From an uncultured Clostridia bacterium (GTDB lineage: Bacteria > Bacillota > Clostridia > Christensenellales > UBA1242): a DNA stretch of 64,000 bases. Location of the stretch: NCBI GenBank assembly GCA_934754475.1, contig CAKVHV010000002.1:951-64950 (forward strand). Reading direction: 5' to 3'. The position numbers and the translations under genes were made by a program. The notes beneath the pieces are model-generated. The model made no database searches and was not told the DNA's origin. It worked only from the letters and a program-made list of their open reading frames with translations. Positions 1 through 64,000 of the stretch are shown here, piece after piece (positions within the stretch are counted from its first letter, which is position 1; every line of letters starts with the position of its first letter).

Positions 1-33
1 TGTCTATTTTCTTTAAATAAGAAAACAAAACAC

Positions 34-68
34 AAAAAAATACAACCTTGCTCGGTTGTATTTTTTTT
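34..68. terminator. Rho-independent terminator hairpin, bidirectional
   Basis: 7-bp stem tacaacc/ggttgta (41-60) flanked by A7 (34-40) and T8 (61-68). It lies just 3' of the minus-strand ORF ending at 94. Confidence 0.6.
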
Positions 69-93
69 GCTCTCATAAAGAGTTGCCATATTG

Positions 94-2172
94 TTAGTTA
101 TTCTTATATATTTTAACAAGTAATTCTTGACTAAAATTATTCCAATTGCTATCATCAGAAACATAAATTTTTATAAATAAATTATAATAATCTTCTGTGC
201 TTTCAACGGTTGTTAAGTCAGTTTCTAAAACAAACTTTTGATAACTTGAATTTTTACCTGCAATTGGTTCAAAACGTCCAGTAATATTGCTTGTAATTTC
301 GATAGGATCACTACCGCCATTATAGAAATTATAAGTTCCTTCTCCCCTTGCTTCCCAAATAAAATGGACGTCTTTATAATAATCATATTCTCCAAATTTT
401 AATTCAACAGTTTTATTATCTGTATTGAATTTAATTGTTTGATCGCCAGTGTTTGCAAGATAACAATATTGTTTACTTATGTCTCCTTTTAAAATCTTCC
501 AACCATATTCAATATATCCTTCATTTTCGATTGTTTTATCGTGTTTTGTGATTGTTATATTACTATTATCATGAGTTAAATTTTTATCGTTATAATATAA
601 ATTAGGATTAATATAACATCTTATAGAATAACGACCAGCAGCTGAAGAACAAACATAAAGGTATTTATGTTCATCTTGTTCAAATTTAGCATCAGTATAA
701 ATACAATAAGATTTATTCGCTTCAAATGCTGTTTTCAAGTGTTGAGCAAGTTCTGTTTGCGTTACGTCATAAGGAATCAATGCATAATCTGGTGCATTAA
801 GTTGAAATTTCATTTCTTGAGGATTACCATTGTTATCGGTTGAATACTTAAAGCCGGATAACTCGTTTATAACATCTAATGTAGGTGCTGAATATGCAGT
901 TCTGCGAAGTATAATTGTAATTTCAAATTCTTGAGATTCAGCATAAAATTTTTCATAATAATTTTCATATTCTTTAGGCACAAATTTAACCATAGTTGTT
1001 ATTGTGTTTGTTTCCCCTTTAGTGCTATCAAAGTTATATGTTTTAGGATTGACTTCCGCAAGGGTGCCATAAATAGCAATTCTATTGTCAGCTTCATTCC
1101 AGGACTTTTCAAAATTATGCCATATCAATTCTTCACTTGTTAATTTGTTATCATTTGCTGAATTGTTATTTTCGTCATTAAGGTCAGAACTTAAAAGTAA
1201 TGATAGTTTACCATTTATTTTTGAATTACCGAAAGATGTATAACTATAACTATCACCATCTGATATGCCACGTAACATTTCATCAAGAGTGACACCTCTA
1301 CAAAGATATTTGTCAAAGGTGAAATCAATCTTAAAATTCTCTGCAGTTGCAACGATTTGTGATTTTTTTACAACAAGAGTTTGATAAGCAGAATATGATT
1401 TAAGGTAATTTCCTTGTTCTTTTATTTCAGCAAAAATCAAATATTTGCCTGGTTTAATATTTTCTAAAATTGATAATTCATTTGATAATTCACCAACTTG
1501 ATAATTTTCAGAATCAACAATTTCGTTTGGTTTTGGCAAAGCGTCAATTTCTTCTTGTGTTAGTGAAGAAATGTCATAAGCATAGTATGTTGAATCCTCT
1601 AAAATACAAATTTTCTCAATCATACTATCATCTAATTGAGTAGTGCCATTAGAAACGCTATAGTCGATACCTTTAAACTTTGTTCCATAGTAAATTTGAT
1701 TTTTACCAATATTTCCCACTCTACTTGTAACATTTAAAGTGTAGTTGCTATTATCGTTTACTTTTCGAACATCGATATTAACTTCACATGAATTGTCTTT
1801 ATAATTTAAAGTTAATCTCCAAAAGCCAGCTGTAAGATTTGAATTCTCACACATTTGAGTGTATTCTTCAAAAGTTTTAGTAACTCTACTTTCCTCGGCA
1901 CCATCAGCCGTAAAACTTACGGTTATTTGAACATTAGTCAATTCAACATTTTCATTAGAATTGTCTGAATAATATGCTTTTATTTTTATATTGTTAAGTC
2001 CAGTAGTATTACCAAAATCTCTGGTCTCGTAAATTGATGCTGAATATTCACCATCAGCCAAAGATACTTGAATGTAATTTAACTTTTTATCATTTCCACA
2101 GGCACTTAACAAAAATATGCAAGGAATAATTAAGCAAAAAGCAAAAATAAAACTCAATAATTTCTTTTTCAA
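94..2172 (-). CDS. Putative surface lipoprotein, function unknown (692 aa)
   Basis: 2079-nt ORF with a TTG start shortly after an AAGGAGGA RBS. Signal peptide plus lipobox (..IFLLSAC|GND). N/Y/T-rich sequence with no catalytic motif recognised. Confidence 0.7.
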   Translation of the reverse strand: MKKKLLSFIFAFCLIIPCIFLLSACGNDKKLNYIQVSLADGEYSASIYETRDFGNTTGLNNIKIKAYYSDNSNENVELTNVQITVSFTADGAEESRVTKTFEEYTQMCENSNLTAGFWRLTLNYKDNSCEVNIDVRKVNDNSNYTLNVTSRVGNIGKNQIYYGTKFKGIDYSVSNGTTQLDDSMIEKICILEDSTYYAYDISSLTQEEIDALPKPNEIVDSENYQVGELSNELSILENIKPGKYLIFAEIKEQGNYLKSYSAYQTLVVKKSQIVATAENFKIDFTFDKYLCRGVTLDEMLRGISDGDSYSYTSFGNSKINGKLSLLLSSDLNDENNNSANDNKLTSEELIWHNFEKSWNEADNRIAIYGTLAEVNPKTYNFDSTKGETNTITTMVKFVPKEYENYYEKFYAESQEFEITIILRRTAYSAPTLDVINELSGFKYSTDNNGNPQEMKFQLNAPDYALIPYDVTQTELAQHLKTAFEANKSYCIYTDAKFEQDEHKYLYVCSSAAGRYSIRCYINPNLYYNDKNLTHDNSNITITKHDKTIENEGYIEYGWKILKGDISKQYCYLANTGDQTIKFNTDNKTVELKFGEYDYYKDVHFIWEARGEGTYNFYNGGSDPIEITSNITGRFEPIAGKNSSYQKFVLETDLTTVESTEDYYNLFIKIYVSDDSNWNNFSQELLVKIYKNN

Positions 2173-2664
2173 TTTATTTTCCTCCTTAAAATTGAATTTC
2201 TATTTTTATTATAGCATATATTTTAAGAAATCTTATACAAAATTTTAACTTTTTCAAAAATTTGTTTTAGTTTCATCAATATTTTTTAATTTAATCTATT
2301 ATAAATACCTATAATTAACAACTATCAAAAAATAGCACTAGAAAATAAAAATTGAAAAACTTATATTGATTTTTAAGATTTTTTATTTATATTTTTTGTC
2401 AAAAAATACTTTGTTTCACATCTGTCTAAAATTAGACACCAAAAACTTAAATAAAATTAGGAGAATTGCTACAAAACGAAATAAAATTATATAACATGAA
2501 TTCGCTAGGTAAAATAAGGGAATAAAGAGATTTTTAAGTCATAAAATAAGCCATTTTAACAAGTTTTAATCACACCACTGTGTTGCATTGGGTCCAATCT
2601 TTAACTTTTCATTTAATTATCCTTTATTTGGCTTTTATTGATTTTTTTCTTCCAAATATTTTTG

Positions 2665-3252
2665 TTAATTTTTTATTTTTTGTTCATTCTTTTTTATAAG
2701 TTCGCTCGTTGTATAAATTTGTGTCACTTCAAAATTTGTTGGATTTAATGCTTTTAGGTCATTGTAAAGTTGTTCAGAAATAACCATTTGAGCTCCATCT
2801 TTTATATAGAAAAAATTATAGTTATTTGGTATATTATTTATAATTACACTCTTTATAGCTGTTCCCAAAACTCCATCCATTACACTATTTTCTCTATCTA
2901 GCACATCTATTTTATACTTTGTCCTTAGAATATAGTATGGTTTTAAAATCCCTTCATCTTTTGCAAAACACTTGTAAAATTCTATTTCATCAGAATATTT
3001 TTCTTTAAGCATCGTATATATTCTTTCAGAAACTATAAGTTCAGCCCAGTCGTTAAGTAGAAAATCTGATATGGGTTCGTCATTTTTATAACTCTTATCT
3101 CTTTCAAAGATGATTGGAGTGTTAGAAAACCCCTTAAACGATTTTCCAATATCCATAAATTCATAATATTCAACATATGGTTCATAATCATTTAAAAAGT
3201 TTGCATACTTTTTTGCACAATTTGTTACTAATCTAATTTCAAAATATTTCAT
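2665..3252 (-). CDS. Hypothetical protein, weakly resembling Imm11/DUF1629-type immunity proteins
   Basis: 195-aa ORF with an ATG start. The segments ..ELIVSERIYTMLKE..EIEF.. and ..MVISEQLYNDLKAL..NFEV.. recall the DUF1629 pattern. The family assignment is from memory only. Confidence 0.4.
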   Translation of the reverse strand: MKYFEIRLVTNCAKKYANFLNDYEPYVEYYEFMDIGKSFKGFSNTPIIFERDKSYKNDEPISDFLLNDWAELIVSERIYTMLKEKYSDEIEFYKCFAKDEGILKPYYILRTKYKIDVLDRENSVMDGVLGTAIKSVIINNIPNNYNFFYIKDGAQMVISEQLYNDLKALNPTNFEVTQIYTTSELIKKNEQKIKN

Positions 3253-3350
3253 CTATTAATTCTCTCTTATCTCCAAAATACCTTATATTTACTATCTGGA
3301 TTATTCATAACTTTGTTAAATGTTTTAATTTAATCATTTGTTATCCTGAA

Positions 3351-3998
3351 TTATTTCAATTTATCTTGTTCTTCTTGCGGAATCTCCCAGTCTATATCTC
3401 CCCAAAAAGAATTTGCAATTGCCGGAATCTTTCTACACCACTTTTCTTTGTTTGGGTGTTTGCGATAACCATTTTCATCATATTCTGGAGTTAAATATTT
3501 AAAATAATAATCCATCAATTCTTTTATTGAATTAAAGACTTTAATAGGTTCTACTATTCCATTTGGCGAAACATATATTTTTGGATTGTTAATCTCAGAT
3601 TGTTTATAATAAAAATTATAATTTCCCACTCCGCCAAAAAACACAATATCATCCAAAATTTGCTTGGAAATTTTTTTATCGGTTATTTCTTGATGTTTAT
3701 TGTAATCATTCAAAAAGAACTCCATAGGTCTCGACACCCCTACACCCAATCCATATATAACTATAGAAGAAATAAATAAACGACAACCATTGTAGAATTT
3801 ATAAAATTCTTTTAATTCTGGCAACAACACTATATTGTATGTTTTTTCAAAATTATCATAATAATTCTTATCAATTTTTTTACATAGATAGTGCAAATAT
3901 GTCTCACCTGATATTTCTTTCATGACAACATAAACTTTACCTTCATCGTTGTCTTTCTCTAATTTCCATTTCTTTTGCAATAACTCATCTAAGTACAT
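3351..3998 (-). CDS. SMI1/KNR4 (SUKH-1) family protein, immunity-protein-like
   Basis: LPELKEFYKFYNG and FFGGVGNYNFYY motifs are typical of SMI1/KNR4. ATG 3998 follows GGAGAG by 6 nt, so it is preferred over the TTG 4010 of the ORF track. Confidence 0.6.
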   Translation of the reverse strand: MYLDELLQKKWKLEKDNDEGKVYVVMKEISGETYLHYLCKKIDKNYYDNFEKTYNIVLLPELKEFYKFYNGCRLFISSIVIYGLGVGVSRPMEFFLNDYNKHQEITDKKISKQILDDIVFFGGVGNYNFYYKQSEINNPKIYVSPNGIVEPIKVFNSIKELMDYYFKYLTPEYDENGYRKHPNKEKWCRKIPAIANSFWGDIDWEIPQEEQDKLK

Positions 3999-4098
3999 AA
4001 TTCTCTCCAAAAAGTCTAATTTTGTCCATTACACAAGTATCCCTAACAATATATCTTTTATTTAGACTCATCCAAAATCCGTTTATTGACAACCATCA

Positions 4099-4485
4099 TT
4101 AATTTTTTACCACAATCCAACCAGCACCATTACTTCTTGAAACTTTTATTGGTTTAATTTGATTAACTCTATCTAGCCAAATAAGAGTACAATATTTCTT
4201 TTGAAGAGTTGCTTGCCAATTTTCAAACTTTTCTGTACCAATTTCTTTGCCATATTTTATTCTTATATCTTCAACAATTTCTGGTGTTAGTTCAAAGTAT
4301 TTAACGTCTTTAACTTTTGCAGTTGCTGTAACATCTTTGCAAGTTTCTTTTAGCAGTATCTCATCTCCAATTTTTACTTTGTTATATGGAGCAACTTTGT
4401 GCATACTCCACCTACTCTCAATTGTTTTTGTACCACTTAAAACCATATCAAAAAATGGCTGTCTTAAGATTGCAATATGTTGCAT
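4099..4485 (-). CDS. ASCH (PUA-like) domain protein
   Basis: N-terminus MQHIAILRQPFFDMVLSGTKTIESRW is typical of ASCH domains. 128 aa. Confidence 0.65.
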   Translation of the reverse strand: MQHIAILRQPFFDMVLSGTKTIESRWSMHKVAPYNKVKIGDEILLKETCKDVTATAKVKDVKYFELTPEIVEDIRIKYGKEIGTEKFENWQATLQKKYCTLIWLDRVNQIKPIKVSRSNGAGWIVVKN

Positions 4486-5063
4486 AAAGTCTCCTTAAAA
4501 ATATTCTCATTGCCTTTGTAACACAAAGGGTTTGCGGGTGATGTGTGATAAATTGGAATAGCTATTTTGGTTTTGTCTCCAATCTTTATTTCAAATATTT
4601 TGCCTACCACTCTGCAAAGTTTATCTATTTTTATGTCAAGTATGGTTTCTGTTGGATGTTTTCCCATAGGAAGAATAATGTCAAAATCATAATTTTCAAG
4701 TTGTTTAAGTAGTATTGGTTTGCAATTTTGAGAACACTCTCGAAGTCTTTTCCTATCTTCTATTATACATTTACAGACTTCTGTAAAATACACATCATCC
4801 AGCGTCAATCCACACAAATTCAATAATCGCTCAAGTACTTTTCCAGTAGATTGCAATTTTCCATTTATATTATAAAATGCTTTTTTTGAAACAATCCAAC
4901 CATCCTTTGCGGGAGACTCACCCAAAATTAGAATTTTGGATTTTCCAGTTTTCATTGAATCGCATTTCAATTTTGGCAAACTACCACATTTATTACAATC
5001 TTCTATTACCTTTAAAATATCGTCGTTATCTTGAGATTTCTTTATCAATGAATTTTCTAACAT
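4464..5063 (-). CDS. Uracil-DNA glycosylase superfamily protein (family 4/5-like)
   Basis: ILILGESPAKDGW resembles UDG motif A and IYHTSPANP resembles motif B. ATG 5063 chosen (the track uses TTG 5072). It overlaps the 3' end of the upstream gene by 38 nt. Confidence 0.55.
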   Translation of the reverse strand: MLENSLIKKSQDNDDILKVIEDCNKCGSLPKLKCDSMKTGKSKILILGESPAKDGWIVSKKAFYNINGKLQSTGKVLERLLNLCGLTLDDVYFTEVCKCIIEDRKRLRECSQNCKPILLKQLENYDFDIILPMGKHPTETILDIKIDKLCRVVGKIFEIKIGDKTKIAIPIYHTSPANPLCYKGNENIFKETLCNILQS

Positions 5064-5397
5064 ATTCTTCAACCTTATCTTTCAATAATTCAAATCTTTC
5101 TTTTACATTAGCTTTGTTTTGGTCTGGTTGCTTGACAACACTATTTGAGTAATCTAAGTCGTAATCAAACTGCTCTTTTGTTAAGTCGACCACATGATTA
5201 TTTATTACATTAAAATAATGAGATTCAATATTATGCCTACATATATCTCCACCAAAGTAATACTGCACAAGCAATGCTGTAGGCACACATTGTCCACAAG
5301 TCGGATTCTCTTTGCTCCATTTGTCTTGCCAGTCAGGATGTGCAGTTTCCTTTGAATATACTTCCAACAAAATTTTTTTCAATTCGTCAATTGTCAT
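5026..5397 (-). CDS. Small conserved protein, YunG-like, function unknown
   Basis: 123 aa. NPTCGQCVPTALLVQYYFGGDI..HYFN..VVDLTKEQF resembles YunG-type proteins (from memory). Confidence 0.4.
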   Translation of the reverse strand: MTIDELKKILLEVYSKETAHPDWQDKWSKENPTCGQCVPTALLVQYYFGGDICRHNIESHYFNVINNHVVDLTKEQFDYDLDYSNSVVKQPDQNKANVKERFELLKDKVEEYVRKFIDKEISR

Positions 5398-5462
5398 TTG
5401 TTCTCCTATATGTTTTTAAATAAATATTTCATAAAACTTTTAACGCATTTATTTGCAAAATA

Positions 5463-6362
5463 TTACAAATCTTTTTCTGCCATAAAATAGTATGTAGAAA
5501 TTTTGTAACCAGAGTATCCATACATTTTGTCTAATCCTGTGTATGTATATCCCAAACTAGCATCTTTAAGCCCAATTTCCTTTAAATACTTAGTTCCCAT
5601 ATTAACCATTTTTGATGCGATTCCCTGATGCATTTCGCTAGACGAAACACAAGTACATCCAACAGAACCCAAATTTTTGCCTTCTGTTTCAATAGAAACA
5701 ATTAGTGACCCAACTATTTTATTGTTTTTAATAGCAACTAACACTTTTTGATTGTTATTCTCTTCGTATAATTTTGGATTTTTGTAATACTCAGAAAACT
5801 TTTCACTCTGATATTGACAAGCATCATCTGCACACACCAATATATCTTCCATATCTTTTAAAGTAGCCCATCTAAAACTTACACCTTCAATCGATTTTTT
5901 CATTTCAACATAATCTTTTAATTGCATTTTCATATCAAAACAATTACAGTCGCCCCAAGCATGAGTATATAGTTGATTTTCAAAAAAATTAGATGCCTTA
6001 TCGTCAACTTCCTTGCTCAAATTTTCGTTTACACTATCTGTATACTTTCTACTAGTCGGAACACCCGGCATTAAATAATCATATCCTGCACCTACTGTAA
6101 TTTTGTCATAGCCACAAGATTTAATATGTTCTTCACATTGTTTTAATAGTTTGCTTCCGATACCCTTATTCCTATATTCTTTATCTACAACCAAAAGCAA
6201 AATAGTATTTTTATTGACAACCGCACACGCAATTAATTTGTCATTTTTTCTTTTTTCAAAAACGACATTATCTTTGTTATCTATAATATTTAAAGCAGTT
6301 TTTTCTTCTCTATTAATATACGGGAAATTCCTTTTAAACATTTCATATATTTCTTCTTTCAT
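5463..6362 (-). CDS. Tandem-GNAT N-acetyltransferase
   Basis: Two acetyl-CoA-binding type segments (VVDKEYRNKGIGSKLL and SEMHQGIASKMV) in one 299-aa chain. Confidence 0.65.
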   Translation of the reverse strand: MKEEIYEMFKRNFPYINREEKTALNIIDNKDNVVFEKRKNDKLIACAVVNKNTILLLVVDKEYRNKGIGSKLLKQCEEHIKSCGYDKITVGAGYDYLMPGVPTSRKYTDSVNENLSKEVDDKASNFFENQLYTHAWGDCNCFDMKMQLKDYVEMKKSIEGVSFRWATLKDMEDILVCADDACQYQSEKFSEYYKNPKLYEENNNQKVLVAIKNNKIVGSLIVSIETEGKNLGSVGCTCVSSSEMHQGIASKMVNMGTKYLKEIGLKDASLGYTYTGLDKMYGYSGYKISTYYFMAEKDL

Positions 6363-6403
6363 ACTAGACCACCTTTATTGCAAAGTTTGTGTTAAAAATA
6401 ACG

Positions 6404-6946
6404 TTATTTCATCTCAATCAATCTTTTTTCAATCACAGCAACAATTTCATCGTTGCCAAATTTTTTCCCAACAAATTGCCTTATTTTTACAAAACCTAAA
6501 CTATAAAAAACATTCAAAGCAGATTGTCTACTTTCAGGAACTGTATCCGTAAGACAAATAACACCATATTCTTTTGCCTTTTCAATAAGTTTTTCCATCG
6601 CAGGTCGCATGTACCCCTGCCCACGAAATTCACTCTTAACAACTATTCCCATAGTCGCTATTTTCGTTTCGGGATTTTTGTTAAAGTTAACATAGCCAAT
6701 AAACATATTATTTTTAATATCTTTTATATAAGCATAAAAGAAATTGGGATTACTTAGTTTGTTTTCTATCCAAGCGCTCCATTTTGATTTGGGAAAATCT
6801 ATACAGCCAGTATCTCGATGATAACCTTCATAACTCACATCATATCCAGCATTATAACTCATCGTATTTAAATCAGACATGCAATCTTCTCTAAATTTGA
6901 GTTCATCAAATGTAGGTTTATGTAATTCAATTTTTATATCTCTCAT
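6404..6946 (-). CDS. GNAT family N-acetyltransferase (RimJ/RimL-like)
   Basis: GIVVKSEFRGQGYMRPAMEKLIEKAKE matches GNAT motif A. 180 aa. Confidence 0.7.
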   Translation of the reverse strand: MRDIKIELHKPTFDELKFREDCMSDLNTMSYNAGYDVSYEGYHRDTGCIDFPKSKWSAWIENKLSNPNFFYAYIKDIKNNMFIGYVNFNKNPETKIATMGIVVKSEFRGQGYMRPAMEKLIEKAKEYGVICLTDTVPESRQSALNVFYSLGFVKIRQFVGKKFGNDEIVAVIEKRLIEMK

Positions 6947-6966
6947 GACACAAATTCCTTCAACAT

Positions 6967-9525
6967 CTATTCACTTCTTAAACAAATAACTGGGTCTTTT
7001 TTGGAAGCAATTCTTGCTGGAACTGTTCCTGCAATTGTTGTAAGTACTGTACTTACTCCAACCAAAATAAGTGCATGTGTAAATTTGAGTGTTGCCATAT
7101 TTGTTGTAATTGTTCCACCTGCAATTGCCTTAATAATTGCACTAAGCGGAATTGTTAGAACCCAACTAAGAGTTACACCCAAAATCCCCGCAAAGAGACC
7201 AATTAAAATTGTTTCACTATTGAATATTCTCGAAATATCTTTCTTTCTAGCACCAATACTTCTTAAAACACCTATTTCTTTGGTTCTTTCAATTACAGAA
7301 GTATAAGTAATTATTCCTATCATTACAGACGATACAACAAGCGAAATCCCCGCAAATGCTATTAGCACATAAGAAACAATATTTACAAGCGAGCCAAGAG
7401 TGGTTGTCAAAAATCCAGTTGTATCCGAATAGACAATCTTTTCGCTATCTTTTTCAACCGAAGAATTATACTCATCTATTAATGAAATAATCCTATCTTT
7501 TGCATCAAAATTTTTAGGATAAAACTTAATACTTACTGGAATACTGCTAATTCCAATTTGTTGCATAGCAACATCAAAAGCATCATCATTTGACAAAGTA
7601 TATCCATATTGTAGATTTAAAAAGTTATTGATTTGTGCAACATCAGAAAAACCTTCTGTAGGCAAAATTCTTTGTAGTTCTGTAACTGACAAAACGTAGT
7701 TATCATAAAAAGCAAGTGAATCTTTGTTTGCCAATTGTTTCCTAGCAATTAGTGAATTTCTGCAGTTATTTGCATAAAAATTATCAAAACTAGAAATATA
7801 TGCAAGCCCCGAACTAAGAATTTCACTTGTAGCATCTTCTTTGATTCTAACTATTCCCGAAATTTTGAGTGTAACCGAAGCATTTTGATAAGCATTATAT
7901 AATTCAACTTGGTCAGTTATATCTAGTTTGTCAAATTTGGTTATACTATCAAACTCACTACTGTCTGCAGTGTAATAATCGTCATTAAATAAAACTTTGT
8001 ATTCTTTGTTGCAAATATCTTCAAAGGAAATATTTTCATATTCTCCAAGTTCATTTTTTGTAGGCTTAAGTCCAATATTTTCAAGAACACTATCCGAAAT
8101 TTTATTTCCCTTGCCAATTACCAAAACCATTTCGTTTGAATAACCTTCAGCATTATTTTTAGGAAGTGTGCCATAGACCAAATCATATTGTTCCATAACA
8201 AAATCCATGTTTTGATTAATAGGATAAATCGTGCTACTAATATCTCCCGACATAATACTAGTTGAATTTTGTCTTTGGATAAACTGATACTTTCCATCGT
8301 CATTTTTAGCAAGCAATTTAACTGGAATATAATAGTTATAGTCAATCATATTAATACTTGGATTATGACTATTGGCATCATTCTTTTCAAATTCTTTTAC
8401 CTTTTCAACAAAACCACTAGTTAAATTGTTGTAATGTCCATAAGCCATAAGTCTTAGATTTGGATTGTATGGAACAACCACATCTCCACTTACGTCTTCG
8501 CTATCGTCATCCGCCCTTTCAAAACTAGAAAACTTGTTCATATCCACACTTATTGCCGAAATAGTAATAGGATAATTTCCAAGAGCGTCAGATTGAACTT
8601 TGTTTATGTAGTTATTCATTCCAGTCGAAACCGCAAGAACTAGCGCTATGCCAATTATTCCAATTGAACCCGCCAAACTTTCAATAAATGTTTTCCCACG
8701 TTTTGACCAAAGATTTTTTAGAGATAATCCAAAAGCAGTTCCATAACTCATCGAAGTTTTAATTTTATTCTTCTTTTTTCGTGCAGATTCTCTATCTAAA
8801 CTTTTGTTTACACTAATCGCATCTGACGAAATCTCTTGGTCGTCAGGATTGTACGGGTCAGTATCCCCAGTTAGTTCCCCATCCAAAATATTAATAATTC
8901 TTGTAGAATATGTTTTTGCAAGTTCTTCGTTATGTGTAACCATAATAATCAAATACTTGCTAGAAATTTTTTTGAGTAAATCCATAACTTGAACACTTGT
9001 TTCGCTATCCAAAGCGCCAGTAGGCTCATCTGCAAGAATTATTTTTGGCTCATTTACAATAGCCCTAGCAATAGCAACTCTTTGCATTTGACCACCAGAA
9101 AGTTGATTTGGTCGTTTTTTCATTTGGTTTTCAAGCCCAACTTCTTTAAGTGCCTTTATTGCTCTTTTTCGCTTTTCAGTTTTGCTAATACCAGCAATAC
9201 TAAGTGCCAATTCTACATTTTCAAGAATACTTAAATGCCCTATCAAATTATATGACTGAAATATAAACCCAATATAGTGATTTCTATAAGCATCCCAATC
9301 TCTATCCTTGTATTCCTTGGTCGAAACACCATTAATAACAATATCTCCCGAAGTATATTTATCTAGCCCGCCAATAATATTAAGCATTGTAGTTTTTCCA
9401 CATCCTGATGGACCTAAAATAGAAACAAATTCGTTATTTCTAAAGTTTATACTTACATTTTTGAGTGCATGAACTTCGTTTTCACCCGATAAATAATTTT
9501 TTGTAATATTTTTAATTTGAATCAT
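6967..9525 (-). CDS. Fused ABC transporter ATPase plus FtsX/MacB-type permease
   Basis: Walker A GPSGCGKTT, signature LSGGQMQRVAIARA and Walker B ILADEPTGALD, followed by a large extracytoplasmic region and C-terminal TM helices. ATG 9525 follows a GGGGGA RBS; the track's ATG 9537 has none. Confidence 0.85.
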   Translation of the reverse strand: MIQIKNITKNYLSGENEVHALKNVSINFRNNEFVSILGPSGCGKTTMLNIIGGLDKYTSGDIVINGVSTKEYKDRDWDAYRNHYIGFIFQSYNLIGHLSILENVELALSIAGISKTEKRKRAIKALKEVGLENQMKKRPNQLSGGQMQRVAIARAIVNEPKIILADEPTGALDSETSVQVMDLLKKISSKYLIIMVTHNEELAKTYSTRIINILDGELTGDTDPYNPDDQEISSDAISVNKSLDRESARKKKNKIKTSMSYGTAFGLSLKNLWSKRGKTFIESLAGSIGIIGIALVLAVSTGMNNYINKVQSDALGNYPITISAISVDMNKFSSFERADDDSEDVSGDVVVPYNPNLRLMAYGHYNNLTSGFVEKVKEFEKNDANSHNPSINMIDYNYYIPVKLLAKNDDGKYQFIQRQNSTSIMSGDISSTIYPINQNMDFVMEQYDLVYGTLPKNNAEGYSNEMVLVIGKGNKISDSVLENIGLKPTKNELGEYENISFEDICNKEYKVLFNDDYYTADSSEFDSITKFDKLDITDQVELYNAYQNASVTLKISGIVRIKEDATSEILSSGLAYISSFDNFYANNCRNSLIARKQLANKDSLAFYDNYVLSVTELQRILPTEGFSDVAQINNFLNLQYGYTLSNDDAFDVAMQQIGISSIPVSIKFYPKNFDAKDRIISLIDEYNSSVEKDSEKIVYSDTTGFLTTTLGSLVNIVSYVLIAFAGISLVVSSVMIGIITYTSVIERTKEIGVLRSIGARKKDISRIFNSETILIGLFAGILGVTLSWVLTIPLSAIIKAIAGGTITTNMATLKFTHALILVGVSTVLTTIAGTVPARIASKKDPVICLRSE

Positions 9526-9748
9526 ATTATCCCCCATAAGATAATTGTATTATATCACAAAACATTTTAAATTTAAATAAAAAACCACCTTATATTTATA
9601 ATTTATTCTTCACATTATTAAATGTGTTGATTAAATAAACATAATCATCACACACAAGTCCAGTTGCACAAAAAAAGATACCTATAAGGCATCATTTTGG
9701 TGCGGATAAATGGATGTGTATTAAGGAGACACATTGTCGACGTCAATT

Positions 9749-9792
9749 CTCGGGTGGCAGACATGTTCCATGGCTGACGAGTTCCCGAGTAC
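9749..9792 (-). other. Conserved 44-nt nested-hairpin motif, copy 1 of 3
   Basis: The minus-strand sequence gtaCTCGGGaactcgtCAGccatggaacatgtCTGccaCCCGAG is identical (44/44) to 12019-12062. 26 of 44 positions are G/C. Confidence 0.7.
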
Positions 9793-9860
9793 AATGCACG
9801 GAAGTGCTGGTAAGTCTCTCTTGAGACTTGTGTGCATTGCACACTCAAATCCAGTTGCAC

Positions 9861-9884
9861 AAAAAAAGATACCTATAAGGTATC
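9861..9884 (-). terminator. Terminator of tRNA-Leu(GAG)
   Basis: On the minus strand: gatacct-tat-aggtatc hairpin followed by T7. Confidence 0.6.
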
Positions 9885-9888
9885 ATTT

Positions 9889-9972
9889 TGGTGCGGATAA
9901 CTGGATTTGAACCAGCACGGGTCTCCCCACAAACACCTCAAGCTTGCGCGTCTGCCATTCCGCCATATCCGC
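9889..9972 (-). tRNA. tRNA-Leu(GAG)
   Basis: Manual cloverleaf. Acceptor GCGGATA/TATCCGC, anticodon arm CAAGC-TTGAGGT-GTTTG, long variable arm, T-loop TTCAAAT, encoded CCA. 84 nt. Confidence 0.9.
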
Positions 9973-10161
9973 ATATTAACTTTGTTAACTTGGTTATTGT
10001 ATCACAAAAGTATTGGTAATGCAATAATTTTGAAATACTATATTAATTTTTTTAAATAAAACATCCATATTGAATACGCAAATTTTATTAAATTAGGTCT
10101 TGAAATTAAAAATTTAATATGATATAATCTTAATCGTATAAATCAATATAGGTGGTATATT

Positions 10162-11046
10162 ATGAAATTTTTAGATTTTTTAAAAAAGAAAAACGAAATG
10201 CAGAAAGCTGACGATGTAGCCAGCACAACAAATAATCAGGAACCAAAATCTGTGAATACACAAGCTGTTGTTGATGATTTCCAAGACATACTTGAACAAG
10301 AATCTTTAAGATTTTTCCCAGAAACCGGAATTTGGTTTAGTGGTTGTTTTTCGAGACCTAATGATGTAGCATACGCATATCTTCCTTGCCATTTGAGAGA
10401 TAATCTTTGGTTAAGCAAATTAATGCAGCAAAATCTTAGCGAAATTGGTGTTAATATTCCTTTAAATAAAATTAGGAAATTTGTTTCTACATCAGAAAAT
10501 TTCCAAGAATTAAGACATGCTTATGAACTCAAGATTGTCAAGTGGCAAATTGACTTTATAAAAAATGGTGGAGAAAATTGGGTTGCTCCAAAAGGATATG
10601 ACGAAGCATCTTTGTTATTTGGTGAAAATATTGACAAAATTATTCGTGGTGGAGTATCAAGAACTTTGCAATCAATTGGAATGAATTATGATGTAATCGA
10701 AGAAGGACTTGAAAAGTATTCAGATGAGTGGAGACCAAGTAGTATGATGCTTGGATTTAAAAACAAGTTTGAAAAACCTATGTTTTTGGATATTTCTCCA
10801 GAACCAGCTAGTTGGGAACATAGACAGAACTGGTTAGCAAACAGAGAATATAAATATTATCTTGAACATAAAGATTCCGTAGACAAGTATGGTACACCAA
10901 CTTCAGCCATGAAAATGACACCAGAAGAACATAGAGAATTAATTTCAATACTTAACAAACAAAATAATGACAGATTGGAATATATTAATGAACTAAAGAA
11001 GAATAGTGGTAGAGATTCTAAAGAATTTCATCAACCATGGAAATAA
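10162..11046 (+). CDS. Hypothetical protein (294 aa)
   Basis: Long ORF; ATG preceded by ataGGTGGtatatt. No family recognised. Confidence 0.6.
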   Translation: MKFLDFLKKKNEMQKADDVASTTNNQEPKSVNTQAVVDDFQDILEQESLRFFPETGIWFSGCFSRPNDVAYAYLPCHLRDNLWLSKLMQQNLSEIGVNIPLNKIRKFVSTSENFQELRHAYELKIVKWQIDFIKNGGENWVAPKGYDEASLLFGENIDKIIRGGVSRTLQSIGMNYDVIEEGLEKYSDEWRPSSMMLGFKNKFEKPMFLDISPEPASWEHRQNWLANREYKYYLEHKDSVDKYGTPTSAMKMTPEEHRELISILNKQNNDRLEYINELKKNSGRDSKEFHQPWK

Positions 11047-11123
11047 TTATCAAATAATAGGTTACTAGTGTGGCCTATTTTTTTGTATACCAAAAATAAA
11101 AATAAAAAATTTAAAAAAAATTG

Positions 11124-11152
11124 TTGACAACGATACCAATAGATGATATTAT
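11124..11152 (+). promoter_or_regulatory. Sigma-A type promoter of the tRNA cluster
   Basis: TTGACA (11124-11129), 17-nt spacer ending TGa, then TATTAT (11147-11152), about 35 nt upstream of tRNA-Gly. Confidence 0.6.
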
Positions 11153-11186
11153 TATAATGCGTTTTGCAAAAATTAGATATAAATGT

Positions 11187-11260
11187 GCGGGTGTAGCTCA
11201 ATGGTAGAGCCCCAGCCTTCCAAGCTGGTTGCGTGGGTCCGATTCCCATCACCCGCTCCA
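11187..11260 (+). tRNA. tRNA-Gly(UCC)
   Basis: Acceptor GCGGGTG/CACCCGC, anticodon loop CTTCCAA, T-loop present, encoded CCA. Confidence 0.9.
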
Positions 11261-11281
11261 TTCACTAAAATAGTGAGTTGT

Positions 11282-11358
11282 GCGCCAGTAGCTCAGCTGG
11301 ATAGAGCACCGCCCTTCTAAGGCGGGTGTCAGGGGTTCGAATCCCTTCTGGCGTACCA
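11282..11358 (+). tRNA. tRNA-Arg(UCU)
   Basis: Anticodon arm CCGCC-CTTCTAA-GGCGG, T-loop TTCGAAT, encoded CCA. The first acceptor pair is G.U. Confidence 0.85.
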
Positions 11359-11380
11359 TATTTATTTTTTATAAATATAT

Positions 11381-11457
11381 GGTGGATATAGTTCAGTTGG
11401 TAGAGCGCCAGATTGTGGCTCTGGAAGTCGTGGGTTCGAGTCCCACTATTCACCCCA
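11381..11457 (+). tRNA. tRNA-His(GUG)
   Basis: Extra G at position -1 paired with discriminator C. Anticodon arm CCAGA-TTGTGGC-TCTGG, encoded CCA. Confidence 0.9.
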
Positions 11458-11470
11458 TTTAATTTTATAT

Positions 11471-11545
11471 TGGGGTATAGCCAAGTGGTAAGGCACGAGA
11501 CTTTGACTCTCGCATCCGTAGGTTCAAATCCTGCTACCCCAGCCA
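11471..11545 (+). tRNA. tRNA-Gln(UUG)
   Basis: U1-A72 acceptor TGGGGTA/TACCCCA, anticodon arm CGAGA-CTTTGAC-TCTCG, encoded CCA. Confidence 0.9.
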
Positions 11546-11550
11546 ATATT

Positions 11551-11768
11551 TAATTTCTCTTAACTCGTACAACTAAATATGGCCTATTAGCTCAGTAGGC
11601 GCGACGCGTTAATAAATTTTGCCAGTGGCAAGATTTTAGCCAAAGCGGGAGACACTTTAGGTGTCGACGGAAGAGTTTACTCTACCTACGCTCACTAGCA
11701 ACTCTGACTGATAGTTTATATAATTCCCTTAACTCGTACAACTTAATATGGCCTATTAGCTCAGTAGG
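11551..11768 (+). repeat. Direct repeats (11551-11599 and 11721-11768) around a 121-nt GC-rich insert. The upstream repeat ends in an orphan 19-nt tRNA-Lys 5' fragment
   Basis: taatt(t)c(t/c)cttaactcgtacaact(a/t)aatatggcctattagctcagtagg occurs twice. The second copy continues into the intact tRNA-Lys; the first runs into cgcgacgcgtt... Confidence 0.85.
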
Positions 11769-11825
11769 TAGAGCACATGACTTTTAATCATGGTGTCCCG
11801 CGTTCGAATCGCGGATAGGTCACCA
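11750..11825 (+). tRNA. tRNA-Lys(UUU)
   Basis: Acceptor GGCCTAT/ATAGGTC, anticodon arm CATGA-CTTTTAA-TCATG, T-loop TTCGAAT, encoded CCA. Confidence 0.9.
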
Positions 11826-11828
11826 CTT

Positions 11829-11911
11829 GCGGATGTGGCGAAATTGGCAGACGCACCAGACTTAGGATCTGGCGGGAAACCATGGGGGTTCAAGTCCTCT
11901 CATCCGCACCA
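11829..11911 (+). tRNA. tRNA-Leu(UAG)
   Basis: Acceptor GCGGATG/CATCCGC, anticodon arm CCAGA-CTTAGGA-TCTGG, long variable arm, encoded CCA. 83 nt. Confidence 0.9.
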
Positions 11912-11917
11912 AAAAAT

Positions 11918-11939
11918 GCACCATTTACGGTGCTTTTTT
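11918..11939 (+). terminator. Terminator of the tRNA cluster
   Basis: gcacc-atttac-ggtgc hairpin followed by T6. The same hairpin recurs at 12114-12135. Confidence 0.65.
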
Positions 11940-12018
11940 GTTTCTTTATTCGCGTCCTTTAGTGCTTGACAGCACTTTGATTATTGCATAATCAGAACCC
12001 CCACTTTCCATGGGGAAG

Positions 12019-12062
12019 GTACTCGGGAACTCGTCAGCCATGGAACATGTCTGCCACCCGAG
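12019..12062 (+). other. Conserved 44-nt nested-hairpin motif, copy 2 of 3
   Basis: Outer stem CTCGGG/CCCGAG. Inner stem CAGCCATG/CATGTCTG has one C.T mismatch. Confidence 0.7.
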
Positions 12063-12213
12063 ATATATTCCTTTCAGGCATATAGACAAGTCCTCTCATC
12101 CGCACCAAAAAATGCACCTTTTACGGTGCTTTTTTGTTTCTTCATTCGCGTCCTTTAGTGCTTGTCAGCACTTTGATTATTGCATAATCAGAACCCCCAC
12201 TTCCATGGGGAAG

Positions 12214-12257
12214 GTACTCGGGAACTCGTCAGGCATGATACATGCCTGCCACCCGAG
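12214..12257 (+). other. Conserved 44-nt nested-hairpin motif, copy 3 of 3
   Basis: Same outer stem. The inner stem is now a perfect CAGGCATG/CATGCCTG, because both partners of the mismatched pair have changed. Confidence 0.7.
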
Positions 12258-12390
12258 ATATATTCTTTTCAGTCATATAAACAAGACTCTTCTCCCTACA
12301 TTACAAAATGAAACAAATAATTTTCAAAACCTATTGAAATTAGATAATTTGTATGATAAAATACTCAAAGAAAAAACTTGGGGGAAAATT

Positions 12391-12666
12391 ATGACAAAAG
12401 ACTTAAAAGATTATTTGATAGAAAATTACAGAAAGAAAGGAAACACTGCACAAAGAAGTCTACAAAGTTTACGTGACGAGTTAAAGCAACTAAAAAATTT
12501 AGACAAAACACTTAAGTTTAATGATACTGAACTTGCAATCATTAATAATTCTGACGATTACCTTAAAAATGCTTTAGACCAATTAGCTTTGGCTATGCTT
12601 TGTATTTCTAATATTCAAAATATATCTGATTACTCTGACGAACAAGATAACGAACTAATCAAATAA
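12391..12666 (+). CDS. Small hypothetical protein (91 aa)
   Basis: ATG 12391 follows a GGGGGA RBS. The upstream part of track ORF 12010..12666 merely translates the tandem repeats. Confidence 0.5.
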   Translation: MTKDLKDYLIENYRKKGNTAQRSLQSLRDELKQLKNLDKTLKFNDTELAIINNSDDYLKNALDQLALAMLCISNIQNISDYSDEQDNELIK

Positions 12667-13140
12667 TTAATTTAAATTAATATAAATCGGCTTTATGTCG
12701 ATTTTTTTGTTGTCATCTATATTTATTTCAAGCATTTGGCACATCCCATTGGGTCTTTTTTGGAATGTTCCCGGATTAGCAATTATTATATCTTCAAATT
12801 TTTCAATCAAAGGCATATGAGTATGTCCAAAAAGTACAATGTCCGCTCTTTCTTCCCTACCCTTTGCCTTAAGTAGGTTTATTCCGGACTTAGCCGAGTA
12901 TTTGTGTCCATGAGTCATAAATATTAGCACACCATTTGCATTAAATAGCCTTTCAATCGGTTCATCCGAAAAATAATCACAATTGCCAGATACAGCCATA
13001 ACATTATCTAAATAAACATAATTTCCCAAATCTCTAAGTCCGTCGCCAAGAAAGATTAAATAATCAAACTTAAGGGTTTCAAATACTTTTTTTATGCCAT
13101 CAACATTTCCATGACTATCCGAAAGAACTAATATTTTCAA
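12667..13140 (-). CDS. YfcE/MJ0936-family metallophosphoesterase
   Basis: Motifs LSDSHGN, GDG, GNCD, THGH and GHTH. TTG 13140 lies 7 nt after AGGAG and gives the typical MKILVLSDSHG N-terminus. Confidence 0.8.
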   Translation of the reverse strand: MKILVLSDSHGNVDGIKKVFETLKFDYLIFLGDGLRDLGNYVYLDNVMAVSGNCDYFSDEPIERLFNANGVLIFMTHGHKYSAKSGINLLKAKGREERADIVLFGHTHMPLIEKFEDIIIANPGTFQKRPNGMCQMLEINIDDNKKIDIKPIYINLN

Positions 13141-13277
13141 TCTTTTTCTCCTAAATATATTGATTTTTTGCAATTTGTATATTAAAATATATATAATAAA
13201 TACATGTTTTGTAAATATGTTAATACAAATTTAGATTTTTAACAAATAAATACAAAAGAATTTAAAAAGGAGTTTAT

Positions 13278-14168
13278 ATGGCTACAAATATTTCAAGAGT
13301 AATTTCCAGTTGTCGAAAAAAACCCGAACTTAGCCATTTACTTACGTCATGCGACAAAAAATTTAGTTCATATGGTTTTGGAACTAATATGCCTGTACCA
13401 AACCAATGTCTCAAAACTGCAACAAAAAAGAATGGACAACCCGTTAAACTTTGCATTAATAAAAATGCAGGGCTTGTACTAGATATGATTAGAAATTTAG
13501 CTCAAGAAAAATCCACATATAGACTAGAGAATAACAAAAAAGACACGCCTATTGAGTTTGTTTGCATGGGATATTTAAATAAATCCGGAAATATAGTTAT
13601 TGATAACATCGTTATTCCGTCTCTTCAAGAACTTTGTGATAACTCCCAAGATATTGAAGATGCCAAAGAAAAGTTATTTAAATATGTAGCAAAAAAAGAA
13701 GCAAATATAGACCTTCTTTGTACATATTTTGATTATATGCGAGACAATGTTTATCCTGCTAAGGAAAAATTTGGTCTAATGCCAATTGCATTACTTGGCA
13801 CTACCAAGCCACTAGTTTCTTATAATGACAAAACCGAAAATTGTCCTAGACTTGGCGAGATTGCAAAATCTGTTGTTCCCGGAGATGCTGAATTTAGAAC
13901 ACCTTTCATATCCGGACTACTCTGCGTTACTCCTAAGACAATTAAACAAACACCAAATGGTCAAGAACTTCAAGACGGAAGTTTGGAATGTATAGTTACA
14001 ACCTATGAAAAACTTAAAAATAATTATGTAAAGCCTAACAACATGCTAAATATTGTTTCTTGTGAAAGAATTACTCCACAAGATACCATTGCAACAGTTC
14101 CAATTTCTTGTTCGCATCAACCTTTGGAAAATCTCCCAAGAATCACTGGAAATCACCAAAAATATTAA
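13278..14168 (+). CDS. Hypothetical protein (296 aa)
   Basis: ATG preceded by AAAGGAG. No family recognised. Confidence 0.6.
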   Translation: MATNISRVISSCRKKPELSHLLTSCDKKFSSYGFGTNMPVPNQCLKTATKKNGQPVKLCINKNAGLVLDMIRNLAQEKSTYRLENNKKDTPIEFVCMGYLNKSGNIVIDNIVIPSLQELCDNSQDIEDAKEKLFKYVAKKEANIDLLCTYFDYMRDNVYPAKEKFGLMPIALLGTTKPLVSYNDKTENCPRLGEIAKSVVPGDAEFRTPFISGLLCVTPKTIKQTPNGQELQDGSLECIVTTYEKLKNNYVKPNNMLNIVSCERITPQDTIATVPISCSHQPLENLPRITGNHQKY

Positions 14169-14431
14169 TTTATTTTTAATATACAACAAAAACAACCCAA
14201 ACATATTCTATTCCACTATTGGACTTAGATAGTTGTTTGGGTTATTTTTTTAGTTATAATATATAAATTATTTGTAGTTTAAAACAAATATTTAAATAAA
14301 ATTTTTTAACCACTAACGATTACTAAAGCCTATAATACTTTTTGCAACTACTTGGCAAAACAAAATTATTTTAGAAATACTATAAGAATCATTACATTAT
14401 TTACATTTTGCCATTTCGAAAAATATTTCGT

Positions 14432-15910
14432 TTACAACAAAATACAAATAACTCCGCCTTTGCCTTCATTGACAATACGACCCAAAGTTCTACGCATTTT
14501 TCGTTGAACTTCTTGTGGCATTACATGTAATTTGTTTTGTAAGTCGTCATTAACAAGCGAGTATAGACTTCTGCCAAAGACCTTGGTTTCCCACATTTCT
14601 TTTGGGTCACTCTCGAATTGTTCCATAAGTGATTTAACAAGTTCTTCTGATTGTTGCTCATTTCCGACCATAGAATTAACTTCTGTTTGAATATCTACTT
14701 GCATAATATGTAAACTTGGTGCGCTTGCTCTTAATTTTACGCCATATTTACCGCCAGATTTATACATTTTTGGTTCTTCCAATGTCAAGTCATTTGGGTC
14801 TGGATGCACAACACCATAGCCATTTTCTTTGACTTGTTCAATTGCATCTTTGAATTTGTCATATTGAACTTTGGCAACACTAAGTTGTTTGATGTATGAA
14901 ATCAAATGAAATTCGTCTTTGATTTCTTGATTACATTCACCACTAAGAACTCTATAATAAAGGTCTGATTTAGGAGTAAATGTAAGTGTAAGTTTTCCTT
15001 GACCCAAGTCAAGTGACTTAGCAATTTCAGGTTCAAAATCTCCCGAATTTTCCCCAAGAGAAACTGTTTCTGGAAGTTCATCAACTTTATCAAATGAATC
15101 AATAATTGATTTTACATTTTCAATAATGTTTTTGATAATATCGCTTGTGTAATCCAAGATTTGAAGCCATTCTGGGAACTTAATTGCAACTTTTTTAACT
15201 GGGAACTCGTGCAAAATTCCTTCAAATACTTCGTTTAAGTCATTATCTTCCATATTATCTACATTCAAAGGAAGAACTTTGGTTTTGTACTTATTATAAA
15301 GTGACTTAGCTAGATTAATAGTTTCAATATTCTTAGGATGTGTGGAATTAAGTACAATTACAAAAGGCTTTTTGCAATTTTTAAGTTCGTTTACAACCTT
15401 TTCTTCGGCTTTGATATAACTATCTCTATCCAAATCAGTAATACTTCCATCAGTTGTCACCATAATTGCAACAGTTGAATGGTCGGTAATTACTTTGTTT
15501 GTGCCAATTTCAGCCGCTTTTTCAAATGGAATATCGTTCTCATCCCAAGGTGTCGAAACCATTCTTGGGTGTGCATTTTCTTCGTGACCTAATGCACCAT
15601 CAACCAAATATCCAACACAGTCAATCAGTCTAACTTTGAAATTAACATCTTTGTCAAGACTTACACCAACTGCTTCACTTGGAATAAATTTTGGTTGAGT
15701 AGTCATAATAGACTTTCCATCTCCACTTTGTGGCATTTCATCTTTGGTTCTTTCCTTGCTATATCCTTCTGCAATATTTGGAAGCACAAGTTTTTCCATA
15801 ACTTTGGTTATAAATGTTGATTTACCAGTTCTAACTGGACCTACAACACCTATATAAATATCGCCATTTGTTCTTTCGGCAATATCTTTGTATATATTAT
15901 ATTCGCTCAT
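14432..15910 (-). CDS. spoIVA: Stage IV sporulation protein A (spore coat morphogenetic ATPase)
   Basis: Colinear with B. subtilis SpoIVA as remembered: IYKDIAERTNGDIYIGVVGPVRTGKSTFI (Walker A) through SQSEELV and the C-terminal NEGKGGVICILL. Confidence 0.95.
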   Translation of the reverse strand: MSEYNIYKDIAERTNGDIYIGVVGPVRTGKSTFITKVMEKLVLPNIAEGYSKERTKDEMPQSGDGKSIMTTQPKFIPSEAVGVSLDKDVNFKVRLIDCVGYLVDGALGHEENAHPRMVSTPWDENDIPFEKAAEIGTNKVITDHSTVAIMVTTDGSITDLDRDSYIKAEEKVVNELKNCKKPFVIVLNSTHPKNIETINLAKSLYNKYKTKVLPLNVDNMEDNDLNEVFEGILHEFPVKKVAIKFPEWLQILDYTSDIIKNIIENVKSIIDSFDKVDELPETVSLGENSGDFEPEIAKSLDLGQGKLTLTFTPKSDLYYRVLSGECNQEIKDEFHLISYIKQLSVAKVQYDKFKDAIEQVKENGYGVVHPDPNDLTLEEPKMYKSGGKYGVKLRASAPSLHIMQVDIQTEVNSMVGNEQQSEELVKSLMEQFESDPKEMWETKVFGRSLYSLVNDDLQNKLHVMPQEVQRKMRRTLGRIVNEGKGGVICILL

Positions 15911-16167
15911 AAAATCCTCCGAAAAACTTTTAAACTCAAAGCAAAAATTGTTTTGATTAACATGAGTTTATAAATTATATGAAGCCAAATATCCAGATAT
16001 GCTAGTGTAATTCAATTAATTTCTCTCAAAAATAATCTGTATTTTAATGATTTAATCAACATTTTAGGAATTTTGAGTAAAAAAAGTCAAAAAGTGTTTT
16101 TAATTACAATTTTTTTTGATATAATAAAATAACTTTAGATAAAACCGCCAGTAACTTGGAGAATTTT

Positions 16168-17439
16168 ATGTATTATAATTTTTTTCACATAGGAAATATT
16201 GTTTTTTATATTTGTTTAGGAATTAGTGTATTACTTTTAGTCAACAAAATTATTTATCATATAGTTGGTTTGTTTCCGAGCAAAAAATTGCCAGATGCCA
16301 AGAAAGAGCATAGGTTTGCAATCTTAATCCCCGCAAGAAACGAAAGCAAAGTAATCGAAGGACTGCTTAAGTCTATTGAAAATCAAACATATAATCAAGA
16401 TTTGCTTGAAACTTATGTAATAGTTGAAAAATCTGATGACCCGACTTGTCAAATTACCAAGAACTACAAAAATACAAATGTTTTTGTAAGAGAACACTTA
16501 GAACTCAAAGGCAAAGGTTATGCCTTGGATGAATGTATCCAAAAGATTTTCAAAGATAACAAAGAATATGATGCAATGTTTATATTCGATGCCGACAATA
16601 TCTTGTCCCCTACATTTATCGAAGAAATGAACAAAAGTTATGATGCTGGTTACAAAATTGCACTAGGCTATCGTAACTCAAAAAATTGGAACGACGGCTG
16701 GGTTGCTTCGTGTTCGGCATTAACATTTTCAATGATAAACACTTTTCACAATAAATGTCGCGCAAAGTTTAATAGGAATGTAATTTTAAGCGGAACTGGA
16801 TTTTATATCGACTTTGAAGAAATCAAAAAGATTGGCGGTTGGAAATTTTATACTCTAACCGAAGATTATGAATTAACATTATTTTCCGCACTTAACAACA
16901 TAAATTCAACTTATAACGAATATGCCGAATTTTTTGACGAACAACCAACAAGTCTAAGAACAAGTTGGAATCAACGTTTACGTTGGGTCAAAGGACATTC
17001 GCAAAGTGACAAAAAATATATCAAAGAATTAATCAAAAGTGCAATTATCAAAAAAGGCAAAAGATTTAACAAAACCGAATTTGCACTGAGCATACTTCCA
17101 ATTGCAACAATGTTAATAACAATTATTGGCTACACAATGTATACACTCGTTCTCTCAATTGTTGGATTTTGTCTAAAAGAACCTTTGGCAATTAGAGCGC
17201 TGATGGCTTGTGGAATTTCGGCAGTTGCAATATATACTTTCTTAGTTCTCTACACTGCTCTTATGATTTCAGCCGAACGAAAGCGAATTAACTTAACACA
17301 TAAAAATGCCTTTATTTGTTGCCTTACTAATCCATTCTTTATGTTTATGTACATTCCAATTTTCTTTAGGTCAGTATCCAAAAAACAAGTTGAATGGAAG
17401 CCTATAGTTCATTCTGTCACAAAAATAGATAATAAATAA
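16168..17439 (+). CDS. Processive family-2 glycosyltransferase with C-terminal TM domain
   Basis: FAILIPARNES, the DxD-type FDADN and QRLRWVKG (QxxRW). N- and C-terminal TM helices. ATG 16168 lies 6 nt after GGAG (the track uses TTG 16156). Confidence 0.75.
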   Translation: MYYNFFHIGNIVFYICLGISVLLLVNKIIYHIVGLFPSKKLPDAKKEHRFAILIPARNESKVIEGLLKSIENQTYNQDLLETYVIVEKSDDPTCQITKNYKNTNVFVREHLELKGKGYALDECIQKIFKDNKEYDAMFIFDADNILSPTFIEEMNKSYDAGYKIALGYRNSKNWNDGWVASCSALTFSMINTFHNKCRAKFNRNVILSGTGFYIDFEEIKKIGGWKFYTLTEDYELTLFSALNNINSTYNEYAEFFDEQPTSLRTSWNQRLRWVKGHSQSDKKYIKELIKSAIIKKGKRFNKTEFALSILPIATMLITIIGYTMYTLVLSIVGFCLKEPLAIRALMACGISAVAIYTFLVLYTALMISAERKRINLTHKNAFICCLTNPFFMFMYIPIFFRSVSKKQVEWKPIVHSVTKIDNK

Positions 17440-17576
17440 AGATTATTTGAGTATTAATATATTTTAAATTTAATTCAAAAAAAACTTATAACTTAATTAA
17501 ATAAAAAACAAAAAACTCTACAAACTTGGAAACATATCAATAAGATTGGTTTCACTTAAGTAGAGTTTTTTATTTA

Positions 17577-18479
17577 TTAATTATTATTTTCTTTATCGTC
17601 TTGTATAACTAAAGAATTATCGCTTTCAGTAGCCTTATCTTTTTTCCCTGTCACTTTGGAAATTTTATTATTATCCGCAATTTTATTTTGCTTTTGGTTA
17701 ATTCTTTCTATTTTATTATTAACTCTGGTTTCCTTTTTAACAATTTTTTTGTTAAATCTATTTTCTATTTTATCTATTTTTATAGCATTTTTTTCGAGTT
17801 TCTTTTCTCTTTTATTTTGAATTTTTGCTATATCTTTTTTTAAGCCTTCTTGTAAATCTGCTGGATTTTCTCTATTTTCGATTAGTCTTAGTATATTTTG
17901 TCTATGACACCAGACATCAATTATTACAATGACCCACATAATAATTTTTGCTATCCAACTACCCGCCATTACAGGTCTAAATAGTTGAACAACCGCTTCG
18001 ATTGTAATAAATAACAAACTAACTAGACTGCCAATCTTAATAAAGTACAATGTCAAAAACAAAATTCCAAACAAAATCACAGTACAAATTGGGTCTGCAA
18101 CCATAAATACACCAAAGGTTGTTGCAATTCCCTTTCCGCCTTTGAACTTTGAAAAAATCGGGAATATGTGACCAAGTACAGCACAAAGTCCAAAAGAATA
18201 CAAGGCAATATATGCCATTTGAAAACTTGCAAAGTGTCCAAAATACAAATAACCAAATAGTGCTGGAATTGAACCTTTGAGAGCATCACAAAACAAAGTA
18301 AATAATCCCATTGCAAGCCCACGAGTTCTTAGCATATTCATAGTTCCGGGATTTCCACTGCCAGATGATGAAATATCGCTTTTGCTTTTCTTGGTTATCA
18401 TTCTAGCGACACTAATTCCACCCAAAATATAACTAACAATACAAGAAGCTATAAATATCAAAATTTCTCTAACTTCCAT
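17577..18479 (-). CDS. plsY: Glycerol-3-phosphate acyltransferase PlsY with a ~95-aa Lys/Asn-rich C-terminal extension
   Basis: GSGNPGTMN, FKGGKGIAT and HRQNILRLIENRE are PlsY hallmarks and end near aa 205. The remainder is KKDIAKIQNKREKKLEKN... Confidence 0.85.
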   Translation of the reverse strand: MEVREILIFIASCIVSYILGGISVARMITKKSKSDISSSGSGNPGTMNMLRTRGLAMGLFTLFCDALKGSIPALFGYLYFGHFASFQMAYIALYSFGLCAVLGHIFPIFSKFKGGKGIATTFGVFMVADPICTVILFGILFLTLYFIKIGSLVSLLFITIEAVVQLFRPVMAGSWIAKIIMWVIVIIDVWCHRQNILRLIENRENPADLQEGLKKDIAKIQNKREKKLEKNAIKIDKIENRFNKKIVKKETRVNNKIERINQKQNKIADNNKISKVTGKKDKATESDNSLVIQDDKENNN

Positions 18480-19807
18480 TAACCATTCTCCTTGTCTGAT
18501 TTGCTTCTAAGTATAATTCTAATTGGAGTGCCTTTGAAATCAACCGCATTACGAATACAATTTTCCAAATATCTCAAATATGAAAAGTGCATAAGTTCCT
18601 TGTCATTAACAAAGACAATAAAAGTTGGTGGAGCGACGTCGGCTTGAGTCATGTAATAAATCTTGCATCTCTTTCCCTTTTGAATTGGTGGTTCGTTGAC
18701 AGCAACAGCATTAGTAATTATTTCGTTAAGCATGCTTGTGCCAATTCTAAAATTAGATTTAGCATAAACTTGTTCGACATTTTCCATAATTTTATTTAGT
18801 CTTTGACCAGTCAAAGCAGATACATAAACTGGAACAAAGTAACTCATAAATTTAAGGTCTTCATTCAAATCATCATTAAATTTATTCATCGAATATGAGT
18901 CTTTTTCAATCAAATCCCACTTGTTCATAACAACAATGCTAGGCTTTCCTTCTTCGTGAATAAATCCGGCTATACGTGTATCTTGTTCGGATAGTCCACT
19001 ACTTGCATCAACAACCAACAAAACCACATCTGCTCTACGAATAGCATCAAAAGCCCTAAGAACACTATAAAGTTCTACACTTTCGTTAGGAACAGACCTT
19101 TTTCGTCTAATTCCTGCGGTATCTATTAGCAAATATTCCTTTCCATTATAATTAAATGGTGTATCAATTGCATCTCTAGTAGTTCCGGCAACCGAACTAA
19201 CCATAACCCTATTTTCACCAAGTAATTTATTAATAATTGAACTTTTGCCAGCATTTGGCTTTCCTACAACAGCAATTTTAATCTTTTTGGCATCTTCTTC
19301 GGCAGAAATCTTAGTTTTAAAATATTTAACACATTCGTCCAAAATATCCCCAAGACCCTTGTTATTTTCCGCACTGCAAGCAAAAGGTTCGCCTAGCCCT
19401 AAGGAATAAAATTCATAAGTATTTTCAACTTGATTATTGTCTAGTTTGTTAACAACAAGCACAACTGGAACATTGTATTTTCTCAAAAAATTTGCGACAT
19501 CATAGTCTGCCGACACCAAACCTTCCTTGCCATCAACCATAAAGATAACAACATCGGCTAGTTCAACAGCAATTTCCGCTTGACGAGTTATATTATTTTG
19601 AAACTCGTCTTTGTTTTTTATATCCAAACCACCAGTATCTACAATAGAAAAAGCATAGCCACACCATTCGGCATCACCATAAATTCTATCTCGAGTAACC
19701 CCCGGCATATCTTTGACAATACTAATTCGTCTACCACAAATAGTGTTAAAAAAAGTACTTTTTCCAACATTTGGTCTACCAATCAAAGCAACTAATGGTT
19801 TTCGCAT
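18479..19807 (-). CDS. der: Ribosome-associated GTPase Der (EngA)
   Basis: Two GTPase domains (GRPNVGKST and GKPNAGKSS, DTGG and DTAG, NKLD and NKWD) plus a KH-like C-terminus. Confidence 0.95.
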   Translation of the reverse strand: MRKPLVALIGRPNVGKSTFFNTICGRRISIVKDMPGVTRDRIYGDAEWCGYAFSIVDTGGLDIKNKDEFQNNITRQAEIAVELADVVIFMVDGKEGLVSADYDVANFLRKYNVPVVLVVNKLDNNQVENTYEFYSLGLGEPFACSAENNKGLGDILDECVKYFKTKISAEEDAKKIKIAVVGKPNAGKSSIINKLLGENRVMVSSVAGTTRDAIDTPFNYNGKEYLLIDTAGIRRKRSVPNESVELYSVLRAFDAIRRADVVLLVVDASSGLSEQDTRIAGFIHEEGKPSIVVMNKWDLIEKDSYSMNKFNDDLNEDLKFMSYFVPVYVSALTGQRLNKIMENVEQVYAKSNFRIGTSMLNEIITNAVAVNEPPIQKGKRCKIYYMTQADVAPPTFIVFVNDKELMHFSYLRYLENCIRNAVDFKGTPIRIILRSKSDKENG

Positions 19808-20083
19808 CTTATTTCTCCTTATTCCTTTTTTGATAAGTATAATCTAGGAAGATTAAACAAAGTCGTCCCCACGGACACCTTGTTTTAATCTGACGAAGTT
19901 TTCAATCTATATGCCCACGATTTATCGTGGTTGTTGCTTTTTAAAGCAACGTGAGATTTGGTGCAACCTAATTTCACTTTTACACATTCCTTATCACACA
20001 TTCCTTATGATTATTGATTATATTATCGGAAGTTGTCGGCAAGCAGCCCAAAGGGATATTTGCCAGCAACTGATGTTTATTCA

Positions 20084-20166
20084 ATCTATGTAACCACGAT
20101 TTATCGTGGTGTTTGCGATAGCAAATTGTTTTGTGAATGTAATGAACAAAGCAATATCACATAGAT
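20084..20166 (+). ncRNA. Candidate structured RNA module, family C type B
   Basis: Closing stem atctatgt/acatagat encloses three hairpins: CCACGA..TCGTGG, TTTGC-gata-GCAAA and TTGTTTTGT-N11-ACAAAGCAA (one G.U). Confidence 0.45.
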
Positions 20167-20234
20167 TATAATCTAGGAAGATTAAACAAAGTCGTCCCCA
20201 CAGGACACCTTGTTTTAATCTGACGACGTTTTCA

Positions 20235-20319
20235 ATCTATATGTCCACGATTTATCGTGGTTGTTGCTTTTTAAAGCAACGTGAAATTTGGTGCAACCTA
20301 ATTTCACTAACATATAGAT
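20235..20319 (+). ncRNA. Candidate structured RNA module, family C type A
   Basis: Closing stem atctatatg/catatagat encloses three hairpins: CCACGA..TCGTGG, GTTGCTTT-tt-AAAGCAAC and GTGAAATT-N11-AATTTCAC. Confidence 0.45.
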
Positions 20320-20423
20320 TATAACATATGTGCAAAAAAAACAATACTTTTTTTGAAAACAAATTCAATTAAATTTATAATATCTATATCAAAACAAAAA
20401 AATCGGCAAAAAATGCCGACTGA

Positions 20424-21527
20424 TTATTTTTTCTGACTAACATTTTTATTCTTTAGATTTTTGTAAAAAACAAAGAAAGTAGATACACAAACACCCGCTG
20501 AGAGAATTATTACAACAGAAATTGCAAACAATTCACTTTTGTTGTTTTCTTTTGATTCCAAAGCCTTGTTTATAACCTTGTTTTCTTTGTCTTCGACACC
20601 ATTAATTGTTAATTCCCCACTTGTGTTATTTACTGTCGTGTTATAAAGCGATGTTGTAATAACATCAGACAATTCCTTCATGCTATCCAAAAGCAAATCT
20701 TTTTCACACAAGTGTGAACCCATTTCAAATAGTATCGCCTTGCTACTGAGTTCTTGGTTATAATGTCCCCTTGCATAATAAATATCTGTAAAGAGCCAAG
20801 GATAAAGTTCATTTCCGACAGTCATAAGATATGTAGCAAATTCTTCGTTAAGTTTCATGTTTGGGTTTGCTTTCCCTACAACTATTCGAACTCTTCCACG
20901 TTCTTTGCCGTCAATGTTTGTTACATAGTATTTTCTACTTGCACCATCTCTATGTATATCAAAAATCGCATCGGGACTATATTGGGAAATCAAATTTTTG
21001 GCGGTTTTGACACTACGTGAATATGCTTGAGTATCATGTGGAATATGCAAAGTGTCATTAAGATAAACATCAATCATATTTTTTTCCAACTCACTTTTGA
21101 GTGCCAACGCAACATCCTTTATGCCACCATTTCCATAAACACTATCCACACCATCAGTTGGAACATAACTTTCGTCATTATGAGTCATGTACATGCAGAT
21201 AGTTCGCTTTTCAACTTTGATAGGTGCTGGAAGATAAGATTTTTCAATTTTGGGCTTTTCTACATCTCTTACAAATTTTGCAATTCCCTTGTGACTATCT
21301 TTATCAAGATAAATGATTTCGTAATACTTAAAGTCGTTAGACATATAACTATCACCAATTTCAACTTCATCTCTTTCAAATAACAAGTTGAAATTTTCAT
21401 CATAGATTGAGTAAATTGGCATATCACTTTCAAAAAAATCCAAAGCATATATGTCGCTTCTCAAACTACTTAAGCACATTACAAACATTATTACTACAAG
21501 CGATAATATTACAGAAATTTTTTTCAT
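20424..21527 (-). CDS. spoIIP: Stage II sporulation protein P
   Basis: N-terminal TM anchor, then MYMTHNDESY and FDIHRDG motifs as in SpoIIP amidase/peptidase. Strong GGAG RBS before ATG 21527. A second TM helix at the C-terminus. Confidence 0.75.
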   Translation of the reverse strand: MKKISVILSLVVIMFVMCLSSLRSDIYALDFFESDMPIYSIYDENFNLLFERDEVEIGDSYMSNDFKYYEIIYLDKDSHKGIAKFVRDVEKPKIEKSYLPAPIKVEKRTICMYMTHNDESYVPTDGVDSVYGNGGIKDVALALKSELEKNMIDVYLNDTLHIPHDTQAYSRSVKTAKNLISQYSPDAIFDIHRDGASRKYYVTNIDGKERGRVRIVVGKANPNMKLNEEFATYLMTVGNELYPWLFTDIYYARGHYNQELSSKAILFEMGSHLCEKDLLLDSMKELSDVITTSLYNTTVNNTSGELTINGVEDKENKVINKALESKENNKSELFAISVVIILSAGVCVSTFFVFYKNLKNKNVSQKK

Positions 21528-22095
21528 AACAATTCTCCTTTCTAAAATTAAACAGTCTTACAAACTGATTTTGCATAAAGTTAACAAGCAAACAAATAAA
21601 CACTAAGTCGAAAAACAAATTTGTATTTACAACACAAAAAGAAAATTCAAATAACTCAAACCTTATATCAATTGCACCCATGGTAAGCAAATTTAGTATT
21701 ACAAGAAAAACACTTTCATAAGTATTCAATGTAAATATCAAAGGAAGCAAAGCAACCAAAGAAAATACTAACGAATTGTAAGAAAGCAGCAATGATGTAT
21801 CAATTGAAAGCAAACAAAAATATAAAATTGGACATAGCGATGCAACCAGTATACACTTAAGATTTAATTTAAATTTTGTCAAAGTATAAATCGCTATCAA
21901 AATCAAAAGTAACACTTGAAAATAATTAAAGTAAACTTCATGGATATTAACATACTTAACATAAAAACTAATCAATACAAAAAACGAAACAAATTTGTAT
22001 AACATCAGATTAAATTTATTTTTGATTTGAGTAACATTAAATATTAGCATTATCAAACCAACACCAGACATAATAAATGCAATTGGCATATACAT
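21466..22095 (-). CDS. Polytopic membrane protein, unknown function
   Basis: 209 aa with about six hydrophobic helices. Its 3' end overlaps the spoIIP start by 62 nt. Confidence 0.5.
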   Translation of the reverse strand: MYMPIAFIMSGVGLIMLIFNVTQIKNKFNLMLYKFVSFFVLISFYVKYVNIHEVYFNYFQVLLLILIAIYTLTKFKLNLKCILVASLCPILYFCLLSIDTSLLLSYNSLVFSLVALLPLIFTLNTYESVFLVILNLLTMGAIDIRFELFEFSFCVVNTNLFFDLVFICLLVNFMQNQFVRLFNFRKENCYEKNFCNIIACSNNVCNVLK

Positions 22096-22242
22096 TCCTT
22101 ATTTAAAAATTTTTAACTTAATTTAGTTTGATAAAAAAATAAAAAATTATGTAAAAACGTTATTTAAAATACATGTCAAAAAATGTAAAATCTTAGAATT
22201 TTTTGTAAATCATATTCATATAATCATACTAAGGAAAAATAT

Positions 22243-22608
22243 ATGGAAATATCATTTTGCAAATTAAAAAATAAAGATGTAGTTAATATTTGTGACGGCA
22301 AGAATTATGGAAATATCACAGACATAATTTTTGATACTTGTTGTGGAAGAATACTCGGAATTATTGTCCCTTGCAACAAAAGTTTTTTTCAAATTTTCAA
22401 ATCAAGCAACGATATTTTTATTCCATATAATCGCATATGCAAAATTGGAAAAGATGTCATTTTGGTTGACATAATTATGCAAACAAATTGTGAAGTTTGC
22501 AATAGTGTTATGGCATGTAATACACCACAAAATGAACAGCCACAAAACAAACCACAACAAAAATTCAATATTCAAAGTGTTCTTGATGATATAAATTTAA
22601 ATAAGTAA
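22243..22608 (+). CDS. YlmC/YmxH-family (PRC-barrel) sporulation protein with Q/P-rich tail
   Basis: LKNKDVVNICDGKNYGNITDIIFDTCCGRILGIIVP matches the YlmC/YmxH pattern. Confidence 0.7.
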   Translation: MEISFCKLKNKDVVNICDGKNYGNITDIIFDTCCGRILGIIVPCNKSFFQIFKSSNDIFIPYNRICKIGKDVILVDIIMQTNCEVCNSVMACNTPQNEQPQNKPQQKFNIQSVLDDINLNK

Positions 22609-23059
22609 TATTGTCAATATGTATTAAGTTATTGTCAACAACTATATATAATTTGCATAATATTAGTATACAAATAACAATTACAACAAAATATTAATTA
22701 AATTTATTTATTAATAAAAACACTGATATTTTTATTAATTTATCAAAATTTATAAATTAACATATTTTGATATATCAAACATTATATTAATATTACATAA
22801 TTACATTATGTATTTTTATAATATTTTTAAAATAATTATACATAGTTTAAAATCACCAAAATTGAAACAAATACTGATACAATAGTTGCAATTTTTTAAA
22901 CAATTAGTAGTCTACAATTTACACTCTAGCATAGTAAATATTTGATTTTAAATTTCTTCAATTCAAACTTAGAATTTCATCGATGTCAAAAAAAATAAGC
23001 CAAATTATTTTGACTTATTTTTTGTAATTACACTCTTCTTATTTTTTTAATTGCCCTTA

Positions 23060-23515
23060 TTATTTTTTGTTATCATACTCTTGGATGAACTCTATAAAAT
23101 GTGTTAGGTCAGCAAACTTTCTATACACACTTGCAAACCTTATATAAGATACTTCATCAATCTTTTTTAGATTCTCCATAACAAGTTCTCCAATCTTGGA
23201 ACTGTGAACTTCTTGGTCAAGAGAATTATACAAAGACTTTTCGATATTGCTAACAATCATATCTATCTGCGCCATTGACACTGGTCTTTTTTCACATGCT
23301 CTAATTATTCCACGTTTGAGTTTTTCTGCATCAAACTCTTGCCTACTCTCATCCGACTTTATAACAAGCAAAGGTGTTGTTTCAACAGTCTCATAAGTTG
23401 TAAATCTTTTTCCACACGACAAACATTCACGTCTTCGTCTAATGCTATTTGAGTCATCTGAACTTCTACTATCCAAAACCTTGCTCTCAGTATTTCCACA
23501 ATAAATACACTTCAT
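23060..23515 (-). CDS. nrdR: Transcriptional repressor NrdR
   Basis: MKCIYCGNTESKVLDSR..CLSCGKRFTTYE zinc ribbon plus an ATP-cone. 151 aa. Confidence 0.95.
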   Translation of the reverse strand: MKCIYCGNTESKVLDSRSSDDSNSIRRRRECLSCGKRFTTYETVETTPLLVIKSDESRQEFDAEKLKRGIIRACEKRPVSMAQIDMIVSNIEKSLYNSLDQEVHSSKIGELVMENLKKIDEVSYIRFASVYRKFADLTHFIEFIQEYDNKK

Positions 23516-23703
23516 TTGTAAACTCCAATAATTTATTTCAGTAATATTTTAATATATTTAAAAAAAATTTTCAAGCAAAAGATTGTATTAATTTATTTTA
23601 CAATTCTACTCAATTTTGTTAATATAATAATTAGGTAATTTAATTATTAACTAACTTGACATTAGTTAATTTAAAACTAAACACATAGGAGAAATTATAA
23701 AAA

Positions 23704-24471
23704 ATGAAAGCAGTTGTACTTGTAGCTGGATATGCTAGTAGATTATATCCACTAACACTTAATACACCGAAAGCCCTACTTACACTCAATGATGTAAGTT
23801 TGCTTGACTACCTAATTGACAAAGTAAAAGATATTGATGCTATTGACGAAGTAATTTTGGTTAGTAACCACAAATTCTATCGTAACTTCCTAGACTGGAA
23901 ACAATCATACAATGGCGATTTAAAAATTACAGTTATTGATGATGGCACTACCACTAACGAAACTAGACTTGGTGCTATCGGCGACTTTAACTACGCTGTA
24001 GAAAAACTCGGAATTGACGACGAAGTTATGCTTCTTGTAAGCGATAACTACTTCACTTTCTCGCTTAAAGACTTTTATAACTTTTATCTTGAAAAACAAT
24101 CCGATTGCATTTTAGTTACTGAATTTGAAGACCTTGAATATTTGGGCAAAAACTTTGCTTGTGTCAAACTAGATTCAAATAGACAAATCACAAGTATGGT
24201 CGAGAAGCCTGGCGGAATCCCTGACACAAATATTGGTGCTTACGCTAGTTATATCTACACAAAAGAAAGTGTTAGAATGATTAAAGAATACCTAGAGCAA
24301 GGCAACAACAAAGATGCACCAGGAAACTTCCCTTCTTGGTTATATACCAAAAAACCGGTTTTCGCTTACTCATTTGAAGGCGAATGTTATGATATTGGAA
24401 CTATTGATGTTTACAACAAACTCAATGCAAAAATGAAAAAAGAAAGAGAAAATAGCGAATTAACTAAATAA
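23704..24471 (+). CDS. Sugar-phosphate nucleotidyltransferase
   Basis: MKAVVLVAGYASRLYPLTLNTPKALL is the N-terminal signature of NTP-transferase family proteins. Confidence 0.7.
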   Translation: MKAVVLVAGYASRLYPLTLNTPKALLTLNDVSLLDYLIDKVKDIDAIDEVILVSNHKFYRNFLDWKQSYNGDLKITVIDDGTTTNETRLGAIGDFNYAVEKLGIDDEVMLLVSDNYFTFSLKDFYNFYLEKQSDCILVTEFEDLEYLGKNFACVKLDSNRQITSMVEKPGGIPDTNIGAYASYIYTKESVRMIKEYLEQGNNKDAPGNFPSWLYTKKPVFAYSFEGECYDIGTIDVYNKLNAKMKKERENSELTK

Positions 24472-24478
24472 CGAAAAA

Positions 24479-24508
24479 ATCTGTACTTGATTAAAGTACA
24501 GATTTTTT
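24479..24508. terminator. Bidirectional terminator between convergent genes
   Basis: atctgtactt-gatt-aagtacagat 10-bp stem flanked by A6 and T5. Confidence 0.65.
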
Positions 24509-24521
24509 GTTCGTATTAAAG

Positions 24522-26030
24522 TTACAAAACTTCCAAGTTTTTGCCAAATGCTTTTTTGAATTCACTTCCGCAAAGCATTGCATAACTAATTTCAAATGCC
24601 GAGTCTTCCTTGACAATAGTCTTCATAATTACACTATCCCCAAGAATATCACAACTAATATCAGTTACATTGCCAAATCCGGTTATATCCAAAGCTTCGG
24701 CAATTTTGAGAATAACAGATAGTTTTTTGACAGCCATCAAATCTTCTTCGGTTACATATTCTTTGAATCTAACCCATTCGCTTAGATTAAAGTTGTCTGA
24801 ATTTTTGCCAAGTGCGACAAAACTAGCAAGTATTATATCAGTATGATTTACTCCATAAATTTCGCTGTTTTTGATAACGTCATAAGCAATTTTATCAGCA
24901 TTTTCAACATTAATTCTATAGCCACTATTAGATAGATAACTAGCAATTCTAAGAACTTTTACATAAGGTCTTGGCAATTTGTGCAAAACTTTGAGTTGTT
25001 TAAACAAAACCATGCTAATTTCATAAACATGAAGTGAGTTATTAGGTTTTGGGTCAAAATAGTCATTCAAAACTTGCAAACTATATCCAAGTGTATCACT
25101 AATTGGTTTTTCAAGAGTTAATGGAAGTACACTGTGGAACAACATTCCATCCGTAGCACCAAGTGAACTAATAGCAAATTCTTCGTTTTCAAAACAATCA
25201 ACCACTGCCTTAATGATTGCAAGTCCGCTTGGGAAGTACTTGCTATTATTAAGCTTAAGACCTTTAATCTTTGTGGATGATGTCATATCTAGGTTTTTGA
25301 TAAGTCCATAAACCTTTTCAAGGTCAGCATTTGTTGAAACAAAGTTATGGCTCAAATCAAGCGGATATTTTTTGGCTTTTCTACATACGATTCCATAATC
25401 TTTGAAAGCATCTCCAGCACCTATAATATCAAATTCTTCGGGCAAGTCACTCTTAAATTCGCTTTCTTCAATTAATTTTTGAATTTCTGTCTTAATTGTT
25501 TCAATTTTTTCATCATAACTCAAATCACCAAGTTTATCATGAACCTTGACAGCACCATAAGGCACAACAATCTTTTTGAGAATGTTTCGTCTATTATACA
25601 AAACCAATTCCGAATTGTAATCTGAAATATTAACAATTATTCCCTTTGGTCTATTAAAACTATTGATTACCGCTGTATAAACATCGTCAATTTCGGATTC
25701 AGGTGAAAATACCTTGAAGTCAAATCCATTGCTTACAAGCAATTCATTCAAAAATCCGTTTAAATTTTTGGCTTCACTCAAAAAATCTGTCGCTACACAT
25801 ATTGTCTCAGAACATTCCAAACTTTCGATAATTCTTTTGAAAATTCCAAGTATAGAGTTGATTTCCTTTGTGACAGTTGGCTTTATGAACATATCTCCAT
25901 AAAAATCTTTTGTAAGATTAATTGGCATTTCAATTGCCTTACGATTTTGGAAATACTTATTTCTAATTACATCAACAATTTGCAATTTAACACAAGTTGT
26001 TTTAAGTTCTACTACTGCTACTCTTTCCAA
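24522..26030 (-). CDS. Ppx/GppA-family phosphatase-like protein with degenerate phosphate-binding motifs
   Basis: 502 aa. Layout and scattered similarity to Ppx/GppA (ASKHA N-half, helical/HD-like C-half). The usual DxGSNS and DxGGGSxE positions read ELKTTC and NISDYNSE. Confidence 0.5.
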   Translation of the reverse strand: MERVAVVELKTTCVKLQIVDVIRNKYFQNRKAIEMPINLTKDFYGDMFIKPTVTKEINSILGIFKRIIESLECSETICVATDFLSEAKNLNGFLNELLVSNGFDFKVFSPESEIDDVYTAVINSFNRPKGIIVNISDYNSELVLYNRRNILKKIVVPYGAVKVHDKLGDLSYDEKIETIKTEIQKLIEESEFKSDLPEEFDIIGAGDAFKDYGIVCRKAKKYPLDLSHNFVSTNADLEKVYGLIKNLDMTSSTKIKGLKLNNSKYFPSGLAIIKAVVDCFENEEFAISSLGATDGMLFHSVLPLTLEKPISDTLGYSLQVLNDYFDPKPNNSLHVYEISMVLFKQLKVLHKLPRPYVKVLRIASYLSNSGYRINVENADKIAYDVIKNSEIYGVNHTDIILASFVALGKNSDNFNLSEWVRFKEYVTEEDLMAVKKLSVILKIAEALDITGFGNVTDISCDILGDSVIMKTIVKEDSAFEISYAMLCGSEFKKAFGKNLEVL

Positions 26031-26196
26031 GACTAAACTCCTTTATTCTAGTAAAAATTATTTTGGGCATAATTTCCCATCGTCTAAATTATACCATATA
26101 ATTTTTAAATTGTACACAAAAATTTGCAAAATCAAATAAAAAATCATCCAAATAATGTGGATATTTCCCACAAAACCAGGATGACTTTCAAAATTA

Positions 26197-26379
26197 TTAT
26201 TCTTCGATTGCATTAACTGGGCAAACACCAGCACAAGTTCCACAATGAACACAAGTTTCTTGATTGATTTCTGCCTTGCCATCAACAAGAGTAATTGCTT
26301 CAACTGGACAACTTCCTACACAAGAACCACAACCAATGCAAACATCTTTGTTAACTTTCATTTTTCTCCCCTTTGCCAA
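26197..26379 (-). CDS. 2[4Fe-4S] ferredoxin
   Basis: CIGCGSCVGSCP and CVHCGTCAGVCP. 60 aa. Confidence 0.9.
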   Translation of the reverse strand: MAKGRKMKVNKDVCIGCGSCVGSCPVEAITLVDGKAEINQETCVHCGTCAGVCPVNAIEE

Positions 26380-26547
26380 AACTTGACATTTAGTAAATTT
26401 TATTAAGTTAATCTACTTAATAATGAATGTATTTTAACATAATTAATTTTTCAAATCAAGCAAAAACATATAATTACAAAAATCTAAAAACTAAACATTT
26501 TTAAAAATTATATAGATTTTAACATTCACAACATCAATTCATCCTTA

Positions 26548-26973
26548 TTATTTAATATAAATTCGAAATTTAACATTTTCAAATTTTGGCTTTTTCTTGG
26601 ACTTTTTGAGTGCAATAATTGTTTGAACTGCTTGATTTAAACCTACTAACAACAAAAATACTGCAAAGATTTTTTGAAGCAACTTATTACTAAGAATACT
26701 AGCCAAATATGAGCCGAAAACCGAAAATGCAACCCCGCTAATTATTATTGGAATTCCCACTTTGAAATCGACTAATTTATTTTTGATATGGATAATCAAA
26801 GCAACCAAAGACATCGGGATAAACACAAGCAAGTTAATTGCTTGAGCACTTTTTTGTTTGAATGACAAAAAAATCGTTAAAATTGGAATAAGCAAAGTTC
26901 CACCGCCCATTCCCATTCCACCTACAATTCCACTCACAAGCCCCGCCAGAAATAACCACAAAAATTCCATCAT
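26548..26973 (-). CDS. TSUP (TauE/SafE) transporter, C-terminal half-size subunit
   Basis: Four predicted TM helices. FLAGLVSGIVGGMGMGGGTLLIPIL motif. Confidence 0.7.
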   Translation of the reverse strand: MMEFLWLFLAGLVSGIVGGMGMGGGTLLIPILTIFLSFKQKSAQAINLLVFIPMSLVALIIHIKNKLVDFKVGIPIIISGVAFSVFGSYLASILSNKLLQKIFAVFLLLVGLNQAVQTIIALKKSKKKPKFENVKFRIYIK

Positions 26974-27413
26974 ATAAGCAATTTTATTCCCCCAGCAATA
27001 ATGATTACACTAAATATTATTCCAAGCCATAAGTTGCTAATAAATTTGAGTACTATTGCACCTATTAGACCGCCAGCAACAAAACCTGCACCTATTTTAA
27101 GTGCATTTATTATTTCCAAATTCCCACTTATCAGATAAACTATTAGACTTGCTAAACTCAAAGGCAACATAATAAGCAAAGTAGTTGCGTGGGCTTTCTT
27201 TTCGGGAAGTTTGATAATCTGCATCAAAAGTGGCACACAAATCATTCCACCACCACCGCCCCAAAATCCGTTAACAAAGCCAATTAATGCACCTGTTAGT
27301 AGTTTTACAAAGGTCGAATTGTTTGACTTATTTTCGTTTGGACTATACGAAATCTCATATTCCATTCCGCCAAACATGTCATTATGTTTGCTATTAATAG
27401 AAAAATTTTTCAT
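26970..27413 (-). CDS. TSUP (TauE/SafE) transporter, N-terminal half-size subunit
   Basis: Four predicted TM helices. LTGALIGFVNGFWGGGGGMICVPLL motif. Its stop overlaps the next start (ATGA). Confidence 0.7.
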   Translation of the reverse strand: MKNFSINSKHNDMFGGMEYEISYSPNENKSNNSTFVKLLTGALIGFVNGFWGGGGGMICVPLLMQIIKLPEKKAHATTLLIMLPLSLASLIVYLISGNLEIINALKIGAGFVAGGLIGAIVLKFISNLWLGIIFSVIIIAGGIKLLI

Positions 27414-27494
27414 AAATAAATGGTTTACATAATTATTTGATTTAATGCAAATTTTTGTAATAAAAAAATTATTTTTGCTTCATACTACTAAAAA

Positions 27495-27538
27495 TTGGAA
27501 AATAATTCCAATAAATTTGGAAAATAATTCCAATAAAT
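27495..27538. promoter_or_regulatory. Two exact tandem 22-bp units, each containing the palindrome TTGGAA-N5-TTCCAA (candidate operator)
   Basis: ttggaaaataattccaataaat occurs twice, head to tail, in the divergent intergenic region. Confidence 0.4.
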
Positions 27539-27540
27539 GA

Positions 27541-27675
27541 ATCTATGTTACATGCTTTGTTAATTTCATTCACAAATCAACTTGCTATCGCAAATTCCAC
27601 GATTAAATCGTGGTAACATAGATTGATAAACATCAGTTTTGCTTGAAAATGACTTCGTCGCTTTCAGACAAAACT
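27541..27675 (-). repeat. Single family C module (type B) in inverted orientation
   Basis: Core at 27541-27623: closing stem atctatgtta/taacatagat, CCACGA-ttta-TCGTGG and TTTGC-gata-GCAAA on the minus strand. The leader shares ctgatgtttatcaatctatg with 20070-20090. Confidence 0.85.
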
Positions 27676-27908
27676 TTTAATAAATTTGAAAAATGTTTTC
27701 AATATAAATGGAAGTTATTTTCAAAAGTGTAAGATAAATTTTTAAGATAAAATAAAATTTATATTCAAAAAAATTGTCTACTATGTATAACTTATATATT
27801 TAATTAATTATAAATAACCTTTAAAATACCCTAAAATTACTTGAATAGAAAATTAAAATAGTATATAATTACTAGGTGTAACAAATTAATAAAAAAGGTG
27901 AACAATCT

Positions 27909-30900
27909 ATGTCAAACACTAAAAATTACAAAATAAAAAGTATAATTTGTAGCATGTTATTATGCTTTGCTATGATAATCTCTGCATTTGTCGGAATTAA
28001 TTTTAAGGCAAATGATGTTGTTATGGCTGATGACGGCTCAAATTATAGAGTAGTAAATGTCTCTAGCGATTTGCTTAGCAGTTATTACAACTTTAATACA
28101 ACTTCATCCACAAGGTCTGCTCCTGCAACTCCAAATGGTTGGTCAGTAATTACTGGGGTTGGAAATCAAGTTAACAAAGATAATATTCTAAATGGTATTG
28201 TTGATTTAACTGATGACACAACTTTTTCAACTTCGACTTTCAAGACTTCAAGACCAAAGAACATTTTGGAAAATATAACTTCGGATACCGCTTATTACAA
28301 AAACCTTATGATTAATTCTCATAATGGCGCTGGTAGACTTGGTTACAAGAGCAATTCAATGAACTTGGAAGCAAATAGTTATTACTCTATTTCGGTTAGA
28401 CTATATACAAATCGTACCGAAAAAACAGATAACTACGACGAAACTGATGCATATGCTTCAATTTATCTAAGTGGACTTGAAACAGAAGACTCTCAAGAAA
28501 ACCAAGTTAAGTTCGAAAATATCAACACTTTGGAATCTTGGGTTGACTACACTTTCTACATCGACACTTTTGATAGTGCAAGTGTAAATCTTGAACTTTG
28601 GTTAGGAAGCAAGACAAGTAATGTTCAAGGTGCAGTATTCTTTAATAACGTAACAATCTATAGATATAGCGAAGATTATTACAAAGAATATATTCTAACA
28701 AAATCAGATACCGAAGAAGACAATCACAATATTCTATCTTTTTCTAAATCGTACACCGAACCAGTAACAAATAGTAGTTTTGAAACAACTACTCCACTTG
28801 GCTGGACTAACATTGCAAAAAGCACAACCGATGCCGAAACTCAAAAATGTCAAATTGTTGACGTTAACAATTACACTCTAAAAGATGATGATACTACAGT
28901 TTCTGCACCACGTTCTAACAACTCTGCAAATAATAACCATGCTTTGTTTATGTACAACAAAGAAGAAGGCTATCAAGCAGTAGAGAGTTCAAAATTTACA
29001 ATCGAACAATTAACATACTACAAAGTATCATTCTTTGCTAAATCTAATTGTGGAACTGGCACTGGTGCGACTGTATATTTGGTTGACAAATCAGAAAACG
29101 ATGCAATTGATAGTGCCAAATTAACTTTGGCTACAACTTTTACAAAAAATTCTAACGTTTATCGCAACGACTGGACACAATATAGTTTTTATGTTTATGG
29201 CGACGAACTAGCAGATAAGGAAGTTGCTTTACAAATTTGGTTGGGTACAAACTCAAGCAAAACCAAAGGTTATGTATTTGTAGACGACTTTAGAATGGAA
29301 AAAGTTTCTTATCAAACTTTCTCAAACAATTCTAGTTCTTCAAATTCAACTTCACTTAATTTCAATAACGAAAGTGCAAGTTTTGTAGTTATTAACTCAA
29401 ACTTCAACAAAACTCAAAACGAAGACTACAATACCACTTACCCACTAGCACCAAGCAACTGGGCAAAATCTGGAGATACTAATAGTAACACATTTAGTGG
29501 CGTAATCAAGGCTAATGCCGAACATTTTGATGCTAACAAATCTAGTTATACAAATACTTCAATTGTTCCATCAAGACCAGCAAATCACCCTATTTATGGC
29601 GATAATAACAACGTTTTGATGATTGGAAGCACAAACGAAAACAATACTCAATCTTATGAAAGTGATAGCATGACACTTAGTTCAAATAGTTATTACAAAC
29701 TAAGTTTCTATGTATTCACCGATTATTTCAAGAGCAACCTTAATAACAATGGTGCAAGAGTTACCCTTAAGAATAGTTCAAGAGTATTATTTGATTATCA
29801 AAATATCTGTTTTACTGACAATGGTTGGCACTTATTTGAAACATATATCAAAACTGGAAACAACTCCGAAAATGCTAATTTGTTCCTAGCATTTGAAAAA
29901 ACAACTGGTTATGTATATTTTGACGATATTAAGTTGGAAACAACTAAGGAAGCAATTTATAATAACTTTACAAAACAACCAAATGTGATTTACTCAAAAG
30001 TTGATTTGAGTTTTGAAAACTTTGATAACAAGACATTCAATACAAATACAAAAATTCAAACTCCAAACAACTGGGATGGTGCTGGACAAGATTCAGATAC
30101 CCCAACCGAAAGCGGAATAATTAGCATGGATAACGATAGTCTTGCACTTATTCCACCTACTCTATCTGGCAACAAAAATGTGCTTATGATTAATAGTTTG
30201 CATAATGTAAATTATGCCTATACTAGCAAAGAAAGTTTCAACTTTGCATCAAAAACATATTACAAAATCACTGTTAATGTTCTTACAAACAACCTTGTAG
30301 CCGAGAATACCGAAGATAGCGAAGGCTATGGCGCAAGCATCATTTTGAATGGTTCAAAAGATATTATTGTCAAAGGCATTAATACAAATGGTGTATGGAA
30401 GACATTTACAATTTATCTAAGTAGCGAAGATGCTATTAATAGCACAATTTCACTAGGACTTGGCGCTACCAACCAAAAGATTAGCGGAATGGTTTTGTTT
30501 GATAATCTCAAAATCGAAACCACTGACCAAGATACTTTCCTTGAAGATTTGAAAACAACTGATGACGACTACACCAAGTGTTTCATCAACTACACCGAAC
30601 AGACCGAAACCAACGAAGAAGAATCAACTTGGTCAAATGAATTTAACTGGCTAATTCTTCCAAGTTTAATTACTGCACTTGCAATTATTATTGCTGTACT
30701 TGGATTCTATGTAAGAAAGATTAACTTTAGTAAAAAGCCAAAAATCAAAACAAAATACGATAGAAGAAAGACTCTTGACAAAGACATCGACAAACGTGAA
30801 AGAATTGTTCTTAGACAACAGATTATTGATGAATTGAATGCCGAACTCAAATCAATAGATGACGAAATCGAAGAGTACAATAGATTATCCGCTCAAAAAC

Positions 30901-31451
30901 TCGAAGAAATGAAAGCTCAAATCTTGGAAGAAAAACAAGTTATTGAACGTCAAAAACTAGAAATCGAGATTAAGAAGAAAGAAGCAACTGCCGAACGTGA
31001 AAAACAACTAAAAGCAAATCCAGAACTTGTAAGCAATGTTAAGGCAGAAAAAGAATTTGAAAAATTACTCTCTCATCTTGACAAACAAGAAATGAGTTTG
31101 CAAAAACAAATTAATCAAAAAGATGTCAAACTTGAATCTACAAAAGAAGCAGATAAATCTAAACTTTCAAAATTCTTAGAAAGAAAAGAATTTATCAAGA
31201 ACGAAATTGCTAAGATTGAAGCCGAAATCGAAGAGATTGCCAAAGAAGAAGCTGAAATGTGGGAAGAATACAAGAAAGCTAAGATGGAAGCAAAACAAAG
31301 AAAAGCCGAAATCAAAGCTGAAAAAGCATGTCAGCCCCCTGCAAAATCTACAAAAAAGAAATCAATTACCAAACCAGCGGATTCAAAAACAACTCAAGAT
31401 GAAGCAAAAGTTAGTCAAGAACAAAATAGTTCTAACGACAAAAACAACTAA
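27909..31451 (+). CDS. Large type I membrane protein: four CBM-like jelly-roll modules outside, one TM helix, ~250-aa coiled-coil tail inside
   Basis: Signal/anchor at aa 10-35. Four ~180-200-aa modules share NxLMIN, YYK(I/L/V)S, W..F..Y and G.V.F(D/N)(D/N) motifs. TM helix WLILPSLITALAIIIAVLGFYV. K/E-rich heptad-like tail. Confidence 0.7.
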   Translation: MSNTKNYKIKSIICSMLLCFAMIISAFVGINFKANDVVMADDGSNYRVVNVSSDLLSSYYNFNTTSSTRSAPATPNGWSVITGVGNQVNKDNILNGIVDLTDDTTFSTSTFKTSRPKNILENITSDTAYYKNLMINSHNGAGRLGYKSNSMNLEANSYYSISVRLYTNRTEKTDNYDETDAYASIYLSGLETEDSQENQVKFENINTLESWVDYTFYIDTFDSASVNLELWLGSKTSNVQGAVFFNNVTIYRYSEDYYKEYILTKSDTEEDNHNILSFSKSYTEPVTNSSFETTTPLGWTNIAKSTTDAETQKCQIVDVNNYTLKDDDTTVSAPRSNNSANNNHALFMYNKEEGYQAVESSKFTIEQLTYYKVSFFAKSNCGTGTGATVYLVDKSENDAIDSAKLTLATTFTKNSNVYRNDWTQYSFYVYGDELADKEVALQIWLGTNSSKTKGYVFVDDFRMEKVSYQTFSNNSSSSNSTSLNFNNESASFVVINSNFNKTQNEDYNTTYPLAPSNWAKSGDTNSNTFSGVIKANAEHFDANKSSYTNTSIVPSRPANHPIYGDNNNVLMIGSTNENNTQSYESDSMTLSSNSYYKLSFYVFTDYFKSNLNNNGARVTLKNSSRVLFDYQNICFTDNGWHLFETYIKTGNNSENANLFLAFEKTTGYVYFDDIKLETTKEAIYNNFTKQPNVIYSKVDLSFENFDNKTFNTNTKIQTPNNWDGAGQDSDTPTESGIISMDNDSLALIPPTLSGNKNVLMINSLHNVNYAYTSKESFNFASKTYYKITVNVLTNNLVAENTEDSEGYGASIILNGSKDIIVKGINTNGVWKTFTIYLSSEDAINSTISLGLGATNQKISGMVLFDNLKIETTDQDTFLEDLKTTDDDYTKCFINYTEQTETNEEESTWSNEFNWLILPSLITALAIIIAVLGFYVRKINFSKKPKIKTKYDRRKTLDKDIDKRERIVLRQQIIDELNAELKSIDDEIEEYNRLSAQKLEEMKAQILEEKQVIERQKLEIEIKKKEATAEREKQLKANPELVSNVKAEKEFEKLLSHLDKQEMSLQKQINQKDVKLESTKEADKSKLSKFLERKEFIKNEIAKIEAEIEEIAKEEAEMWEEYKKAKMEAKQRKAEIKAEKACQPPAKSTKKKSITKPADSKTTQDEAKVSQEQNSSNDKNN

Positions 31452-31466
31452 TGACGAACGAAAAAA

Positions 31467-31492
31467 TGCCTAATCACTTAGGCATTTTTTTT
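31467..31492 (+). terminator. Rho-independent terminator
   Basis: tgcctaa-tcac-ttaggca followed by T8. Confidence 0.7.
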
Positions 31493-31541
31493 GTTATATT
31501 TTTAAAATAAATCAATTTTTAGTCAAATTTAAATTAGACTC

Positions 31542-32744
31542 TTAAATCAACTCGCTTTTGTTTGTTTTAAAATTAGGAACGCAAAAACTATCTTTGTCTC
31601 TTACAACTCCTGATATTTTATTGTTTTTCAAATTAAGTGTGGTAATCATTCTATTTCTTAGTAATTTAAAATCAAAATAATTTTCAAAGGCTTGTTTTTT
31701 GGTGTCGGAATTAATCCAAAGATTTGAAAAGACCATATAATAATCATTTGTCTCAAATTTTTCAGCCAAGATAGCTGAGAAAATTTCCATTACTTCCTTA
31801 TTATAGTTTTTGTTAGAAACCATCCAAGAAATATCATGTTCGTTTTTGTATTCACCACCGACAGTATACATCGTCTTGGAAACAAATACTCTACCCATAG
31901 TTGTTTGCAATCCAAGTGAAGTATTTTTGGTTATTAACATACTGCCCACTACTTCGTCATTATCATTAATTAGGATTGTCAAGTCATCTGTCTCAAACAA
32001 ATTTTTGATTGATTTGAGATAGTTTAAGTATACCTTGTCAGTAATTACCAATGGATAACCAGATATAGAATTTTCGTACATTAAGTCAAAAATTTTTCTT
32101 GCGTACATGGCTACTTTGAATTTAACTGAACCATCAACCAAGCGAAGTTTTGCTTTTGATAAATTTTTGTAAATACTATCTTTAACATCAGTTAAATCAA
32201 AATTATCTTTCAAAGTTAATGAGTATTCACTAAATTTTTTGGCAAAAGTAAAACCAAACTCTTTGAAATGTTCCAAATAATATGAATAATTAAATCCTTG
32301 TTGATAGGTTGAAATTGCTTGAGATGAATTTTTGGAAACCAATCCAATTTGACCCAAATCATTAAAGTTAAGAGAACCTACTTCGCAAGTTGCCCCTTGA
32401 GTCTTTGCCCAATCAGACAAAGCATTAAGCAAAGCAAAAGATACTTCGGTGTCATTAATAAAGTCAAAATGTGAAAATCTCACAATACCACTTTGTTCTT
32501 TTTCAACTCTATTAATAATTCCAAGAATTCGCCCTACAACCTTCCCTTCTTGATAAGCCAAAAATCCAATTATCTCGTTTGAAACAAGGCTAGGATTTTT
32601 TTTGTGCGAAAACAATTTTTGTTCACTCTTTTGATAACGTGGACAATATTGTTTGCAATCACTATACAAATAATCTACAAATTTAAAGAAATCTTTAATT
32701 TGTTTTTTTGTTTTTACAATCTTTATTTCAACCATACAAAACAC
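31542..32744 (-). CDS. Hypothetical protein, possibly GNAT-fold acyltransferase-like (400 aa)
   Basis: The N-terminal third (..FLAYQEGKVVGRILGIINRVE..) recalls large GNAT-like proteins. The start is ambiguous: GTG 32744 or ATG 32735. Confidence 0.35.
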   Translation of the reverse strand: MFCMVEIKIVKTKKQIKDFFKFVDYLYSDCKQYCPRYQKSEQKLFSHKKNPSLVSNEIIGFLAYQEGKVVGRILGIINRVEKEQSGIVRFSHFDFINDTEVSFALLNALSDWAKTQGATCEVGSLNFNDLGQIGLVSKNSSQAISTYQQGFNYSYYLEHFKEFGFTFAKKFSEYSLTLKDNFDLTDVKDSIYKNLSKAKLRLVDGSVKFKVAMYARKIFDLMYENSISGYPLVITDKVYLNYLKSIKNLFETDDLTILINDNDEVVGSMLITKNTSLGLQTTMGRVFVSKTMYTVGGEYKNEHDISWMVSNKNYNKEVMEIFSAILAEKFETNDYYMVFSNLWINSDTKKQAFENYFDFKLLRNRMITTLNLKNNKISGVVRDKDSFCVPNFKTNKSELI

Positions 32745-32799
32745 TCAACCTTTTGGTTATTTTACAACAAATATGCGGTTTTTGTCAATTACTAGCACG

Positions 32800-33222
32800 T
32801 TATATCCACAAAATTTGTCCAACGAATAGTTTTTCGGTCTTTAAGTCATTATTTTGTATCAAATCAGATGTAGTTACACCAAATTTAAATGCTATGTCTT
32901 GTAGTGTTTCAAGTGGTGAGACTACATATCTAATACTCTTAGGTTTGGTCAATATTATTTCATCGCCACTACTTACACTCAAAGCTTCTGTTTTGAAACC
33001 CCTAGCCAAAATGTCTAGTAGACTTTCATTATTTTTAACTTTGTAGTCATATGCTGGCAAATAATTATTTACAATTATTACATCATCCAAACCTTTGTCA
33101 ATTGTTGCATATTTATATCCAAATATTCTATCTTCAGCCAATTCAATATCTCTTGCTTCCTTAAATTCGTATTTGATTTTGTCAAGGCTATCTCCACGAT
33201 TTAGCAAATAAATTTCTTTCAT
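32800..33222 (-). CDS. LysM domain protein
   Basis: C-terminal YVVSPLETLQDIAFKFGVTTSDLIQNNDLKTEKLFVGQILWI matches the LysM consensus. Confidence 0.7.
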   Translation of the reverse strand: MKEIYLLNRGDSLDKIKYEFKEARDIELAEDRIFGYKYATIDKGLDDVIIVNNYLPAYDYKVKNNESLLDILARGFKTEALSVSSGDEIILTKPKSIRYVVSPLETLQDIAFKFGVTTSDLIQNNDLKTEKLFVGQILWI

Positions 33223-33459
33223 ATTATCTCCTTTAAGGTTATTTAAATATATGAAAAGAATTTTTATTATATGAAAAAAATAAATTACAAATTTAATTTT
33301 AAAAAAATCTTATTTAAAATTATTTAATTATTACTCAATTTTTAATTACAAAAGCACTTGCTTAATTTTTTTTGAGAATATTAACAAATTTCAAATAGTA
33401 TAGTAATATATATTTCAAAAAAATTTAAGGGGTGGGTTATCAAAAAAGTTATCAAAGCA

Positions 33460-34950
33460 ATGCTAATGCTTACAATTTTTAGCGTTCTAACTAGATGTCT
33501 AGGTTTTATCTTTAAGATTTATTTAACCAAGATTATGACCACAACTGAACTTGGTGTTTATAATTTGAGTGTATCTGTATATATGGTTATGATAACACTA
33601 GTTGGAGCAAGTATTCCACTGACAATTTCCAAAATAACCGCAAGCAACAATACTCTCCACCACGAAAACGAAACAAAGTATAGTGTAACATCTTCACTAA
33701 TTATGACCAGCGGATTTTCACTACTAATATCCGCACTACTTCTAATAAGCAAACCACTTCTTACAATAATAATTGGTGACCCTATTGGATACTACATAAT
33801 AATTTCTTTGATTCCGTCAATTGTGTTTACAGCGATATACTCCCAAATTCGTGGTTATTTATGGGGAATAGAAAACTACTTTGCAGTTAGCATAGTTGAA
33901 TTTGTTGAACAGATTTTGAGAATTGCATTTTGTATAACGTTTGTACTAACTGGTTGGTTTTCGTCACCAGTAATTGCGGTCGGAATGGCTCTAAGCATTG
34001 CATGTGCATTAAGTACAATTTATGGAATTATATTGTATCTAAAGAATGGTGGTAGATTTAAGTACAAAAATGGATATTTCAAATCTATTATCAAATCCAC
34101 TCTCCCTTTGACGGGTGTAAGATTATTTGGAAGTCTACTTCAACCACTAGTTGCAATAATTATTCCTTATAGACTAACAAGACTTGGAATGTCCAAAGAC
34201 TTGGCACTAAGCGAACTTGGAATAGTTATGGGAATGACGATGCCTTTGCTTTCAATTCCTTCTACAATAATTGGAGCATTGTGCATGATACTAATTCCAC
34301 GAATAAACACTGTTAATTCTAAAGAAGAACTCAAACGACAGATTAACAACTATCTAAAGTTTACACTCACTTGTATTTTTGTATTCCTTCCAATATTTTT
34401 GACTCTCAGCACTCACTTGTGCGTATATGTCTACAACAATATTGATGCCGGAATTTATATGGCGAGATGTTCGTGGATTGTCGTTGCATTAGGACTATCT
34501 CAATTAACTACATCAATTTTGAATGCACTTAATCAAGAGAACAAAACATTTATCTATTATGTAATAAGTTGTGTAATAATGATAATTCTTTCGCTTATAC
34601 TCCCAAATTTCTTTGGAATTAAGTCAATGCTTATTGCATCAGGAGTTAGTTCAATTGTATTAGTTATACTTAATCTTTACAAACTAAATCGTCAAATTGG
34701 AATAAAAACACACTTAATAAAAACCATAATTTATCACTCACTAATTTGTATTCCCGTTATAATACTCAACAAATTTTGTTATAATATTTTTGTAAATTTT
34801 GTAAGCACATTCTTTGCAATTGCATTTACTTCAGTTATAAGTGTTCTTAGTTATTTAGGATTACTCTTTGTTTTTGGAATACTCGATGTTAATATTATCA
34901 AAGACTACTTTTTAAATAAATTCAAATCTAAGAAAAATAGTAATTGTTAA
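33460..34950 (+). CDS. MOP-superfamily flippase (SpoVB/MurJ-like polysaccharide biosynthesis protein)
   Basis: About 14 TM helices with a SpoVB-like N-terminus. ATG 33460 has no RBS, whereas an AAGGGG box lies 6 nt before an in-frame ATC at 33439, so the true start is uncertain. Confidence 0.7.
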   Translation: MLMLTIFSVLTRCLGFIFKIYLTKIMTTTELGVYNLSVSVYMVMITLVGASIPLTISKITASNNTLHHENETKYSVTSSLIMTSGFSLLISALLLISKPLLTIIIGDPIGYYIIISLIPSIVFTAIYSQIRGYLWGIENYFAVSIVEFVEQILRIAFCITFVLTGWFSSPVIAVGMALSIACALSTIYGIILYLKNGGRFKYKNGYFKSIIKSTLPLTGVRLFGSLLQPLVAIIIPYRLTRLGMSKDLALSELGIVMGMTMPLLSIPSTIIGALCMILIPRINTVNSKEELKRQINNYLKFTLTCIFVFLPIFLTLSTHLCVYVYNNIDAGIYMARCSWIVVALGLSQLTTSILNALNQENKTFIYYVISCVIMIILSLILPNFFGIKSMLIASGVSSIVLVILNLYKLNRQIGIKTHLIKTIIYHSLICIPVIILNKFCYNIFVNFVSTFFAIAFTSVISVLSYLGLLFVFGILDVNIIKDYFLNKFKSKKNSNC

Positions 34951-35100
34951 TAATCAGACTTCTAGCAATTATATTAAAAATCAAATTATTTTTTAATTAT
35001 TAATTTTTTAAGTATAAACATATAAAAACTATCACAAAAAAACATGCAAAAAAACAAACCCTACAGCCAAAATGTAAGGTTTGTTAAATCGCATGTTTTT

Positions 35101-35469
35101 TTACTTTTCTATTTTTGGAAGTAGAGTCATCGAAGAACAAACTAGTCCTATCGACAAAAGTATAACCAATGCCTTAACATCAATGTTTTCATTAATACAA
35201 AGTATCAATGTAACAAGTGCCATAACCATCGCAACAAATCTAAAAATTAAATCCATAAACTTAATTATTCTCTTGTTTTTGGACTCTTTTTTTTGGTCAA
35301 TAGCGAGATTTATTCTATCTACTTCTTCAGAAGTCAACTCCAAATCTTGAGAATTATTCAAAATCTTTTCAAGTGTAGCACTTGAAATTCCTAAATTCTT
35401 TGCACATTTTGACGAAGAAAAGTTATTCTTTTCCATGTAAGATTTTACTTTTTCACTTAACTTATTCAT
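35101..35469 (-). CDS. Membrane-anchored helix-turn-helix protein
   Basis: XRE-like HTH (SSSKCAKNLGISSATLEKILNN) followed by two TM helices. Confidence 0.5.
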   Translation of the reverse strand: MNKLSEKVKSYMEKNNFSSSKCAKNLGISSATLEKILNNSQDLELTSEEVDRINLAIDQKKESKNKRIIKFMDLIFRFVAMVMALVTLILCINENIDVKALVILLSIGLVCSSMTLLPKIEK

Positions 35470-35549
35470 AATTACCTTCGGTCTTTTAACATTACAAATA
35501 TTCTAACACAATTTGGTGTTATTACAAAATAAATTTAGATTGTAAACCT

Positions 35550-36059
35550 TTATTTTTTTCTAGTTTTTATTAAATATATTATTGTCCAAATTATCATAAA
35601 TACATCCATCGCAATACTAAAATATGCTTTTGTAATACATGCATAAATTCCCCACAAGAACTTTGTAATTATTAGCACAATTTTAATAAGAACCACACTG
35701 TTTTGCCAAACAGAAAAGCATACTAAAGTTGAAGCAATAATTGGAAAAATATCATACCAAACATCAAAGTTAAAAAGCGAAACAAATATATTAAGTGCAA
35801 CAAAGAATACAAGTAATATTACATAAAAAACCTTGTTGTATTTATCTTTGAATTTGTAAACTATTAGTCTAACAATCGTTATTGCACACAAATAGAGTGC
35901 AATTATTTTGTTTAAAAAATAATACTGCACACCCGAAAACACATTTTGTGTTAAGTTAAAATATATGTACTTTGACCTATTTTTTGAAAGTACACTCAAT
36001 ATCGAAACCACAAAAGCAAGTAAACCAAATGCTTGGGCTATCCAAAAATAATCTATCAT
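35550..36059 (-). CDS. YgjV-like inner membrane protein
   Basis: 169 aa with five to six TM helices. The N-terminus IAQAFGLLAFVVSILSVLSKNR resembles the YgjV family. Confidence 0.45.
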   Translation of the reverse strand: MIDYFWIAQAFGLLAFVVSILSVLSKNRSKYIYFNLTQNVFSGVQYYFLNKIIALYLCAITIVRLIVYKFKDKYNKVFYVILLVFFVALNIFVSLFNFDVWYDIFPIIASTLVCFSVWQNSVVLIKIVLIITKFLWGIYACITKAYFSIAMDVFMIIWTIIYLIKTRKK

Positions 36060-36224
36060 ATTTCAGTATATGAATAAATATTTGAATTTGCATCTTTCAG
36101 ATTTTTGACATTATTTCAAATTTGTCAAATTTAAGGCTATATTACTCGACAAAACTCGACATATTTGATAATATAAAACTAAATATTTGTCAGAGTTTTG
36201 ACCAAATTAATATAAGGAGAATTT

Positions 36225-37133
36225 ATGAACAAATTTGAAATATCCACCGATTCCACTAGCGATTTTTATGAAAGTGAAATCAAACAATACAATTTATATG
36301 TAGGCAAACTTGACTTTATAATGACTGACAAGAGCGGAAAAATCACTGAAAGAAAAGATGACTTCGTTAGTCCCCAAGAATACATAGATTTTTATAACGA
36401 TTTATCCAACGGAATTGTTGCCAAAACATCAATTCTTAATCTTCAAGCACATATTGATTTATTTAGAAAAATGGCTCAAGATGGAATTAAAAATGCTATA
36501 CACATTTCTCAAGGCATGGGACTTAGCCCTACTGTTGTCAATGCAAGAAAGGCAATTGAAGAAGTTAAACTTGAATTTCCGGACATCAATTATGTTGCAA
36601 TAGACAGCAACACCACTACTGTTCAAGAAGGAAATTTAGTTAGAATTGCAATGAAACTAAGAGACAATGGAAAATCCATGAAAGAGACCATTGACTTGTT
36701 AGAAAAGTTTAAAATGCAAACTCAACACTTTATTGTTGTTGATGATTTGATGTATTTAAAACGTGGTGGCAGAATTAGTGCCCTTTCTGCAACAGTTGGA
36801 ACTTTGCTCCAACTCAAACCAATTATTGAATTTACAAAAGAAGGCAAACTCGAAGTTATTCGAAAAGAAAACGGAATTAAAAAAGCATACAAGTCTGTAA
36901 TTGAAGAAATTAAGAGAGACTATACTTTCCACAAAGAATTTGGAAATGCGATAATCGTTCATACAAACAATCCAAATGGTGCAAAACTTATGTCAGATAT
37001 GTTCAACGAAGCTTTTGGATATGTTCCAGAAATAAGAATAATGGGTCCAATTATTGGAGCGCACGTTGGGCCAAATGCTGTAGCGGTTACTTTTCTTTCA
37101 AACGAACAACGTAAATATTCATCTAATAAATAA
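36225..37133 (+). CDS. DegV-family fatty-acid-binding protein
   Basis: STDSTSD N-terminus and GGRISALSATVGTLLQLKPII motif. Confidence 0.8.
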   Translation: MNKFEISTDSTSDFYESEIKQYNLYVGKLDFIMTDKSGKITERKDDFVSPQEYIDFYNDLSNGIVAKTSILNLQAHIDLFRKMAQDGIKNAIHISQGMGLSPTVVNARKAIEEVKLEFPDINYVAIDSNTTTVQEGNLVRIAMKLRDNGKSMKETIDLLEKFKMQTQHFIVVDDLMYLKRGGRISALSATVGTLLQLKPIIEFTKEGKLEVIRKENGIKKAYKSVIEEIKRDYTFHKEFGNAIIVHTNNPNGAKLMSDMFNEAFGYVPEIRIMGPIIGAHVGPNAVAVTFLSNEQRKYSSNK

Positions 37134-37140
37134 CGAAAAA

Positions 37141-37182
37141 AGCATTATAATTGGGATGTATTTCCAAGAATAATGCTTTTTT
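37141..37182 (+). terminator. Rho-independent terminator
   Basis: agcattat...ataatgct stem followed by T5. Confidence 0.6.
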
Positions 37183-37273
37183 GTTATCAACTTTTGACTG
37201 TTTTTGATAATTTTTTCTTTATTCAAAGTCTATTTTGCATAACATTTTACACAATTTAAAGTTGATTTTTTAA

Positions 37274-38104
37274 TTAATCGTCATAATTATCTAAGAAGTT
37301 ATAAGTGTTCTTTCCTTTTTTGTATCCAAGAATTTTATCGAGATTAACATTGCTTGCACTTTTGAATACATTTTTTTCAACATTATCATTATATTTTATC
37401 AAACTTTTGATAAGCAGTTTTGTCTCATGTCTTTTGGAATTTAAATCATGCTCAAGTTCATTTTCTATGCTTTCAGTCATTCTACATGCACATCTTATAA
37501 ATTCTAGTTCACATGCTTCCTTCCAAGCAATAATATCTTTTTCCCTAATCAAATACATTGGTCTGATTAATTCCATGTTTTCAAAGTTGTCGCTATGTAG
37601 TTTTGGCATCATGGTTTGAAAAGAGCCGGCATTTAAGATATTCAAAAGCGTTGTTTCGATTACATCGTCATAATGATGACCAAGTGCAATTTTGTTGCAA
37701 CCACGTTCCTTGGCTAGTCGATACAAAGCCCCCCTACGCATCCTTGCACACAAATAGCATGGACTTCCGCCTACACTATCTGTAACTGAGAATATATCTG
37801 TATTTACAATTTCGGCATTTATGTTCAAATATTTTAGATTATGTTTAATCAAGTCCAAATTCTCTTGATTGTATCCCGGGTTCATAACCAAATAAATAAC
37901 TTCAAAGTTTATGTTTGAATGTTTGTGGAGTTCTTCGAATAATTTGGCAAGTAGCATACTATCTTTTCCGCCAGAGATACACACACAAATTTTGTCATTT
38001 TCGTTTACAAGTTTGTAGTCTTTGATTGCTTTTGTAAATTTTGACCAAAGTCTTGACCTATATGTTGTTATTATTGACCTTTCAATTTCTTGATATTTTT
38101 CCAA
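37274..38104 (-). CDS. ttcA: TtcA-family tRNA thiolation PP-loop ATPase
   Basis: PP-loop CISGGKDS, plus CYLCARMRR and CACRM cysteine motifs. TTG start 7 nt after AAGGA. Confidence 0.65.
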   Translation of the reverse strand: MEKYQEIERSIITTYRSRLWSKFTKAIKDYKLVNENDKICVCISGGKDSMLLAKLFEELHKHSNINFEVIYLVMNPGYNQENLDLIKHNLKYLNINAEIVNTDIFSVTDSVGGSPCYLCARMRRGALYRLAKERGCNKIALGHHYDDVIETTLLNILNAGSFQTMMPKLHSDNFENMELIRPMYLIREKDIIAWKEACELEFIRCACRMTESIENELEHDLNSKRHETKLLIKSLIKYNDNVEKNVFKSASNVNLDKILGYKKGKNTYNFLDNYDD

Positions 38105-38367
38105 TTCTTTTTCCTTAAAATAAAGTTTCAGTAACTAAAATACTAGTAGTAGTCTACAATAATTTAAAAATATTTTCAACTAGTATCCATAAATTTATTT
38201 AATTCTATCAAAATTATTTATTTTGCTAAAAAATATATAACTTTGAAATTAATACTTTTCCATAATTTACATTTTGAAAGAAAACCCGAAAATACATATT
38301 TCGACAAATTTTTACACAAATTATTTGTAGATAGAATTATTATTCTAAATAAAATGGGAGGTAGATT

Positions 38368-38916
38368 ATGAAAAAAGTTTTAAAGGTTTTTGCTATAATG
38401 TTACTAATTGTTGCGTGTTTTGTGGCAATTCCAGCCTGTGGAGAAACTCCACCACAAAATGATTACATAACAGCAAACACAAGCGGTTCTTCATTTAGTG
38501 GAAGCGATGTAGTTTTCAAAAATGCAGACGATTTCAAACTTGAATACTTAGATAACAACAACTACAAAGCAGTAGGTTCGGCTAGTCGTATGACCGAAGA
38601 ACAAGCAACAACTTGGGGAACAGTAGCAAACTCAAAATTCATCGTAATTAGCGTTAAGATGGGTGTTGGTGGCAAAGCAATTATTGGTTGGAGAAATAGC
38701 GAAACTATGAATAATCCTTACAGCCAAGAAGAAATTGACGGAACATTTATCAAAAACTCAACTACAGCAAAAAGCGAAACTAAAAACTTTATTTTGGCAT
38801 TAACTGATGGCGATACTCCTAGACATCCAGATTATAAGATTTGGAGAATAGAAGTAACCGAACAAGATGCTACTGAATCAAAAGCATTTACTGTAGATTT
38901 CTCAGACTTATATTAA
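38368..38916 (+). CDS. Small lipoprotein, unknown function
   Basis: Signal peptide with lipobox VAIPAC|G. GGGAGG RBS. Confidence 0.7.
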   Translation: MKKVLKVFAIMLLIVACFVAIPACGETPPQNDYITANTSGSSFSGSDVVFKNADDFKLEYLDNNNYKAVGSASRMTEEQATTWGTVANSKFIVISVKMGVGGKAIIGWRNSETMNNPYSQEEIDGTFIKNSTTAKSETKNFILALTDGDTPRHPDYKIWRIEVTEQDATESKAFTVDFSDLY

Positions 38917-38992
38917 CTTGTAAATAGAGAATTTTAATAATTCTCTATTTTTTTGTTTATTCAAAATGTTTTAGTCAAAACTTATTTTTATT

Positions 38993-39020
38993 TTGCTAAA
39001 ATACTTTTTTTTGCTAAAAT
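38993..39020 (+). promoter_or_regulatory. Candidate promoter of the Rrf2-iscS-iscU operon
   Basis: TTGCTA, 16-nt spacer, TAAAAT. Both boxes lie within a repeated ttttgctaaaat element. Confidence 0.4.
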
Positions 39021-39042
39021 ATCTCAAAAGGAATAAAATCAT

Positions 39043-39444
39043 ATGAAAATATCATCAAAAGGCAGATATGCTGTTAGAATAATGACTGAAATTGCCAAAT
39101 CAAAAGAAAAATGTGTTTCTGTAAGTGAGATTGCAAATAATCAAAATATTTCTATCAAGTATACCGAACAAATCATAAGCAAACTAGTCAAATCCAAATT
39201 AGTTGAAAGTTTTAGGGGTACTACGGGCGGATACAAATTGATAAAGTCCCCAAAAGATATTAACATCGCCCAAATACTCTCCACAACTGGCGATGCCCCT
39301 AACCTTGCGCCTTGTATTAATTCAAACTGCAATCGAAAGTCTGAGTGCGAGACTATTGGATGCTGGGAAACTCTAAATAATCTAATATATAATTACCTTA
39401 GTAGTATCACCCTTCAAGATATTTTGGACAAAAATTTTAAATAA
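39043..39444 (+). CDS. Rrf2-family transcriptional regulator (IscR/CymR-like)
   Basis: MKISSKGRYAVRIMTEIAK.. winged helix, with C-terminal Cys residues (CINSNCNRKSECETIGC). Confidence 0.8.
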   Translation: MKISSKGRYAVRIMTEIAKSKEKCVSVSEIANNQNISIKYTEQIISKLVKSKLVESFRGTTGGYKLIKSPKDINIAQILSTTGDAPNLAPCINSNCNRKSECETIGCWETLNNLIYNYLSSITLQDILDKNFK

Positions 39445-39529
39445 TTCAATTTGATGCTTGACAAACGCATCATTTTGTTTTATTATATATCATACTATTT
39501 TGGTAGGATATAAAACAAAGGAGAAATAA

Positions 39530-40714
39530 ATGATATATTTAGACAATGCTGGAACAACCAAAATGACACAAAATGTAATATCAGCAATGCTTCCAATGTT
39601 TGATACAAACTATGGAAATGCAAGTAGCCTATATTATTTTGGTCAAAAATCCAAAGAAATCCTGGAAGAAGCAAGAGAGCAAGTTGCAAAGTGTTTGAAT
39701 GCCGAATCTAATGAAATATACTTTACATCAGGTGGGAGCGAGAGTGATAATTGGGCAATCAATTCTGCTTGCAAGTTTGCCAAGTTAAAAAATAAAACCC
39801 ATATTATAACCACTACTTTTGAGCATCATGCAATTTTGAATACTCTCAAAGAAAAGGAAAAAGAAGGTTTTAAGGTAACATATTTGCCTGTATACGAAAA
39901 CGGAATAATTCACTTGGATGACTTAGAAAAAGCAATCACAAAAGACACTTTTTTGGTTACAATTATGTTTGCAAACAACGAAATTGGCACAATTCAGCCT
40001 ATCCAAGAAATTGGTGAGATTTGCAAAAAGCATGGAGTAATCTTTCATACAGACGCAGTTCAAGCGGTTGGTCACGTCAAAGTAGATGTCAAGGCTATGA
40101 ATATAGATATGCTATCTATTTCAGGACATAAATTTCATGGTCCAAAGGGAACGGGAGTGTTATTTTGCAAAAAAGGTTGCCCATTATTCCCATTTATTCT
40201 TGGCGGAAGTCAAGAGAAAAACAAACGTGCCGGAACTGAAAATATTGCGGGAATTGTAGGCTTGTCCACTGCTCTCAAAGATGCAATTGACGAAATGGAC
40301 GTAGTTTCAGAAAGAGAAACAAAACTTAGAAATAGATTATTTGAAGGTTTGAGCAAAATTGAACATAGCAAAATTAATGGCGACCTAGAAAATAGACTTC
40401 CAAACAATTTTAATATGTGTTTCGAAGGAATTGAAGGCGAAAGTTTGTTACTTATGCTTGATGACAAAGGAATTTGCGCTTCAAGCGGTTCGGCTTGCAC
40501 CAGCGGTTCACTTGACCCTAGCCACGTTTTGCTTGCAATTGGACTTCCCCACGAAATAGCCCACGGAAGTCTAAGACTAACACTTTCTAAGTTTACAACA
40601 ATCGAAGAAGTAGATTATACAATTGATGCAGTCAAAGAAGTCGTTAAAATTTTGCGAAAAATGAGTCCAGTTTGGGACGAATTACAAAAAGGAGAAAGAA
40701 AACATGTTATATAG
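39530..40714 (+). CDS. iscS: Cysteine desulfurase (NifS/IscS type)
   Basis: PLP lysine motif SGHKFHGPKG and active-site loop SSGSACTSG. Confidence 0.9.
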   Translation: MIYLDNAGTTKMTQNVISAMLPMFDTNYGNASSLYYFGQKSKEILEEAREQVAKCLNAESNEIYFTSGGSESDNWAINSACKFAKLKNKTHIITTTFEHHAILNTLKEKEKEGFKVTYLPVYENGIIHLDDLEKAITKDTFLVTIMFANNEIGTIQPIQEIGEICKKHGVIFHTDAVQAVGHVKVDVKAMNIDMLSISGHKFHGPKGTGVLFCKKGCPLFPFILGGSQEKNKRAGTENIAGIVGLSTALKDAIDEMDVVSERETKLRNRLFEGLSKIEHSKINGDLENRLPNNFNMCFEGIEGESLLLMLDDKGICASSGSACTSGSLDPSHVLLAIGLPHEIAHGSLRLTLSKFTTIEEVDYTIDAVKEVVKILRKMSPVWDELQKGERKHVI

Positions 40715-41141
40715 TGAAAAAGTTATGGACCATTTTAGAAACCCACGTAATGTTGGTGAAATCAAAGATGCAGATGCCATAGGCGAAGTTGGAAATGCTA
40801 AGTGCGGAGATATTATGAGAATGTATCTCAAAATCAAAGACGGAATAATTACGGATGTTAAATTTATGACATTTGGATGCGGAAGCGCAATTGCTACAAG
40901 TTCAATGGCAACAGAACTTATCAAAGGCAAACCACTCAAAGATGCCTTGAAATTAACAAACCAGGCAGTTGTCGAAGCCTTGGATGGTCTCCCACAACAC
41001 AAAATCCATTGTTCTGTTCTAGCCGAAGAAGCAATTAAATCAGCAATCAAAAATTATTATGACAAAAATAATATTGAGTATGATGCAAAAGATTTTTGCG
41101 CACTCGACTGCCCTTGTTGCCACACACATGATAATGATTAA
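40704..41141 (+). CDS. iscU: Fe-S cluster scaffold IscU/NifU-like with Cys-rich C-terminal tail
   Basis: NAKCGD, FGCGSAIA and HCSVLA scaffold cysteines. An extra tail, CALDCPCCHTHDND. Confidence 0.85.
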   Translation: MLYSEKVMDHFRNPRNVGEIKDADAIGEVGNAKCGDIMRMYLKIKDGIITDVKFMTFGCGSAIATSSMATELIKGKPLKDALKLTNQAVVEALDGLPQHKIHCSVLAEEAIKSAIKNYYDKNNIEYDAKDFCALDCPCCHTHDND

Positions 41142-41217
41142 TAATAAAAAACAACCCTATCATATAAGTTTTGCAAAAAGCAGAACTATATTATAGAGTT
41201 ATTTTTTTTATTTAATA

Positions 41218-41721
41218 TTAATCTTCTAATTCTTGTTCTAAATATTTTTTGTTAATTCTAAATTCATAATCTTTAATTTGTTCCAAGTCAAGATATTCAG
41301 GAATATCTTTGAGATTACTTGTTTGAAGATATAGAGAAAAAGGTTTTAAATCATCCAAAACACCATCATAAATGCCACACTTTATCTGTCCACCATAAGA
41401 ATCCATGTAGGATAAAATAATTCTGTTACTAAGTACCGGCAATATCATTCCATCTTTTGAAGGTGCTTTATAGAATTTAAAATTCTTATAAATCCCATGA
41501 TTTTTTAAAAATTTATTATTTGTAGAAAGCGATGACTTAATTTCCTTTTCAGTTGCTGGACATACAATCACATGTTCTACATAAGAAAAACGACTATGAG
41601 AATAACGAGTATCATCGTATCGAGTAAACAAATTATGCTCAGCAAGAAACAATTGGTTAGTTTTAAACTTACCCATAGCTTCTTTAGTTTCTTTTTTCCA
41701 CTTTAAATAGTCTTTAAACAT
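41218..41721 (-). CDS. Hypothetical protein (167 aa)
   Basis: ATG 41721 follows AGGGTGG. The track's ATG 41742 has no RBS. No family recognised. Confidence 0.5.
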   Translation of the reverse strand: MFKDYLKWKKETKEAMGKFKTNQLFLAEHNLFTRYDDTRYSHSRFSYVEHVIVCPATEKEIKSSLSTNNKFLKNHGIYKNFKFYKAPSKDGMILPVLSNRIILSYMDSYGGQIKCGIYDGVLDDLKPFSLYLQTSNLKDIPEYLDLEQIKDYEFRINKKYLEQELED

Positions 41722-41826
41722 TATATACCACCCTATTAACATTTAAACTAAAAGCAGTATATCATAGTCAATTTTTAAATTCAATATCTCAAAGAGAAAA
41801 AAATTAAAATTTCTTTGTCAAAATTA

Positions 41827-41855
41827 TTGACAACAAAATAAATATTTGATATTAT
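41827..41855 (+). promoter_or_regulatory. Sigma-A type promoter of tRNA-Ala/tRNA-Ile
   Basis: TTGACA, 17-nt spacer ending TGa, then TATTAT. Same architecture as the promoter at 11124. Confidence 0.6.
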
Positions 41856-41880
41856 AGTAGAGTTCTTAATAAATTTGTAT

Positions 41881-41957
41881 GGGGGTATAGCTCAGTTGGC
41901 TAGAGCACCTGCCTTGCAAGCAGGGGGTCAAGAGTTCGAGTCTCTTTATCTCCACCA
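41881..41957 (+). tRNA. tRNA-Ala(UGC)
   Basis: G3.U70 pair, anticodon loop CTTGCAA, encoded CCA. Confidence 0.9.
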
Positions 41958-41962
41958 TATAT

Positions 41963-42039
41963 AGAGATGTAGCTCAGCAGGTTAGAGCACCACCCTGATA
42001 AGGTGGGGGTCGGTGGTTCGAGTCCACTCATCTCTACCA
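41963..42039 (+). tRNA. tRNA-Ile(GAU)
   Basis: Acceptor AGAGATG/CATCTCT, anticodon arm CCACC-CTGATAA-GGTGG, encoded CCA. Confidence 0.9.
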
Positions 42040-42044
42040 AAACA

Positions 42045-42068
42045 TCTGACGAAAGTCAGATTTTTTTT
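42045..42068 (+). terminator. Terminator of tRNA-Ala/Ile
   Basis: tctgac-gaaa-gtcaga followed by T8. Confidence 0.7.
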
Positions 42069-42142
42069 AATAAATTTTTAGCGAAGAAAATTTATTTTCG
42101 TAGCAAAAAGATTATTAAAAAAATTATTGCGTTAGCAATGTT

Positions 42143-42307
42143 TGGTAGAGATGAGTGACGAGAACTACAATTTAAATAATCCCAAAAACTTATATCGCAA
42201 GATATAAGGTGGGGCAATGGAGTCAGATTTTTTTGTTGTGAGTGACGAAAACTACAGTTTATTATATCCCCTAACTCTTACATCGTGCTTTTGCACGATA
42301 TAAGGTG
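42143..42307 (+). repeat. Inverted copy of the tRNA-Ile 3' end fused to a twice-repeated ~60-nt hairpin module
   Basis: tggtagagatgagtg (42143-42157) is the exact reverse complement of 42025-42039. The modules are at 42153-42211 and 42240-42307. The terminator 3' half, agtcagattttttt, is duplicated at 42221-42234. Confidence 0.8.
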
Positions 42308-42449
42308 CTTACAATCTAACATTAACACCTACTTTTAGGGTGCTCCCCTGCATCCCAACAAATTTCTACTACCTATTGAAATTTAATTAATTTTGTGTTA
42401 AACTCTATATGCTATTTTAAATAGACAATTTAATTTAACAAGGAAAAAT

Positions 42450-42929
42450 ATGTTTACAAAAATAAAAGAATATATACAAAACAAGTTTACTAAAAAAGAA
42501 GAAGACAAACTAGATTTAGATAGCCTATATGTATGCAATATATGTGACTTCAAAATTTCAAAGTGGTTTAGCCCAAGACTTAGAAAGGACGTAAATAGAA
42601 CCACTCCAACTAGTAGAGAAAACAATAGATTGTACATTGCAAGACTACTAAGTGTAGCCGAAAAAGAAAGATATATCAAAGAAAAATACGGAGAAAACAA
42701 ACCAGAATATTTGTTCTTTGACCCTACAATTAGTTTTTATGAAATTGTGGACACAAAAGCAAAAATACCAGATGTTAGCGACAAACTCCTTCTTTCAAAA
42801 TTACAAGAAGGTGTCTACACCAGTGTTACAAATCTAAAACTACTCAAAAACTTACAAATTGATGTTAATCTATCTGATGTCAAATCAATAGAAAAGTCTT
42901 TGAACGAAAATCAACATACATTGGATTAA
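42450..42929 (+). CDS. Hypothetical protein (159 aa)
   Basis: ATG preceded by AAGGAAAAAT. No family recognised. Confidence 0.55.
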   Translation: MFTKIKEYIQNKFTKKEEDKLDLDSLYVCNICDFKISKWFSPRLRKDVNRTTPTSRENNRLYIARLLSVAEKERYIKEKYGENKPEYLFFDPTISFYEIVDTKAKIPDVSDKLLLSKLQEGVYTSVTNLKLLKNLQIDVNLSDVKSIEKSLNENQHTLD

Positions 42930-42981
42930 TCTAATATTAAACAAAAACCATGAGATTTTATTCTCATGGTTTTTTGTATAT

Positions 42982-44646
42982 TTATACATTAAGTTTTGAT
43001 TTGATTATATCTAATCTACGATATAACTCATCTTTGCCAAGCACACAACAAATTGCAAATAAATCTGGTGTATTTATTTTTCCAGTGAAAGCATATCTAA
43101 TTATATTACACAAACCCGCCAGATTTCCGTTGTATTTTGTTGGGTCTTGTTTGTATAACTTGTTATCCAAACAGAAATTATTGTTTTCACCTAGTTTTTT
43201 AACTCTTTCAAACCAGTCGGTTTTGTCTAAATTACTTTCAAATAACACAACATAAGTTTGCAATATTTTGTATAATAATTCATTGTCTATATTTGTAATA
43301 TCCGAAAAATTCAAATTGATATTTTCAAAATTTTCAAACATATAATTGTAATAATCCCTAACCATAGACCATTTGAAAATATCTTTACGTGGCTTAGGTG
43401 TTTCACGTTCAATGTTAAGTACATCAAGCGAATATCCTTCGTCACTTTTTAGTTTTTGAGCAAAGTCTTCGTCATATTTTTCTGCCCAGTTAACCAATTG
43501 TGAATAAACTTGACTAGCGGATAGTCTAGCGATATATTCTTTGGAAACATCATTTAGTTTTTGCATGTCAAACATTGGGTTTCCACTGCCAATTTTTTCA
43601 AGTTTAAACGGAAATTCATGATAATCTAAATTAGGATTTTCTTTTCGCCATGTTTCAAAATCACTATTGAGTAGATTTAACAAGTATTCTTTGACCGCCG
43701 TTACTGGATAACCATCTTTAATAAAGAACATACAGTTTGCTTCTGGGTCTTTTCTTTTGCTAAGTTTTCTCTTTTTACCATCGTCAAGTTTGCAAATATT
43801 TGGAGTATGAACATAAGGAATTTTGTTAAAACCGAATTTATCAAATATCTCCATATGACTAGCAACCGATTGATACCAGTCTTCGCCACGAACTATCATA
43901 GTTGTTCCCATAAGTGTATCATCAACAGCATGTGCAAATGAATAAACTGGAATACCATTACTTTTGATTAGCACTACATCCTTGCCATTTTCTCTAATCT
44001 CTCGTTTGCCTTTGATTAAGTCAACTATTTCAAATGTATTATCTGGATTGCCAGTAGATAAAAGTCTTAAGGCAAATGGTTTGCCCGCATTCAAGTTCTC
44101 TTCAACTTCTTCAAGGCTTAGGTTTCTACAAACATCATGGTCGATTGTATCGTTATTCTCTTCGATTTCTTGTTCTCTTTTGGCAACAATTTCTTCCTTG
44201 TCTTCAAGTTTTGTACAGAAACATGGATATGCTCCGCCCCTACTTACCAAATACTTAGCAAAAGCCTTGTAAATATCTAATCTCTTGCTTTGAACATAAG
44301 GTCCGTATATTCCCCTTTCTGGGCTATTTCCCCTGTATCCTTCGGTAGGAACTATTCCAAATTCACCTAGTGCCACATAGAGCAATTCTCCAGCATTTTC
44401 AATCTCACGTTTTTGGTCGGTGTCTTCAAGTCTTAAAAAGAATACACTTGAAGGCTCTTTGACAAGCATTTCGTGTAGAACACATTGAAAAAGTCCACCA
44501 ATATGCAAATATCCAGTTGGACTAGGCGCAAATCTAGTAACTACACCACCTTTAAGAAGCGGTCTGCTTGGATATTTAGAAAAGTAATAATTAATGTCTT
44601 TGTCCACATCAGGATAAAGTAAATCTGCTAATTTATTAAAGTCCAT
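42982..44646 (-). CDS. gltX: Glutamate--tRNA ligase (long form, 554 aa)
   Basis: RFAPSPTGYLHIGG (HIGH motif) and KLSKRK (KMSKS motif). The LRLEDTDQKR segment is typical of GltX. Confidence 0.85.
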   Translation of the reverse strand: MDFNKLADLLYPDVDKDINYYFSKYPSRPLLKGGVVTRFAPSPTGYLHIGGLFQCVLHEMLVKEPSSVFFLRLEDTDQKREIENAGELLYVALGEFGIVPTEGYRGNSPERGIYGPYVQSKRLDIYKAFAKYLVSRGGAYPCFCTKLEDKEEIVAKREQEIEENNDTIDHDVCRNLSLEEVEENLNAGKPFALRLLSTGNPDNTFEIVDLIKGKREIRENGKDVVLIKSNGIPVYSFAHAVDDTLMGTTMIVRGEDWYQSVASHMEIFDKFGFNKIPYVHTPNICKLDDGKKRKLSKRKDPEANCMFFIKDGYPVTAVKEYLLNLLNSDFETWRKENPNLDYHEFPFKLEKIGSGNPMFDMQKLNDVSKEYIARLSASQVYSQLVNWAEKYDEDFAQKLKSDEGYSLDVLNIERETPKPRKDIFKWSMVRDYYNYMFENFENINLNFSDITNIDNELLYKILQTYVVLFESNLDKTDWFERVKKLGENNNFCLDNKLYKQDPTKYNGNLAGLCNIIRYAFTGKINTPDLFAICCVLGKDELYRRLDIIKSKLNV

Positions 44647-44655
44647 AATTCTCCT

Positions 44656-45750
44656 TTAGTCATTTACAATCATACCTAAAGTATCTACAAGTCTGCCATA
44701 AACGTTCAAAACAAAGTCGTCCATAAACTTAAGTGATGCTTGTTTTGATTTGGTTAGCGAAGTCAAATATGACTCATAATCTACTCCAGTAACCAAGCCA
44801 AACTTGTATTGAGTAATTTTGTAAATATCTTCTTCAAAATAAGTATTTTTGTAAGTAGAAAGTCTTTGATTAAATACATCCATTGCATATAGATAATTAT
44901 TAACCAAATTCATTGTATTTGTATAATCTGAATTTTCCGAATTTAAACCCGCTCTAATTCTTACCGAAAGCGACTTGTAATCTTCCAAATCTTTTGTAAG
45001 CAAAAACTCACTTGTGTTTCCAATTATTGAATCAAGGTCATCACTAATTCCCTTTGAACCTACTGAGTAATCAAAGGCTTTGAAATTGTTTAGATAAATA
45101 ATATATGCAATATCTACATATGTTTTTTGAATCTTTGATTCAAGCGAATCAATACTAACTATATCCAAATTTTCCAAACAATATTTTTCATTCATAGTGA
45201 TAAATCTATTAATGAAATCAAAAGATTTTTGGATTACTTGATTTAAATCAAATGCATAATTAGTCAAATTAAATTCCATTACATCATTTACTCCGCCCTT
45301 GGTAGCATCAGTAAATGTATTGTATGAATTTTTGAAAGTATCAAGTTGAGATTTTAGACTTTCCAAACTATTATATAAGTCATTCATTTCGTTTTTATCA
45401 AAACTTGCACTCGACATTTTCAAATAAAAATTTTCTTTGTTCTTTTCGTAATAGTTAAAGATATTATTCAAAATCTTTTGTTGATAACCAATTACTGCAT
45501 ATTTTTTTGAAAGTTTTGAACTTGGCGATACATTATAAATAAGCGCGCTCACGTCGTCTGCATATTTTATAACAATCGAATCGGGTCTTGTTTCGTCCGA
45601 AAAGAATTTGTTGTCGTTATCTATTATACAAACTTGTTTTGTGTTTTCATAAAGAGTTTTTACATCTTCGGATTTTCTTTCTTCGCCACAACCACAAAGA
45701 CAAAGCAAAGCAACAATCGGAAGAATAAGTACAGCAAATATTTTTTTCAT
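44656..45750 (-). CDS. Lipoprotein, unknown function (364 aa)
   Basis: ATG 45750 follows AAAGGGGGAA. Lipobox LLCLCGC|G. Predicted helical extracytoplasmic domain. Confidence 0.6.
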   Translation of the reverse strand: MKKIFAVLILPIVALLCLCGCGEERKSEDVKTLYENTKQVCIIDNDNKFFSDETRPDSIVIKYADDVSALIYNVSPSSKLSKKYAVIGYQQKILNNIFNYYEKNKENFYLKMSSASFDKNEMNDLYNSLESLKSQLDTFKNSYNTFTDATKGGVNDVMEFNLTNYAFDLNQVIQKSFDFINRFITMNEKYCLENLDIVSIDSLESKIQKTYVDIAYIIYLNNFKAFDYSVGSKGISDDLDSIIGNTSEFLLTKDLEDYKSLSVRIRAGLNSENSDYTNTMNLVNNYLYAMDVFNQRLSTYKNTYFEEDIYKITQYKFGLVTGVDYESYLTSLTKSKQASLKFMDDFVLNVYGRLVDTLGMIVND

Positions 45751-45761
45751 AAATTCCCCCT

Positions 45762-46763
45762 TTAATATCCCAAAACCTTCAAAACACATTTGAGTCTTGA
45801 ATTTTTGTAGACATTCATATTAATATCGCTTGGCTCTTTGCCATTTGCAATTTCTTTCTTTTCTATATTCTGTTTTTGCAAAACCTTGTTAAACTCAGAT
45901 GAGTAGTTATTACAAATATAATTGTAATTAGTCAAGAAATCATATTCGGAATACTCTGTGCTGAATATACTTATATTTTTGCGGTATTTGTCAATTTTGT
46001 CAACAACCAAATGCAAGTCATGTGCACGATATGATTCTAATTCGTCTTTGATAACACTCGTTGAAATATACATGCTTCTCGAAAAACTATCCATAAGTGC
46101 AAATTCTGTATCATAATTAATCTGCCCAAACTTGCATTTAATGATTTCAAACATTGTGTTTATAAGTTCAGCACTATCTTTTAGACAGTTTCTATAAACT
46201 ACTCTTACATAAGCATAATTATTTTGCAAAACTTCCATTTCGGTATTTGTGCCTTCAATTGCACTCTGGCAATCAATCAAAATATCCAAGTTTTCTTTGA
46301 GCAACTTGTAATCATTTGAATAAGTGCTTGCAATCTTTTTGAGAGTCTTGGTTTGTGCATCGGCATTATTTACATTTTTGATAAAAGGAAGAAGTTTAAG
46401 CATAATATCTTGAGTCAAATTCTCAATTACCATATAACTATCAAAGGTACAAGTAATATTTCCGCCATCGTCATAAGTATTGATTACATCATCCGAAAAG
46501 AGTATATTCCTAACTCTAAGAATATCTTTTTGAATATCAGTGCTATCCGTAATTACATTAGTCTTGTCTGAACCTATATAGTTAATGCCTTTAAGTTCAA
46601 CAAGTTTTTCGGTTACACCAAGTGATTCTTTGTACTCAATAATCTCACATGTCCTATTGTATGCTTGCACTTCGTCTTTTTCTTTGAACACAAAAGCCCA
46701 AATTCCAAATGCAATAACAACTACTACACTAAGAGCAACTACAATTTTTACCCAAAATTTCAT
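45762..46763 (-). CDS. Membrane-anchored protein, unknown function (333 aa)
   Basis: N-terminal TM anchor IVVALSVVVVIAFGIWAFVF. It ends 11 nt before the next gene. Confidence 0.6.
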   Translation of the reverse strand: MKFWVKIVVALSVVVVIAFGIWAFVFKEKDEVQAYNRTCEIIEYKESLGVTEKLVELKGINYIGSDKTNVITDSTDIQKDILRVRNILFSDDVINTYDDGGNITCTFDSYMVIENLTQDIMLKLLPFIKNVNNADAQTKTLKKIASTYSNDYKLLKENLDILIDCQSAIEGTNTEMEVLQNNYAYVRVVYRNCLKDSAELINTMFEIIKCKFGQINYDTEFALMDSFSRSMYISTSVIKDELESYRAHDLHLVVDKIDKYRKNISIFSTEYSEYDFLTNYNYICNNYSSEFNKVLQKQNIEKKEIANGKEPSDINMNVYKNSRLKCVLKVLGY

Positions 46764-46852
46764 AAAGTCTCCTACTAGTATTTCAACAATACTTTTGCAT
46801 TTTATTTATAAATATAGTATCAAATATTTAAAAAATCGTCAATTAATATATT

Positions 46853-47587
46853 TTAGTATTCGACATTTTTAAGAATTAGCCCCTTAGATGGCATGGTTTT
46901 GCCAGCCTTTTGTCTATTTTTTGAATTAATAATGTCTACTATATCATCCGACTTAATTTTATCGAGGCCTACATTTACTAGAGTCCCCATAATAATTCTA
47001 ACCATGTTGTACAAAAATCCATTGCCACAGATACTTAGTTTAAACAATCCGCCATCTAATTCGATTATCTTACAATCATAAATAGTTCGTACTTTTGTCT
47101 TAACATCTGTATTGCTAGCACAAAAACTAGAAAAGTCATGCTCGCCTACAAAATACGTACTTGCCTTCTTCATTTCAGCAATATTTAAGTCTAGTGCTAT
47201 ATGCGAAGCAAAAGTCTCATATATAGCATTTTCCATTCCAACATAAAAATAGTATTCATATGTCTTTCTCTTAGAAGAATATCTTGCATGAAAGTCGTTA
47301 CTTGCCTTGGCTATCTCCAAAACTCTTATATCCCTTGGAAGTATTGCATTTACATATGACAAAACTTTATGCTCAACAATCTCATTTTCCACATCAAAGT
47401 GACATACTTGACAAAAAGCCGAAACCCCCGCATCCGTTCTACCCGAAGCAATAACCTTGATATTTTCCTTTGTAACCTGACTTAGTGCTGTTTCAAGCCT
47501 AAGTTCAATTGTGTCTTTGTTATTCTGTACTTGAAACCCCGAGTATTTGTCTCCTAGGTAGCTTAATTTTAAAATATATCTTTGCAT
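46853..47587 (-). CDS. truA: tRNA pseudouridine(38-40) synthase TruA
   Basis: YLGDKYSGFQVQ and GRTDAGVSA (catalytic Asp). 244 aa. Confidence 0.9.
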   Translation of the reverse strand: MQRYILKLSYLGDKYSGFQVQNNKDTIELRLETALSQVTKENIKVIASGRTDAGVSAFCQVCHFDVENEIVEHKVLSYVNAILPRDIRVLEIAKASNDFHARYSSKRKTYEYYFYVGMENAIYETFASHIALDLNIAEMKKASTYFVGEHDFSSFCASNTDVKTKVRTIYDCKIIELDGGLFKLSICGNGFLYNMVRIIMGTLVNVGLDKIKSDDIVDIINSKNRQKAGKTMPSKGLILKNVEY

Positions 47588-47717
47588 ATTACACCATATC
47601 CCAAAAAAATATAAATACTTTTGAATAAAAGTTATTATGTTGTCTATTTAATTTTATAACAATTTATCCAATTTTTCAATTGAATACCCACAAATTTACA
47701 CAAAGTTTAATAATTAT

Positions 47718-47746
47718 TTGACTAAAATCCAACTAACAAATATAAT
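47718..47746 (+). promoter_or_regulatory. Sigma-A type promoter of the PFOR gene
   Basis: TTGACT, 17-nt spacer, TATAAT. Confidence 0.6.
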
Positions 47747-47783
47747 AGTTTTAGTTGATTATTCAATTTTAAGGAGAGAAAAA

Positions 47784-50700
47784 GTGAAAAAAATTACAAT
47801 TGACGGAAATACCGCTGCGGCAACTATTGCTTATGCACTAAGTGAAGTTGCTACAATCTACCCTATTACACCTAGTTCAACTATGGCAGAACTTTGTGAC
47901 CAATGGTCAGCCGAAGGAAGAACAAACATTTTCGGACACAAAGTCAAAGTTGTCGAAATGCAATCCGAAGGTGGCGCATCTGGTGCTTTGCACGGAAGTC
48001 TATGTTCGGGTGCTTTGACTACTACTTTTACAGCAAGTCAAGGCTTACTACTTATGATTCCAAATATGTACAAGATTGCCGGAGAACTTACACCTTGTGT
48101 TATGCACGTTAGTGCTAGAGCGCTTGCAACCCACGCATTATCTATATTTGGCGACCACTCAGACGTTATGAGTGTTAGACAAACTGGTTGGGCAATGCTA
48201 TGTGCTTCTGGAGTACAAGAAGCTATGGATATGGCACTTGTTGCACATTTGTCTACTCTCAAAAGCAGTGTACCATTTGTTCATTTCTTTGACGGATTTA
48301 GAACAAGCCATGAGATTAACACAATTGAAGATATAGATATTGATAGTATCAAACATTTAGTTCCTTATGACAAAATCAAGGAATTTAAGGCTAGAAGTCT
48401 TAATGCTAACAACCCACATCAACAAGGAACTGCTCAAAATCCAGATATTTACTTCCAAAATAGAGAAACTGCAAATGCCTACTACGACAAAACCCCTGCA
48501 ATTGTTCAAGAATATATGGACGAAGTTGGAAAGATTACTGGCAGACATTATCATCTATTTGATTACTATGGCGATGCTAATGCTGAGAATATTATAGTTA
48601 TCATGGGAAGTGGTGCTAATACAACCGAAGAAACTGTTAAGTATCTTAATTCAAAACAAGGAAAGAAAGTTGGCGTTGTTGTAGTTAGACTATATAGACC
48701 TTTTGATACAAAAGCCTTTGTAGACGCTCTTCCAAAGTCTGCCAAAAATATTGCAGTTTTGGACAGAACCAAAGAACCTGGTAGCAATGGCGAACCTTTG
48801 TACAAAGACGTTGTTTGTGCACTTGCTGAACACAACTTTAAGGCTAATGTTTATGGCGGAAGATACGGACTAGGAAGCAAAGAGTTTACTCCTACAATGG
48901 TTAATGCTGTATATGAAAATTTGGAAAGCTCAACTCCAAAGAACCACTTTACAGTTGGCATAAACGACGATTTAACTCATACTAGCCTTCCACTCATTAA
49001 CAAAATATTCCCTAGTGACGAAAGTGTAACCGCTTGCAAATTCTATGGATTTGGCGGAGACGGAACTGTTAGTGCTAACAAGAGTAGTATCAAAATAATC
49101 GGCAACAATACAGATTTAAATGGTCAAGCATATTTTGAGTACGATAGCAAAAAGAGTGGTAGCGCAACAATAAGCCACCTAAGATTTGGCAAAAACAAGA
49201 TTAACGAAAGTTATTTGCTAGACAATATCGACTTTGTTGCTGTACACAAGGAAGCATATGTAACCAAATACAACCTACTAAACAATATCAAAGATAACGG
49301 AACATTGCTTCTTAACACCGGTTGGACTTTGGACGAATTAGACAAAGTTCTTCCAAATAGAATGAAAAAAGAAATCGCTTCAAAACACATTAATTTCTAT
49401 ACAATAGATGCGGACAAGATTGCTGGAGAAATCGGACTTGGAAACAAGATAAATCTTGTTATGCAATCAGCATTCTTCAAGTTAATTAATATTATCCCAA
49501 TCGAAACCGCTGTATCTGAGATGAAAAAATATGCCGAAAAGAGTTATGGAAGCAAAGGTCAAGCAGTTTTGGATATGAACTTCAAAGCCATAGATAGTGG
49601 TGTTAATAATATCTCCAAAATTGACTACCCTGCATCTTGGGCAGATTTGAATGAAGTAGAAGCAGTTATAGACAACAATTCCGAACAGGAATACTACGAA
49701 AAGATTATCAAACCTATTTCTCGCCTTGAAGGCAATGACTTGCCAGTTAGTGCTTTTGACCCACGTGGAATAGTTCCAACAAATACTGCTAGATTTGAAA
49801 AACGTGGAGTTGCGACTCAACTTCCTTGTTGGCAAAGCGACAAATGTATTCAATGTAATATGTGTGCGTTTGTATGTCCACACGCTGCAATTAGACCACA
49901 TCTTGTTAAACCTGAAAATCTAAACAATGCACCAGATTCCTTCAAGTCTGCAAATGCTATGGCAGAAAAAGATTTGAAATTTGTAATGCAAGTTAGTTCC
50001 AAAGATTGTACTGGTTGTGGAGTTTGTGCTAGTGTTTGCCCTGCTAAGGAAAAAGCAATTTTGATGCAAGATGCAACCAATATCATGGAAGAACAAAACA
50101 AAAATTATGAGTTTGTAAATTCTATTCCAAACGAAAAAAGCGGAGTATTCAAGCCAAACACTGTCAAAGGTAGCCAATACAACATGCCATACTTTGAGTT
50201 CTCAGGTGCTTGTGCTGGATGTGGCGAAACCCCATATCTTAAGGTTATTAGCCAAATGTTTGGAGACAGAATGGTTATTGCTAATGCGACTGGCTGTTCT
50301 AGTATTTATGGCGGTTCATCACCTACTTGTCCGTTTGTAAAAGACAAAAATGGTCATGGAATTGCATGGGCAAATAGTTTGTTTGAAGACAATGCCGAAT
50401 TCGGATATGGAATCAAAATCGGTCACCAAATTCAACAAGACAATTTACGTGCTAATCTAAATAAAATCTATGATACCGAACTAGATAGCGAACTTAACGA
50501 CTTAATCGAAGAATATTCAGGCTCAGACGAAACAAATCGTCAAAGAGAACTAGCCGAACTTATTACAAACAAACTATCATCACTCCAAGTTCCAGACGAA
50601 CTAAAATGTATAAAAGAATCAATTCTTTCAAACAAAAACAACTTTGCAAATGAATCAATTTGGATTGTTGGTGGTGATGGCTGGGCTTATGATATTGGTT

Positions 50701-51302
50701 ACGGCGGTCTTGACCATGTTTTGGCTAGTGGCGAAAATGTTAATATTTTGGTATTGGATACCGAAGTTTACTCAAATACTGGCGGTCAAGCAAGCAAATC
50801 TACCCCAATGGGTGCAATTGCTAAGTTTGCAAGCAACGGAAAACGTACTAACAAAAAAGACCTTGGAATGATTGCCACACAATACAAAAATGTATATGTT
50901 GCCAAAGTTGCAATGGGTGCTGATATGAATCAATTCCTAAAGGCAATTAACGAAGCAGAAAGTTACAACGGGGTTTCAATTATTATCGCATATGCACCAT
51001 GTATCAACCATGGAATCAAAATGGAAAATAGCCAACTCGAAGAAAAGAAAGCAGTTGAAAGCGGATACTGGCATTTATATAGATACAATCCAATGCTTAA
51101 AGAACAAGGCAAAAATCCATTTATCCTAGATAGCAAAGAGCCTACTCTTGATTACGAAGACTTCCTAAAAGGCGAAACTAGATACAAATCCCTACTTGCT
51201 AAGGACGAAGAACTAGCAAACGAACTATTTGAAGAAGCAAAACAAAATGCAATAGATACTTACAATCACTACAAAATGCTTGCTGAAAAATGCGATTATT
51301 AA
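47784..51302 (+). CDS. nifJ: Pyruvate:ferredoxin (flavodoxin) oxidoreductase
   Basis: About 1170 aa, single-chain PFOR layout. Two ferredoxin-type CxxCxxCxxxCP motifs mid-protein and the TPP motif GGDGWAYDIGYGGLDH. GTG 47784 lies 7 nt after AAGGAG. Confidence 0.95.
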   Translation: MKKITIDGNTAAATIAYALSEVATIYPITPSSTMAELCDQWSAEGRTNIFGHKVKVVEMQSEGGASGALHGSLCSGALTTTFTASQGLLLMIPNMYKIAGELTPCVMHVSARALATHALSIFGDHSDVMSVRQTGWAMLCASGVQEAMDMALVAHLSTLKSSVPFVHFFDGFRTSHEINTIEDIDIDSIKHLVPYDKIKEFKARSLNANNPHQQGTAQNPDIYFQNRETANAYYDKTPAIVQEYMDEVGKITGRHYHLFDYYGDANAENIIVIMGSGANTTEETVKYLNSKQGKKVGVVVVRLYRPFDTKAFVDALPKSAKNIAVLDRTKEPGSNGEPLYKDVVCALAEHNFKANVYGGRYGLGSKEFTPTMVNAVYENLESSTPKNHFTVGINDDLTHTSLPLINKIFPSDESVTACKFYGFGGDGTVSANKSSIKIIGNNTDLNGQAYFEYDSKKSGSATISHLRFGKNKINESYLLDNIDFVAVHKEAYVTKYNLLNNIKDNGTLLLNTGWTLDELDKVLPNRMKKEIASKHINFYTIDADKIAGEIGLGNKINLVMQSAFFKLINIIPIETAVSEMKKYAEKSYGSKGQAVLDMNFKAIDSGVNNISKIDYPASWADLNEVEAVIDNNSEQEYYEKIIKPISRLEGNDLPVSAFDPRGIVPTNTARFEKRGVATQLPCWQSDKCIQCNMCAFVCPHAAIRPHLVKPENLNNAPDSFKSANAMAEKDLKFVMQVSSKDCTGCGVCASVCPAKEKAILMQDATNIMEEQNKNYEFVNSIPNEKSGVFKPNTVKGSQYNMPYFEFSGACAGCGETPYLKVISQMFGDRMVIANATGCSSIYGGSSPTCPFVKDKNGHGIAWANSLFEDNAEFGYGIKIGHQIQQDNLRANLNKIYDTELDSELNDLIEEYSGSDETNRQRELAELITNKLSSLQVPDELKCIKESILSNKNNFANESIWIVGGDGWAYDIGYGGLDHVLASGENVNILVLDTEVYSNTGGQASKSTPMGAIAKFASNGKRTNKKDLGMIATQYKNVYVAKVAMGADMNQFLKAINEAESYNGVSIIIAYAPCINHGIKMENSQLEEKKAVESGYWHLYRYNPMLKEQGKNPFILDSKEPTLDYEDFLKGETRYKSLLAKDEELANELFEEAKQNAIDTYNHYKMLAEKCDY

Positions 51303-51419
51303 TTAATTCTTAAGTCAATTTTAACTACTAAAAATTGTATTTTGAAAAAATTAAATTCGAACTAGAACAAATTTAATTTCACCAACACAATTTGTAATTT
51401 TGAATAGTACACAAAAAAA

Positions 51420-51450
51420 TACAGATATTAACTAAATATCTGTATTTTTT
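51420..51450. terminator. Bidirectional terminator between convergent genes
   Basis: tacagatatt-aacta-aatatctgta stem flanked by A7 and T6. Confidence 0.7.
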
Positions 51451-51469
51451 GTTGTTTGCATAGTACTTG

Positions 51470-52801
51470 TTAGATTTCCTTGCCGGATTCTTTATCTTCT
51501 CTAGCTTTAGCATTATTTATTGTTCGTTGATAATTATCTATAAAGTATTCATTAAACTTTCTAATTTTGTCGTCACTTAAACTTTTAGCACAAGTTTCCG
51601 GATGAGATTTGTCGCCTATCAAATCAGTTTTGAACTTGCCAGAATTCCAAATATAGTCATAAATTATGTGTGCTTCTCTACTTAATTCTCGAGAACTTCT
51701 ACGAACAATTTGTCCATCCACATTCTTTGAATCCATACCAAGCCATTCTTTATCTTTTTTAACACTAGAATGTAAAGAATAAGCAATAGTTTTTCCACTT
51801 GGGTCTTGTATATTATAGTACCCAGCATCGTTTATTTTACCCTTGCCTTCTGCAATAGCCTTTTGCACTTCGTTTTTGCAATACTCATCATACCAATCAT
51901 AAGCATCTTTGATAAGTTTAAGAGTTGTCAAATTGGTTGTATCTACAAATTCTACAGTTTTGGTTTCCTTTGGTGGAGTTGTTTGTGTATTCTGTGAAGT
52001 TTGAGAAAAATTAAATGAGTATGTTTTTCCTTCAACCTTTCTTTCTGGCTCTGATTGAAACTTGGTTGCCGACTGACTAGTTGATGAATTAGTAGCAGTT
52101 CTCCCATTTACTTCACTTTCTATCTTCGACAAGTCTACACCCATTCTTTTCCACATGTCAGAATTATTATCTGGATATACATCAATATTTTTATCAATCC
52201 AATGCGGTGGTTCATTTTCATACAATTTAATTATATTTTTATAATCATCTTTAGTAGTCTTAATATCAAGCGAATTAAATAATTCATAAATATTCCTTAT
52301 ATTGGCAACATGCATAATTGTCTCGTGACTATTTTTCATAAAATTCATATCTTGCTTTTTATCGTACATTTTACTAGCAATTCCAATTGCCTTTTGAAAA
52401 GAAACATATAATCTAGCAAGTGATTCATTTTTTATTTGGTGTCCATTTTTTATTCCCGCTTCAACAAATTGAATCATTGTTCTAAAATCAATATCTTTAT
52501 ATTCACCTTTGCGTTTTAGTCTTTCTGAGAAATCTTCGGGAGTAACTTTAATATTATCTTTGGAATTTAGTCTATCAATCAAATTAGATATTGCGTTGTC
52601 CAAAATGATATCAAACTGAAGTTCCATATCAGCCTTTTTAATTTTCGCATCTTTAATAAATTGCTTTCTTTCTTCTTCTACTCTCTCTTCGTACTTTCGT
52701 CTATTTATTGTTCTCTCCAAAAATCCATTTGGTTTTGGTTTTATAAAAACCGGGGTTGCAGTATACCCATTAATATAATTTAATATTTCTTCTTTTGTCA
52801 T
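51470..52801 (-). CDS. Hypothetical two-domain protein (443 aa) with S/T/Q-rich linker
   Basis: ATG 52801 lies 6 nt after AAGGA. No signal peptide and no recognised family. Confidence 0.6.
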   Translation of the reverse strand: MTKEEILNYINGYTATPVFIKPKPNGFLERTINRRKYEERVEEERKQFIKDAKIKKADMELQFDIILDNAISNLIDRLNSKDNIKVTPEDFSERLKRKGEYKDIDFRTMIQFVEAGIKNGHQIKNESLARLYVSFQKAIGIASKMYDKKQDMNFMKNSHETIMHVANIRNIYELFNSLDIKTTKDDYKNIIKLYENEPPHWIDKNIDVYPDNNSDMWKRMGVDLSKIESEVNGRTATNSSTSQSATKFQSEPERKVEGKTYSFNFSQTSQNTQTTPPKETKTVEFVDTTNLTTLKLIKDAYDWYDEYCKNEVQKAIAEGKGKINDAGYYNIQDPSGKTIAYSLHSSVKKDKEWLGMDSKNVDGQIVRRSSRELSREAHIIYDYIWNSGKFKTDLIGDKSHPETCAKSLSDDKIRKFNEYFIDNYQRTINNAKAREDKESGKEI

Positions 52802-52857
52802 ATGCTATTCCTTAAAATTTATTTGCATTTTGTCAGTTTTTCCATTCTATTAACCTT

Positions 52858-52888
52858 AGTATACCCCCCCCCCAAGGAATTTTGTCAA
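52858..52888 (-). promoter_or_regulatory. Near-consensus promoter with a G10 tract in a 19-nt spacer
   Basis: The minus strand reads TTGACA-aaattcctt-GGGGGGGGGG-TATACT. The -10 box ends 56 nt upstream of ATG 52801. Confidence 0.6.
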
Positions 52889-53302
52889 CTAAAAATGGCA
52901 TAATATGCCTTATTTTTTAATTTTAATAACAAAAAAACACCGATTATTAAAGCACACTAAATAATATAGAGTAAAACTTAAATAATTGGTGTTTTGCTGG
53001 GTCAAAAGTTACTGCAAAAGTACAATTTGTCAGTCACTGCCCAAAAGTATAATGTTGACATATAAAGTTATATGTTCATTACATTAGTAGAATATCTAAA
53101 AATTAATTTTTTATTCAATTTTCAAAAATTTTTTTGTTAAACCTTACAAAAATGATTTCAAAATTATACTAAACTTTCAAAAACATTTCAAATTCAGTAT
53201 GCCAAAACATATTAATTATTTTAAACAAAAAAAGGAGTGATTAACAACCATACTCAAGATTAATCACTTTCCTTATATTTAATATTTGTAATAATTCAAA
53301 AA

Positions 53303-55300
53303 TTATACAATAGATAATATTTTATCTCTATTTTTTTTGATAACAGCAATCATTTCCTTAGACATTTCGTCCGCTGTCAAGCCAAATCTTTCGTAGAGTT
53401 CACTTGGCTTTGCACTTCCGCCAAAATCGTCTACACCAAAGCATTTTCCAAACTTTCCAACATATTTATACCAATTAGAAGTTGCACCCGCTTCAATTGA
53501 AAATATGGATTTCATGTTTGGTGGAACAATAGAATTCTTATATTTCTCAGATTGTTTATCAAATAAATTAGTACAAGGCATTGATACAACTCTAACATTA
53601 TATCCTTTGCACTTAAGCATTTCTTTGCACTCCAAAGCAAGTGTTACTTCGCTACCAGTTGCAATAATTACCGCATTAAGTTCACCCCTATCTTCCTTAG
53701 ACAAGATATATCCGCCAAATCTAACATCCTTAATATCACATTCAAATTCTCTCAAAGGTTGTCTTGAAAGCACGATATTACTTGGAAGATTGGAATTAAG
53801 TGCAATTTCGAAACTTGCCTTAGTTTCAGTCAAATTTGCTGGACGGAATGTATACATATTTGGAATATCTCTAAGGGCATTTAGTTGTTCGCAAGGCTCG
53901 TGTGTCGCACCATCTTCGCCGACTGCTATACTATCGTGTGTAAACACAGAAATACATTTAAGCCCCATAAGCGCTCTTAGTCTAAGCGATGCTTTCATAT
54001 AATCACTAAAGGACATAAAAGTACTATCTACAGGCACTAACCCGCCATACAACGCAATTCCATTAGAAATACATCCCATAGCAAATTCTCTGATGCCAAA
54101 CTTAATATTTCTATTTGCGAAATTATCGTTTACAAAGCCACTATCGTTATATTTAACTTTTGTACTCGAACTCAAATCTGCCGAACCACAAATAATATTT
54201 GGATATGCCTTGCAAAGTTCTTGCAAAACAAGATTTCCTAAGTCTCTACCCGAAGTATCTTTGAGTACACTTACATCATTCAAAAACGTTTCTGTATTTT
54301 CAAATTTTTTGGATATAAATTGTTGCAAAAGTTTGTAGTCACCAGGATATGCTCTTGAATAAGATTTTATACGGTCTTTTAAGGTCTTTTTGAAAGTATC
54401 AAATCTTTTTCTTAAGAATACAAAGTCTCTTTGAACATCTTTGTCTAACTCAAATGGATTTGTATTTACGCCCAATTTTTCTCTTAATAATTTAACGTTC
54501 TCTACACCTAACAAACTTCCATGAGATTTGTTGCTATCTTGCAAAGCACTTCCAAAGCCAATATGAGTACGAATTTGAATAAAACTAGGTTTATCCTTGC
54601 TTTTTTTGGCTAAATTAATTGCTTCGACAATTTGTTTGACATCATTTCCATCAGCAACATCAATAGTATTAAACCCAAGGCTTTGCATATAAGACAAAGT
54701 ATTTTGATTCATAACACCATTTATATCACTATCTAATGTTACCTTGTTGCAATCATACAAAACAATTAATTTATTAAGTCCAAGCGAACCCGCCAAACTC
54801 AATGCTTCATACGAAACACCTTCCATAAGACAGCCTTCGCCCACAAGAGCAAATGTATAGTTATCAAATAGAGTAATATCCGCTTTGTTGAATTTACTTG
54901 CCATAATCCTTTGGGCAATCGCAAGACCAACTGCACTGGCAACACCCTGTCCCAAAGGCCCAGTAGTTGCATCCACACCGGGAACAATGCCATATTCAGG
55001 ATGACCGGGAGTTATACTTCCGTTTTTTCTAAATCTCTTTAGGTCATCCATTGAAATATTATAACCAAAGGCATGAAGTGTTGCATATAGTATGCTACTT
55101 CCATGGCCAGCAGACATAACAAATCTATCTCTAAAGATATTTTTGTCGTCATCTGGTGTTACATTCAAAACCTTTGAATATAGCCCATAAAGAATTGGTG
55201 CCGAACCCAAAGCAATCCCCGGATGCCCACTACCAGCATTTTCTATCATGTCGACTGCTAAAATTCTTAAATTATTAATATTTTTGTTATCCATTTCCAT
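53303..55300 (-). CDS. tkt: Transketolase
   Basis: GSGHPG, GEGCLMEG and THDSIAVGEDGATHEP motifs. 665 aa. Confidence 0.95.
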   Translation of the reverse strand: MEMDNKNINNLRILAVDMIENAGSGHPGIALGSAPILYGLYSKVLNVTPDDDKNIFRDRFVMSAGHGSSILYATLHAFGYNISMDDLKRFRKNGSITPGHPEYGIVPGVDATTGPLGQGVASAVGLAIAQRIMASKFNKADITLFDNYTFALVGEGCLMEGVSYEALSLAGSLGLNKLIVLYDCNKVTLDSDINGVMNQNTLSYMQSLGFNTIDVADGNDVKQIVEAINLAKKSKDKPSFIQIRTHIGFGSALQDSNKSHGSLLGVENVKLLREKLGVNTNPFELDKDVQRDFVFLRKRFDTFKKTLKDRIKSYSRAYPGDYKLLQQFISKKFENTETFLNDVSVLKDTSGRDLGNLVLQELCKAYPNIICGSADLSSSTKVKYNDSGFVNDNFANRNIKFGIREFAMGCISNGIALYGGLVPVDSTFMSFSDYMKASLRLRALMGLKCISVFTHDSIAVGEDGATHEPCEQLNALRDIPNMYTFRPANLTETKASFEIALNSNLPSNIVLSRQPLREFECDIKDVRFGGYILSKEDRGELNAVIIATGSEVTLALECKEMLKCKGYNVRVVSMPCTNLFDKQSEKYKNSIVPPNMKSIFSIEAGATSNWYKYVGKFGKCFGVDDFGGSAKPSELYERFGLTADEMSKEMIAVIKKNRDKILSIV

Positions 55301-55315
55301 TTTTATAGTTTTCCT

Positions 55316-55819
55316 TTAAGAATAATATTTTACTATTTCTTCCAAGAATTTATCTTGTAATTCCTTTCCAGACAATTCCAAACAATCAACCACAATATCT
55401 GCTTTCTTTTCGCAAATAAAGTTTCTATCTTCGAACAAATCCAAATTAATTAGTTTCACACTGCTTGACAGATTTTTACATAGTTCCAAAGATTTATATT
55501 TATTTTTGTCAATTTTAAGATAAACAATTATACATGAATTTTTCAAAATTTCAAAGTTAATATCGCTATTTAACAATTGATATTCTACATTCAAAATAGT
55601 ATTTTCATATGAACAAATCCGTTTGATTATCGAAGTTTCTTTTTTCTCCAAATAATCTTTACCGCAAACTTCTTCCATTTTGTGCATATCAAAAAGTTCA
55701 AACTCGACAATCTTTTGAACATTAGCATAATACATTTCTAATTTTTTTGATAGCTCTAAGCCAAACTGGTCTACAAATTGGTTTGATAAGCCAATAAGGC
55801 ATATGTTCGCTTTTGGCAT
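55316..55819 (-). CDS. Shikimate-kinase-like protein lacking a Walker A P-loop
   Basis: NICLIGLSNQFVDQFGLELSKKLEMYYANVQKIVE aligns by eye with AroK [35 protein letters not shown], but GxxGxGKS is replaced by GLSNQFVD. ATG 55819 follows GGGAGAGG. Confidence 0.45.
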   Translation of the reverse strand: MPKANICLIGLSNQFVDQFGLELSKKLEMYYANVQKIVEFELFDMHKMEEVCGKDYLEKKETSIIKRICSYENTILNVEYQLLNSDINFEILKNSCIIVYLKIDKNKYKSLELCKNLSSSVKLINLDLFEDRNFICEKKADIVVDCLELSGKELQDKFLEEIVKYYS

Positions 55820-55981
55820 ATTACACCTCTCCCAGTTAGATTTTAATTTTAAAACATAAATATTTCTGACACCTTCAAAAACGAATTTTAAATCTAACAT
55901 TTAATTTATTTAATATCTTTGATATTATATTTTAATTTTACAATAATTTTACAAGTTTTACAATAGTATTTAAACAAGAAT

Positions 55982-57133
55982 TTAAAATTTATTTGAATTT
56001 GTTTCAGAATTTTTTGCTTCATTTTGTTTGTATTTTTCAAATCTTTTGTTTTGGAGTACAAAGCGAATGTCTTTCTTCCACACTTTAATTTGTGGAAGAA
56101 TAATTATGTAAATTATAAATACAGATACAATTATTGTATAGATATAGTAGTTGGCAAAATTGTATGTATCTATATTTTTTATTATATCAACTGTTGTGTT
56201 GTTATCAAAAGTAATAACAATATTTCCGTCATCCAAAGTTGTATAATAATTTGAAAACAAGTCTGTCTCATTATTTTTGTCATATTCAAGTAGTCTTTGA
56301 ACTGTGTCATTAGCGGGATGACCATATGTATTTACACCACAACAAGCAACTGCAATTTTTGGCGAAGTAACTTCCAAAAATTCGTATGAATTTGAGTATT
56401 TGCTTCCGTGATGAGATAGTTTGAGAATATCCACATCAAGCATTTCGCTTGGATATTTTCTAAGTAACTTTTCTTCTGTTTCGCTTGAAATATCACCAGC
56501 AAGCAAAATTTTTGTATTATTATCTTCGATTATAATAGTTGGCGAAAACTCATTTGTCTCAATTTGATTCAAGTCATGAAAGTAACCAAGTACGGACAAA
56601 ATATTTATATTAATTCCATCCGAACTCAAACTTTGTTCACTCGAAAATTTTGTGGGAATTTCAAGTTTATTTAGAGTTTGAATGACTTGTCTATATGTAA
56701 GATTTTCACAATATGGTGTCTTATTTTCAAATAGTTCATAAATTTCTGGTCTAAAAAACTCTTTAACATTGTAGTTATTTAGAATAAACTCCATATTTCC
56801 GCTATGGTCAACATCTGGATGAGTAAGCAAAACATAGTCCAAAGTTTTTGAGTTATCCAAGACCACGTTATCTAAGTAGTATTGTAATTTGTGTTGATAC
56901 TCTTTTGTTCCACTATCAACAAGCATTGTCTTCCCATTAGAAAACTTAATTGCGATTGCATCACCTTGACCTACATCAATAAAATGGACTTGAGTTTCAA
57001 AAGATTTTGTTATATTTGGTTTTAATTTTAAAAAAATTTCCATTTGGCTTGAGAAAAAATTAGATACTATAACTAGCACTAACAAAACGAGTAAAACTAT
57101 GTTTCTAATCGTTCCACTTTTGGATTTAATCAT
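55982..57133 (-). CDS. ComEC/Rec2-related metallo-beta-lactamase-fold protein, membrane anchored
   Basis: HFIDVGQGDAIAI and LLTHPDVDHSGN motifs, with N- and C-terminal TM helices. Confidence 0.65.
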   Translation of the reverse strand: MIKSKSGTIRNIVLLVLLVLVIVSNFFSSQMEIFLKLKPNITKSFETQVHFIDVGQGDAIAIKFSNGKTMLVDSGTKEYQHKLQYYLDNVVLDNSKTLDYVLLTHPDVDHSGNMEFILNNYNVKEFFRPEIYELFENKTPYCENLTYRQVIQTLNKLEIPTKFSSEQSLSSDGININILSVLGYFHDLNQIETNEFSPTIIIEDNNTKILLAGDISSETEEKLLRKYPSEMLDVDILKLSHHGSKYSNSYEFLEVTSPKIAVACCGVNTYGHPANDTVQRLLEYDKNNETDLFSNYYTTLDDGNIVITFDNNTTVDIIKNIDTYNFANYYIYTIIVSVFIIYIIILPQIKVWKKDIRFVLQNKRFEKYKQNEAKNSETNSNKF

Positions 57134-57971
57134 CAGTATATTTTTTTAAACTCCACCAATGTTTTCTTAATTTTTTCTTTCTAAAAAGGCTTTTAATTTC
57201 GGGAATCATCTTTTTTGTTGCATTGTAACCTTCTTCAATCATTTCAATCATCCCAGTTGTTTTGGATGCGCTAAATCTCTTTAAATCGGGTTTAATCATA
57301 ATATCCGAGTTTAAATAGCCTTTGATTGCATTGCTTTTCATCATAACCCTAACACTAGTCATGAGCAAATCAAAATATTTTTTTGAGTCAGTTCCGTTGC
57401 CACGTGTTGAATTAATATCAATTGAAACCACCGCATCACAGCCAAGTTTTCTCAAAACATCAGCCGGGATAGTGTTTTGAAGTCCACCATCAAACAAGAG
57501 TTTATCTTCAAATTCAACAGCATTAAAGACGGTAGGAACTGCACAACTTCCAGCCAAAGCCTTGCACAAACGACCTTTTGTAATATCTACTTCATTTCCG
57601 CTAACCATATCCACAGCAACCGCACAAAATGGTGTTTTTAAGTCTTCGATATTTATATCTCCAACTGTTTGGATAATGATTTTTTCGATACTTTCGGTTG
57701 AACTAGGCATAAAAGGTATTACGTTTTTTCTTATATCTTTGACTCTTATTTTTGTAGCAATATCTTGCATTTCTTGGCTAGTTACACCAAATGCAAGCAT
57801 CGCACCAATTACTGAGCCAATTGAAGTTCCGCTAATATAGTCAAACTTAATATTTGCTTCTTCAAAAGCCCTAACAGCGCCAATCAAAGCAAAACCCCTA
57901 GCACCACCACCGCCAAGAGCAAGACCAATTTTACGATATTTTTTTAGTTTTGGAGCAACTAGTATTTCCAT
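57126..57971 (-). CDS. Patatin-like phospholipase
   Basis: GGGGARG oxyanion motif, GTSIG nucleophile elbow and the DGG of the catalytic dyad. ATG 57971 follows GGGAG. Confidence 0.8.
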   Translation of the reverse strand: MEILVAPKLKKYRKIGLALGGGGARGFALIGAVRAFEEANIKFDYISGTSIGSVIGAMLAFGVTSQEMQDIATKIRVKDIRKNVIPFMPSSTESIEKIIIQTVGDINIEDLKTPFCAVAVDMVSGNEVDITKGRLCKALAGSCAVPTVFNAVEFEDKLLFDGGLQNTIPADVLRKLGCDAVVSIDINSTRGNGTDSKKYFDLLMTSVRVMMKSNAIKGYLNSDIMIKPDLKRFSASKTTGMIEMIEEGYNATKKMIPEIKSLFRKKKLRKHWWSLKKYTDD

Positions 57972-58206
57972 AAAATCTCCCACAAATCAATTTATCAAAA
58001 GTAATTCTTATATAAGAGTATACCCTAAATTAGGTTTGAGTACAAACAAATTTAAACATTAATATTATTAGATATTTGTTTAAGTATTTCCAAAATGATT
58101 GAAAAAAAGAACAAAATATTATACAATCTAACTAAGACAAGATATAATTTATCTTAAAATTAAGATTATTCAAGTTATTAAACAATCCACACTAAGGAGA
58201 AAATTA

Positions 58207-58884
58207 ATGTTTTTAATCAAGAAAAATTGGTTTGATTTGCTCAAAAGCGAGTTTGAATCAAATTCATACAGAGAACTAGAAAATTGGCTAAACCACGAGT
58301 ATCAAACCAAGATAATATATCCCAAACCAGAAAATGTATTTAATGCACTTAATCTTGTTAAATATAATGATGTCAAGGTAGTTATTATTGGGCAAGACCC
58401 TTATCACAACCCAAACCAAGCACATGGGCTTTCGTTTTCGGTCGAAAATGATGTAGCAATTCCACCATCGCTTCAAAATATTTACAAGGAATTACATGAC
58501 GATTTGGGCTGTTATATTCCAAACAACGGAAATCTAACAAAATGGGCAAAGCAAGGAGTACTACTACTCAATAGCGTTTTGACAGTTGAGCAAAACAAAC
58601 CCAATAGTCACAAAAACAAAGGCTGGGAAAAAATAACTGGCAAAGTTGTCGAACTACTAAATCAAAGAACTGACCCCGTTGTATTTTTGCTTTGGGGTTC
58701 AAATGCAAAAGCGATTGGCAAAAATATAGATAGAAGCAAGCACTATGTTTTGGAAGCAGCACACCCAAGCCCTATGAGTGCAAATCAAGGTGGCTGGTTT
58801 GGTTGTCATCATTTTAGCAAGACGAATGAAATTCTCAAGAAACTTAACAAAACTCCAATTGATTGGCAAATTGAAAATATTTAA
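58207..58884 (+). CDS. ung: Uracil-DNA glycosylase, family 1
   Basis: GQDPYH and HPSPMSA motifs. AAGGAG RBS. Confidence 0.9.
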   Translation: MFLIKKNWFDLLKSEFESNSYRELENWLNHEYQTKIIYPKPENVFNALNLVKYNDVKVVIIGQDPYHNPNQAHGLSFSVENDVAIPPSLQNIYKELHDDLGCYIPNNGNLTKWAKQGVLLLNSVLTVEQNKPNSHKNKGWEKITGKVVELLNQRTDPVVFLLWGSNAKAIGKNIDRSKHYVLEAAHPSPMSANQGGWFGCHHFSKTNEILKKLNKTPIDWQIENI

Positions 58885-59007
58885 AAACAAAAATGCACTA
58901 AGTTAAAAAAATATTTTAAACAAACTTAGTACATTTTTTTTGATGTATATTTACTTTAATAAATTTTTGTAGTAAAATATATATGTAAAAAGTTTTAGGA
59001 AAGCGAT

Positions 59008-59592
59008 ATGAGCAGATTATTAAATACATTCACCGAAATATTTTTGCCACTTATAATACTAGCGATTGGGATAGTATTATCTTTTGTTTTGTACAAACAC
59101 TTACAAAAAAAATTTAGTAAACCCATAAACCCCACACTTCAAAGAAATTCTACCCCACAAGTTAAACTGAAAGAAACATACTGCACCGAAAAAGAAATGG
59201 TATTTTTGAATGCTCTACACAAAGCACTTCCAAGAGACTGTATCGCTTTCCCAAATGTAGGAGTATCCAAATTAATCGAACCAAAAGGCAATTTAGTTGA
59301 TTACAAGTCAGTACTTGACAAGTATGTTGACGTCTGTGTATTTTTAAGAAAAGGAATGAAACCAATTTTAGTCATTGACTTGTACGAACCAAGTCCAGTA
59401 GCACAACAACTCAAAAAATTTGATGATAATGTACTCGCTGTATTAAATGAAGTTAAAGTCCCAGTAATGCACAAACAAATTGAAAGCGAATACAATGTTG
59501 AAGAATTAAAAGTTGAAGTTTTGAAGAAAATGAGCAATACAACAGTCGCCTATCTAAAAGACAAAATACTAAGCGAAGTGAACAAAAAGTAG
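59008..59592 (+). CDS. DUF2726-like protein with N-terminal TM helix
   Basis: EKEMVFLNALHKAL..VSKLI..YVDVCVF..PILVIDL pattern resembles DUF2726 (from memory). Confidence 0.45.
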   Translation: MSRLLNTFTEIFLPLIILAIGIVLSFVLYKHLQKKFSKPINPTLQRNSTPQVKLKETYCTEKEMVFLNALHKALPRDCIAFPNVGVSKLIEPKGNLVDYKSVLDKYVDVCVFLRKGMKPILVIDLYEPSPVAQQLKKFDDNVLAVLNEVKVPVMHKQIESEYNVEELKVEVLKKMSNTTVAYLKDKILSEVNKK

Positions 59593-59677
59593 CAGTTTAT
59601 TGTCAGAAAACCAAAACTATATGTCAAAAAGCACAAGATTAACTCGTGCTTTTATATTTTTAAAAAACTAATATTTT

Positions 59678-61003
59678 TTATAATTTATTATACTTTTCAA
59701 TAATATCTTTCAAAGCATTAATTATTATTTCATTTTCAATATCGCTTTGACTTTCCACATACAATCTTATCATAGGCTCAGTTCCACTTGGCCTAACAAC
59801 AATTCTGCAATATGGATATAATTTAGAAACTTTTTTTATTTCTAATTTTATACTTAAATTATCGTCCCAATTTTTGCGTAAATCTTTGGATACTTCCACA
59901 TTACAAAGTAGACTAGGATACTTAACTAGTTTAGACAAAATTTGCTTTACATCAATTTTATTTTCAGTAATAACTTTCAAAAAGTACAGACTATTAAACA
60001 ATGCATCACATGTGGTGTTATGCTCATATATACAGATGTGACCAGAAGGTTCACCGCCGATTGAATAGTGATTTTGGCTAAGGCAATTAATTACATTTTT
60101 GTCCCCAACATCACATCTAACAAGACTAATATCCAACTTTTTCAAACTTTCTTCTAAGCCCTTGTTTGTCATAATTGTTCCAACAATAGTCAGCCCATTT
60201 AGTTTATTTTTTTGTTTTAAGTAATTTGCTAAAATAAATAAAATATCGTCGCCATCCAAAATTTTGCCATCACTAAGCACAACTCTAAGTCTATCCCCGT
60301 CTCCGTCAAATGCTATTCCAAAATCAGTCGAATGACAGAGAACTTCTTTTTGCAATCTTTCTATATGATTTGCACCACAATCATTATTTATATTTTTTCC
60401 GTCATTATTACAAGCGACTTTAATAATATTTGCACCTAAAGTATTATAAATTTTTGGAGCAATAGAATAATTAGAACCATTTGCACAATCAAGAGCAATA
60501 CTTAAATCTTTTAAATTACAATTGCACTCGCTTAACAAATAGTCTTTGTAAATATTTGAAATTTGAAAATTGAAAATAATTTTTCCTTTGCTCGCACTTG
60601 GTCGAAGTTTCTTTTTGTAATACTCTTCGACTTCTTTTTCGCCTTCCATACTTAGTTTTCTTCCGATTTTATCAAATAGTTTGAGTCCATTGTATGTAAA
60701 ATCATTATGCGATGCAGTTATCATTACCCCACCGCCAATATTCATTTTTGTAAGCAAAAAAGAAATTGTAGGAGTGGATACTATTCCTACAAATATTACA
60801 TCTATTCCATAATCACTAAGCCCCGATGAAAGTGCTGAAAAATACGTATCTCCGCTAATTCTGGTATCTTTTCCAACAATAACTTTTTTGGGCAAGTTGT
60901 GTTTTTCTATGTAAACTGCATATGCTTTGCCAACATTGTATGCAAGTTTTGAATCAATTGATATGTCAACAATTCCCCTAATTCCATCTGTTCCAAAAAT
61001 CAT
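59678..61003 (-). CDS. glmM: Phosphoglucosamine mutase
   Basis: MIFGTDGIRG, TASHN (phosphoserine loop), FDGDGDR and GGEPSGH. Confidence 0.85.
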   Translation of the reverse strand: MIFGTDGIRGIVDISIDSKLAYNVGKAYAVYIEKHNLPKKVIVGKDTRISGDTYFSALSSGLSDYGIDVIFVGIVSTPTISFLLTKMNIGGGVMITASHNDFTYNGLKLFDKIGRKLSMEGEKEVEEYYKKKLRPSASKGKIIFNFQISNIYKDYLLSECNCNLKDLSIALDCANGSNYSIAPKIYNTLGANIIKVACNNDGKNINNDCGANHIERLQKEVLCHSTDFGIAFDGDGDRLRVVLSDGKILDGDDILFILANYLKQKNKLNGLTIVGTIMTNKGLEESLKKLDISLVRCDVGDKNVINCLSQNHYSIGGEPSGHICIYEHNTTCDALFNSLYFLKVITENKIDVKQILSKLVKYPSLLCNVEVSKDLRKNWDDNLSIKLEIKKVSKLYPYCRIVVRPSGTEPMIRLYVESQSDIENEIIINALKDIIEKYNKL

Positions 61004-61211
61004 ATTAAACCCCTTTAATATAATATGATTTGTTTTATTATTAAGTTAAAAGTTAAGTTTAGGAAGCATAAAAAATATTTATAATTTAAATTAATATGAA
61101 ACCAAAACAAAATAGTTCTCGTCATAATTAAAGTAATTATAAATATCTTAATTTATATTTAACAATCATTTATTTCAATTTATCAAAAACAATATTTTGC
61201 ACATAGAGTTA

Positions 61212-62075
61212 TTATTTTTGGGATAAATACTTAATTGCTTCGGTCGATGCAATTGCACCATCGCTACATGCTGTTACAATTTGACGCAAAGACTTTTTTC
61301 GAATATCTCCAGCGACAAAAACGTTTGCAATATTTGTATGCATGTTTTCGTCTGTAACCAAAAATCCAGAATCATTATTTATACTATCTTTGTACAAATC
61401 TATATTTGTAGTCTTTCCTAAATCGACAAAGATTCCATCACAATCGATGACTTTTTCGCTAATACCAATCATAGCCTTAATACCTTTAACTTTTGTATCG
61501 CCAATTATTTCGATTGGCAAAACATTATGATAACATTCAACTTCGTCAAAATCAAAGCCATTAGACATATCCATTACAACTATGTCACTAGTTAAATTTT
61601 TAAGATACTTAACCGAATTTATGGCAGAGTTGTTTTTTGTAAAAACTATTATTCTTTTGTTTTTATACAAATTACCATCACACACAGCACAATAACTAAG
61701 TCCATGCAACTTAAATTTTTCTTCAGTTTCCAAATTTAAACGTTTATAAGTTGAACCAGAAGCAATTATTAATGTTTTGTATTCAATTGAGTTATTGCCA
61801 GTATGAATGATGTTTTTGTCAAAATCTATGCTATTTATGTGTACAAAATCAAACTTAACGTCAAAATTCAAACATTGTTCATACATTTTGGAAACCAACT
61901 CAAAACCTGAAATATTAGTAAATCCTGGATAATTATCAATATTAGGTAGTGTCGCTGTAGTTCCACCGATATTATTATCTTCGATAATTAAAACAGATTT
62001 GTTTGCTCTTCCGGCATAAATTCCCGCAGTTAATCCCGCAACACCACTGCCAATAATTACAATATCATATAGCAT
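61212..62075 (-). CDS. Thioredoxin-reductase-like flavoprotein with a CAVC redox centre but no NADPH-binding motifs
   Basis: FAD motif IIGSGVAGLTAG, redox-active CAVCDG, C-terminal FVAGD. The positions of GGGNSA and HRRxxxR read FTKNNSA and DMSNGFD. Confidence 0.7.
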   Translation of the reverse strand: MLYDIVIIGSGVAGLTAGIYAGRANKSVLIIEDNNIGGTTATLPNIDNYPGFTNISGFELVSKMYEQCLNFDVKFDFVHINSIDFDKNIIHTGNNSIEYKTLIIASGSTYKRLNLETEEKFKLHGLSYCAVCDGNLYKNKRIIVFTKNNSAINSVKYLKNLTSDIVVMDMSNGFDFDEVECYHNVLPIEIIGDTKVKGIKAMIGISEKVIDCDGIFVDLGKTTNIDLYKDSINNDSGFLVTDENMHTNIANVFVAGDIRKKSLRQIVTACSDGAIASTEAIKYLSQK

Positions 62076-62253
62076 TTTTGTTTTCTCCTTAATTGCCTAT
62101 TTTATAAGATTTTTTGTATTTTGCATAGTACTTATGCATAGTAGTAATAAATAGACTTGATTTAAAATTTATTATACATTGCAAATAAAATCTAGGAAGT
62201 TGAGAGTAACACAAGTGTTTTAAATTTGTATTACCGAAACGACGACGTTTTCA

Positions 62254-62337
62254 ATCTATGTGACCACGATTTCATCGTGGCATTTGCGATAGCAAATTGG
62301 TTTGTGAATGTAATGAACAAAGCAACTTTACATGGAT
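62254..62337 (+). ncRNA. Candidate structured RNA module, family C type B
   Basis: Closing stem atctatgt/acatggat with a U.G pair at 62257/62334. Hairpins as in 20084-20166. Confidence 0.45.
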
Positions 62338-62407
62338 TATAATAATCTAAGAAGATTAAACAAAGTCGTCCGCTAGGACACCTTGATTTAATCTGACGAC
62401 GATTTCA

Positions 62408-62490
62408 ATCTATGTGACCACGATTTTATCGTGGGTTTGCGATAGCAAATTGGTTTGTGAATGCAATGAACAAACCAATATCACATAGAT
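62408..62490 (+). ncRNA. Candidate structured RNA module, family C type B
   Basis: Perfect closing stem and a perfect fourth hairpin, TTGGTTTGT/ACAAACCAA. Confidence 0.45.
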
Positions 62491-62561
62491 TATAACAGAT
62501 TTTATTAATATAAGCAAAAAAAGTTGAACCTAAAAATTCAACTTTTTTTAAAAACAAATAA

Positions 62562-63065
62562 TTAAACTAATTCAATAATTGCCAATTCAGCATTGTCACC
62601 ATTTCTAGTTCCAAGCTTCAAAATTCTAGTATATCCACCGCCAGTGCCAAGTGTTTCTTTTCTCTTAGCATACTTAGGAGCATATACATTAAATATTTTT
62701 TCGATTAGTGGATGCTTAATATCTTCAGTACGTTTAACAAAGTCAGCTTTTGATTCTTTGTCAGCTCTAACTTCTTGGATGTCATACAATTTGCTCATCA
62801 TATCACGTCTAGCAGCTAGTTTCTTAGTACCATCGTTGATAACTTCTCTTTGAGTTTTAACACCTTTTGCATCTACAGTAGTTTTTGTAGTTTTAACTAC
62901 GTCTTCATATGTATTGATTGCTTTTGTCAAAATTTTTTCAGCATAAGCTCTAACTTCTTTTGCTTTTTCAAGAGTTGTCTCGATTTTTCCGTACCAAAGA
63001 AGATTTGTAGCAAGACTACGCATTACAGCCATTCTTTCGTCTGTAGGTCTATTTAATTTTCTCAT
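62562..63065 (-). CDS. rplQ: 50S ribosomal protein L17 with internal expansion (167 aa)
   Basis: MRKLNRPTDERMAVMRSLATNLL..KIETTLEKAKE and GGGYTRILKLGTRNGDNAELAIIELV frame an extra ~45-50 aa. Confidence 0.9.
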   Translation of the reverse strand: MRKLNRPTDERMAVMRSLATNLLWYGKIETTLEKAKEVRAYAEKILTKAINTYEDVVKTTKTTVDAKGVKTQREVINDGTKKLAARRDMMSKLYDIQEVRADKESKADFVKRTEDIKHPLIEKIFNVYAPKYAKRKETLGTGGGYTRILKLGTRNGDNAELAIIELV

Positions 63066-63085
63066 TATACAAATTCTCCCTTAAA

Positions 63086-64000
63086 TTATTCTTCGTCATT
63101 TCTTAGTGACAAACCAAAACTTTGTAGTTTTGCTGCAACTTCTTCCAAAGAGCGTTTGCCCAAGTTCTTAACTTTTGCCAAATCGCTTTCGGATTTCTTT
63201 GTCAAATCAGCAACAGTATTTATACCTGCTCTCTTTAGACAATTATAACTTCTTACAGACAAATCTATATCTTCAATTGTCATTTCCAATACTTTGGTTT
63301 GTTTATCTTCTTCACGACTAACAAGAATATCCATTTGTGACATGCTTTCAACCAAATCAACAAACAATCCAATATGGTCTTGAACAAGTTTTCCCGAAAG
63401 AGAAATAACTTCTCTAGCGGACAATGTTCCGTTTGTTTCAACTTCGATTGTTAGTTTGTCATAGTCAATGCTTTGACCAACACGAGTGTTTCCAACAAAG
63501 TAGTTTACTTTTTTGACAGGAGTGAAGATTGAGTCAACAGCAATATAACCAATTGGCATATCTTCTTTCTTGTTTGCGTCAGCAGGAACATAACCCCTAC
63601 CACGACCAATATAAACTTCAAGTTCGAATTTTGCACCGTCATCAAGTGTACAAATATGAAGGTCAGGATTTAAGATTTCAACCAAATCATTTGGCTCAAA
63701 ATCAGCAGCAGTAACTTCACCTGCACCATATTTGTTAATTCTCAAAATAGTTGTGAAATCTTTGGCAGTATCATAACTTTTTACAGCCAAATTTTTGATA
63801 TTAAGGACAATGTCAACAACATCCTCAGTAACACCTTTAATTGTAGAAAACTCGTGTTGAACACCATTAATCTTTATTCCAATTGGAGCTGCACCTGGAA
63901 GAGCAGACAAAAGTACTCTTCTTAGACAGTTTCCAAGTGTAATACCAAAACCCCTATCCAATGGTTCTACAACAAATCTTGCAAAACAGCCATTGTCAGT
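63086..64000 (-). CDS. rpoA: DNA-directed RNA polymerase alpha subunit, 5' end beyond the window
   Basis: ..FVVEPLDRGFGITLGNCLRRVLLS.. through the C-terminal domain SVRSYNCLKRAGINTV. The reading frame stays open to position 64000. Confidence 0.95.
   Translation of the reverse strand, partial: TDNGCFARFVVEPLDRGFGITLGNCLRRVLLSALPGAAPIGIKINGVQHEFSTIKGVTEDVVDIVLNIKNLAVKSYDTAKDFTTILRINKYGAGEVTAADFEPNDLVEILNPDLHICTLDDGAKFELEVYIGRGRGYVPADANKKEDMPIGYIAVDSIFTPVKKVNYFVGNTRVGQSIDYDKLTIEVETNGTLSAREVISLSGKLVQDHIGLFVDLVESMSQMDILVSREEDKQTKVLEMTIEDIDLSVRSYNCLKRAGINTVADLTKKSESDLAKVKNLGKRSLEEVAAKLQSFGLSLRNDEE

Follow-up and report, generated by a model that had tools for sequence, protein, structure and literature searches.

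The insert behind the tRNA-Leu(GAG) gene of an uncultured Clostridia bacterium is read here, with a probability of about 0.5, as a member of a family of miniature insertion elements, lineage-specific, non-coding, non-autonomous and apparently mobile, that occur only at the 3' ends of tRNA-Leu genes and in one orientation. The feature is real and reproducible, is absent from the databases searched, and is best filed as a small non-autonomous insertion element with unusual junction anatomy. An earlier note on this DNA had placed the insert in the same element family as those at tRNA-Leu(UAG), which the shared core bears out, and had taken a common architecture with unrelated stems as the product of selection on a folded molecule, a structural argument that is only partly right. 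Large integrase-driven islands classically land at tRNA genes, whose ends are here occupied by two geneless families of ~120 nt.

The DNA analysed is a 64,000-nt stretch (hereafter the window) of an uncultured Clostridia bacterium of the Christensenellales, UBA1242 (assembly GCA_934754475.1, contig CAKVHV010000002.1, positions 951-64,950). The window has a G+C content of 31% and encodes housekeeping and sporulation proteins (SpoIVA, SpoIIP). The proteins closest to its own come from uncultured Clostridiales/Clostridia MAGs, and at least one related contig is from a human gut metagenome.

The GAG locus and its sister copies

Table 1. Features of the GAG locus and of the two UAG units, in window coordinates.
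Feature	Position	Strand	Basis
tRNA-Leu(GAG), intact target gene	9889-9972	-	ARAGORN and Rfam tRNA model
Target block copy 1 (X1), from the T loop through CCA and the terminator to a T run with 20-25 nt of flank	9840-9906	-	Direct repeat, base-by-base comparison, terminator scan
Terminator hairpin inside X1, after tRNA-Leu(GAG)	9868-9884	-	Terminator scan
Insert proper, 124 nt, 49% G+C	9716-9839	-	Absent from close relative L059
Hairpin 1, GTGTGCA-A-TGCACAC, across the left junction	9830-9844	-	Comparison with the unoccupied L059 site, ...GAGTGTGCCAATTATG...
Hairpin 2, AAGTCTC-AAGA-GAGACTT	9812-9829	-	Sequence reading
ACCAGCAC, exact complement of own T-stem 5' strand GTGCTGGT, 11 nt upstream of core	9804-9811	-	p = 0.016 and p = 0.026 in two tests
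Hairpin 3, GCAC-TTCC-GTGC, inverted and direct copy of tRNA positions ~45-54	9796-9807	-	Sequence comparison
Conserved family core, GTACTCGGG..CGTCAG-(variable hairpin)-CTGCCACCCGAGA; outer stem CTCGGG/CCCGAG	9748-9792	-	45/45 against 12019-12063; conserved in L063 and L074
Right arm type 2, ATTGACG...TTAATACAC	9714-9747	-	Arm type also in L074 unit B
Terminal hairpin, ATGTGT-CTCCTTAAT-ACACAT; last 2 nt part of the duplicated block	9714-9734	-	Sequence reading
Target block copy 2 (X2): tRNA 3' fragment from T loop (ATCCATTTATCCGCACCA), terminator, T run and flank	9649-9715	-	Direct repeat
Terminator in X2	9677-9693	-	Terminator scan
tRNA-Leu(UAG), target of the sister copies	11829-11911	+	tRNA gene call
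UAG unit 1: terminator, hairpins 1-3, core (12019-12063), terminal hairpin, 21-nt tRNA 3' fragment	11912-12107	+	Repeats, profile
UAG unit 2: core (12214-12258), 91% identical, inner hairpin changed, final tRNA fragment degenerate	12108-12303	+	Repeats, profile

The direct repeat described previously at the GAG locus (9850-9906 against 9659-9715) was confirmed at 55 of 57 positions. With mismatches allowed it reaches ~67-70 nt (9840-9909 against 9649-9718, 93%, spacing 191); the insert is 124 nt long. The duplicated tail is that of the adjoining tRNA, its own terminator included, as had been claimed. The flank within X1 includes AACTGGATTTGA, in which the T loop and the T-stem 3' strand are repeated in inverted form, and the X1 sequence occurs once at the unoccupied GAG site of L059; X2 runs on into native sequence upstream of an ABC-transporter gene. 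The same arrangement is present in the independent assemblies L019, L020 and L021, and the structure is therefore no assembly artefact. There is no ORF in or beside the unit, and inserts of the family have a G+C content of 44-49%, compared with 31% for the window and 15-21% for the neighbouring spacers.

The motif reported as identical at the two tRNA-Leu genes is so at 44 of 44 positions (9749-9792 against 12019-12062), and at 45 of 45 over 9748-9792, with a match in none of 100 shuffles; the three hairpins that precede it read as given in the earlier note. The window copies (W_GAG, W_UAG1, W_UAG2) and the copies in contigs of relatives (L063a/b, L074A/B) share an order of parts: an optional terminator, hairpin 1, hairpin 2, the T-arm complement with hairpin 3, the core, a right arm with its terminal hairpin, and a tRNA 3' fragment. 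All three window copies have one orientation relative to their own tRNA. The insert is ~120-135 nt long, and the unit, including the duplicated tRNA tail, ~180-200 nt. The claim of a conserved architecture stands insofar as the order of hairpins 1, 2 and 3, core and terminal hairpin is found again in other species, but not insofar as it took the divergence of the stems for covariation.

Across the family the core has the short form GTACTCGG..CGTCAR..YTGCCACCCGAGA and the full form GTACTCGG(G)-N4-5-C(C)GTCA(G/A)-variable loop/hairpin-(C/T)TGCCACCCGAGA. L063 and L074 lack the inner, nested hairpin of the window core, and CAG/CTG has become CAA/TTG in L074B. The outer helix is invariant, two-sided changes occur in only two pairs (equalled by 59 of 500 shuffles), and covariation inside the core is not significant; with an invariant helix and covariation at the level of shuffles, the core is therefore conserved as sequence. 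Two copies in the window with different arms have identical cores, and between species the core differs, which suggests that the copies may stem from one recent master or that the core may coevolve with a trans-acting partner.

The right arm is of two types, one (TATAT...ATATAGA) in W_UAG1/2, L063 and L074A, and the other (ATTGACG...TTAAT(A/G)CAC) in W_GAG and L074B. Arm type is independent of the target tRNA, and the types recur in different species and at different targets. A TCCTT in the loop of the downstream hairpin, previously given for both loci, occurs in UAG unit 1 as well as in the GAG unit, but reads TCTTT in UAG unit 2 and is absent from the orthologues in other species. The right junction always lies inside the T loop, at about tRNA positions 56-59, with ...ATATAGA followed by CAAGTCC in type 1 (W_UAG1, L063a/b, L074A) and ...TTAAT(A/G)CAC followed by (A/G)TC, as ATCC or GTC, in type 2 (W_GAG, L074B). 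The left junction, on the other hand, varies in position downstream of the tRNA, and the tRNA tail, with or without the terminator and flank, is therefore duplicated to varying length: W_GAG has 67-71 nt duplicated, L074 has 51 nt and L063 has 23 nt. Only ~3-4 independent insertion events are seen, such that this rule of one fixed and one variable end is backed by few cases.

Filled, empty and decayed sites in relatives

Relatives were reached by walking from SpoIVA homologues at graded identity, by which the orthologous tRNA region was recovered from another six lineages; the 294-aa neighbour failed as an anchor, synteny being lost in relatives. The tRNA-Leu flanks compared in this way include occupied, unoccupied, tandem, truncated and decayed sites. 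In L059 (SpoIVA 97%), the GAG site has the tRNA, terminator and flank once (...GTGCAACTGGACTTGAGTGTGCCAATTATG...) and no insert, and the UAG site retains only the terminator, hairpins 1 and 2 and GACCCCCC, followed by a deletion. The UAG site of L063/L064 (SpoIVA 84%) holds two tandem units that are 98% alike and ~80% identical to the window units, after which come a third intact 21-nt tRNA fragment and a different terminator. In L074 (SpoIVA 73%), a decayed unit adjoins the tRNA-Leu(UAG) gene and a different, intact unit lies beyond it, the pair being flanked by a 51-nt duplication (47/51) of the tRNA tail and native terminator. L067 and L093 (SpoIVA 78%) have a plain tRNA and terminator at the UAG site. 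A tRNA-Leu(GAG) gene was not found at the corresponding place in L063/L064, L074, L067 or L093.

The family thus amounts to seven copies in three species (three in the window, two in L063/L064, two in L074) and a truncated copy in L059, all of them directly 3' of a tRNA-Leu gene that stays intact, and all in a single orientation. Tandem arrays occur in three species, and unoccupied sites are seen at GAG in L059 and at UAG in L067 and L093. A search with the family profile (nhmmer) found no further copies in ~0.8 Mb of loci. The earlier note was right that the units are not decaying scars, since orthologous units remain ~80% identical at 84% SpoIVA identity, with GTACTCGG, CGTCAG and CTGCCACCCGAGATATAT kept. 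Individual copies are dispensable, as L074A is decayed and the L059 copy truncated. The unoccupied GAG site of L059 already has an inverted T-loop copy, AACTGGACTTGA, after its terminator, and this site could reflect precise loss by recombination between the 67-nt repeats instead of the ancestral state. The position of the decayed copy nearest the tRNA in L074 is a poor fit to simple repeated insertion at an intact gene.

Tandem arrays in three species and clean unoccupied sites in relatives would also suit miniature integrative elements, or att remnants, of tRNA-Leu-specific tyrosine-integrase elements (phage, ICE, IME; "cis-mobilizable elements"), which is an unlikely source but one with several features in its favour. 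The repeats would then be attL and attR cores, the core and arms would be the sites of the integrase and excision factor, a small circle would be moved in trans, and the tandems would have formed by accretion. The direct repeats comprise the tRNA 3' end from its T loop onwards, the L063 repeat is a 23-nt core with the unit carrying its own terminator, and the family core is kept as sequence and not as structure alone, as for a protein-binding site. The T loop, in work attributed to Williams in 2002, is reportedly a classic crossover sublocation for tRNA-targeting integrases. In streptococci, both CIMEs and accretion at tRNA genes have been documented (e.g. PMC5704250). A crossover in the shared ATCCGCACCA would, however, give a hybrid, whereas the GAG duplication comprises 67-71 nt of the locus's own sequence including its terminator; both GAG repeats are GAG-type on either side of the shared ATCCGCACCA, with the native terminator seen in L059. 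By inspection, the junction shows no inverted core-type half-site (CATATAGA agrees with the expected GGATGAGA at 3/8 positions). Further against this source, there is no integrase gene near any of the seven copies, the core has no match in IMG/VR viral contigs or in phage or plasmid records, and the inverted T-arm copy beside the core is not predicted by it.

Origin of the stems and a possible route of insertion

The stems at the GAG locus are made in part of target sequence. In hairpin 1, the 5' strand GTGTGCAAT is native flank that is present at the unoccupied L059 site, and the new part is the 3' strand (GCACAC) alone, a fold-back complement across the junction. The 3' strand of hairpin 2 together with the next 8 nt (GACTT+ACCAGCAC) is the reverse complement of the T arm GTGCTGGTTCAAGTC minus 2 nt, and hairpin 3 forms between the T-arm complement and a short copy, in direct orientation, of that tRNA segment. 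Just upstream of its core, within the 32 nt ahead of GTAC, each copy holds an 8-9-nt segment exactly complementary to its own tRNA over the T-stem 5' strand and T loop, at tRNA gene positions 54-67 (p = 0.001-0.026 each). The matched tRNA segment is GTGCTGGT in the GAG copy (p = 0.026, with none such to tRNA-Leu(UAG)), TGGGGGTTC or ATGGGGGTT in the UAG copies (p = 0.001-0.007), and GGTTCAAGT in the decayed L074A (p = 0.001). The sole comparable match to the other tRNA-Leu, in L074A, is weaker, being 7 nt (GGTTCAA) in the shared T loop with p = 0.044. When four inserts were compared blind with nine tRNAs in two orientations, only four of the 72 comparisons gave p < 0.02, and all four were to the own tRNA, inverted.

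Stems that consist of target sequence and its fold-back complement must differ between GAG and UAG mechanically, and not by covariation. G-U pairs make up 6 of 382 in the minimum-free-energy folds of the Leu family, compared with 11.5% in shuffles; the helices are almost purely Watson-Crick and therefore fit DNA palindromes better than an evolving RNA. Judged from their sequences, the seemingly covarying stems are better read as DNA palindromes, and the hairpins may have arisen as by-products of the insertion process or may belong to a folded single-stranded form, possibly of DNA, as opposed to being helices of a functional RNA. By inspection, hairpin 2 differs between the window and L063 by two double substitutions that break no pair, which would also fit selection on structure or a mutational process that corrects palindromes.

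The inference drawn earlier, that unrelated stems in the same places are the work of selection on a folded RNA, is consequently not upheld, as the stems are partly target-derived, G-U pairs are nearly absent, core covariation is not significant and there is no conserved promoter. A functional structured RNA or folded single-stranded DNA signal tied to tRNA-Leu genes, such as a read-through small RNA with a tRNA-like 3' tail, or a guide-like RNA pairing with the tRNA or its gene, is quite doubtful overall. The recurrence of the architecture at two tRNAs and in three species speaks for it, as do folds of the sense strand that are more stable than shuffles (z -1.9 to -3.6), the double substitutions in hairpin 2, the change from CAG/CTG to CAA/TTG in L074B, and conservation far better than that of a decaying scar. 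The complement segment, which changes with the target, resembles a guide, and a mirror-image family at tRNA-Lys, described below, lies inside a tRNA operon and has seven compensatory pairs. On the opposing side, every unit stands behind a terminator, and in close relatives some units are absent, truncated or decayed with no visible compensation. The core motif matched no Rfam or ribozyme family. In Rfam 15, which covers ribozymes, T-box, group II intron domains, tmRNA and sRNAs, the window and three orthologous loci returned tRNAs only and the inserts had no hit, whether at the gathering score or at the permissive limits of E <= 10 and E <= 1.

Strand switching gives rise to inverted fragments of tRNA and to perfect palindromes at junctions, and the unoccupied L059 site also has its inverted T-loop copy after the terminator. 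These observations could be accounted for with no element at all, by independent local strand-switching rearrangements (direct-inverted-direct) at highly transcribed tRNA genes with filler between. Such an account is highly improbable and is largely refuted by the shared core, in that 37-45 nt recur at two tRNAs of one genome and in three species. The right-arm types, moreover, cross species and targets, and the inserts found no support as mosaics of local sequence (k-mer coverage p = 0.16-0.57).

For the insertion-element reading, a route can be proposed in which insertion would begin at a site-specific break in the tRNA gene, in its T-loop region, and DNA synthesis from that break would copy in the element. 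At the 5' side of the element, synthesis would switch strands or templates, and the ends would then be sealed downstream. A switch of this kind would produce the inverted target fragments, the perfect palindromes and the variable length of the target duplication. The enzyme would presumably act in trans, and the intermediate may be RNA or DNA. By analogy, the junction geometry may be likened to the 5' junctions of target-primed insertions. An overlap of 1-5 nt between the inverted target fragment and the duplicated block, seen in some copies, is not predicted by simple run-off at a nick. Against the insertion-element reading stands that no enzyme, autonomous parent, or excised or intermediate form was seen, and there is no parent IS in the sequences examined. 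In line with that reading, the genes of the 64-kb window include no recognisable recombinase, transposase or reverse transcriptase.

A mirror-image family is present at the 5' end of tRNA-Lys, with a copy in the window at 11600-11723. The Lys insert lies between 45-60-nt repeats of the Gln-Lys spacer and tRNA-Lys positions 1-20, with its junction in the D loop and a 10-nt D-arm complement at its far end. Orthologues are found in L059 and L074, unoccupied sites in L063, L067 and L093, and a paralogue directly behind the promoter of tRNA-Lys(CUU) in the distant L053; a decayed relative stands ahead of tRNA-His in L067. The family has four conserved sequence blocks, including GGCGCGACGCG..AGCCAAAGC..CGGAAGA, and seven compensatory pairs, and being inside a tRNA operon it must be transcribed. 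The junctions of the two families, at T-loop C56 (Leu) and D-loop G19/G20 (Lys), are partners in the tertiary pair of the tRNA elbow, which may be a clue or may be chance.

One speculative and rather improbable extension would make the Leu and Lys/His families bacterial counterparts of SINEs, for which a trans-acting enzyme would break the gene at the elbow positions and copy the element in by target priming, the acquired complement then marking its own site or guiding to it. Insertion at tRNA ends by such a SINE-like route would be one not described for bacteria. More generally, if the anatomy reflects the mechanism, it would point to an undescribed nick-and-copy insertion route in Firmicutes, and the family offers a natural set of filled and unoccupied sites on which that route can be tested. 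The stems of the GAG and UAG units also carry a caution, as the same architecture with unrelated stems can come from target-derived fold-back junctions, and unoccupied sites should be checked before RNA covariation is claimed.

Database searches and comparison with known systems

Several likenesses noticed by eye did not hold. These were a hammerhead (CUGACGAG) and a T-box motif (GGGUGGCA), both on the antisense strand, and group II domain V, for which there was no Rfam group II signal. The core also contains a D-arm complement (GTCTGCCA against TGGCAGAC), but L074B has GTTGCCA instead and the match was discounted as probably due to chance. A small protein was also rejected: the core is open on its antisense strand, but the hairpin changes in unit 2 alter three residues, and six-frame peptides of the core had no match among 5.8 billion proteins. 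A phage or plasmid origin was likewise set aside, as blastn against phage and plasmid records matched the tRNA part alone. In IMG/VR viral contigs, the core patterns had no matches and the Lys-family pattern had 17, all by chance and in coding regions. The pattern GGAACTCGTCAG-N9-20-CTGCCACC had 18 matches in GTDB species genomes and 25 in JGI metagenomes, all of them chance occurrences in high-G+C DNA without the outer stem; since the orthologues have GGTTCCCGTCAG or GGGACCCCGTCAA, the pattern was too strict. Nothing relevant was found in the literature, whether searched by topic or by sequence string.

The junction anatomy, with a fixed T-loop or D-loop end, a long variable duplication and an inverted piece of the own target, fits neither integrases nor ordinary transposases. 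MITEs and comparable small repeats (Correia, RUP and BOX; the PATEs of IS200/IS605) resemble the Leu family in being small, non-coding, hairpin-rich, multicopy, variably present and dependent on functions in trans. In the sequences examined, the Leu family shows no terminal inverted repeats of an identifiable parent IS, and the only terminal inverted pieces seen are those derived from the tRNA tail at the ends of W_GAG and L074B. It differs from MITEs in its very low copy number and strict specificity for tRNA-Leu ends, and the short, fixed target duplication of MITEs contrasts with one of 23-71 nt that is variable with one fixed end. The PATEs of IS200/IS605 make no target duplication and use a fixed 4-5-nt site, whereas the Leu family, though it has hairpins, has a long duplication and is joined on the left of the core to rearranged target with 3-8 nt missing. 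IS elements of the IS1634/IS1549 type are 1.5-2 kb long, encode a DDE transposase, have terminal inverted repeats, are not specific for tRNA genes and generate long direct repeats of variable length. They are therefore similar to the Leu family in their target duplications, but not in size, transposase, terminal inverted repeats or lack of tRNA specificity.

CIMEs and other tRNA-targeting integrative elements are alike in that their repeats are the tRNA 3' end from the T loop, the tRNA stays intact and tandem arrays form. The Leu unit differs from them in being only 120-200 nt long and geneless, in the GAG and L074 duplications consisting of the locus's native sequence with its terminator, and in having an inverted target fragment inside, with no core-type inverted half-sites or nearby integrase found.

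Guide-bearing elements (IS110 with its bridge RNA, group II introns with EBS/IBS, IS608 with its tetranucleotides) share with the Leu family an internal, target-dependent complement beside the insertion point. In the Leu units there is one such target-complementary segment, partly inside a hairpin, which could be no more than a copy of the target made as the element inserted. Guide-bearing elements have no long target duplication, and the Leu family has no recombinase, intron-encoded protein or Rfam group II signal. IS110 in particular has an adjacent recombinase and a duplication no longer than the core dinucleotide, in contrast to the 23-71 nt and the lack of an ORF in the Leu family.

Non-LTR retrotransposons and SINEs (R2, L1/Alu, and the TRE elements of Dictyostelium, which are directed to tRNA genes) differ from the Leu family, which is bacterial, has no tail or internal promoter and has no reverse transcriptase in the 64-kb window. 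They are alike in geometry only, with one precise and one ragged junction, a target duplication of variable length and, on the ragged 5' side, inversions or template jumps.

Surroundings of tRNA-Leu(GAG)

Beyond its terminator, tRNA-Leu(GAG) has a flank that repeats the T loop and the 3' strand of the T-stem in inverted form over 12 nt, so that tRNA tail, terminator and flank make up a single long palindrome. The unoccupied site of the close relative L059 has this palindrome as well. As it exists there even without an insert, the L059 site may represent the single repeat remaining after loss of the element, rather than a site that was never occupied.

A 294-aa ORF separates tRNA-Leu(GAG) from the tRNA operon; it has no Pfam domain, and its homologues in other Clostridia occur in unrelated contexts. 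This ORF is absent from the corresponding place in L059, where the GAG insert is lacking too.

At the other leucine target, tRNA-Leu(UAG), contig L020 (5700-5904) carries a differing 3' half continuing directly into other tRNA genes; the probable cause is that the assembly was joined at a repeated tRNA.

Coordinates of features in the window and related contigs
Feature	Contig	Positions	Strand
Flank 3' of tRNA-Leu(GAG) terminator, AACTGGAYTTGA	Window	9840-9861	
Matching flank	L059	about 11725-11745	+
294-aa ORF	Window	10162-11046	+
tRNA-Lys-type element	Window	11555-11768	+
tRNA-Lys-type element	L059	10884-11027	-
tRNA-Lys-type element	L074	14600-14726	-
tRNA-Lys-type element	L053	6398-6520	-
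Third intergenic repeat family	Window	19838-20308; 27553-27638; 62241-62495	
Third intergenic repeat family	L063	about 15180-15260	

A third intergenic repeat family

Copies of a third, intergenic repeat family are 88-97% identical, in some cases tandem, and include the hairpin CCACGATTTATCGTGG plus TTTGCGATAGCAAA; nothing in Rfam matched this family at gathering score.

Elements at tRNA 5' ends

The 5' end of tRNA-Lys is the site of a second element family, the mirror image of that at tRNA-Leu. The hairpin-rich insert (~110-124 nt) is bracketed by repeats of 45-60 nt, comprising the upstream spacer and tRNA positions 1-20, with the junction within the D loop. The insert contains the D-arm complement CTCTACCTAC, and the blocks GGCGCGACGCG, TTAGCCAAAGCGGGA and GTCGACGGAAGAG are kept across the family. 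The corresponding sites in L063, L067 and L093 are empty.

In L053 (6300-6400, minus strand), an extra copy of tRNA-Lys, cut short to positions 1-49 and accompanied by a leader copy of its own, is placed between the insert and the intact tRNA-Lys(CUU); partial duplication has therefore happened more than once at this gene.

The tRNA-Arg/tRNA-His spacer of L067 (13464-13592, minus strand) measures 130 nt, versus 24 nt in the window. It contains a degenerate 5' fragment of tRNA-His (GGATATATTCA). It also contains a hairpin, AGAGC-TTCG-GCTCT, with ACC directly after it, a sequence complementary to the D arm of tRNA-His, GGTAGAGC. What this spacer holds appears to be a 5'-type family member that is old and decayed.

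Follow-up and report, generated by a model that had tools for sequence, protein, structure and literature searches.

For tyrosine integrases, an attP in the T-stem region and displaced 3′ and 5′ fragments of the tRNA gene are standard outcomes (PMC4383910). The window analysed here, 64 kb of DNA from an uncultured, spore-forming gut Clostridium (SpoIVA is encoded at 14432-15910), carries short units behind two tRNA-Leu genes. As in tRNA islands and prophages made by such integrases, an intact tRNA gene is accompanied by a displaced fragment in direct orientation (PMC4383910, which cites Williams 2002), the crossover falls in the T-stem/loop, the 3′ end is supplied by the element, and arrays stand in tandem at one tRNA. 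The minority class of islands with a displaced 5′ fragment finds its match in modules in front of tRNA-Lys and tRNA-Ser. Unlike islands, the units have neither integrase nor cargo, only 175 nt instead of kilobases between the repeats, and covarying hairpins in the interior. In terms of the features by which islands are recognised, intact and displaced tDNA and a T-stem/loop crossover are present and an internal integrase gene is absent.

CIMEs are integrase-less elements flanked by att sites and arranged in tandem at a target gene's 3′ end (PMC5704250, which cites Pavlovic 2004). The original prediction had compared the units with them, and the comparison stands in that att-type ends are kept and genes for integration and transfer are lacking; it fails in that decay from a recognisable ICE or IME is not seen, no larger relative having been found in the collections searched. 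A CIME is what remains of a decayed ICE or IME, measures kilobases and has recognisable relatives, whereas the units are conserved, an order of magnitude smaller and without a known parent.

Integron attC sites and ORF-less cassettes resemble a hairpin of the units, called H, in having a conserved base, an asymmetric unpaired region, a variable top and an arrayed arrangement; breakpoints at or near the hairpin are a further likeness, though a resemblance only. Unlike integrons, the units lack IntI, attI, Pc and the R″/R′ GTTRRRY boxes (the H arms read CTCGGG/CCCGAG), their array is anchored in a tRNA gene, and every unit repeats the tRNA end. REP/BIME and MITE-type repeats are, like the units, short, palindromic, richer in G+C than the genome, intergenic and non-coding. 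In contrast to REP/BIME sequences, the units are not dispersed (all copies adjoin tRNA genes) and no RAYT was found; in contrast to MITE- or IS-derived repeats, they show no fixed short target duplication and no clear terminal inverted repeats, their ends having a weak TTGT.TCT / AGACAA similarity only. The 3′ETS-leuZ RNA of E. coli is a tRNA 3′ external transcribed spacer RNA, located between the tRNA and the terminator. The units are likewise non-coding and lie directly downstream of tRNA-Leu at the end of a tRNA operon; however, the terminator comes first in the units, and there is no sequence relation. In general, they are best filed as a variant of att-bounded integrase-less elements that is absent from Rfam and from the element collections searched.

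The tRNA-Leu(UAG) Array

tRNA-Leu(UAG) is the final gene of a Gly-Arg-His-Gln-Lys-Leu operon. The features behind it, all on the plus strand, are as follows:

11829-11911, plus: tRNA-Leu(UAG) (ARAGORN and Rfam)
11912-11939, plus: bidirectional intrinsic terminator of unit 1, A5-GCACC-loop-GGTGC-T6
11954-12022, plus: four-way junction of unit 1, closing stem GTCCTT/AAGG(T)AC around hairpins hp1, hp2 and hp3
12019-12063, plus: hairpin H of unit 1
12063-12086, plus: terminal hairpin hp5 of unit 1, ATATAT..ATATAGA, adjoining the next repeat
12087-12281, plus: unit 2, with repeat copy 2 at 12087-12107
12108-12135, plus: terminator of unit 2
12157-12172, 12174-12190 and 12195-12210, plus: hp1, hp2 and hp3 of unit 2
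12214-12258 and 12258-12281, plus: H and hp5 of unit 2
12282-12310, plus: decayed third copy of the tRNA 3′ end, CAAGACTCTTCTCCCTACATTACAAAATG

The original prediction had drawn attention to a duplicated tRNA end, and its account of the anatomy was borne out. The terminal 21 nt of the tRNA (11891-11911, CAAGTCCTCTCATCCGCACCA, from C56 in the T-loop to CCA) recur exactly at 12087-12107, and the two head-to-tail units of 196 and 195 nt are identical at 185 of 196 aligned positions. A UAG-type unit begins with these 21 nt and the terminator, and 175 nt lie between the repeats. The two-unit array is also found in the independent assemblies L001 and L010. UAG-type terminators are bidirectional, and the copies in units 1 and 2 differ at a single loop base (alignment index 32). 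The terminator stem begins 7 nt past CCA, directly behind the tRNA and ahead of the structured part, so that the structured part is not a simple 3′ trailer of the tRNA.

All three short hairpins reported for unit 1 are present (hp1 11961-11976, hp2 11978-11994, hp3 11999-12015), and folding of the units compared with shuffles gives z of -2.5 to -4.2. The ORF at 12010-12666 exists and turned out to be, as had been suspected, an artefact of reading through the repeats: the gene called in related contigs comprises 12391-12666 only (91 aa). The decayed third copy at 12282 is weakly similar to the repeat. In register it beats 19,993 of 20,000 shuffles, and an equal score is reached by just 0.05% of the 29-mers in the window; by local alignment alone it is not significant. 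A promoter scan inside the units returned one weak match only (9/12, 12235-12264). No replication origin or terminus lies nearby, and the GC skew keeps its sign.

Hairpin H is 45 nt long and consists of the outer stem CTCGGG/CCCGAG, an asymmetric internal loop (AACTCGT / CCA), an inner stem CAG..CTG and a variable top. The G+C content originally reported for a 44-nt hairpin, 26/44 as compared to 31% across the window, was reproduced, as was the change of a C.T mismatch into a G-C pair of the inner stem between the units (C to G and T to C, indices 147 and 159). H of unit 1 is 100% identical to 9748-9792 on the minus strand. The motif occurs three times in the window vs. 0.04 expected, always behind a tRNA-Leu gene, and all 14 known instances adjoin a tRNA gene. 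In nine variants, which range in length from 34 to 42 nt, the outer stem and the CAG/CTG base are invariant and the top varies in sequence and length. Units at three different tRNAs, and units of a separate species, have the H core in common. When 666 kb of related DNA were searched with a covariance model of H, known copies only were recovered; a weak match in L027 lies within a coding region and was taken as chance. The GAG-type copies of H in the sister species differ from the window H at three positions, while H is identical at both window loci, and exchange between H copies is therefore indicated. The reverse strand of H (12049-12056) also holds TGGCAGAC, the D-loop/D-stem octamer of both tRNA-Leu genes (9945-9952 and 11845-11852); about 0.09 chance matches are expected, and this may be a coincidence.

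Related Modules at Other tRNA Genes

The suspected related copy proved to be real: it lies behind tRNA-Leu(GAG) and extends over 9649-9909, with a 70-nt direct repeat and H. Together with a module before tRNA-Lys, this brings the window total to three tRNA-end-duplicating modules.

9889-9972, minus: tRNA-Leu(GAG)
9840-9909, minus: copy 1 of the 70-nt repeat (tRNA-Leu(GAG) 3′ end, terminator and 22 nt)
9719-9839, minus: interior of the GAG-type unit, 121 nt, with three hairpins, H and hairpin B
9649-9718, minus: copy 2 of the 70-nt repeat (tRNA-Leu(GAG) 3′ end, terminator and first half of hp1)
11555-11768, plus: mirror-image 5′-type module before tRNA-Lys

The three hairpins of the GAG-type interior (9793-9839) are unrelated in sequence to hp1-hp3 of the UAG type; H lies at 9748-9792 on the minus strand, and hairpin B reads CGTCGACA-ATG-TGTCTCC. 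The module before tRNA-Lys has a 45-nt direct repeat on either side of a 124-nt structured insert, the repeat being composed of a 26-nt leader and tRNA-Lys bases 1-19, so that it ends at G19 of the D-loop. Since the reverse strand of this insert and the stretch from H to the repeat in the GAG-type unit have the motif CGTCGACA-loop-GTGTCTCC in common, the 5′-type and 3′-type modules are related and mirrored about the tRNA body. The 5′-type module sits within a tRNA operon and must therefore be transcribed. The insert is absent from L007 and L013. The 5′-end-duplicating family was also observed in L012 (19600-19790, minus strand) and upstream of tRNA-Ser in L070-L077. Its repeat of leader plus tRNA bases 1-19 ends at G19 of the D-loop in every case, and the module is made up of an AGT-loop hairpin with a variable stem, followed by TAGCCAAWGC and a hairpin GACRC..GYGTCGAC.

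A scan of JGI metagenomes for H returned two loci and revealed an H unit behind a copy of the tRNA-Ser(GGA) 3′ end in a second species (GCA_900753945.1), and the tRNA-Ser layout was seen in eight further contigs. The array opens with tRNA-Ser and a cassette that carries the gene for a 195-aa membrane protein and ends in ..ACAATA; a 10-nt partial repeat and an H unit ending in ..CTCTCAATA follow. ORF cassette and H unit stand in series, each closed by ..CAATA plus the tRNA 3′ repeat. Allele A (five contigs) goes on with the complete 20-nt repeat, then the native flank and ~75 nt from the start of the same gene, and allele B (three contigs) has unrelated sequence with different genes, the break lying 3 nt before the repeat. 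Upstream of tRNA-Ser, the number of 5′-type modules per strain is 0, 1, 2 or at least 3, and these modules are built from a ~62-nt sub-repeat of varying stem, constant AGT loop and constant flanks. Families differ in the length of the direct repeat, which measures 20, 21 or 70 nt and, at tRNA-Ser, about 200 nt. A common start, C56 of the T-loop in CAA(G/A)TCC, is seen in the families Leu-UAG, Leu-GAG and Ser-GGA.

Distribution, Rearrangements and Conservation

The closest named genome is the unit-bearing MAG “Clostridiales bacterium UBA11490”, with 86-90% nucleotide identity in the flanking genes. Source samples of the loci include SAMEA4765766, ERR636349 (L012 and L035) and Hadza samples (L014). 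Related loci were anchored on SpoIVA, and the percentages given per locus are SpoIVA identities. L014, L038 and L039 (84%) have tRNA-Leu(UAG) followed by two units; the 21-nt repeat is present in three perfect copies, and the third precedes a different terminator. Such a set of perfect repeats with a changed final terminator is the classic signature of insertion. L013 (91%) has one full UAG unit and one truncated past hp3 (1.6 units), the UAG site of L012 (97%) has the terminator, hp1 and hp2 only, and L016 (70%) has the terminator, hp1-3 and AAGGTA, without H. A plain terminator with no units is found at L018, L020, L046, L056 and L058. The distribution of units among relatives is thus patchy, and their copy number differs among assemblies: GAG-type units number ~4.6 in L012 (partly N gaps) vs. 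1.4 in the window.

Assemblies break or show N gaps at the tRNA-linked arrays of L002, L012, L013 and L034; the gaps in L012 fall at 14941-15150, 15362-15553 and 19306-19525, and L002, L013 and L034 have contig ends there. L035 has an apparently empty GAG site; outside the array, 15 kb of it match L012 at 100% identity. Its value as a clean empty site was downgraded, since with this identity the difference may be due to assembly collapse or to heterogeneity within the sample. Because assemblies break or gap at the arrays, and L035 and L012 differ solely there, copy numbers from short-read assemblies are unreliable.

L007 and L009 are two assemblies of one strain with flanks 98% identical to the window. 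In both, the 2.3-kb segment between two inverted H copies is inverted. As a result, tRNA-Leu(GAG) faces the 91-aa gene, its own three hairpins being joined to a top and right flank of H of the unit-2 type, and the UAG operon points towards the ABC transporter and carries a truncated H; the units are hybrids. The inversion is derived, because outgroups have the window orientation, and its location between H copies shows that H is a recombination breakpoint. In L058 (12133-12650; 74%), a more distant relative, the Gly..Leu(UAG) operon as a whole has the opposite orientation to SpoIVA and lacks units, so the operon seems to have flipped more than once in the lineage.

Between species, the units are 78-79% identical vs. 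58-66% for control spacers, the shuffled baseline being 56%. The stems are kept through compensatory changes between species, which agrees with the conserved secondary structure claimed in the original prediction. When five UAG-type units are aligned, pairing holds in 94.7% of the cells, and 9 of the 42 pairs have changed on both sides; the covariation score was reached by none of 500 shuffles, and slid controls pair in 29-46% of cells. As the five units represent just three independent lineages, the covariation is supportive and not conclusive. Junction bases are nearly invariant across related modules. The hand-defined arms contain 232 Watson-Crick pairs, one G.T and two A.C, and both strands fold about equally well, the reverse strand as well or better. 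With both strands folding alike and wobble pairs near absent, the strand of the folded form is not callable. Judged by these comparisons, the module interior is under purifying selection.

Database Searches

In agreement with the original prediction, no recombinase gene was found in the 64 kb: no ORF of the window matches a recombinase, transposase or HUH domain, and about ten ORFs belong to no family. Phage_integrase has no match among the window ORFs, and the 175-nt interior of the unit has no ORF. The Pfam gene listings of about ten related loci contain no integrase, and neither a RAYT nor a transposase was found in the window. The units are conserved above neutral spacers, their stems carry compensatory changes and they are integrase-less; therefore, they are not merely decaying scars beside an integrase-bearing island.

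Patterns of H gave no matches in GTDB species representatives or in IMG/VR, the sensitivity of both searches being limited to exact patterns, and blastn against phage and plasmid collections gave none either. Within the same limits of sensitivity, H did not turn up inside a larger parent element in any of the GTDB representatives, JGI metagenomes, IMG/VR, phages or plasmids. The 21-nt repeat, searched in IMG/VR, was recovered in phage tRNA arrays and anticodon-type att sites only. The covariance models of Rfam 15 found tRNAs only, at the gathering threshold and at E <=10, on both strands.

Several known motifs and systems were considered and rejected. A hammerhead-like CUGACGA on the reverse strand of H reads CUGACGG in L012-L014; a T-box-like GGGUGG has its bulge on the wrong side and no Rfam match; and a tRNA-like cloverleaf from hp1-hp3 would have loops of 3 nt only, ARAGORN finding no tRNA. 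Elements of the IS200/IS605 type, IS110 with bridge RNA and casposons make no target duplication or a short fixed one, vs. 20-200 nt here. A serine integrase site was rejected because the length of H varies from 34 to 42 nt.

L002, a sister strain 99.86% identical up to position 11911 of the window, has an altered variable arm and T-arm of tRNA-Leu(UAG) at 7690-7904, and the foreign 3′ half of this tRNA runs into foreign tRNA-Arg(UCU) and tRNA-Gln. L010, a second contig from the same sample, has the window arrangement. L002 looks like an integrated tRNA-carrying element with an anticodon-side crossover, and its foreign 3′ half with tRNA-Arg and tRNA-Gln suggests that another element uses tRNA-Leu(UAG).

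Other observations in the window concern different sequences. An intergenic repeat of ~95-150 nt, aatctaggaagattaaacaaagtcgtcc..ccacgatttatcgtgg, occurs in tandem pairs (19838-19930, 20166-20260 and 62342-62438) and as partial copies (20040-20110, 62190-62300), is also found in L013 and L014, and has no Rfam match at the gathering threshold. A 294-aa ORF with no family match (10162-11046) lies between the divergent promoters of tRNA-Leu(GAG) and tRNA-Gly; it is present in the window and L002 and absent from L007, L012, L013 and L035. Genes of immunity type (Imm11, SUKH/SMI1-KNR4, ASCH) form a run at 2665-4485, upstream of the ABC transporter, and have the look of a polymorphic-toxin immunity island.

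Possible Origin and Role of the Units

The reading that we favour, at a probability of roughly 40%, is that the units may be non-autonomous, att-bounded mini-elements kept under selection at a site that runs from the tRNA T-loop to the 3′ end. At ~190 bases, the modules look like integrase-type insertion elements smaller than any seen so far. Our evidence consists of comparative anatomy, from which we infer the mechanism. Each module would bring a replacement tRNA 3′ end, a replacement terminator, the three-hairpin junction, H and the terminal hairpin. The founding insertions would have been made by a tyrosine-type site-specific recombinase acting in trans, whose gene may lie at another place in the genome or on a visiting element. 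Arrays would gain and lose units through accretion at the repeats or unequal crossing-over between them, and the conserved hairpins would serve as cis signals read on single-stranded nucleic acid; scarce wobble pairs and frequent 3-nt loops lean towards DNA rather than RNA for this signal.

With their start at C56 and end at CCA, the duplicated tRNA 3′ ends have the integrase-type att geometry that the original prediction ascribed to them. The arrangement repeat-module-repeat at three tRNAs, the C56 start and the mirror family ending at G19 match the traces of tyrosine integrases at tRNA genes (PMC4383910). However, the 175-nt interior, the lack of a known parent and the conserved, covarying interior do not fit that picture. 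Against mini-elements it also counts that no recombinase was found in the 64 kb or the related loci and no larger H-bearing parent in the collections, that the sole empty GAG site (L035) is ambiguous and there is no clean filled/empty pair from independent samples, and that the length of the repeat differs by family. Moreover, homologous recombination alone could explain the dynamics after the first repeat, and covarying hairpins are not accounted for by arm-type binding sites. For excision by an integrase, a circle of 196 bp is very small.

Stems that covary together with conserved junction and loop bases are also found in functional RNAs, and the conservation beyond neutral spacers, the folds more stable than shuffles and the bidirectional terminators would suit a host-selected structured RNA or an RNA-level signal, the tRNA-end repeats then being relics of an old integration and of unequal crossing-over. 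Such an RNA could come from read-through of a weak tRNA terminator or from the opposite strand, closed by the bidirectional terminator, and the 5′-type relative inside the tRNA operon is transcribed. We consider this possible, if on balance unlikely: Rfam yields tRNAs only, the promoter-like match inside the units is single and weak, the sense strand has the terminator ahead of the structure, and the pairing, nearly all Watson-Crick, is unusual for RNA and gives no strand signal. The C56 start of the repeat in three tRNA families is left unexplained, and the patchy occurrence in close relatives speaks against an essential role in the host. It is doubtful, too, whether H is a folded-hairpin recombination site like attC, in arrays docked at tRNA loops, with a recombinase swapping whatever lies between H copies or tRNA-end repeats. 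The invariant base, asymmetric loop and variable top of H fit a single-stranded hairpin rather than a duplex site; breakpoints fall in or next to H (the inversion with truncated H in L007, the L016 unit, cut off immediately before H), and the break of allele B at tRNA-Ser is close to the repeat. H identical at two window loci and different in the sister species, and the alternation of ORF cassette and H unit at tRNA-Ser, point the same way. However, no IntI-like gene and no GTTRRRY core were found, the position of the breakpoints varies, homologous recombination could by itself produce an inversion at a perfect 45-bp inverted repeat, and the few known instances of H all lie beside tRNA genes.

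With two repeats present, expansion and loss need no special enzyme, the final repeat of the window is decayed and truncated units are common; all this would be expected if the units were neutral scars left by a single ancient integration, multiplied through replication slippage or unequal crossing-over and without present function. We disfavour this account as improbable, because the units keep their identity in a setting of practically randomised control spacers, stem changes are compensatory, and the H core is common to units at three tRNAs and in a separate species. Mini-elements, a functional RNA and an attC-like site in a cassette system are not mutually exclusive. On a broader and rather speculative view, to which we give little credence, the 3′ units and 5′ modules would together represent an undescribed recombination system with tRNA T- and D-loops as docking sites. 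This would amount to an integron-like cassette platform in tRNA genes, with hairpins (H; the AGT-loop hairpin and TAGCCAAWGC) as cis signals and with gene-free or single-gene cassettes inserted, stacked, inverted and lost via a recombinase encoded elsewhere.

Significance

The arrays break or collapse metagenome assemblies at tRNA operons, and island finders that need an integrase gene will miss such units. If the hairpins are RNA or single-stranded DNA signals, they would represent a new family of structured motifs, linked to class II tRNA genes in a gut lineage that is poorly known. If the units are mobilised in trans, as the mini-element reading holds, they would be about ten-fold smaller than known integrase-dependent hitch-hikers, in effect a self-propagating site the size of an attP, and would mean that tRNA attachment sites can gather conserved non-coding cassettes.

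Follow-up and report, generated by a model that had tools for sequence, protein, structure and literature searches.

Cloverleaf-forming repeat arrays with dif-like unit boundaries at promoters of uncultured gut Clostridia: candidate Xer-dependent mobile modules

The IMEX elements, among them the CTX, VGJ and TLC phages of Vibrio and the gonococcal genetic island, are integrative mobile elements exploiting Xer. They have a dif-like core whose XerC arm is good and whose XerD arm is degenerate, have no integrase of their own nearby, and form head-to-tail tandem arrays in which the end sites are hybrid and the full site is rebuilt at the internal junctions. In Firmicutes, dif itself reads ACTTCC[T/G]ATAA-TATATA-TTATGTAAACT, and the B. 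subtilis site is ACTTCCTAGAA-TATATA-TTATGTAAACT (Kono et al., 2011, PMC3025954). Here we describe a repeat from an uncultured gut Clostridia bacterium that is like the IMEX in each of these respects. We regard the chances as about even that the region is an array of non-autonomous, non-coding mobile modules of ~150 bp, which an Xer-type recombinase would move into −10 boxes.

In the window (the whole stretch of DNA that was analysed, 64,000 nt), the spacer between spoIIP and der, both of which lie on the minus strand, holds three repeat units arranged head-to-tail on the plus strand over ~490 nt (19838-20325). The original prediction had described this array, and its coordinates and sequence were borne out, as were the type A copy that lacks the 3′ closing strand, the palindrome at unit junctions (TAGATTATAATCTA, found at 20161-20174) and the further copies, which we located at 27540-27624 (minus strand), 62253-62338 and 62407-62491. 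The 60-aa ORF at 19911 does lie inside the repeats, and close relatives are without those repeats. What needed revision was the module: it had been taken to be a cloverleaf of ~85 nt only, but the unit is really a leader plus a core, and 20023-20082, to which no role had been assigned, is also a module, of a second leader type. Each unit thus consists of a leader hairpin (~60 nt; 5′ to 3′, a GGAAG box, a hairpin of ~40 nt and CTGAYG..TTC) and a four-helix cloverleaf (~85 nt), for a total of ~145-150 nt. The cloverleaf core has a closing stem, P0 (AATCTATRT/AYATAGATT), a nearly invariant hairpin, P1 (CCACGA-loop-TCGTGG), and two variable hairpins, P2 and P3. The P1 pattern has seven matches where 0.15 are expected, and the leader box three where 0.32 are expected; the occurrence of these motifs in the window is not due to chance. 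The features are listed below, with the XerC-type and XerD-type boundary arms given as C-arm and D-arm.

19836-19852, minus strand: promoter-proximal array end (attR-like); C-arm TCTTCCTAGAT (19842-19852), then hexamer TATACT (19836-19841)
19842-19903, plus strand: unit 1 leader, type H1; GGAAG box, hairpin of ~40 nt, CTGACGAAG, TTTTC
19904-19977, plus strand: unit 1 cloverleaf, type A, truncated; P0 5′ strand, P1, P2 and P3 kept, 3′ closing strand (D-arm) gone; 39 bits
19978-20016, plus strand: degenerate filler in place of the unit 1 D-arm, including a 14-nt tandem repeat, ACACATTCCTTATC x1.9 (19982-20008)
20017-20033, minus strand: best dif-like half site of the window; ACTTCCGATAA (20023-20033), then TATAAT (20017-20022); first 15 bases equal to the Firmicutes dif consensus ACTTCCGATAATATA
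20023-20082, plus strand: unit 2 leader, type H2, conserved in locus L003 of another genome
20083-20167, plus strand: unit 2 cloverleaf, type B, complete; P0 AATCTATGT/ACATAGATT, P1 CCACGA-TTTA-TCGTGG, P2, P3; 100 bits
20154-20181, minus strand: complete inter-unit junction, dif-like core; TCTTCCTAGAT-TATAAT-CTATGTGATAT
20171-20233, plus strand: unit 3 leader, type H1
20234-20320, plus strand: unit 3 cloverleaf, type A, complete; 70.6 bits
20307-20352, minus strand: promoter-distal array end (attL-like); host der promoter (..TTGTTTTTTTTGCACATATGT), then TATAAT (20318-20323), then D-arm CTATATGTTAG (20307-20317)
27540-27678, minus strand: solitary older unit; type B cloverleaf (27540-27624) and H4 leader, C-arm degenerate (AAAAG replaces GGAAG)
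62190-62494, plus strand: two-unit array; H3 leader (62190-62252), B cloverleaf (62253-62338), junction, H1 leader (62345-62406), B cloverleaf (62407-62491)
62489-62494, minus strand: TATAAT at the terminus of the 62190 array, in host promoter TTGCTT-17-TGTTATAAT

That one shape comes in at least two sequence versions, as had been proposed, is confirmed, and P3 alone has at least five versions across the loci. The leader hairpin with its CTGACGA box had been read as a trait of type A; this did not hold, as the same H1-type leader also stands 5′ of a type B core (62345-62406), so that leader type is independent of core type. Among the leaders, at least five types (H1 to H5) are freely combined with the core types. 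All adjacent units are nonetheless head-to-tail (at least seven independent adjacencies), despite their differing types, and because neighbouring units differ in type, the arrays are not simple tandem duplications.

With a covariance model made from 18 copies, 20 copies were retrieved from the window and nine related loci. Over these 20 copies, standard pairs fill 94.3% of the alignment cells, as against 35-44% when the 3′ partners are slid, and 15 of the 30 pairs change on both sides, with none of 500 shuffles matching the observed values. These figures are inflated somewhat by an alignment that was fitted to its own model; even so, maintenance of the four-helix fold is clear. The cloverleaf shape claimed in the original prediction is upheld by these compensatory changes in the larger alignment and by the slid and shuffled controls. 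For single copies, the folding z-scores lie between −4 and −9 (RNA) and between −5.6 and −9.8 (DNA). In the stems, transition mismatches are G.T in 18 cases and A.C in seven (16 and three when the junction-adjacent pair is left aside), including the pairs 19955/19973 and 20129/20151, which are indeed G.T on the plus strand; this excess favours plus-strand folding, for the core only. Consistent with this, the cloverleaf folds better on the plus strand in 16 of 19 copies (Wilcoxon p = 5e-4). There is no such bias in the leaders, for which the plus strand is better in 10 of 20, and the earlier proposal of a folded plus strand thus stands for the cloverleaf and not for the leaders. The wobble bias indicates that selection for folding acts on the plus strand, either as RNA or as a single-stranded DNA intermediate. 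The minus strand of the H1 leader has a weak terminator-like hairpin. On the plus strand, a type B core together with the junction contains a promoter-like TGAACA-18-TATAAT, with GGAAG where a transcript would be expected to begin.

The fold belongs to no RNA family that we could find. Rfam 15 gave no match at the gathering threshold over the arrays of the window and 11 related loci, in agreement with the original prediction, and a search of 19700-20500 by E-value returned chance-level matches only (E >1); ARAGORN found neither tRNA nor tmRNA at the array. The repeat is unlike a ribozyme or riboswitch, as its conserved nucleotides are in stems P0 and P1 rather than in the loops or the helix junction. 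A hammerhead, prompted by the CUGAYGA box, was rejected: the GAAA and the stem arrangement are missing, and no Rfam ribozyme matched.

We turn to the boundaries of the units. On the minus strand, every inter-unit junction reads [A/T]CTTCC[T/G]A[G/T]A[A/T]-TATAAT-[C/T]TATGT[G/A]AT.., a 28-bp boundary core that shares its layout, its spacing and much of its sequence with a Firmicutes dif site: ACTTCC.. forms a XerC-type arm, TATAAT the 6-bp centre, and YTATGTRAT a weaker arm of XerD type. The junction at 20154-20181 is identical to B. subtilis dif at 20 of 28 positions, and ACTTCC and TATGT are 12 nt apart in the junctions, a spacing equal to that of dif. Two boundaries do better over the XerC arm and adjoining centre: the H2 boundary ACTTCCGATAATATA (20019-20033) agrees at 15 of 15 positions with the dif predicted for Macrococcus (PMC3025954), and ACTTCCTAGAATATA, the boundary in loci L006 and L010, agrees at 15 of 15 with B. 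subtilis dif, whose arm ACTTCCTAGAA is present there and whose Xer proteins are CodV/RipX. Scored with a weight matrix from 17 Firmicutes dif sites, the H2 C-arm ranks first among 128,000 window positions as a XerC-type arm. The full 28-bp matrix places the junction at 20154-20181 only 12th of 128,000 in the window, and the junction of L004 and L005 (two copies of one sequence) second and third of ~930,000 positions in all fetched DNA. Junction scores are 8-15 bits, against 22-40 bits for genuine dif sites, mainly because the XerD-type arm is degenerate, with only about 7 of 11 positions matching dif. The dif matrix alone is not decisive; more was learned from the arm-by-arm comparison and the pooled scan. 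On that comparison, the GGAAG box would be the core of the XerC-type arm, and the 3′ strand of the closing stem would be the XerD-type arm plus half of the centre. The box and the closing-stem strand may thus be the two arms of one dif-like core centred on TATAAT, a point absent from the original prediction. Whether the junction is a tyrosine-recombinase (Xer-type) site, with site-specific recombination as the mechanism, we judge to be evenly poised.

The array ends are hybrid: host flank, TATAAT and D-arm at one end, C-arm, hexamer and host flank at the other, with complete sites at the internal junctions. Exactly such ends are expected from integration of a circle that carries a full core. 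At the D-arm end, the hexamer coincides with a host −10 box, which the original prediction had likewise not noted. Relatives that lack the element have the der promoter TTGTTT..TGATATAAT; in the window, the sequence common with these empty relatives is followed by TATAAT and then at once by the D-arm, with the TG of an extended −10 directly before the hexamer (20318-20323). The 62190 array likewise starts directly after the TATAAT of a trxB-like promoter (TTGCTT-17-TGTTATAAT). Across the loci, a TGn extended −10 stands directly upstream of the D-arm hexamer at five of 11 array ends (background 6%; p = 3e-4), and a −35 match of at least 5/6 precedes it at three of 11 (p = 0.0065). After insertion, the intact promoter (−35 and TATAAT) is 150-490 nt from its gene.

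At the other end, the distance from the C-arm to the start codon is 26-35 nt in five arrays, among them L003 and L009, which have common flanks and look orthologous; at der it is 31 nt, and in L006 it is 5 nt by ORF call. In 10 of 13 arrays, the gene on the C-arm side is directed away from the element. The closest feature on the C-arm side of L004 is a tRNA gene of the opposite strand, and in L010 and L013 the unit has the same sense as both neighbouring genes; given these last two exceptions, orientation relative to genes is a bias and not a rule. Replication strand was considered as the cause of the orientation and rejected, since GC skew is uniformly negative across the window and yet units occur on both strands. 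The downstream genes are unrelated to one another (der, a trxB-like gene, TauE-family genes, tRNA genes and others). By eye, leader types H1, H2 and H3 contain no convincing −35 for the promoter-proximal hexamer, so that read-through presumably drives the expression of genes such as der, whose transcripts would then carry the minus strand of the units as a structured leader. As for the flanks, TATA is found at both ends of the der array, whereas the 62190 array has TATAAT at one end and TTTATT at the other, its promoter-proximal boundary being followed by ~23 nt that resemble a decayed third unit. The promoter-proximal flanks are diverged or contain decayed units, which masks any 6-bp duplication.

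Close strains differ in whether they have the repeat. The same locus was taken from relatives via Der orthologues. Between spoIIP and der, the window strain has 616 bp. In L028-30 (Der 99% identical), this spacer is 273 bp long and contains a single degenerate type A unit at precisely the position of the window array; in L031 (Der 96%) and L023-27 (Der 93-88%), it contains no unit. The unit at 27540 is missing from L028 (Der 99% identical). The 62190 array has its exact empty counterpart in locus L038: identity runs to ..TTGCTTATATTAATAAAATCTGTTATAAT, after which L038 continues with host DNA and the window strain with the array end (CTATGTGATAT..). Units that are present or absent between strains this close must have been inserted, and the repeat is very probably a mobile element. 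The original prediction had favoured a folded RNA or single-stranded DNA, antisense to the flanking genes. Of this, plus-strand folding survives; an RNA gene family as the main nature of the repeat does not, since the presence or absence of units between strains, which was checked and holds even at 99% Der identity, points to an inserted mobile DNA element. Moreover, host promoters necessarily transcribe the minus strand of the units, so that an antisense RNA is only one option.

The distribution is lineage-restricted and patchy, within a clade of uncultured gut Clostridia (Christensenellales-like MAGs). An exact-pattern scan of species-representative genomes found seven loci in four MAGs (a Christensenellales bacterium, Clostridia HGM11346, a Hadza gut MAG and Clostridiales UBA11490); the same kind of scan of metagenomes found 14 loci, of which only four are genuine. 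Three arrays are found in ~84 kb of the window genome. The covariance model found no copy in the 20 kb flanking the window, nor in the relatives (100 kb from L023-27 and 51 kb from L033-35), and the repeat is absent from viral contigs (two pattern scans) and from phages and plasmids (blastn). The sample of copies is ~20, as the public collections contain few relatives. Full-text literature searches with sequence strings and on Xer, IMEX and repeat topics turned up no prior description.

How might such a unit move? We propose that the module is moved in trans by a tyrosine recombinase of the Xer type, perhaps the XerC/XerD of the host, which would join the element core with TATAAT-centred pseudo-sites, in other words with −10 boxes. 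The asymmetric TATAAT centre, used as the crossover region, would set the orientation, such that the core usually points with the downstream gene; an asymmetric centre of this kind would explain both the orientation bias and the strict head-to-tail order. Each insertion would rebuild a full core beside itself, creating a hot spot from which arrays could grow, and transcription from the host promoter would pass through the units, which would become a long structured 5′ leader. As for the fold, whose wobble bias is towards the plus strand and whose P1 is invariant, it may serve propagation of the element, as a folded single-stranded DNA intermediate or as a site for an accessory protein; alternatively, it could belong to a plus-strand RNA made from the promoter-like sequence of the junction. 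No tyrosine recombinase was found by tblastn with E. coli XerD in ~420 kb of fetched DNA, a Pfam scan of 20 window ORFs gave no recombinase, and the window and loci contain no larger cargo element bounded by unit arms. With no linked recombinase, transposase or cargo element in the fetched DNA, the enzyme is expected to act in trans.

Several observations count against an Xer mechanism. The dif-matrix scores are low, the XerD-type arm is weak, and the target flanks (e.g. GCACATATGT..TATCAAAAAAG) have no resemblance to Xer arms or dif. A double-stranded circle of 150 bp is sterically unfavourable. The known Xer-exploiting elements, to our knowledge, integrate at dif itself. Conservation of the cloverleaf and its plus-strand preference are not explained by the model itself. 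A broader possibility, which we put short of an even chance, is an undescribed class of miniature elements that would combine hijacking of Xer, crossover at TATAAT, homing to promoters, fixed orientation and mosaic arrays. The cloverleaf, a four-way junction of the plus strand, would then be an intermediate in recombination or replication, or else a guide-like RNA.

Three other explanations deserve weighing. The units could be classical MITEs, moved by a DDE transposase (IS630/mariner-like or IS5-like), with ATCTA..TAGAT as terminal inverted repeats, a TA or TATA duplication, and a coincidental likeness to dif. They are indeed small, intergenic, multi-copy and strain-polymorphic; ATCTA and TAGAT are common to both ends, TATA usually flanks them, and insertion at a flanking TATA would yield the junction TAGAT-TATA-ATCTA. 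However, the inverted repeat is just 5-6 bp and the ends are otherwise unlike (C-arm and D-arm); a MITE with terminal inverted repeats of ~10 bp or more was rejected on the grounds that the ends have only ATCTA/TAGAT in common. A palindromic TA or TATA target sets no orientation, yet units are head-to-tail in at least seven independent adjacencies (p ~0.008), and the promoter-proximal flank of the 62190 array starts with TTTATT and not TATA. Neither a transposase nor a longer relative with these ends is found in any locus, and identity at 15 of 15 positions to two natural dif variants is improbable by chance. We consider a MITE unlikely.

It is also improbable, in our view, that the repeat is a single-strand element of the IS200/IS605 (PATE) or REP/RAYT kind, inserted by an HUH (Y1) transposase 3′ of TATAAT in one orientation and without duplication. 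Such an element would account for insertion directly after one hexamer with no demonstrable duplication, for the strict orientation within arrays, and for conserved hairpins that are stable as DNA and have a strand-specific wobble bias. The difficulty is that its active strand needs the target at the 5′ side. In these arrays that would be the minus strand, but it is the plus strand that the wobble bias favours. Nor is there a recognition hairpin common to the left and right ends, a GTAG-type REP head, inverted REP pairs, or a tnpA or RAYT gene nearby, and the similarity to dif would be left unexplained. REP/BIME-RAYT and PATE elements were also rejected on architecture, the repeat having one leader hairpin plus a four-helix core, dissimilar ends and no inverted doublets.

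Finally, that the units are mainly functional RNAs (a plus-strand small RNA from the junction TATAAT, or a minus-strand structured 5′ leader) spread by duplication and recombination without a dedicated mobility mechanism fits the covariation in all four helices, the plus-strand G.U bias, the promoter-like sequence with its GGAAG start across type B junctions and the necessary transcription of the minus strand as 5′ leader, but is quite unlikely in view of the failure to match Rfam in the window or 11 loci, nucleotide conservation that lies in the P0 and P1 stems rather than in loops or helix junction, first units of arrays without a −35, positions upstream of unrelated genes, leaders without strand bias, and a presence and absence in near-identical strains that is unlike a one-gene regulator.

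If the Xer mechanism holds, these units would be, as far as we know, the smallest element that exploits Xer-type recombination and the first such element aimed at promoters instead of dif. They would provide a concrete case of a selfish element that targets the −10 box itself, each insertion replacing the short 5′ leader of a core gene such as der by a long and structured one, and thus a natural system for promoter rewiring in uncultured gut Clostridia. With dif-like sites across the chromosome, how the cell escapes Xer-driven deletions between them becomes a question. For annotation, the arrays yield spurious ORFs, such as the 60-aa ORF at 19911, and enlarge the intergenic regions in these MAGs.

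How, then, do the units compare with known systems? The IMEX differ in being kilobase-sized, gene-carrying and placed at the single chromosomal dif, with the named cases in Proteobacteria, whereas the units are ~150 bp, non-coding and dispersed at many promoters, and are not at the chromosomal dif. CTX uses a folded single strand, in likeness to the fold of the units; unlike CTX attP(+), however, the plus-strand fold of the units rebuilds no double-stranded core (by eye), and a CTX-like fold giving a double-stranded C-arm was rejected, as the opposing strand is not complementary. The pdif (XerC/XerD-like) modules of Acinetobacter plasmids are similar in being discrete modules, bounded by Xer sites, that shuffle into mosaics. 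They differ in that they carry genes, are plasmid-borne and have sites in alternating orientation, while the units have direct sites and are chromosomal and non-coding.

Integron cassettes and their attC sites resemble the units in their one-orientation arrays, in keeping shape over sequence, in favouring one folding strand and in tyrosine-recombinase logic. The cassettes, however, sit behind one promoter, whereas the units are dispersed inside promoters and have neither R″/R′ (RYYYAAC / GTTRRRY) boxes nor an intI or attI platform. An attC cassette was accordingly rejected: the closing stem AATCTATGT/ACATAGATT has no GTTRRRY box, and an integrase is absent nearby. REP/BIME elements with RAYT and the IS200/IS605-derived PATEs are, like the units, hairpin-forming, strand-asymmetric intergenic repeats with target-specific insertion and no obvious duplication. 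The units, in contrast, have no GTAG head, inverted REP doublets or matching terminal hairpins, and the favoured strand is the wrong one for such a mechanism.

The pneumococcal BOX, the Neisseria NIME/dRS3 and the Correia elements share with the units arrays that combine several types of short module, a junction with a conserved palindrome, folds that are stable, and a position beside promoters with possible effects on expression. Their sequences are unrelated to those of the units and their junctions are of a different type; we know of none reported with a four-helix cloverleaf core or dif-like ends, and literature searches gave nothing comparable to cloverleaf repeats with such ends. We place the units with the miniature non-autonomous or Xer-exploiting elements, although the chance that they are something more unusual is a realistic one.

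Just past the D-arm end (the promoter-distal end, closed by the XerD-type arm that forms the 3' strand of the cloverleaf's closing stem) of two of the repeat arrays lie terminators of host genes:

20391-20430, bidirectional intrinsic terminator of spoIIP, beyond the der-spoIIP array
62516-62545, bidirectional intrinsic terminator of rplQ, beyond the array at 62190

Both would stop any plus-strand array transcript.

In the region 62125-62189, the array at 62190 is separated from host sequence by about 23 nt, whose minus strand reads TTTATTTGCAATGTATAATAAAT and is similar to the beginning of a diverged cloverleaf type, TATAATTTATGCAATGTTAAAATTT, at a related locus (L004, about 1900-1970). These nucleotides are probably a decayed third unit. 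Within the der-spoIIP array, we also observed a short repeat that takes the place of the closing strand lost from the 3' side of the first type A unit:

19982-20008, 14-nt tandem repeat, ACACATTCCTTATC, 1.9 copies

The unit at 27540 adjoins a further duplication:

27475-27537, plus strand, 22-bp tandem duplication, two copies of ATTTATTGGAATTATTTTCCAA

The duplication contains an operator-like palindrome, TTGGAA-N5-TTCCAA, and TauE-family genes lie downstream. ATTTATTGGAATTATTTTCCAA is present in two copies in the window, whereas it is single-copy in four relatives (L023, L024, L026, L028).

At a second related locus with repeat copies (L005), a pair of direct repeats, each roughly 190 nt long, comes after a tRNA gene (region about 4700-5230):

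L005 5156-5227, minus strand, tRNA gene

The 3' end of the tRNA, GAGTCCCCTTAGGAGTACCA, recurs at the end of each repeat, and the pair has the appearance of att sites duplicated by elements that integrated at the tRNA gene.

Elsewhere in the window, a homopolymer falls within a consensus promoter:

52864-52873, C10 tract

Read on the minus strand, the tract is part of the 19-nt spacer (AAATTCCTT plus G10) between TTGACA and TATACT. This promoter lies just upstream of a 443-aa gene (51470..52801), with the tract about 60 nt from the start codon, and is a candidate for phase variation by slipped-strand mispairing.

The start of the window holds one further locus:

94-4010, minus strand, polymorphic-toxin-like locus

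It encodes a 692-aa protein without a Pfam family in the precomputed gene table. Neighbouring genes encode members of the Imm11 and SUKH (SMI1/KNR4) families of immunity proteins, and the locus resembles those of polymorphic toxins.

Follow-up and report, generated by a model that had tools for sequence, protein, structure and literature searches.

What does a run of ten G residues, placed between the −35 and −10 hexamers of a candidate promoter, do to the expression of the gene downstream? The question arises in the window, the whole 64-kb stretch of DNA analyzed here, in which the minus strand from 52888 to 52858 reads TTGACA-AAATTCCTT-G10-TATACT (spacer 19 nt, read from the sequence) ahead of a gene for a 443-aa orphan protein (Table 1). 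A first-pass annotation of this DNA had proposed a phase-variable switch. On balance we consider it probable that a slippage-prone repeat in the spacer of a σA-type promoter sets the transcription of this accessory gene. The core of the earlier proposal, variation in tract length with fixed flanks across strains, stands; its ON/OFF picture centered on G8 and its insulating hairpin are not supported.

The promoter-tract anatomy as first described is confirmed in every detail: the two hexamers, the 19-nt spacer, the 56-nt distance from the −10 box to the start codon (ATG at 52801) and the AAGGA ribosome binding site were all verified on the minus-strand sequence. By sequence, the tract thus sits between the −35 and −10 boxes of a candidate promoter, 56 nt before the start codon, and its ten residues lie within the range regarded as slippable for a G/C repeat (about 8 or more). 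The G10 run was also described as the sole long G/C homopolymer in an AT-rich window, and we find no second run of at least 7 in the 64 kb (runner-up C6; window G+C = 31.2%). A G9 run appears in none of 100 dinucleotide-preserving shuffles of the window (0/100), and TTGACA-N16-20-TATACT is expected 0.06 times per window and is present in 6/100 shuffles. A generic promoter scan omits the TTGACA/TATACT pair because its 19-nt spacer exceeds the 16-18 nt that the scan accepts; within those spacer limits, the scan yields no further candidate in the interval from the upstream terminators to the ATG. The 5′ UTR region has only 3 variable positions across all loci and folds into no significant secondary structure (z 0.23). 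The intergenic region has no Rfam match above noise, and an informal comparison by eye with the consensuses for the sporulation sigma factors E, K, F and G gave no convincing match.

Table 1. Features of the G-tract locus, with positions counted along the window
Feature	Position	Strand	Remarks
Hairpin with A-run and T-run flanks, AAAAAATACAGATATTTAGTTAATATCTGTATTTTTTT	51413-51450		Read by eye; outside the cassette
Accessory cassette, 1,464 bp	51468-52931	-	Hairpin, G-tract promoter, UTR and ORF through the stop
CDS of the 443-aa orphan protein	51470-52801	-	Intact ORF
Predicted 5′ UTR, ~50 nt	52802-52857	-	Contains the RBS AAGGA
RBS AAGGA	52813-52809	-	Shine-Dalgarno sequence of the 443-aa ORF
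−10 hexamer TATACT	52858-52863	-	5/6 consensus, A2 and T6 present; same at all loci reaching there
G10 homopolymer (C10 on the + strand)	52864-52873	-	Candidate hypermutable element
Non-repeat part of the spacer, AAATTCCTT, 9 nt	52874-52882	-	Unchanged in every aligned sequence reaching there
−35 hexamer TTGACA	52883-52888	-	6/6 consensus; unchanged in 10/10 tract-spanning sequences aligned
Hairpin GGCAT-ATT-ATGCC with A6 and T5 flanks	52892-52918 (stem-loop 52909-52897)	-	Just upstream of the −35 box
Micro-ORF of 22 aa, MPFLVDKIPWGGGILRLIEWKN	52901-52833	-	Spans the tract

In Campylobacter jejuni, long G/C runs are rare and hypermutable in an AT-rich genome and mark phase-variable genes. The tracts of C. 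jejuni are mostly intragenic and act by frameshifting translation, whereas the tract here lies outside the ORF. An in-frame TAG precedes the ATG by 6 nt and keeps the 443-aa ORF from extending into the G tract, and an intragenic frameshift switch of the C. jejuni type was rejected on these grounds. The only ORFs that overlap the tract are mechanical ones of 22 aa and 33 aa.

We compared 16 contigs that encode the protein, all of which share the transketolase-gene-PFOR synteny at a DNA identity of 91-100%, and we take these contigs and the window to represent one species-level population. Tract length was counted in 12 tract-spanning sequences, window included; the survey left out the cluster members P0009, P0010, P0014, P0015 and P0017. 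Ten residues is the most frequent length (G10, n = 8: the window, L001, L002, L003, L009, L010, L014 and L015), and the others are G11 (n = 2: L012 and L018), G9 (n = 1: L008) and G13 (n = 1: L006), giving spacers of 18, 19, 20 and 22 nt. Despite this variation, both hexamers and AAATTCCTT are identical in the tract-spanning sequences. The expectation that tract length would differ across related genomes was therefore borne out, with four lengths rather than an invariant tract within one species and with conserved promoter elements on either side. Protein-pattern scans of GTDB genomes and JGI metagenomes added no further alleles, and a DNA-pattern scan of the JGI metagenomes for TTGACAAAATTCCTT-N5-20-TATACTAAGG returned no match.

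The distribution of these lengths over the strains suggests a fast-changing element. We argue that changes in tract length outpace point substitution, since the G9 sequence (L008) and two of the G10 sequences (L009 and L010) have 0 differences over their 1,344-nt CDS. A tree of the coding sequences requires at least three independent changes of length (10 to 9, 10 to 11 and 10 to 13). In this tree the two G11 strains, which come from the unrelated runs SRR8316680 (L012) and SRR29133874 (L018), are each other's closest relatives, and because both sister strains carry G11, the length alleles appear to be heritable and not random read errors. The G tract has 4 length alleles, compared with 1-3 classes for the A/T runs (6-8 nt) that served as controls within the multiple alignment, and the A/T runs with two classes, compared by eye, mostly track phylogeny. 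Nearby non-coding A/T homopolymers also vary in length, less so than the G tract.

These observations are consistent with the following mechanism. [quoted passage not shown] The optimal spacer for binding of the RNA polymerase holoenzyme is 17 ± 1 bp. The predicted promoter would be strongest at G8 (17 bp), good at G9 (18 bp), weak at G10 (19 bp) and essentially off at G11 or longer. TTGACA and TATACT would be the promoter in use, with a start site near 52851, and expression would depend on tract length. Tract length would set a transcription level that is heritable yet reversible, so that a clonal population would always be mixed for expression of the 443-aa gene; high-rate switching within populations, and an adaptive value of such switching, would be expected of this arrangement. 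The locus would then count as a contingency locus, or "volume-control" switch, of the kind known from porA, tp0126 and vlp.

The predicted optimum is where the comparison and the first-pass annotation part. The annotation had presented loss of two G residues as the step to an ideal 17-nt spacer, and this G8 state occurs in 0 of the 12 tract-spanning sequences. G10 is the majority length in both allele groups, which lie ~8% apart in nucleotide sequence. A simple ON/OFF picture centered on G8 is thus not supported by the consensus sequences. That no G8 is seen among the assemblies counts against the switch reading; the G10 majority in both groups could mean either that something else holds the tract at G10 or that the switch is mostly low.

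The gene product offers few clues from homology. The protein contains an S/T/Q-rich linker (~aa 233-292) and, at its C terminus, a conserved alpha/beta domain (aa 291-443). None of its segments is hydrophobic (Kyte-Doolittle maximum over 19 residues 0.65); it hence has neither a signal peptide nor a membrane anchor and is predicted to be soluble. Pfam gave no significant match (best CdiA_C_tRNase, E 0.15, below the cut-off), NCBIfam, PHROGs and PADLOC gave none, and the best hit of a PDB sequence profile search was not significant (E 0.24). The earlier description of a protein with no signal peptide, an S/T/Q-rich linker and no recognizable family was thereby upheld, by hydrophobicity and by profile searches. 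The full-length AlphaFold model is unusable (pLDDT 42.8). The model of the C-terminal domain is acceptable (pLDDT 74.5, pTM 0.71) and consists of a long helix, four short strands and two more long helices; it has no Foldseek match with E < 0.27 in PDB or BFVD. Most classical phase-variable genes encode surface structures. The 443-aa protein, with neither signal peptide nor membrane segment, counts against the switch reading in this respect.

The protein is also extremely rare, with three 90%-identity clusters and 17 members among 5.8e9 proteins. An exhaustive HMMER search of 1.84e9 representatives recovered two remote relatives only, P0018 and P0019 (E ~1e-15), which share with it an N-terminal PxPNG...KYEERV and a C-terminal AYxWYD...GYY...D..G. 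No relatives were found by tblastn against phage and plasmid collections or by a scan of IMG/VR, and nothing in these collections points to a phage or plasmid origin. P0019 lies in a different gene context with a TTGAAA-17-TAAAAT promoter immediately upstream, suggesting that the family is normally driven by a σA promoter in that position. The P0019 promoter contains no homopolymer, and the poly-G spacer therefore belongs to the cassette of the present lineage and not to the family.

Within the species, the gene appears to be maintained. All of the distinct alleles are intact (11/11), and dN/dS is 0.11-0.24 inside both allele groups, the one of 443 aa and the one of 447 aa, as would be expected under purifying selection within the groups; together, intact alleles and within-group dN/dS argue that the protein must be made. 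Divergence between the groups peaks at alignment codons 151-200 (dS 0.59, dN 0.43), with dS ~0-0.17 and dN 0.01-0.10 in the other 50-codon windows, a mosaic that suggests recombination or diversifying selection. Two cluster members are 476 aa long, and in the one that was inspected (P0008) the extra residues come from tandem duplication of a 29-aa unit within the S/T/Q-rich linker.

The neighbors of the gene are transketolase (53303-55300, minus strand) on one side and, on the other, a convergent pyruvate:ferredoxin oxidoreductase gene (PFOR; 47718-51302, plus strand). This transketolase shares 98% identity with its counterpart in "MAG: Clostridiales bacterium UBA11490", a genome in which the same transketolase-PFOR interval lacks the gene and 28 unrelated bases replace the 1,464 bp. 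The flanks common to the window and UBA11490 read ...AATCGGTGTTTTTT on the left and AGTACTATGCAAACAAC... on the right. This presence or absence between shared flanks indicates an accessory cassette that is self-contained, with the gene and a promoter of its own. With its hyper-divergent segment, its 29-aa duplication polymorphism and the presence or absence of the whole cassette, the locus has features that may be those of a contingency locus. Bacteria of the primate gut have been assigned to a genus named UBA11490 (PMC12080069). A spore-forming Firmicute host, which the annotation had assumed, is borne out by SpoIVA encoded in the window (E 1e-196), by a weaker SpoVB match below the cut-off and by UBA11490, a Clostridiales bacterium, as the nearest genome.

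Hairpins flank the gene on both sides. The one just upstream of the −35 box is conserved at all aligned loci, and a terminator scan called it terminator-like on both strands. The first-pass annotation had made it an insulator of the promoter; the hairpin exists but is weak and thermodynamically unremarkable (dG −5.9 kcal/mol, z −1.15). The hairpin beyond the stop codon is also conserved in UBA11490 and, read by eye, may terminate transcription in both directions, that of the 443-aa gene and that of convergent PFOR; this hairpin is absent from the output of the terminator scan.

Could the length differences be noise, with a true tract fixed at G10 and the other lengths and contig breaks produced by short-read homopolymer errors? 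All of the data are short-read metagenome assemblies, and both G9 and G11 are one base off the mode. Five Logan contigs stop in or at the tract: L011 and L013 start with exactly G10, L007 with G13, L012 with TG11 and L004 with TATACT. Such breaks can also arise from Illumina errors, or from a drop in quality, at runs of G10-13. For L011, L013 and L007 we infer a branch point in the k-mer graph, as would arise if a longer allele coexists in the sample; L004 and L012 break where no such branch is expected, which points to a loss of coverage or quality, so that for these two read-quality loss at the homopolymer is the likelier cause. The breaks are thus suggestive of within-sample length heterogeneity and are not proof of it. 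Against pure noise stand the G11 allele in two sister strains from unrelated runs and the G13 allele on a SPAdes contig at 41x (L006); the start of L007 also has 13 G and encodes the same protein allele as L006, so that the two probably derive from the same sample and their agreement is not independent. G10 is identical in 8 sequences from three assemblers, which argues that consensus calling is generally stable. The tract itself is not an assembly artefact, because independent assemblies made by different assemblers (ENA k141 and NODE contigs, Logan contigs) carry it, and a two-color Illumina poly-G artefact was rejected given unique sequence on both sides of the tract in 12 sequences from 3 assemblers. 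We consider sequencing or assembly noise an improbable source of the variation. Still further down the scale, and highly improbable, is an action of the tract on RNA or peptide, either as a frameshift switch in the 22-aa micro-ORF or as an anti-RBS element. The micro-ORF does exist and G10 and G13 keep its frame, but G9 and G11 break it, and it has a weak Shine-Dalgarno sequence only and an ATG inside the hairpin. As for an anti-RBS element, ATTCCTT, which abuts the 5′ side of the tract, is complementary to AAGGAAT at the ribosome binding site and would act in read-through transcripts, and the minimum free energy fold pairs AUUCCUUGGGG with UUUUAAGGAAU; this fold, however, is no better than that of shuffled sequence (z −0.23). 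Both versions also face two terminators between the upstream promoter and the tract region, and both elements lie upstream of the predicted start and would be absent from the mRNA if transcription begins after TATACT.

A tract that is truly hypermutable and has no regulatory role, with the boxes unused or the promoter crippled at 19 nt, is a weightier alternative, and still an unlikely one. On this reading the cassette would be a poorly expressed or decaying accessory gene, as would fit the missing G8, the modal G10 in both deep lineages, the dispensability of a gene that UBA11490 lacks and the length variation of nearby A/T runs. A decaying gene is hard to square, however, with 11 intact ORFs in 11 alleles and with purifying selection within groups. 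Nor would unused boxes be expected to stay fixed together with the non-G part of the spacer while the UTR and the upstream sequence carry substitutions. Beyond the two upstream terminators, the scan for 16-18 nt spacers offers no promoter that could replace this one, and a 10-nt G run is strongly disfavored at 31% GC unless it is maintained.

Similar arrangements exist in other bacteria. In Mycoplasma hyorhinis, a poly-A tract in the spacer of vlp promoters reportedly acts as an ON/OFF switch, a finding attributed to Yogev et al. in 1991 and to Citti and Wise in 1995. The vlp tracts resemble the present one in lying inside the −35/−10 spacer and in belonging to a low-GC relative of the Firmicutes; they differ in base (poly-A) and in controlling a multigene family of surface lipoproteins. 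The closest match in anatomy is with porA of N. meningitidis and tp0126 of T. pallidum, in which a poly-G between the −35 and −10 boxes gives the best expression at 17-nt spacing (PMC7864442). In both, a G run of ~8-11 nt lies between σ70-type hexamers and varies in length among and within strains (PMC7864442); the anatomy here is identical, and the lengths seen (9-13) are in the same range. Those genes encode outer-membrane proteins of Gram-negative or spirochaete pathogens, in contrast to a soluble orphan protein of gut spore-forming Clostridia, and length-dependent expression, predicted for the present locus, has been measured for porA and tp0126. Most of the T. pallidum tprE/G/J/L promoters carry 9-10 G, which are non-permissive lengths, and only 8 G or fewer are permissive (PMC7864442), which resembles the G10 mode and the predicted G8 optimum here; tprL in particular is a precedent for a majority at 9-10 G. 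The tpr tracts, however, directly precede the transcription start and are not enclosed by well-defined −35 and −10 boxes. The closest Firmicute analogue that we found is the Spy1336/R28-Spy1337 region of S. pyogenes M28, where an intergenic poly-T of 9, 10 or 11 gives graded transcript states and where, as here, an upstream homopolymer is combined with tandem-repeat variation in the coding sequence (PMC7098570). It differs in having poly-T between divergent genes and an LPXTG surface protein, and in probably acting through regulator-binding geometry. A full-text search of a limited literature turned up no promoter switch of the homopolymer type in Clostridia, which is not proof of novelty. The mechanism class is in any case already known from porA and tp0126; what would be new, should the predicted regulatory function hold, is the unusual host and the orphan, strain-variable protein.

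Phase variation by simple sequence repeats (SSRs) is textbook knowledge for pathogens with small genomes, among them Neisseria, Haemophilus, Campylobacter, Treponema and Mycoplasma, and in the gut microbiota attention has so far centered on invertible promoters and methylation switches. To our knowledge, SSR phase variation of promoters has been documented mainly in host-adapted pathogens and Mollicutes. We tentatively regard it as plausible that the locus is a contingency locus of commensal gut Clostridia (GTDB genus UBA11490), a self-contained poly-G "volume-control" cassette for a lineage-restricted soluble protein with a new fold. The hypervariable segment and the variation in repeat number suggest a role in an arms race, as in interaction with phages or competitors, or a component of the spore surface. 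If the switch is real, SSR promoter phase variation would extend to uncultured, commensal, anaerobic gut Firmicutes. Polymorphic tract lengths, together with contigs that break systematically in public assemblies, could then flag such switches without cultivation, and an orphan, strain-variable protein family would be pointed to as a target of fluctuating selection.

The 443-aa gene, together with its own promoter, forms a 1,464-bp presence/absence polymorphism (window 51468-52931 versus 7393-7420 of L017, the cassette-less locus of MAG UBA11490), and in UBA11490 28 unrelated bases occupy the place of this cassette. Inspection of the cassette junctions by eye revealed neither direct repeats nor termini typical of a mobile element.

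Within the gene, the two allele groups, encoding 443-aa and 447-aa proteins, are near-identical outside alignment codons 151-200. Divergence in this segment reaches dS 0.59 and dN 0.43, versus a dS of roughly 0-0.17 and a dN of 0.01-0.10 in the remaining windows. Such a mosaic points to diversifying selection or recombination with a divergent allele. Two cluster members, P0008 and P0014, are 476 aa in length. In P0008, the S/T/Q-rich linker contains a tandemly duplicated 29-aa unit (SEPERKVEGKT[F/Y]SFNFSQ..QNTQTTP), a second repeat polymorphism at the locus of the G tract, here in the coding region.

Coordinates of the features described (window positions unless a contig is named)
Feature	Position	Strand	Remarks
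Hyper-divergent segment	about 52200-52350		alignment codons 151-200, 443-aa gene
476-aa form with 29-aa linker duplication	L012 (Logan contig) 75-1505; ~ window codons 250-278, about 51968-52054		P0008
ATTCCTT	52874-52880	minus	adjoins G tract on 5′ side
RBS region AAGGAAT	52807-52813	minus	
Candidate small RNA gene	52932-53191	minus	promoter, folding, conservation
Large ORF	27909-31451	plus	1,180 aa
Large ORF	94-2172	minus	692 aa
tRNA-Ala(UGC)/tRNA-Ile(GAU) pair	41881-42039	plus	
P0019 locus	L016 4420-4490 (GCA_965354885.1)		453 aa, downstream of NUDIX gene

The ATTCCTT beside the G tract complements the RBS region exactly. An MFE fold pairs AUUCCUUGGGG with UUUUAAGGAAU, but this fold is not better than that of shuffled sequence (z −0.23).

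Between the cassette and the transketolase terminator lies a candidate small RNA gene. Its promoter, TTGAAA-17-TATAAT (53191-53163, minus strand), matches at 11/12 positions, the stretch of ~236 nt downstream folds well (z −3.56), and the 3′ end carries a long hairpin with a T-run (about 52999-52932, dG −18.9 kcal/mol, z −5.0). The region is highly conserved across all loci compared, including the cassette-less UBA11490, and an Rfam search of it returned no match (best E 0.34).

Elsewhere in the window, neither large ORF has an NCBIfam match; the sole Pfam match of the 1,180-aa ORF is sub-threshold (CBM_4_9_1, E 0.003), and the 692-aa ORF has none. Pairing of tRNA-Ala with tRNA-Ile is typical of 16S-23S spacers, yet no rRNA match was found in the window.

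P0019, a remote homologue, shows 22% identity in the alignment. Its promoter is of an ordinary type (TTGAAA-17-TAAAAT), and the promoter region contains no homopolymer, so the small family also occurs, with no such switch, in further Clostridia-like MAGs.
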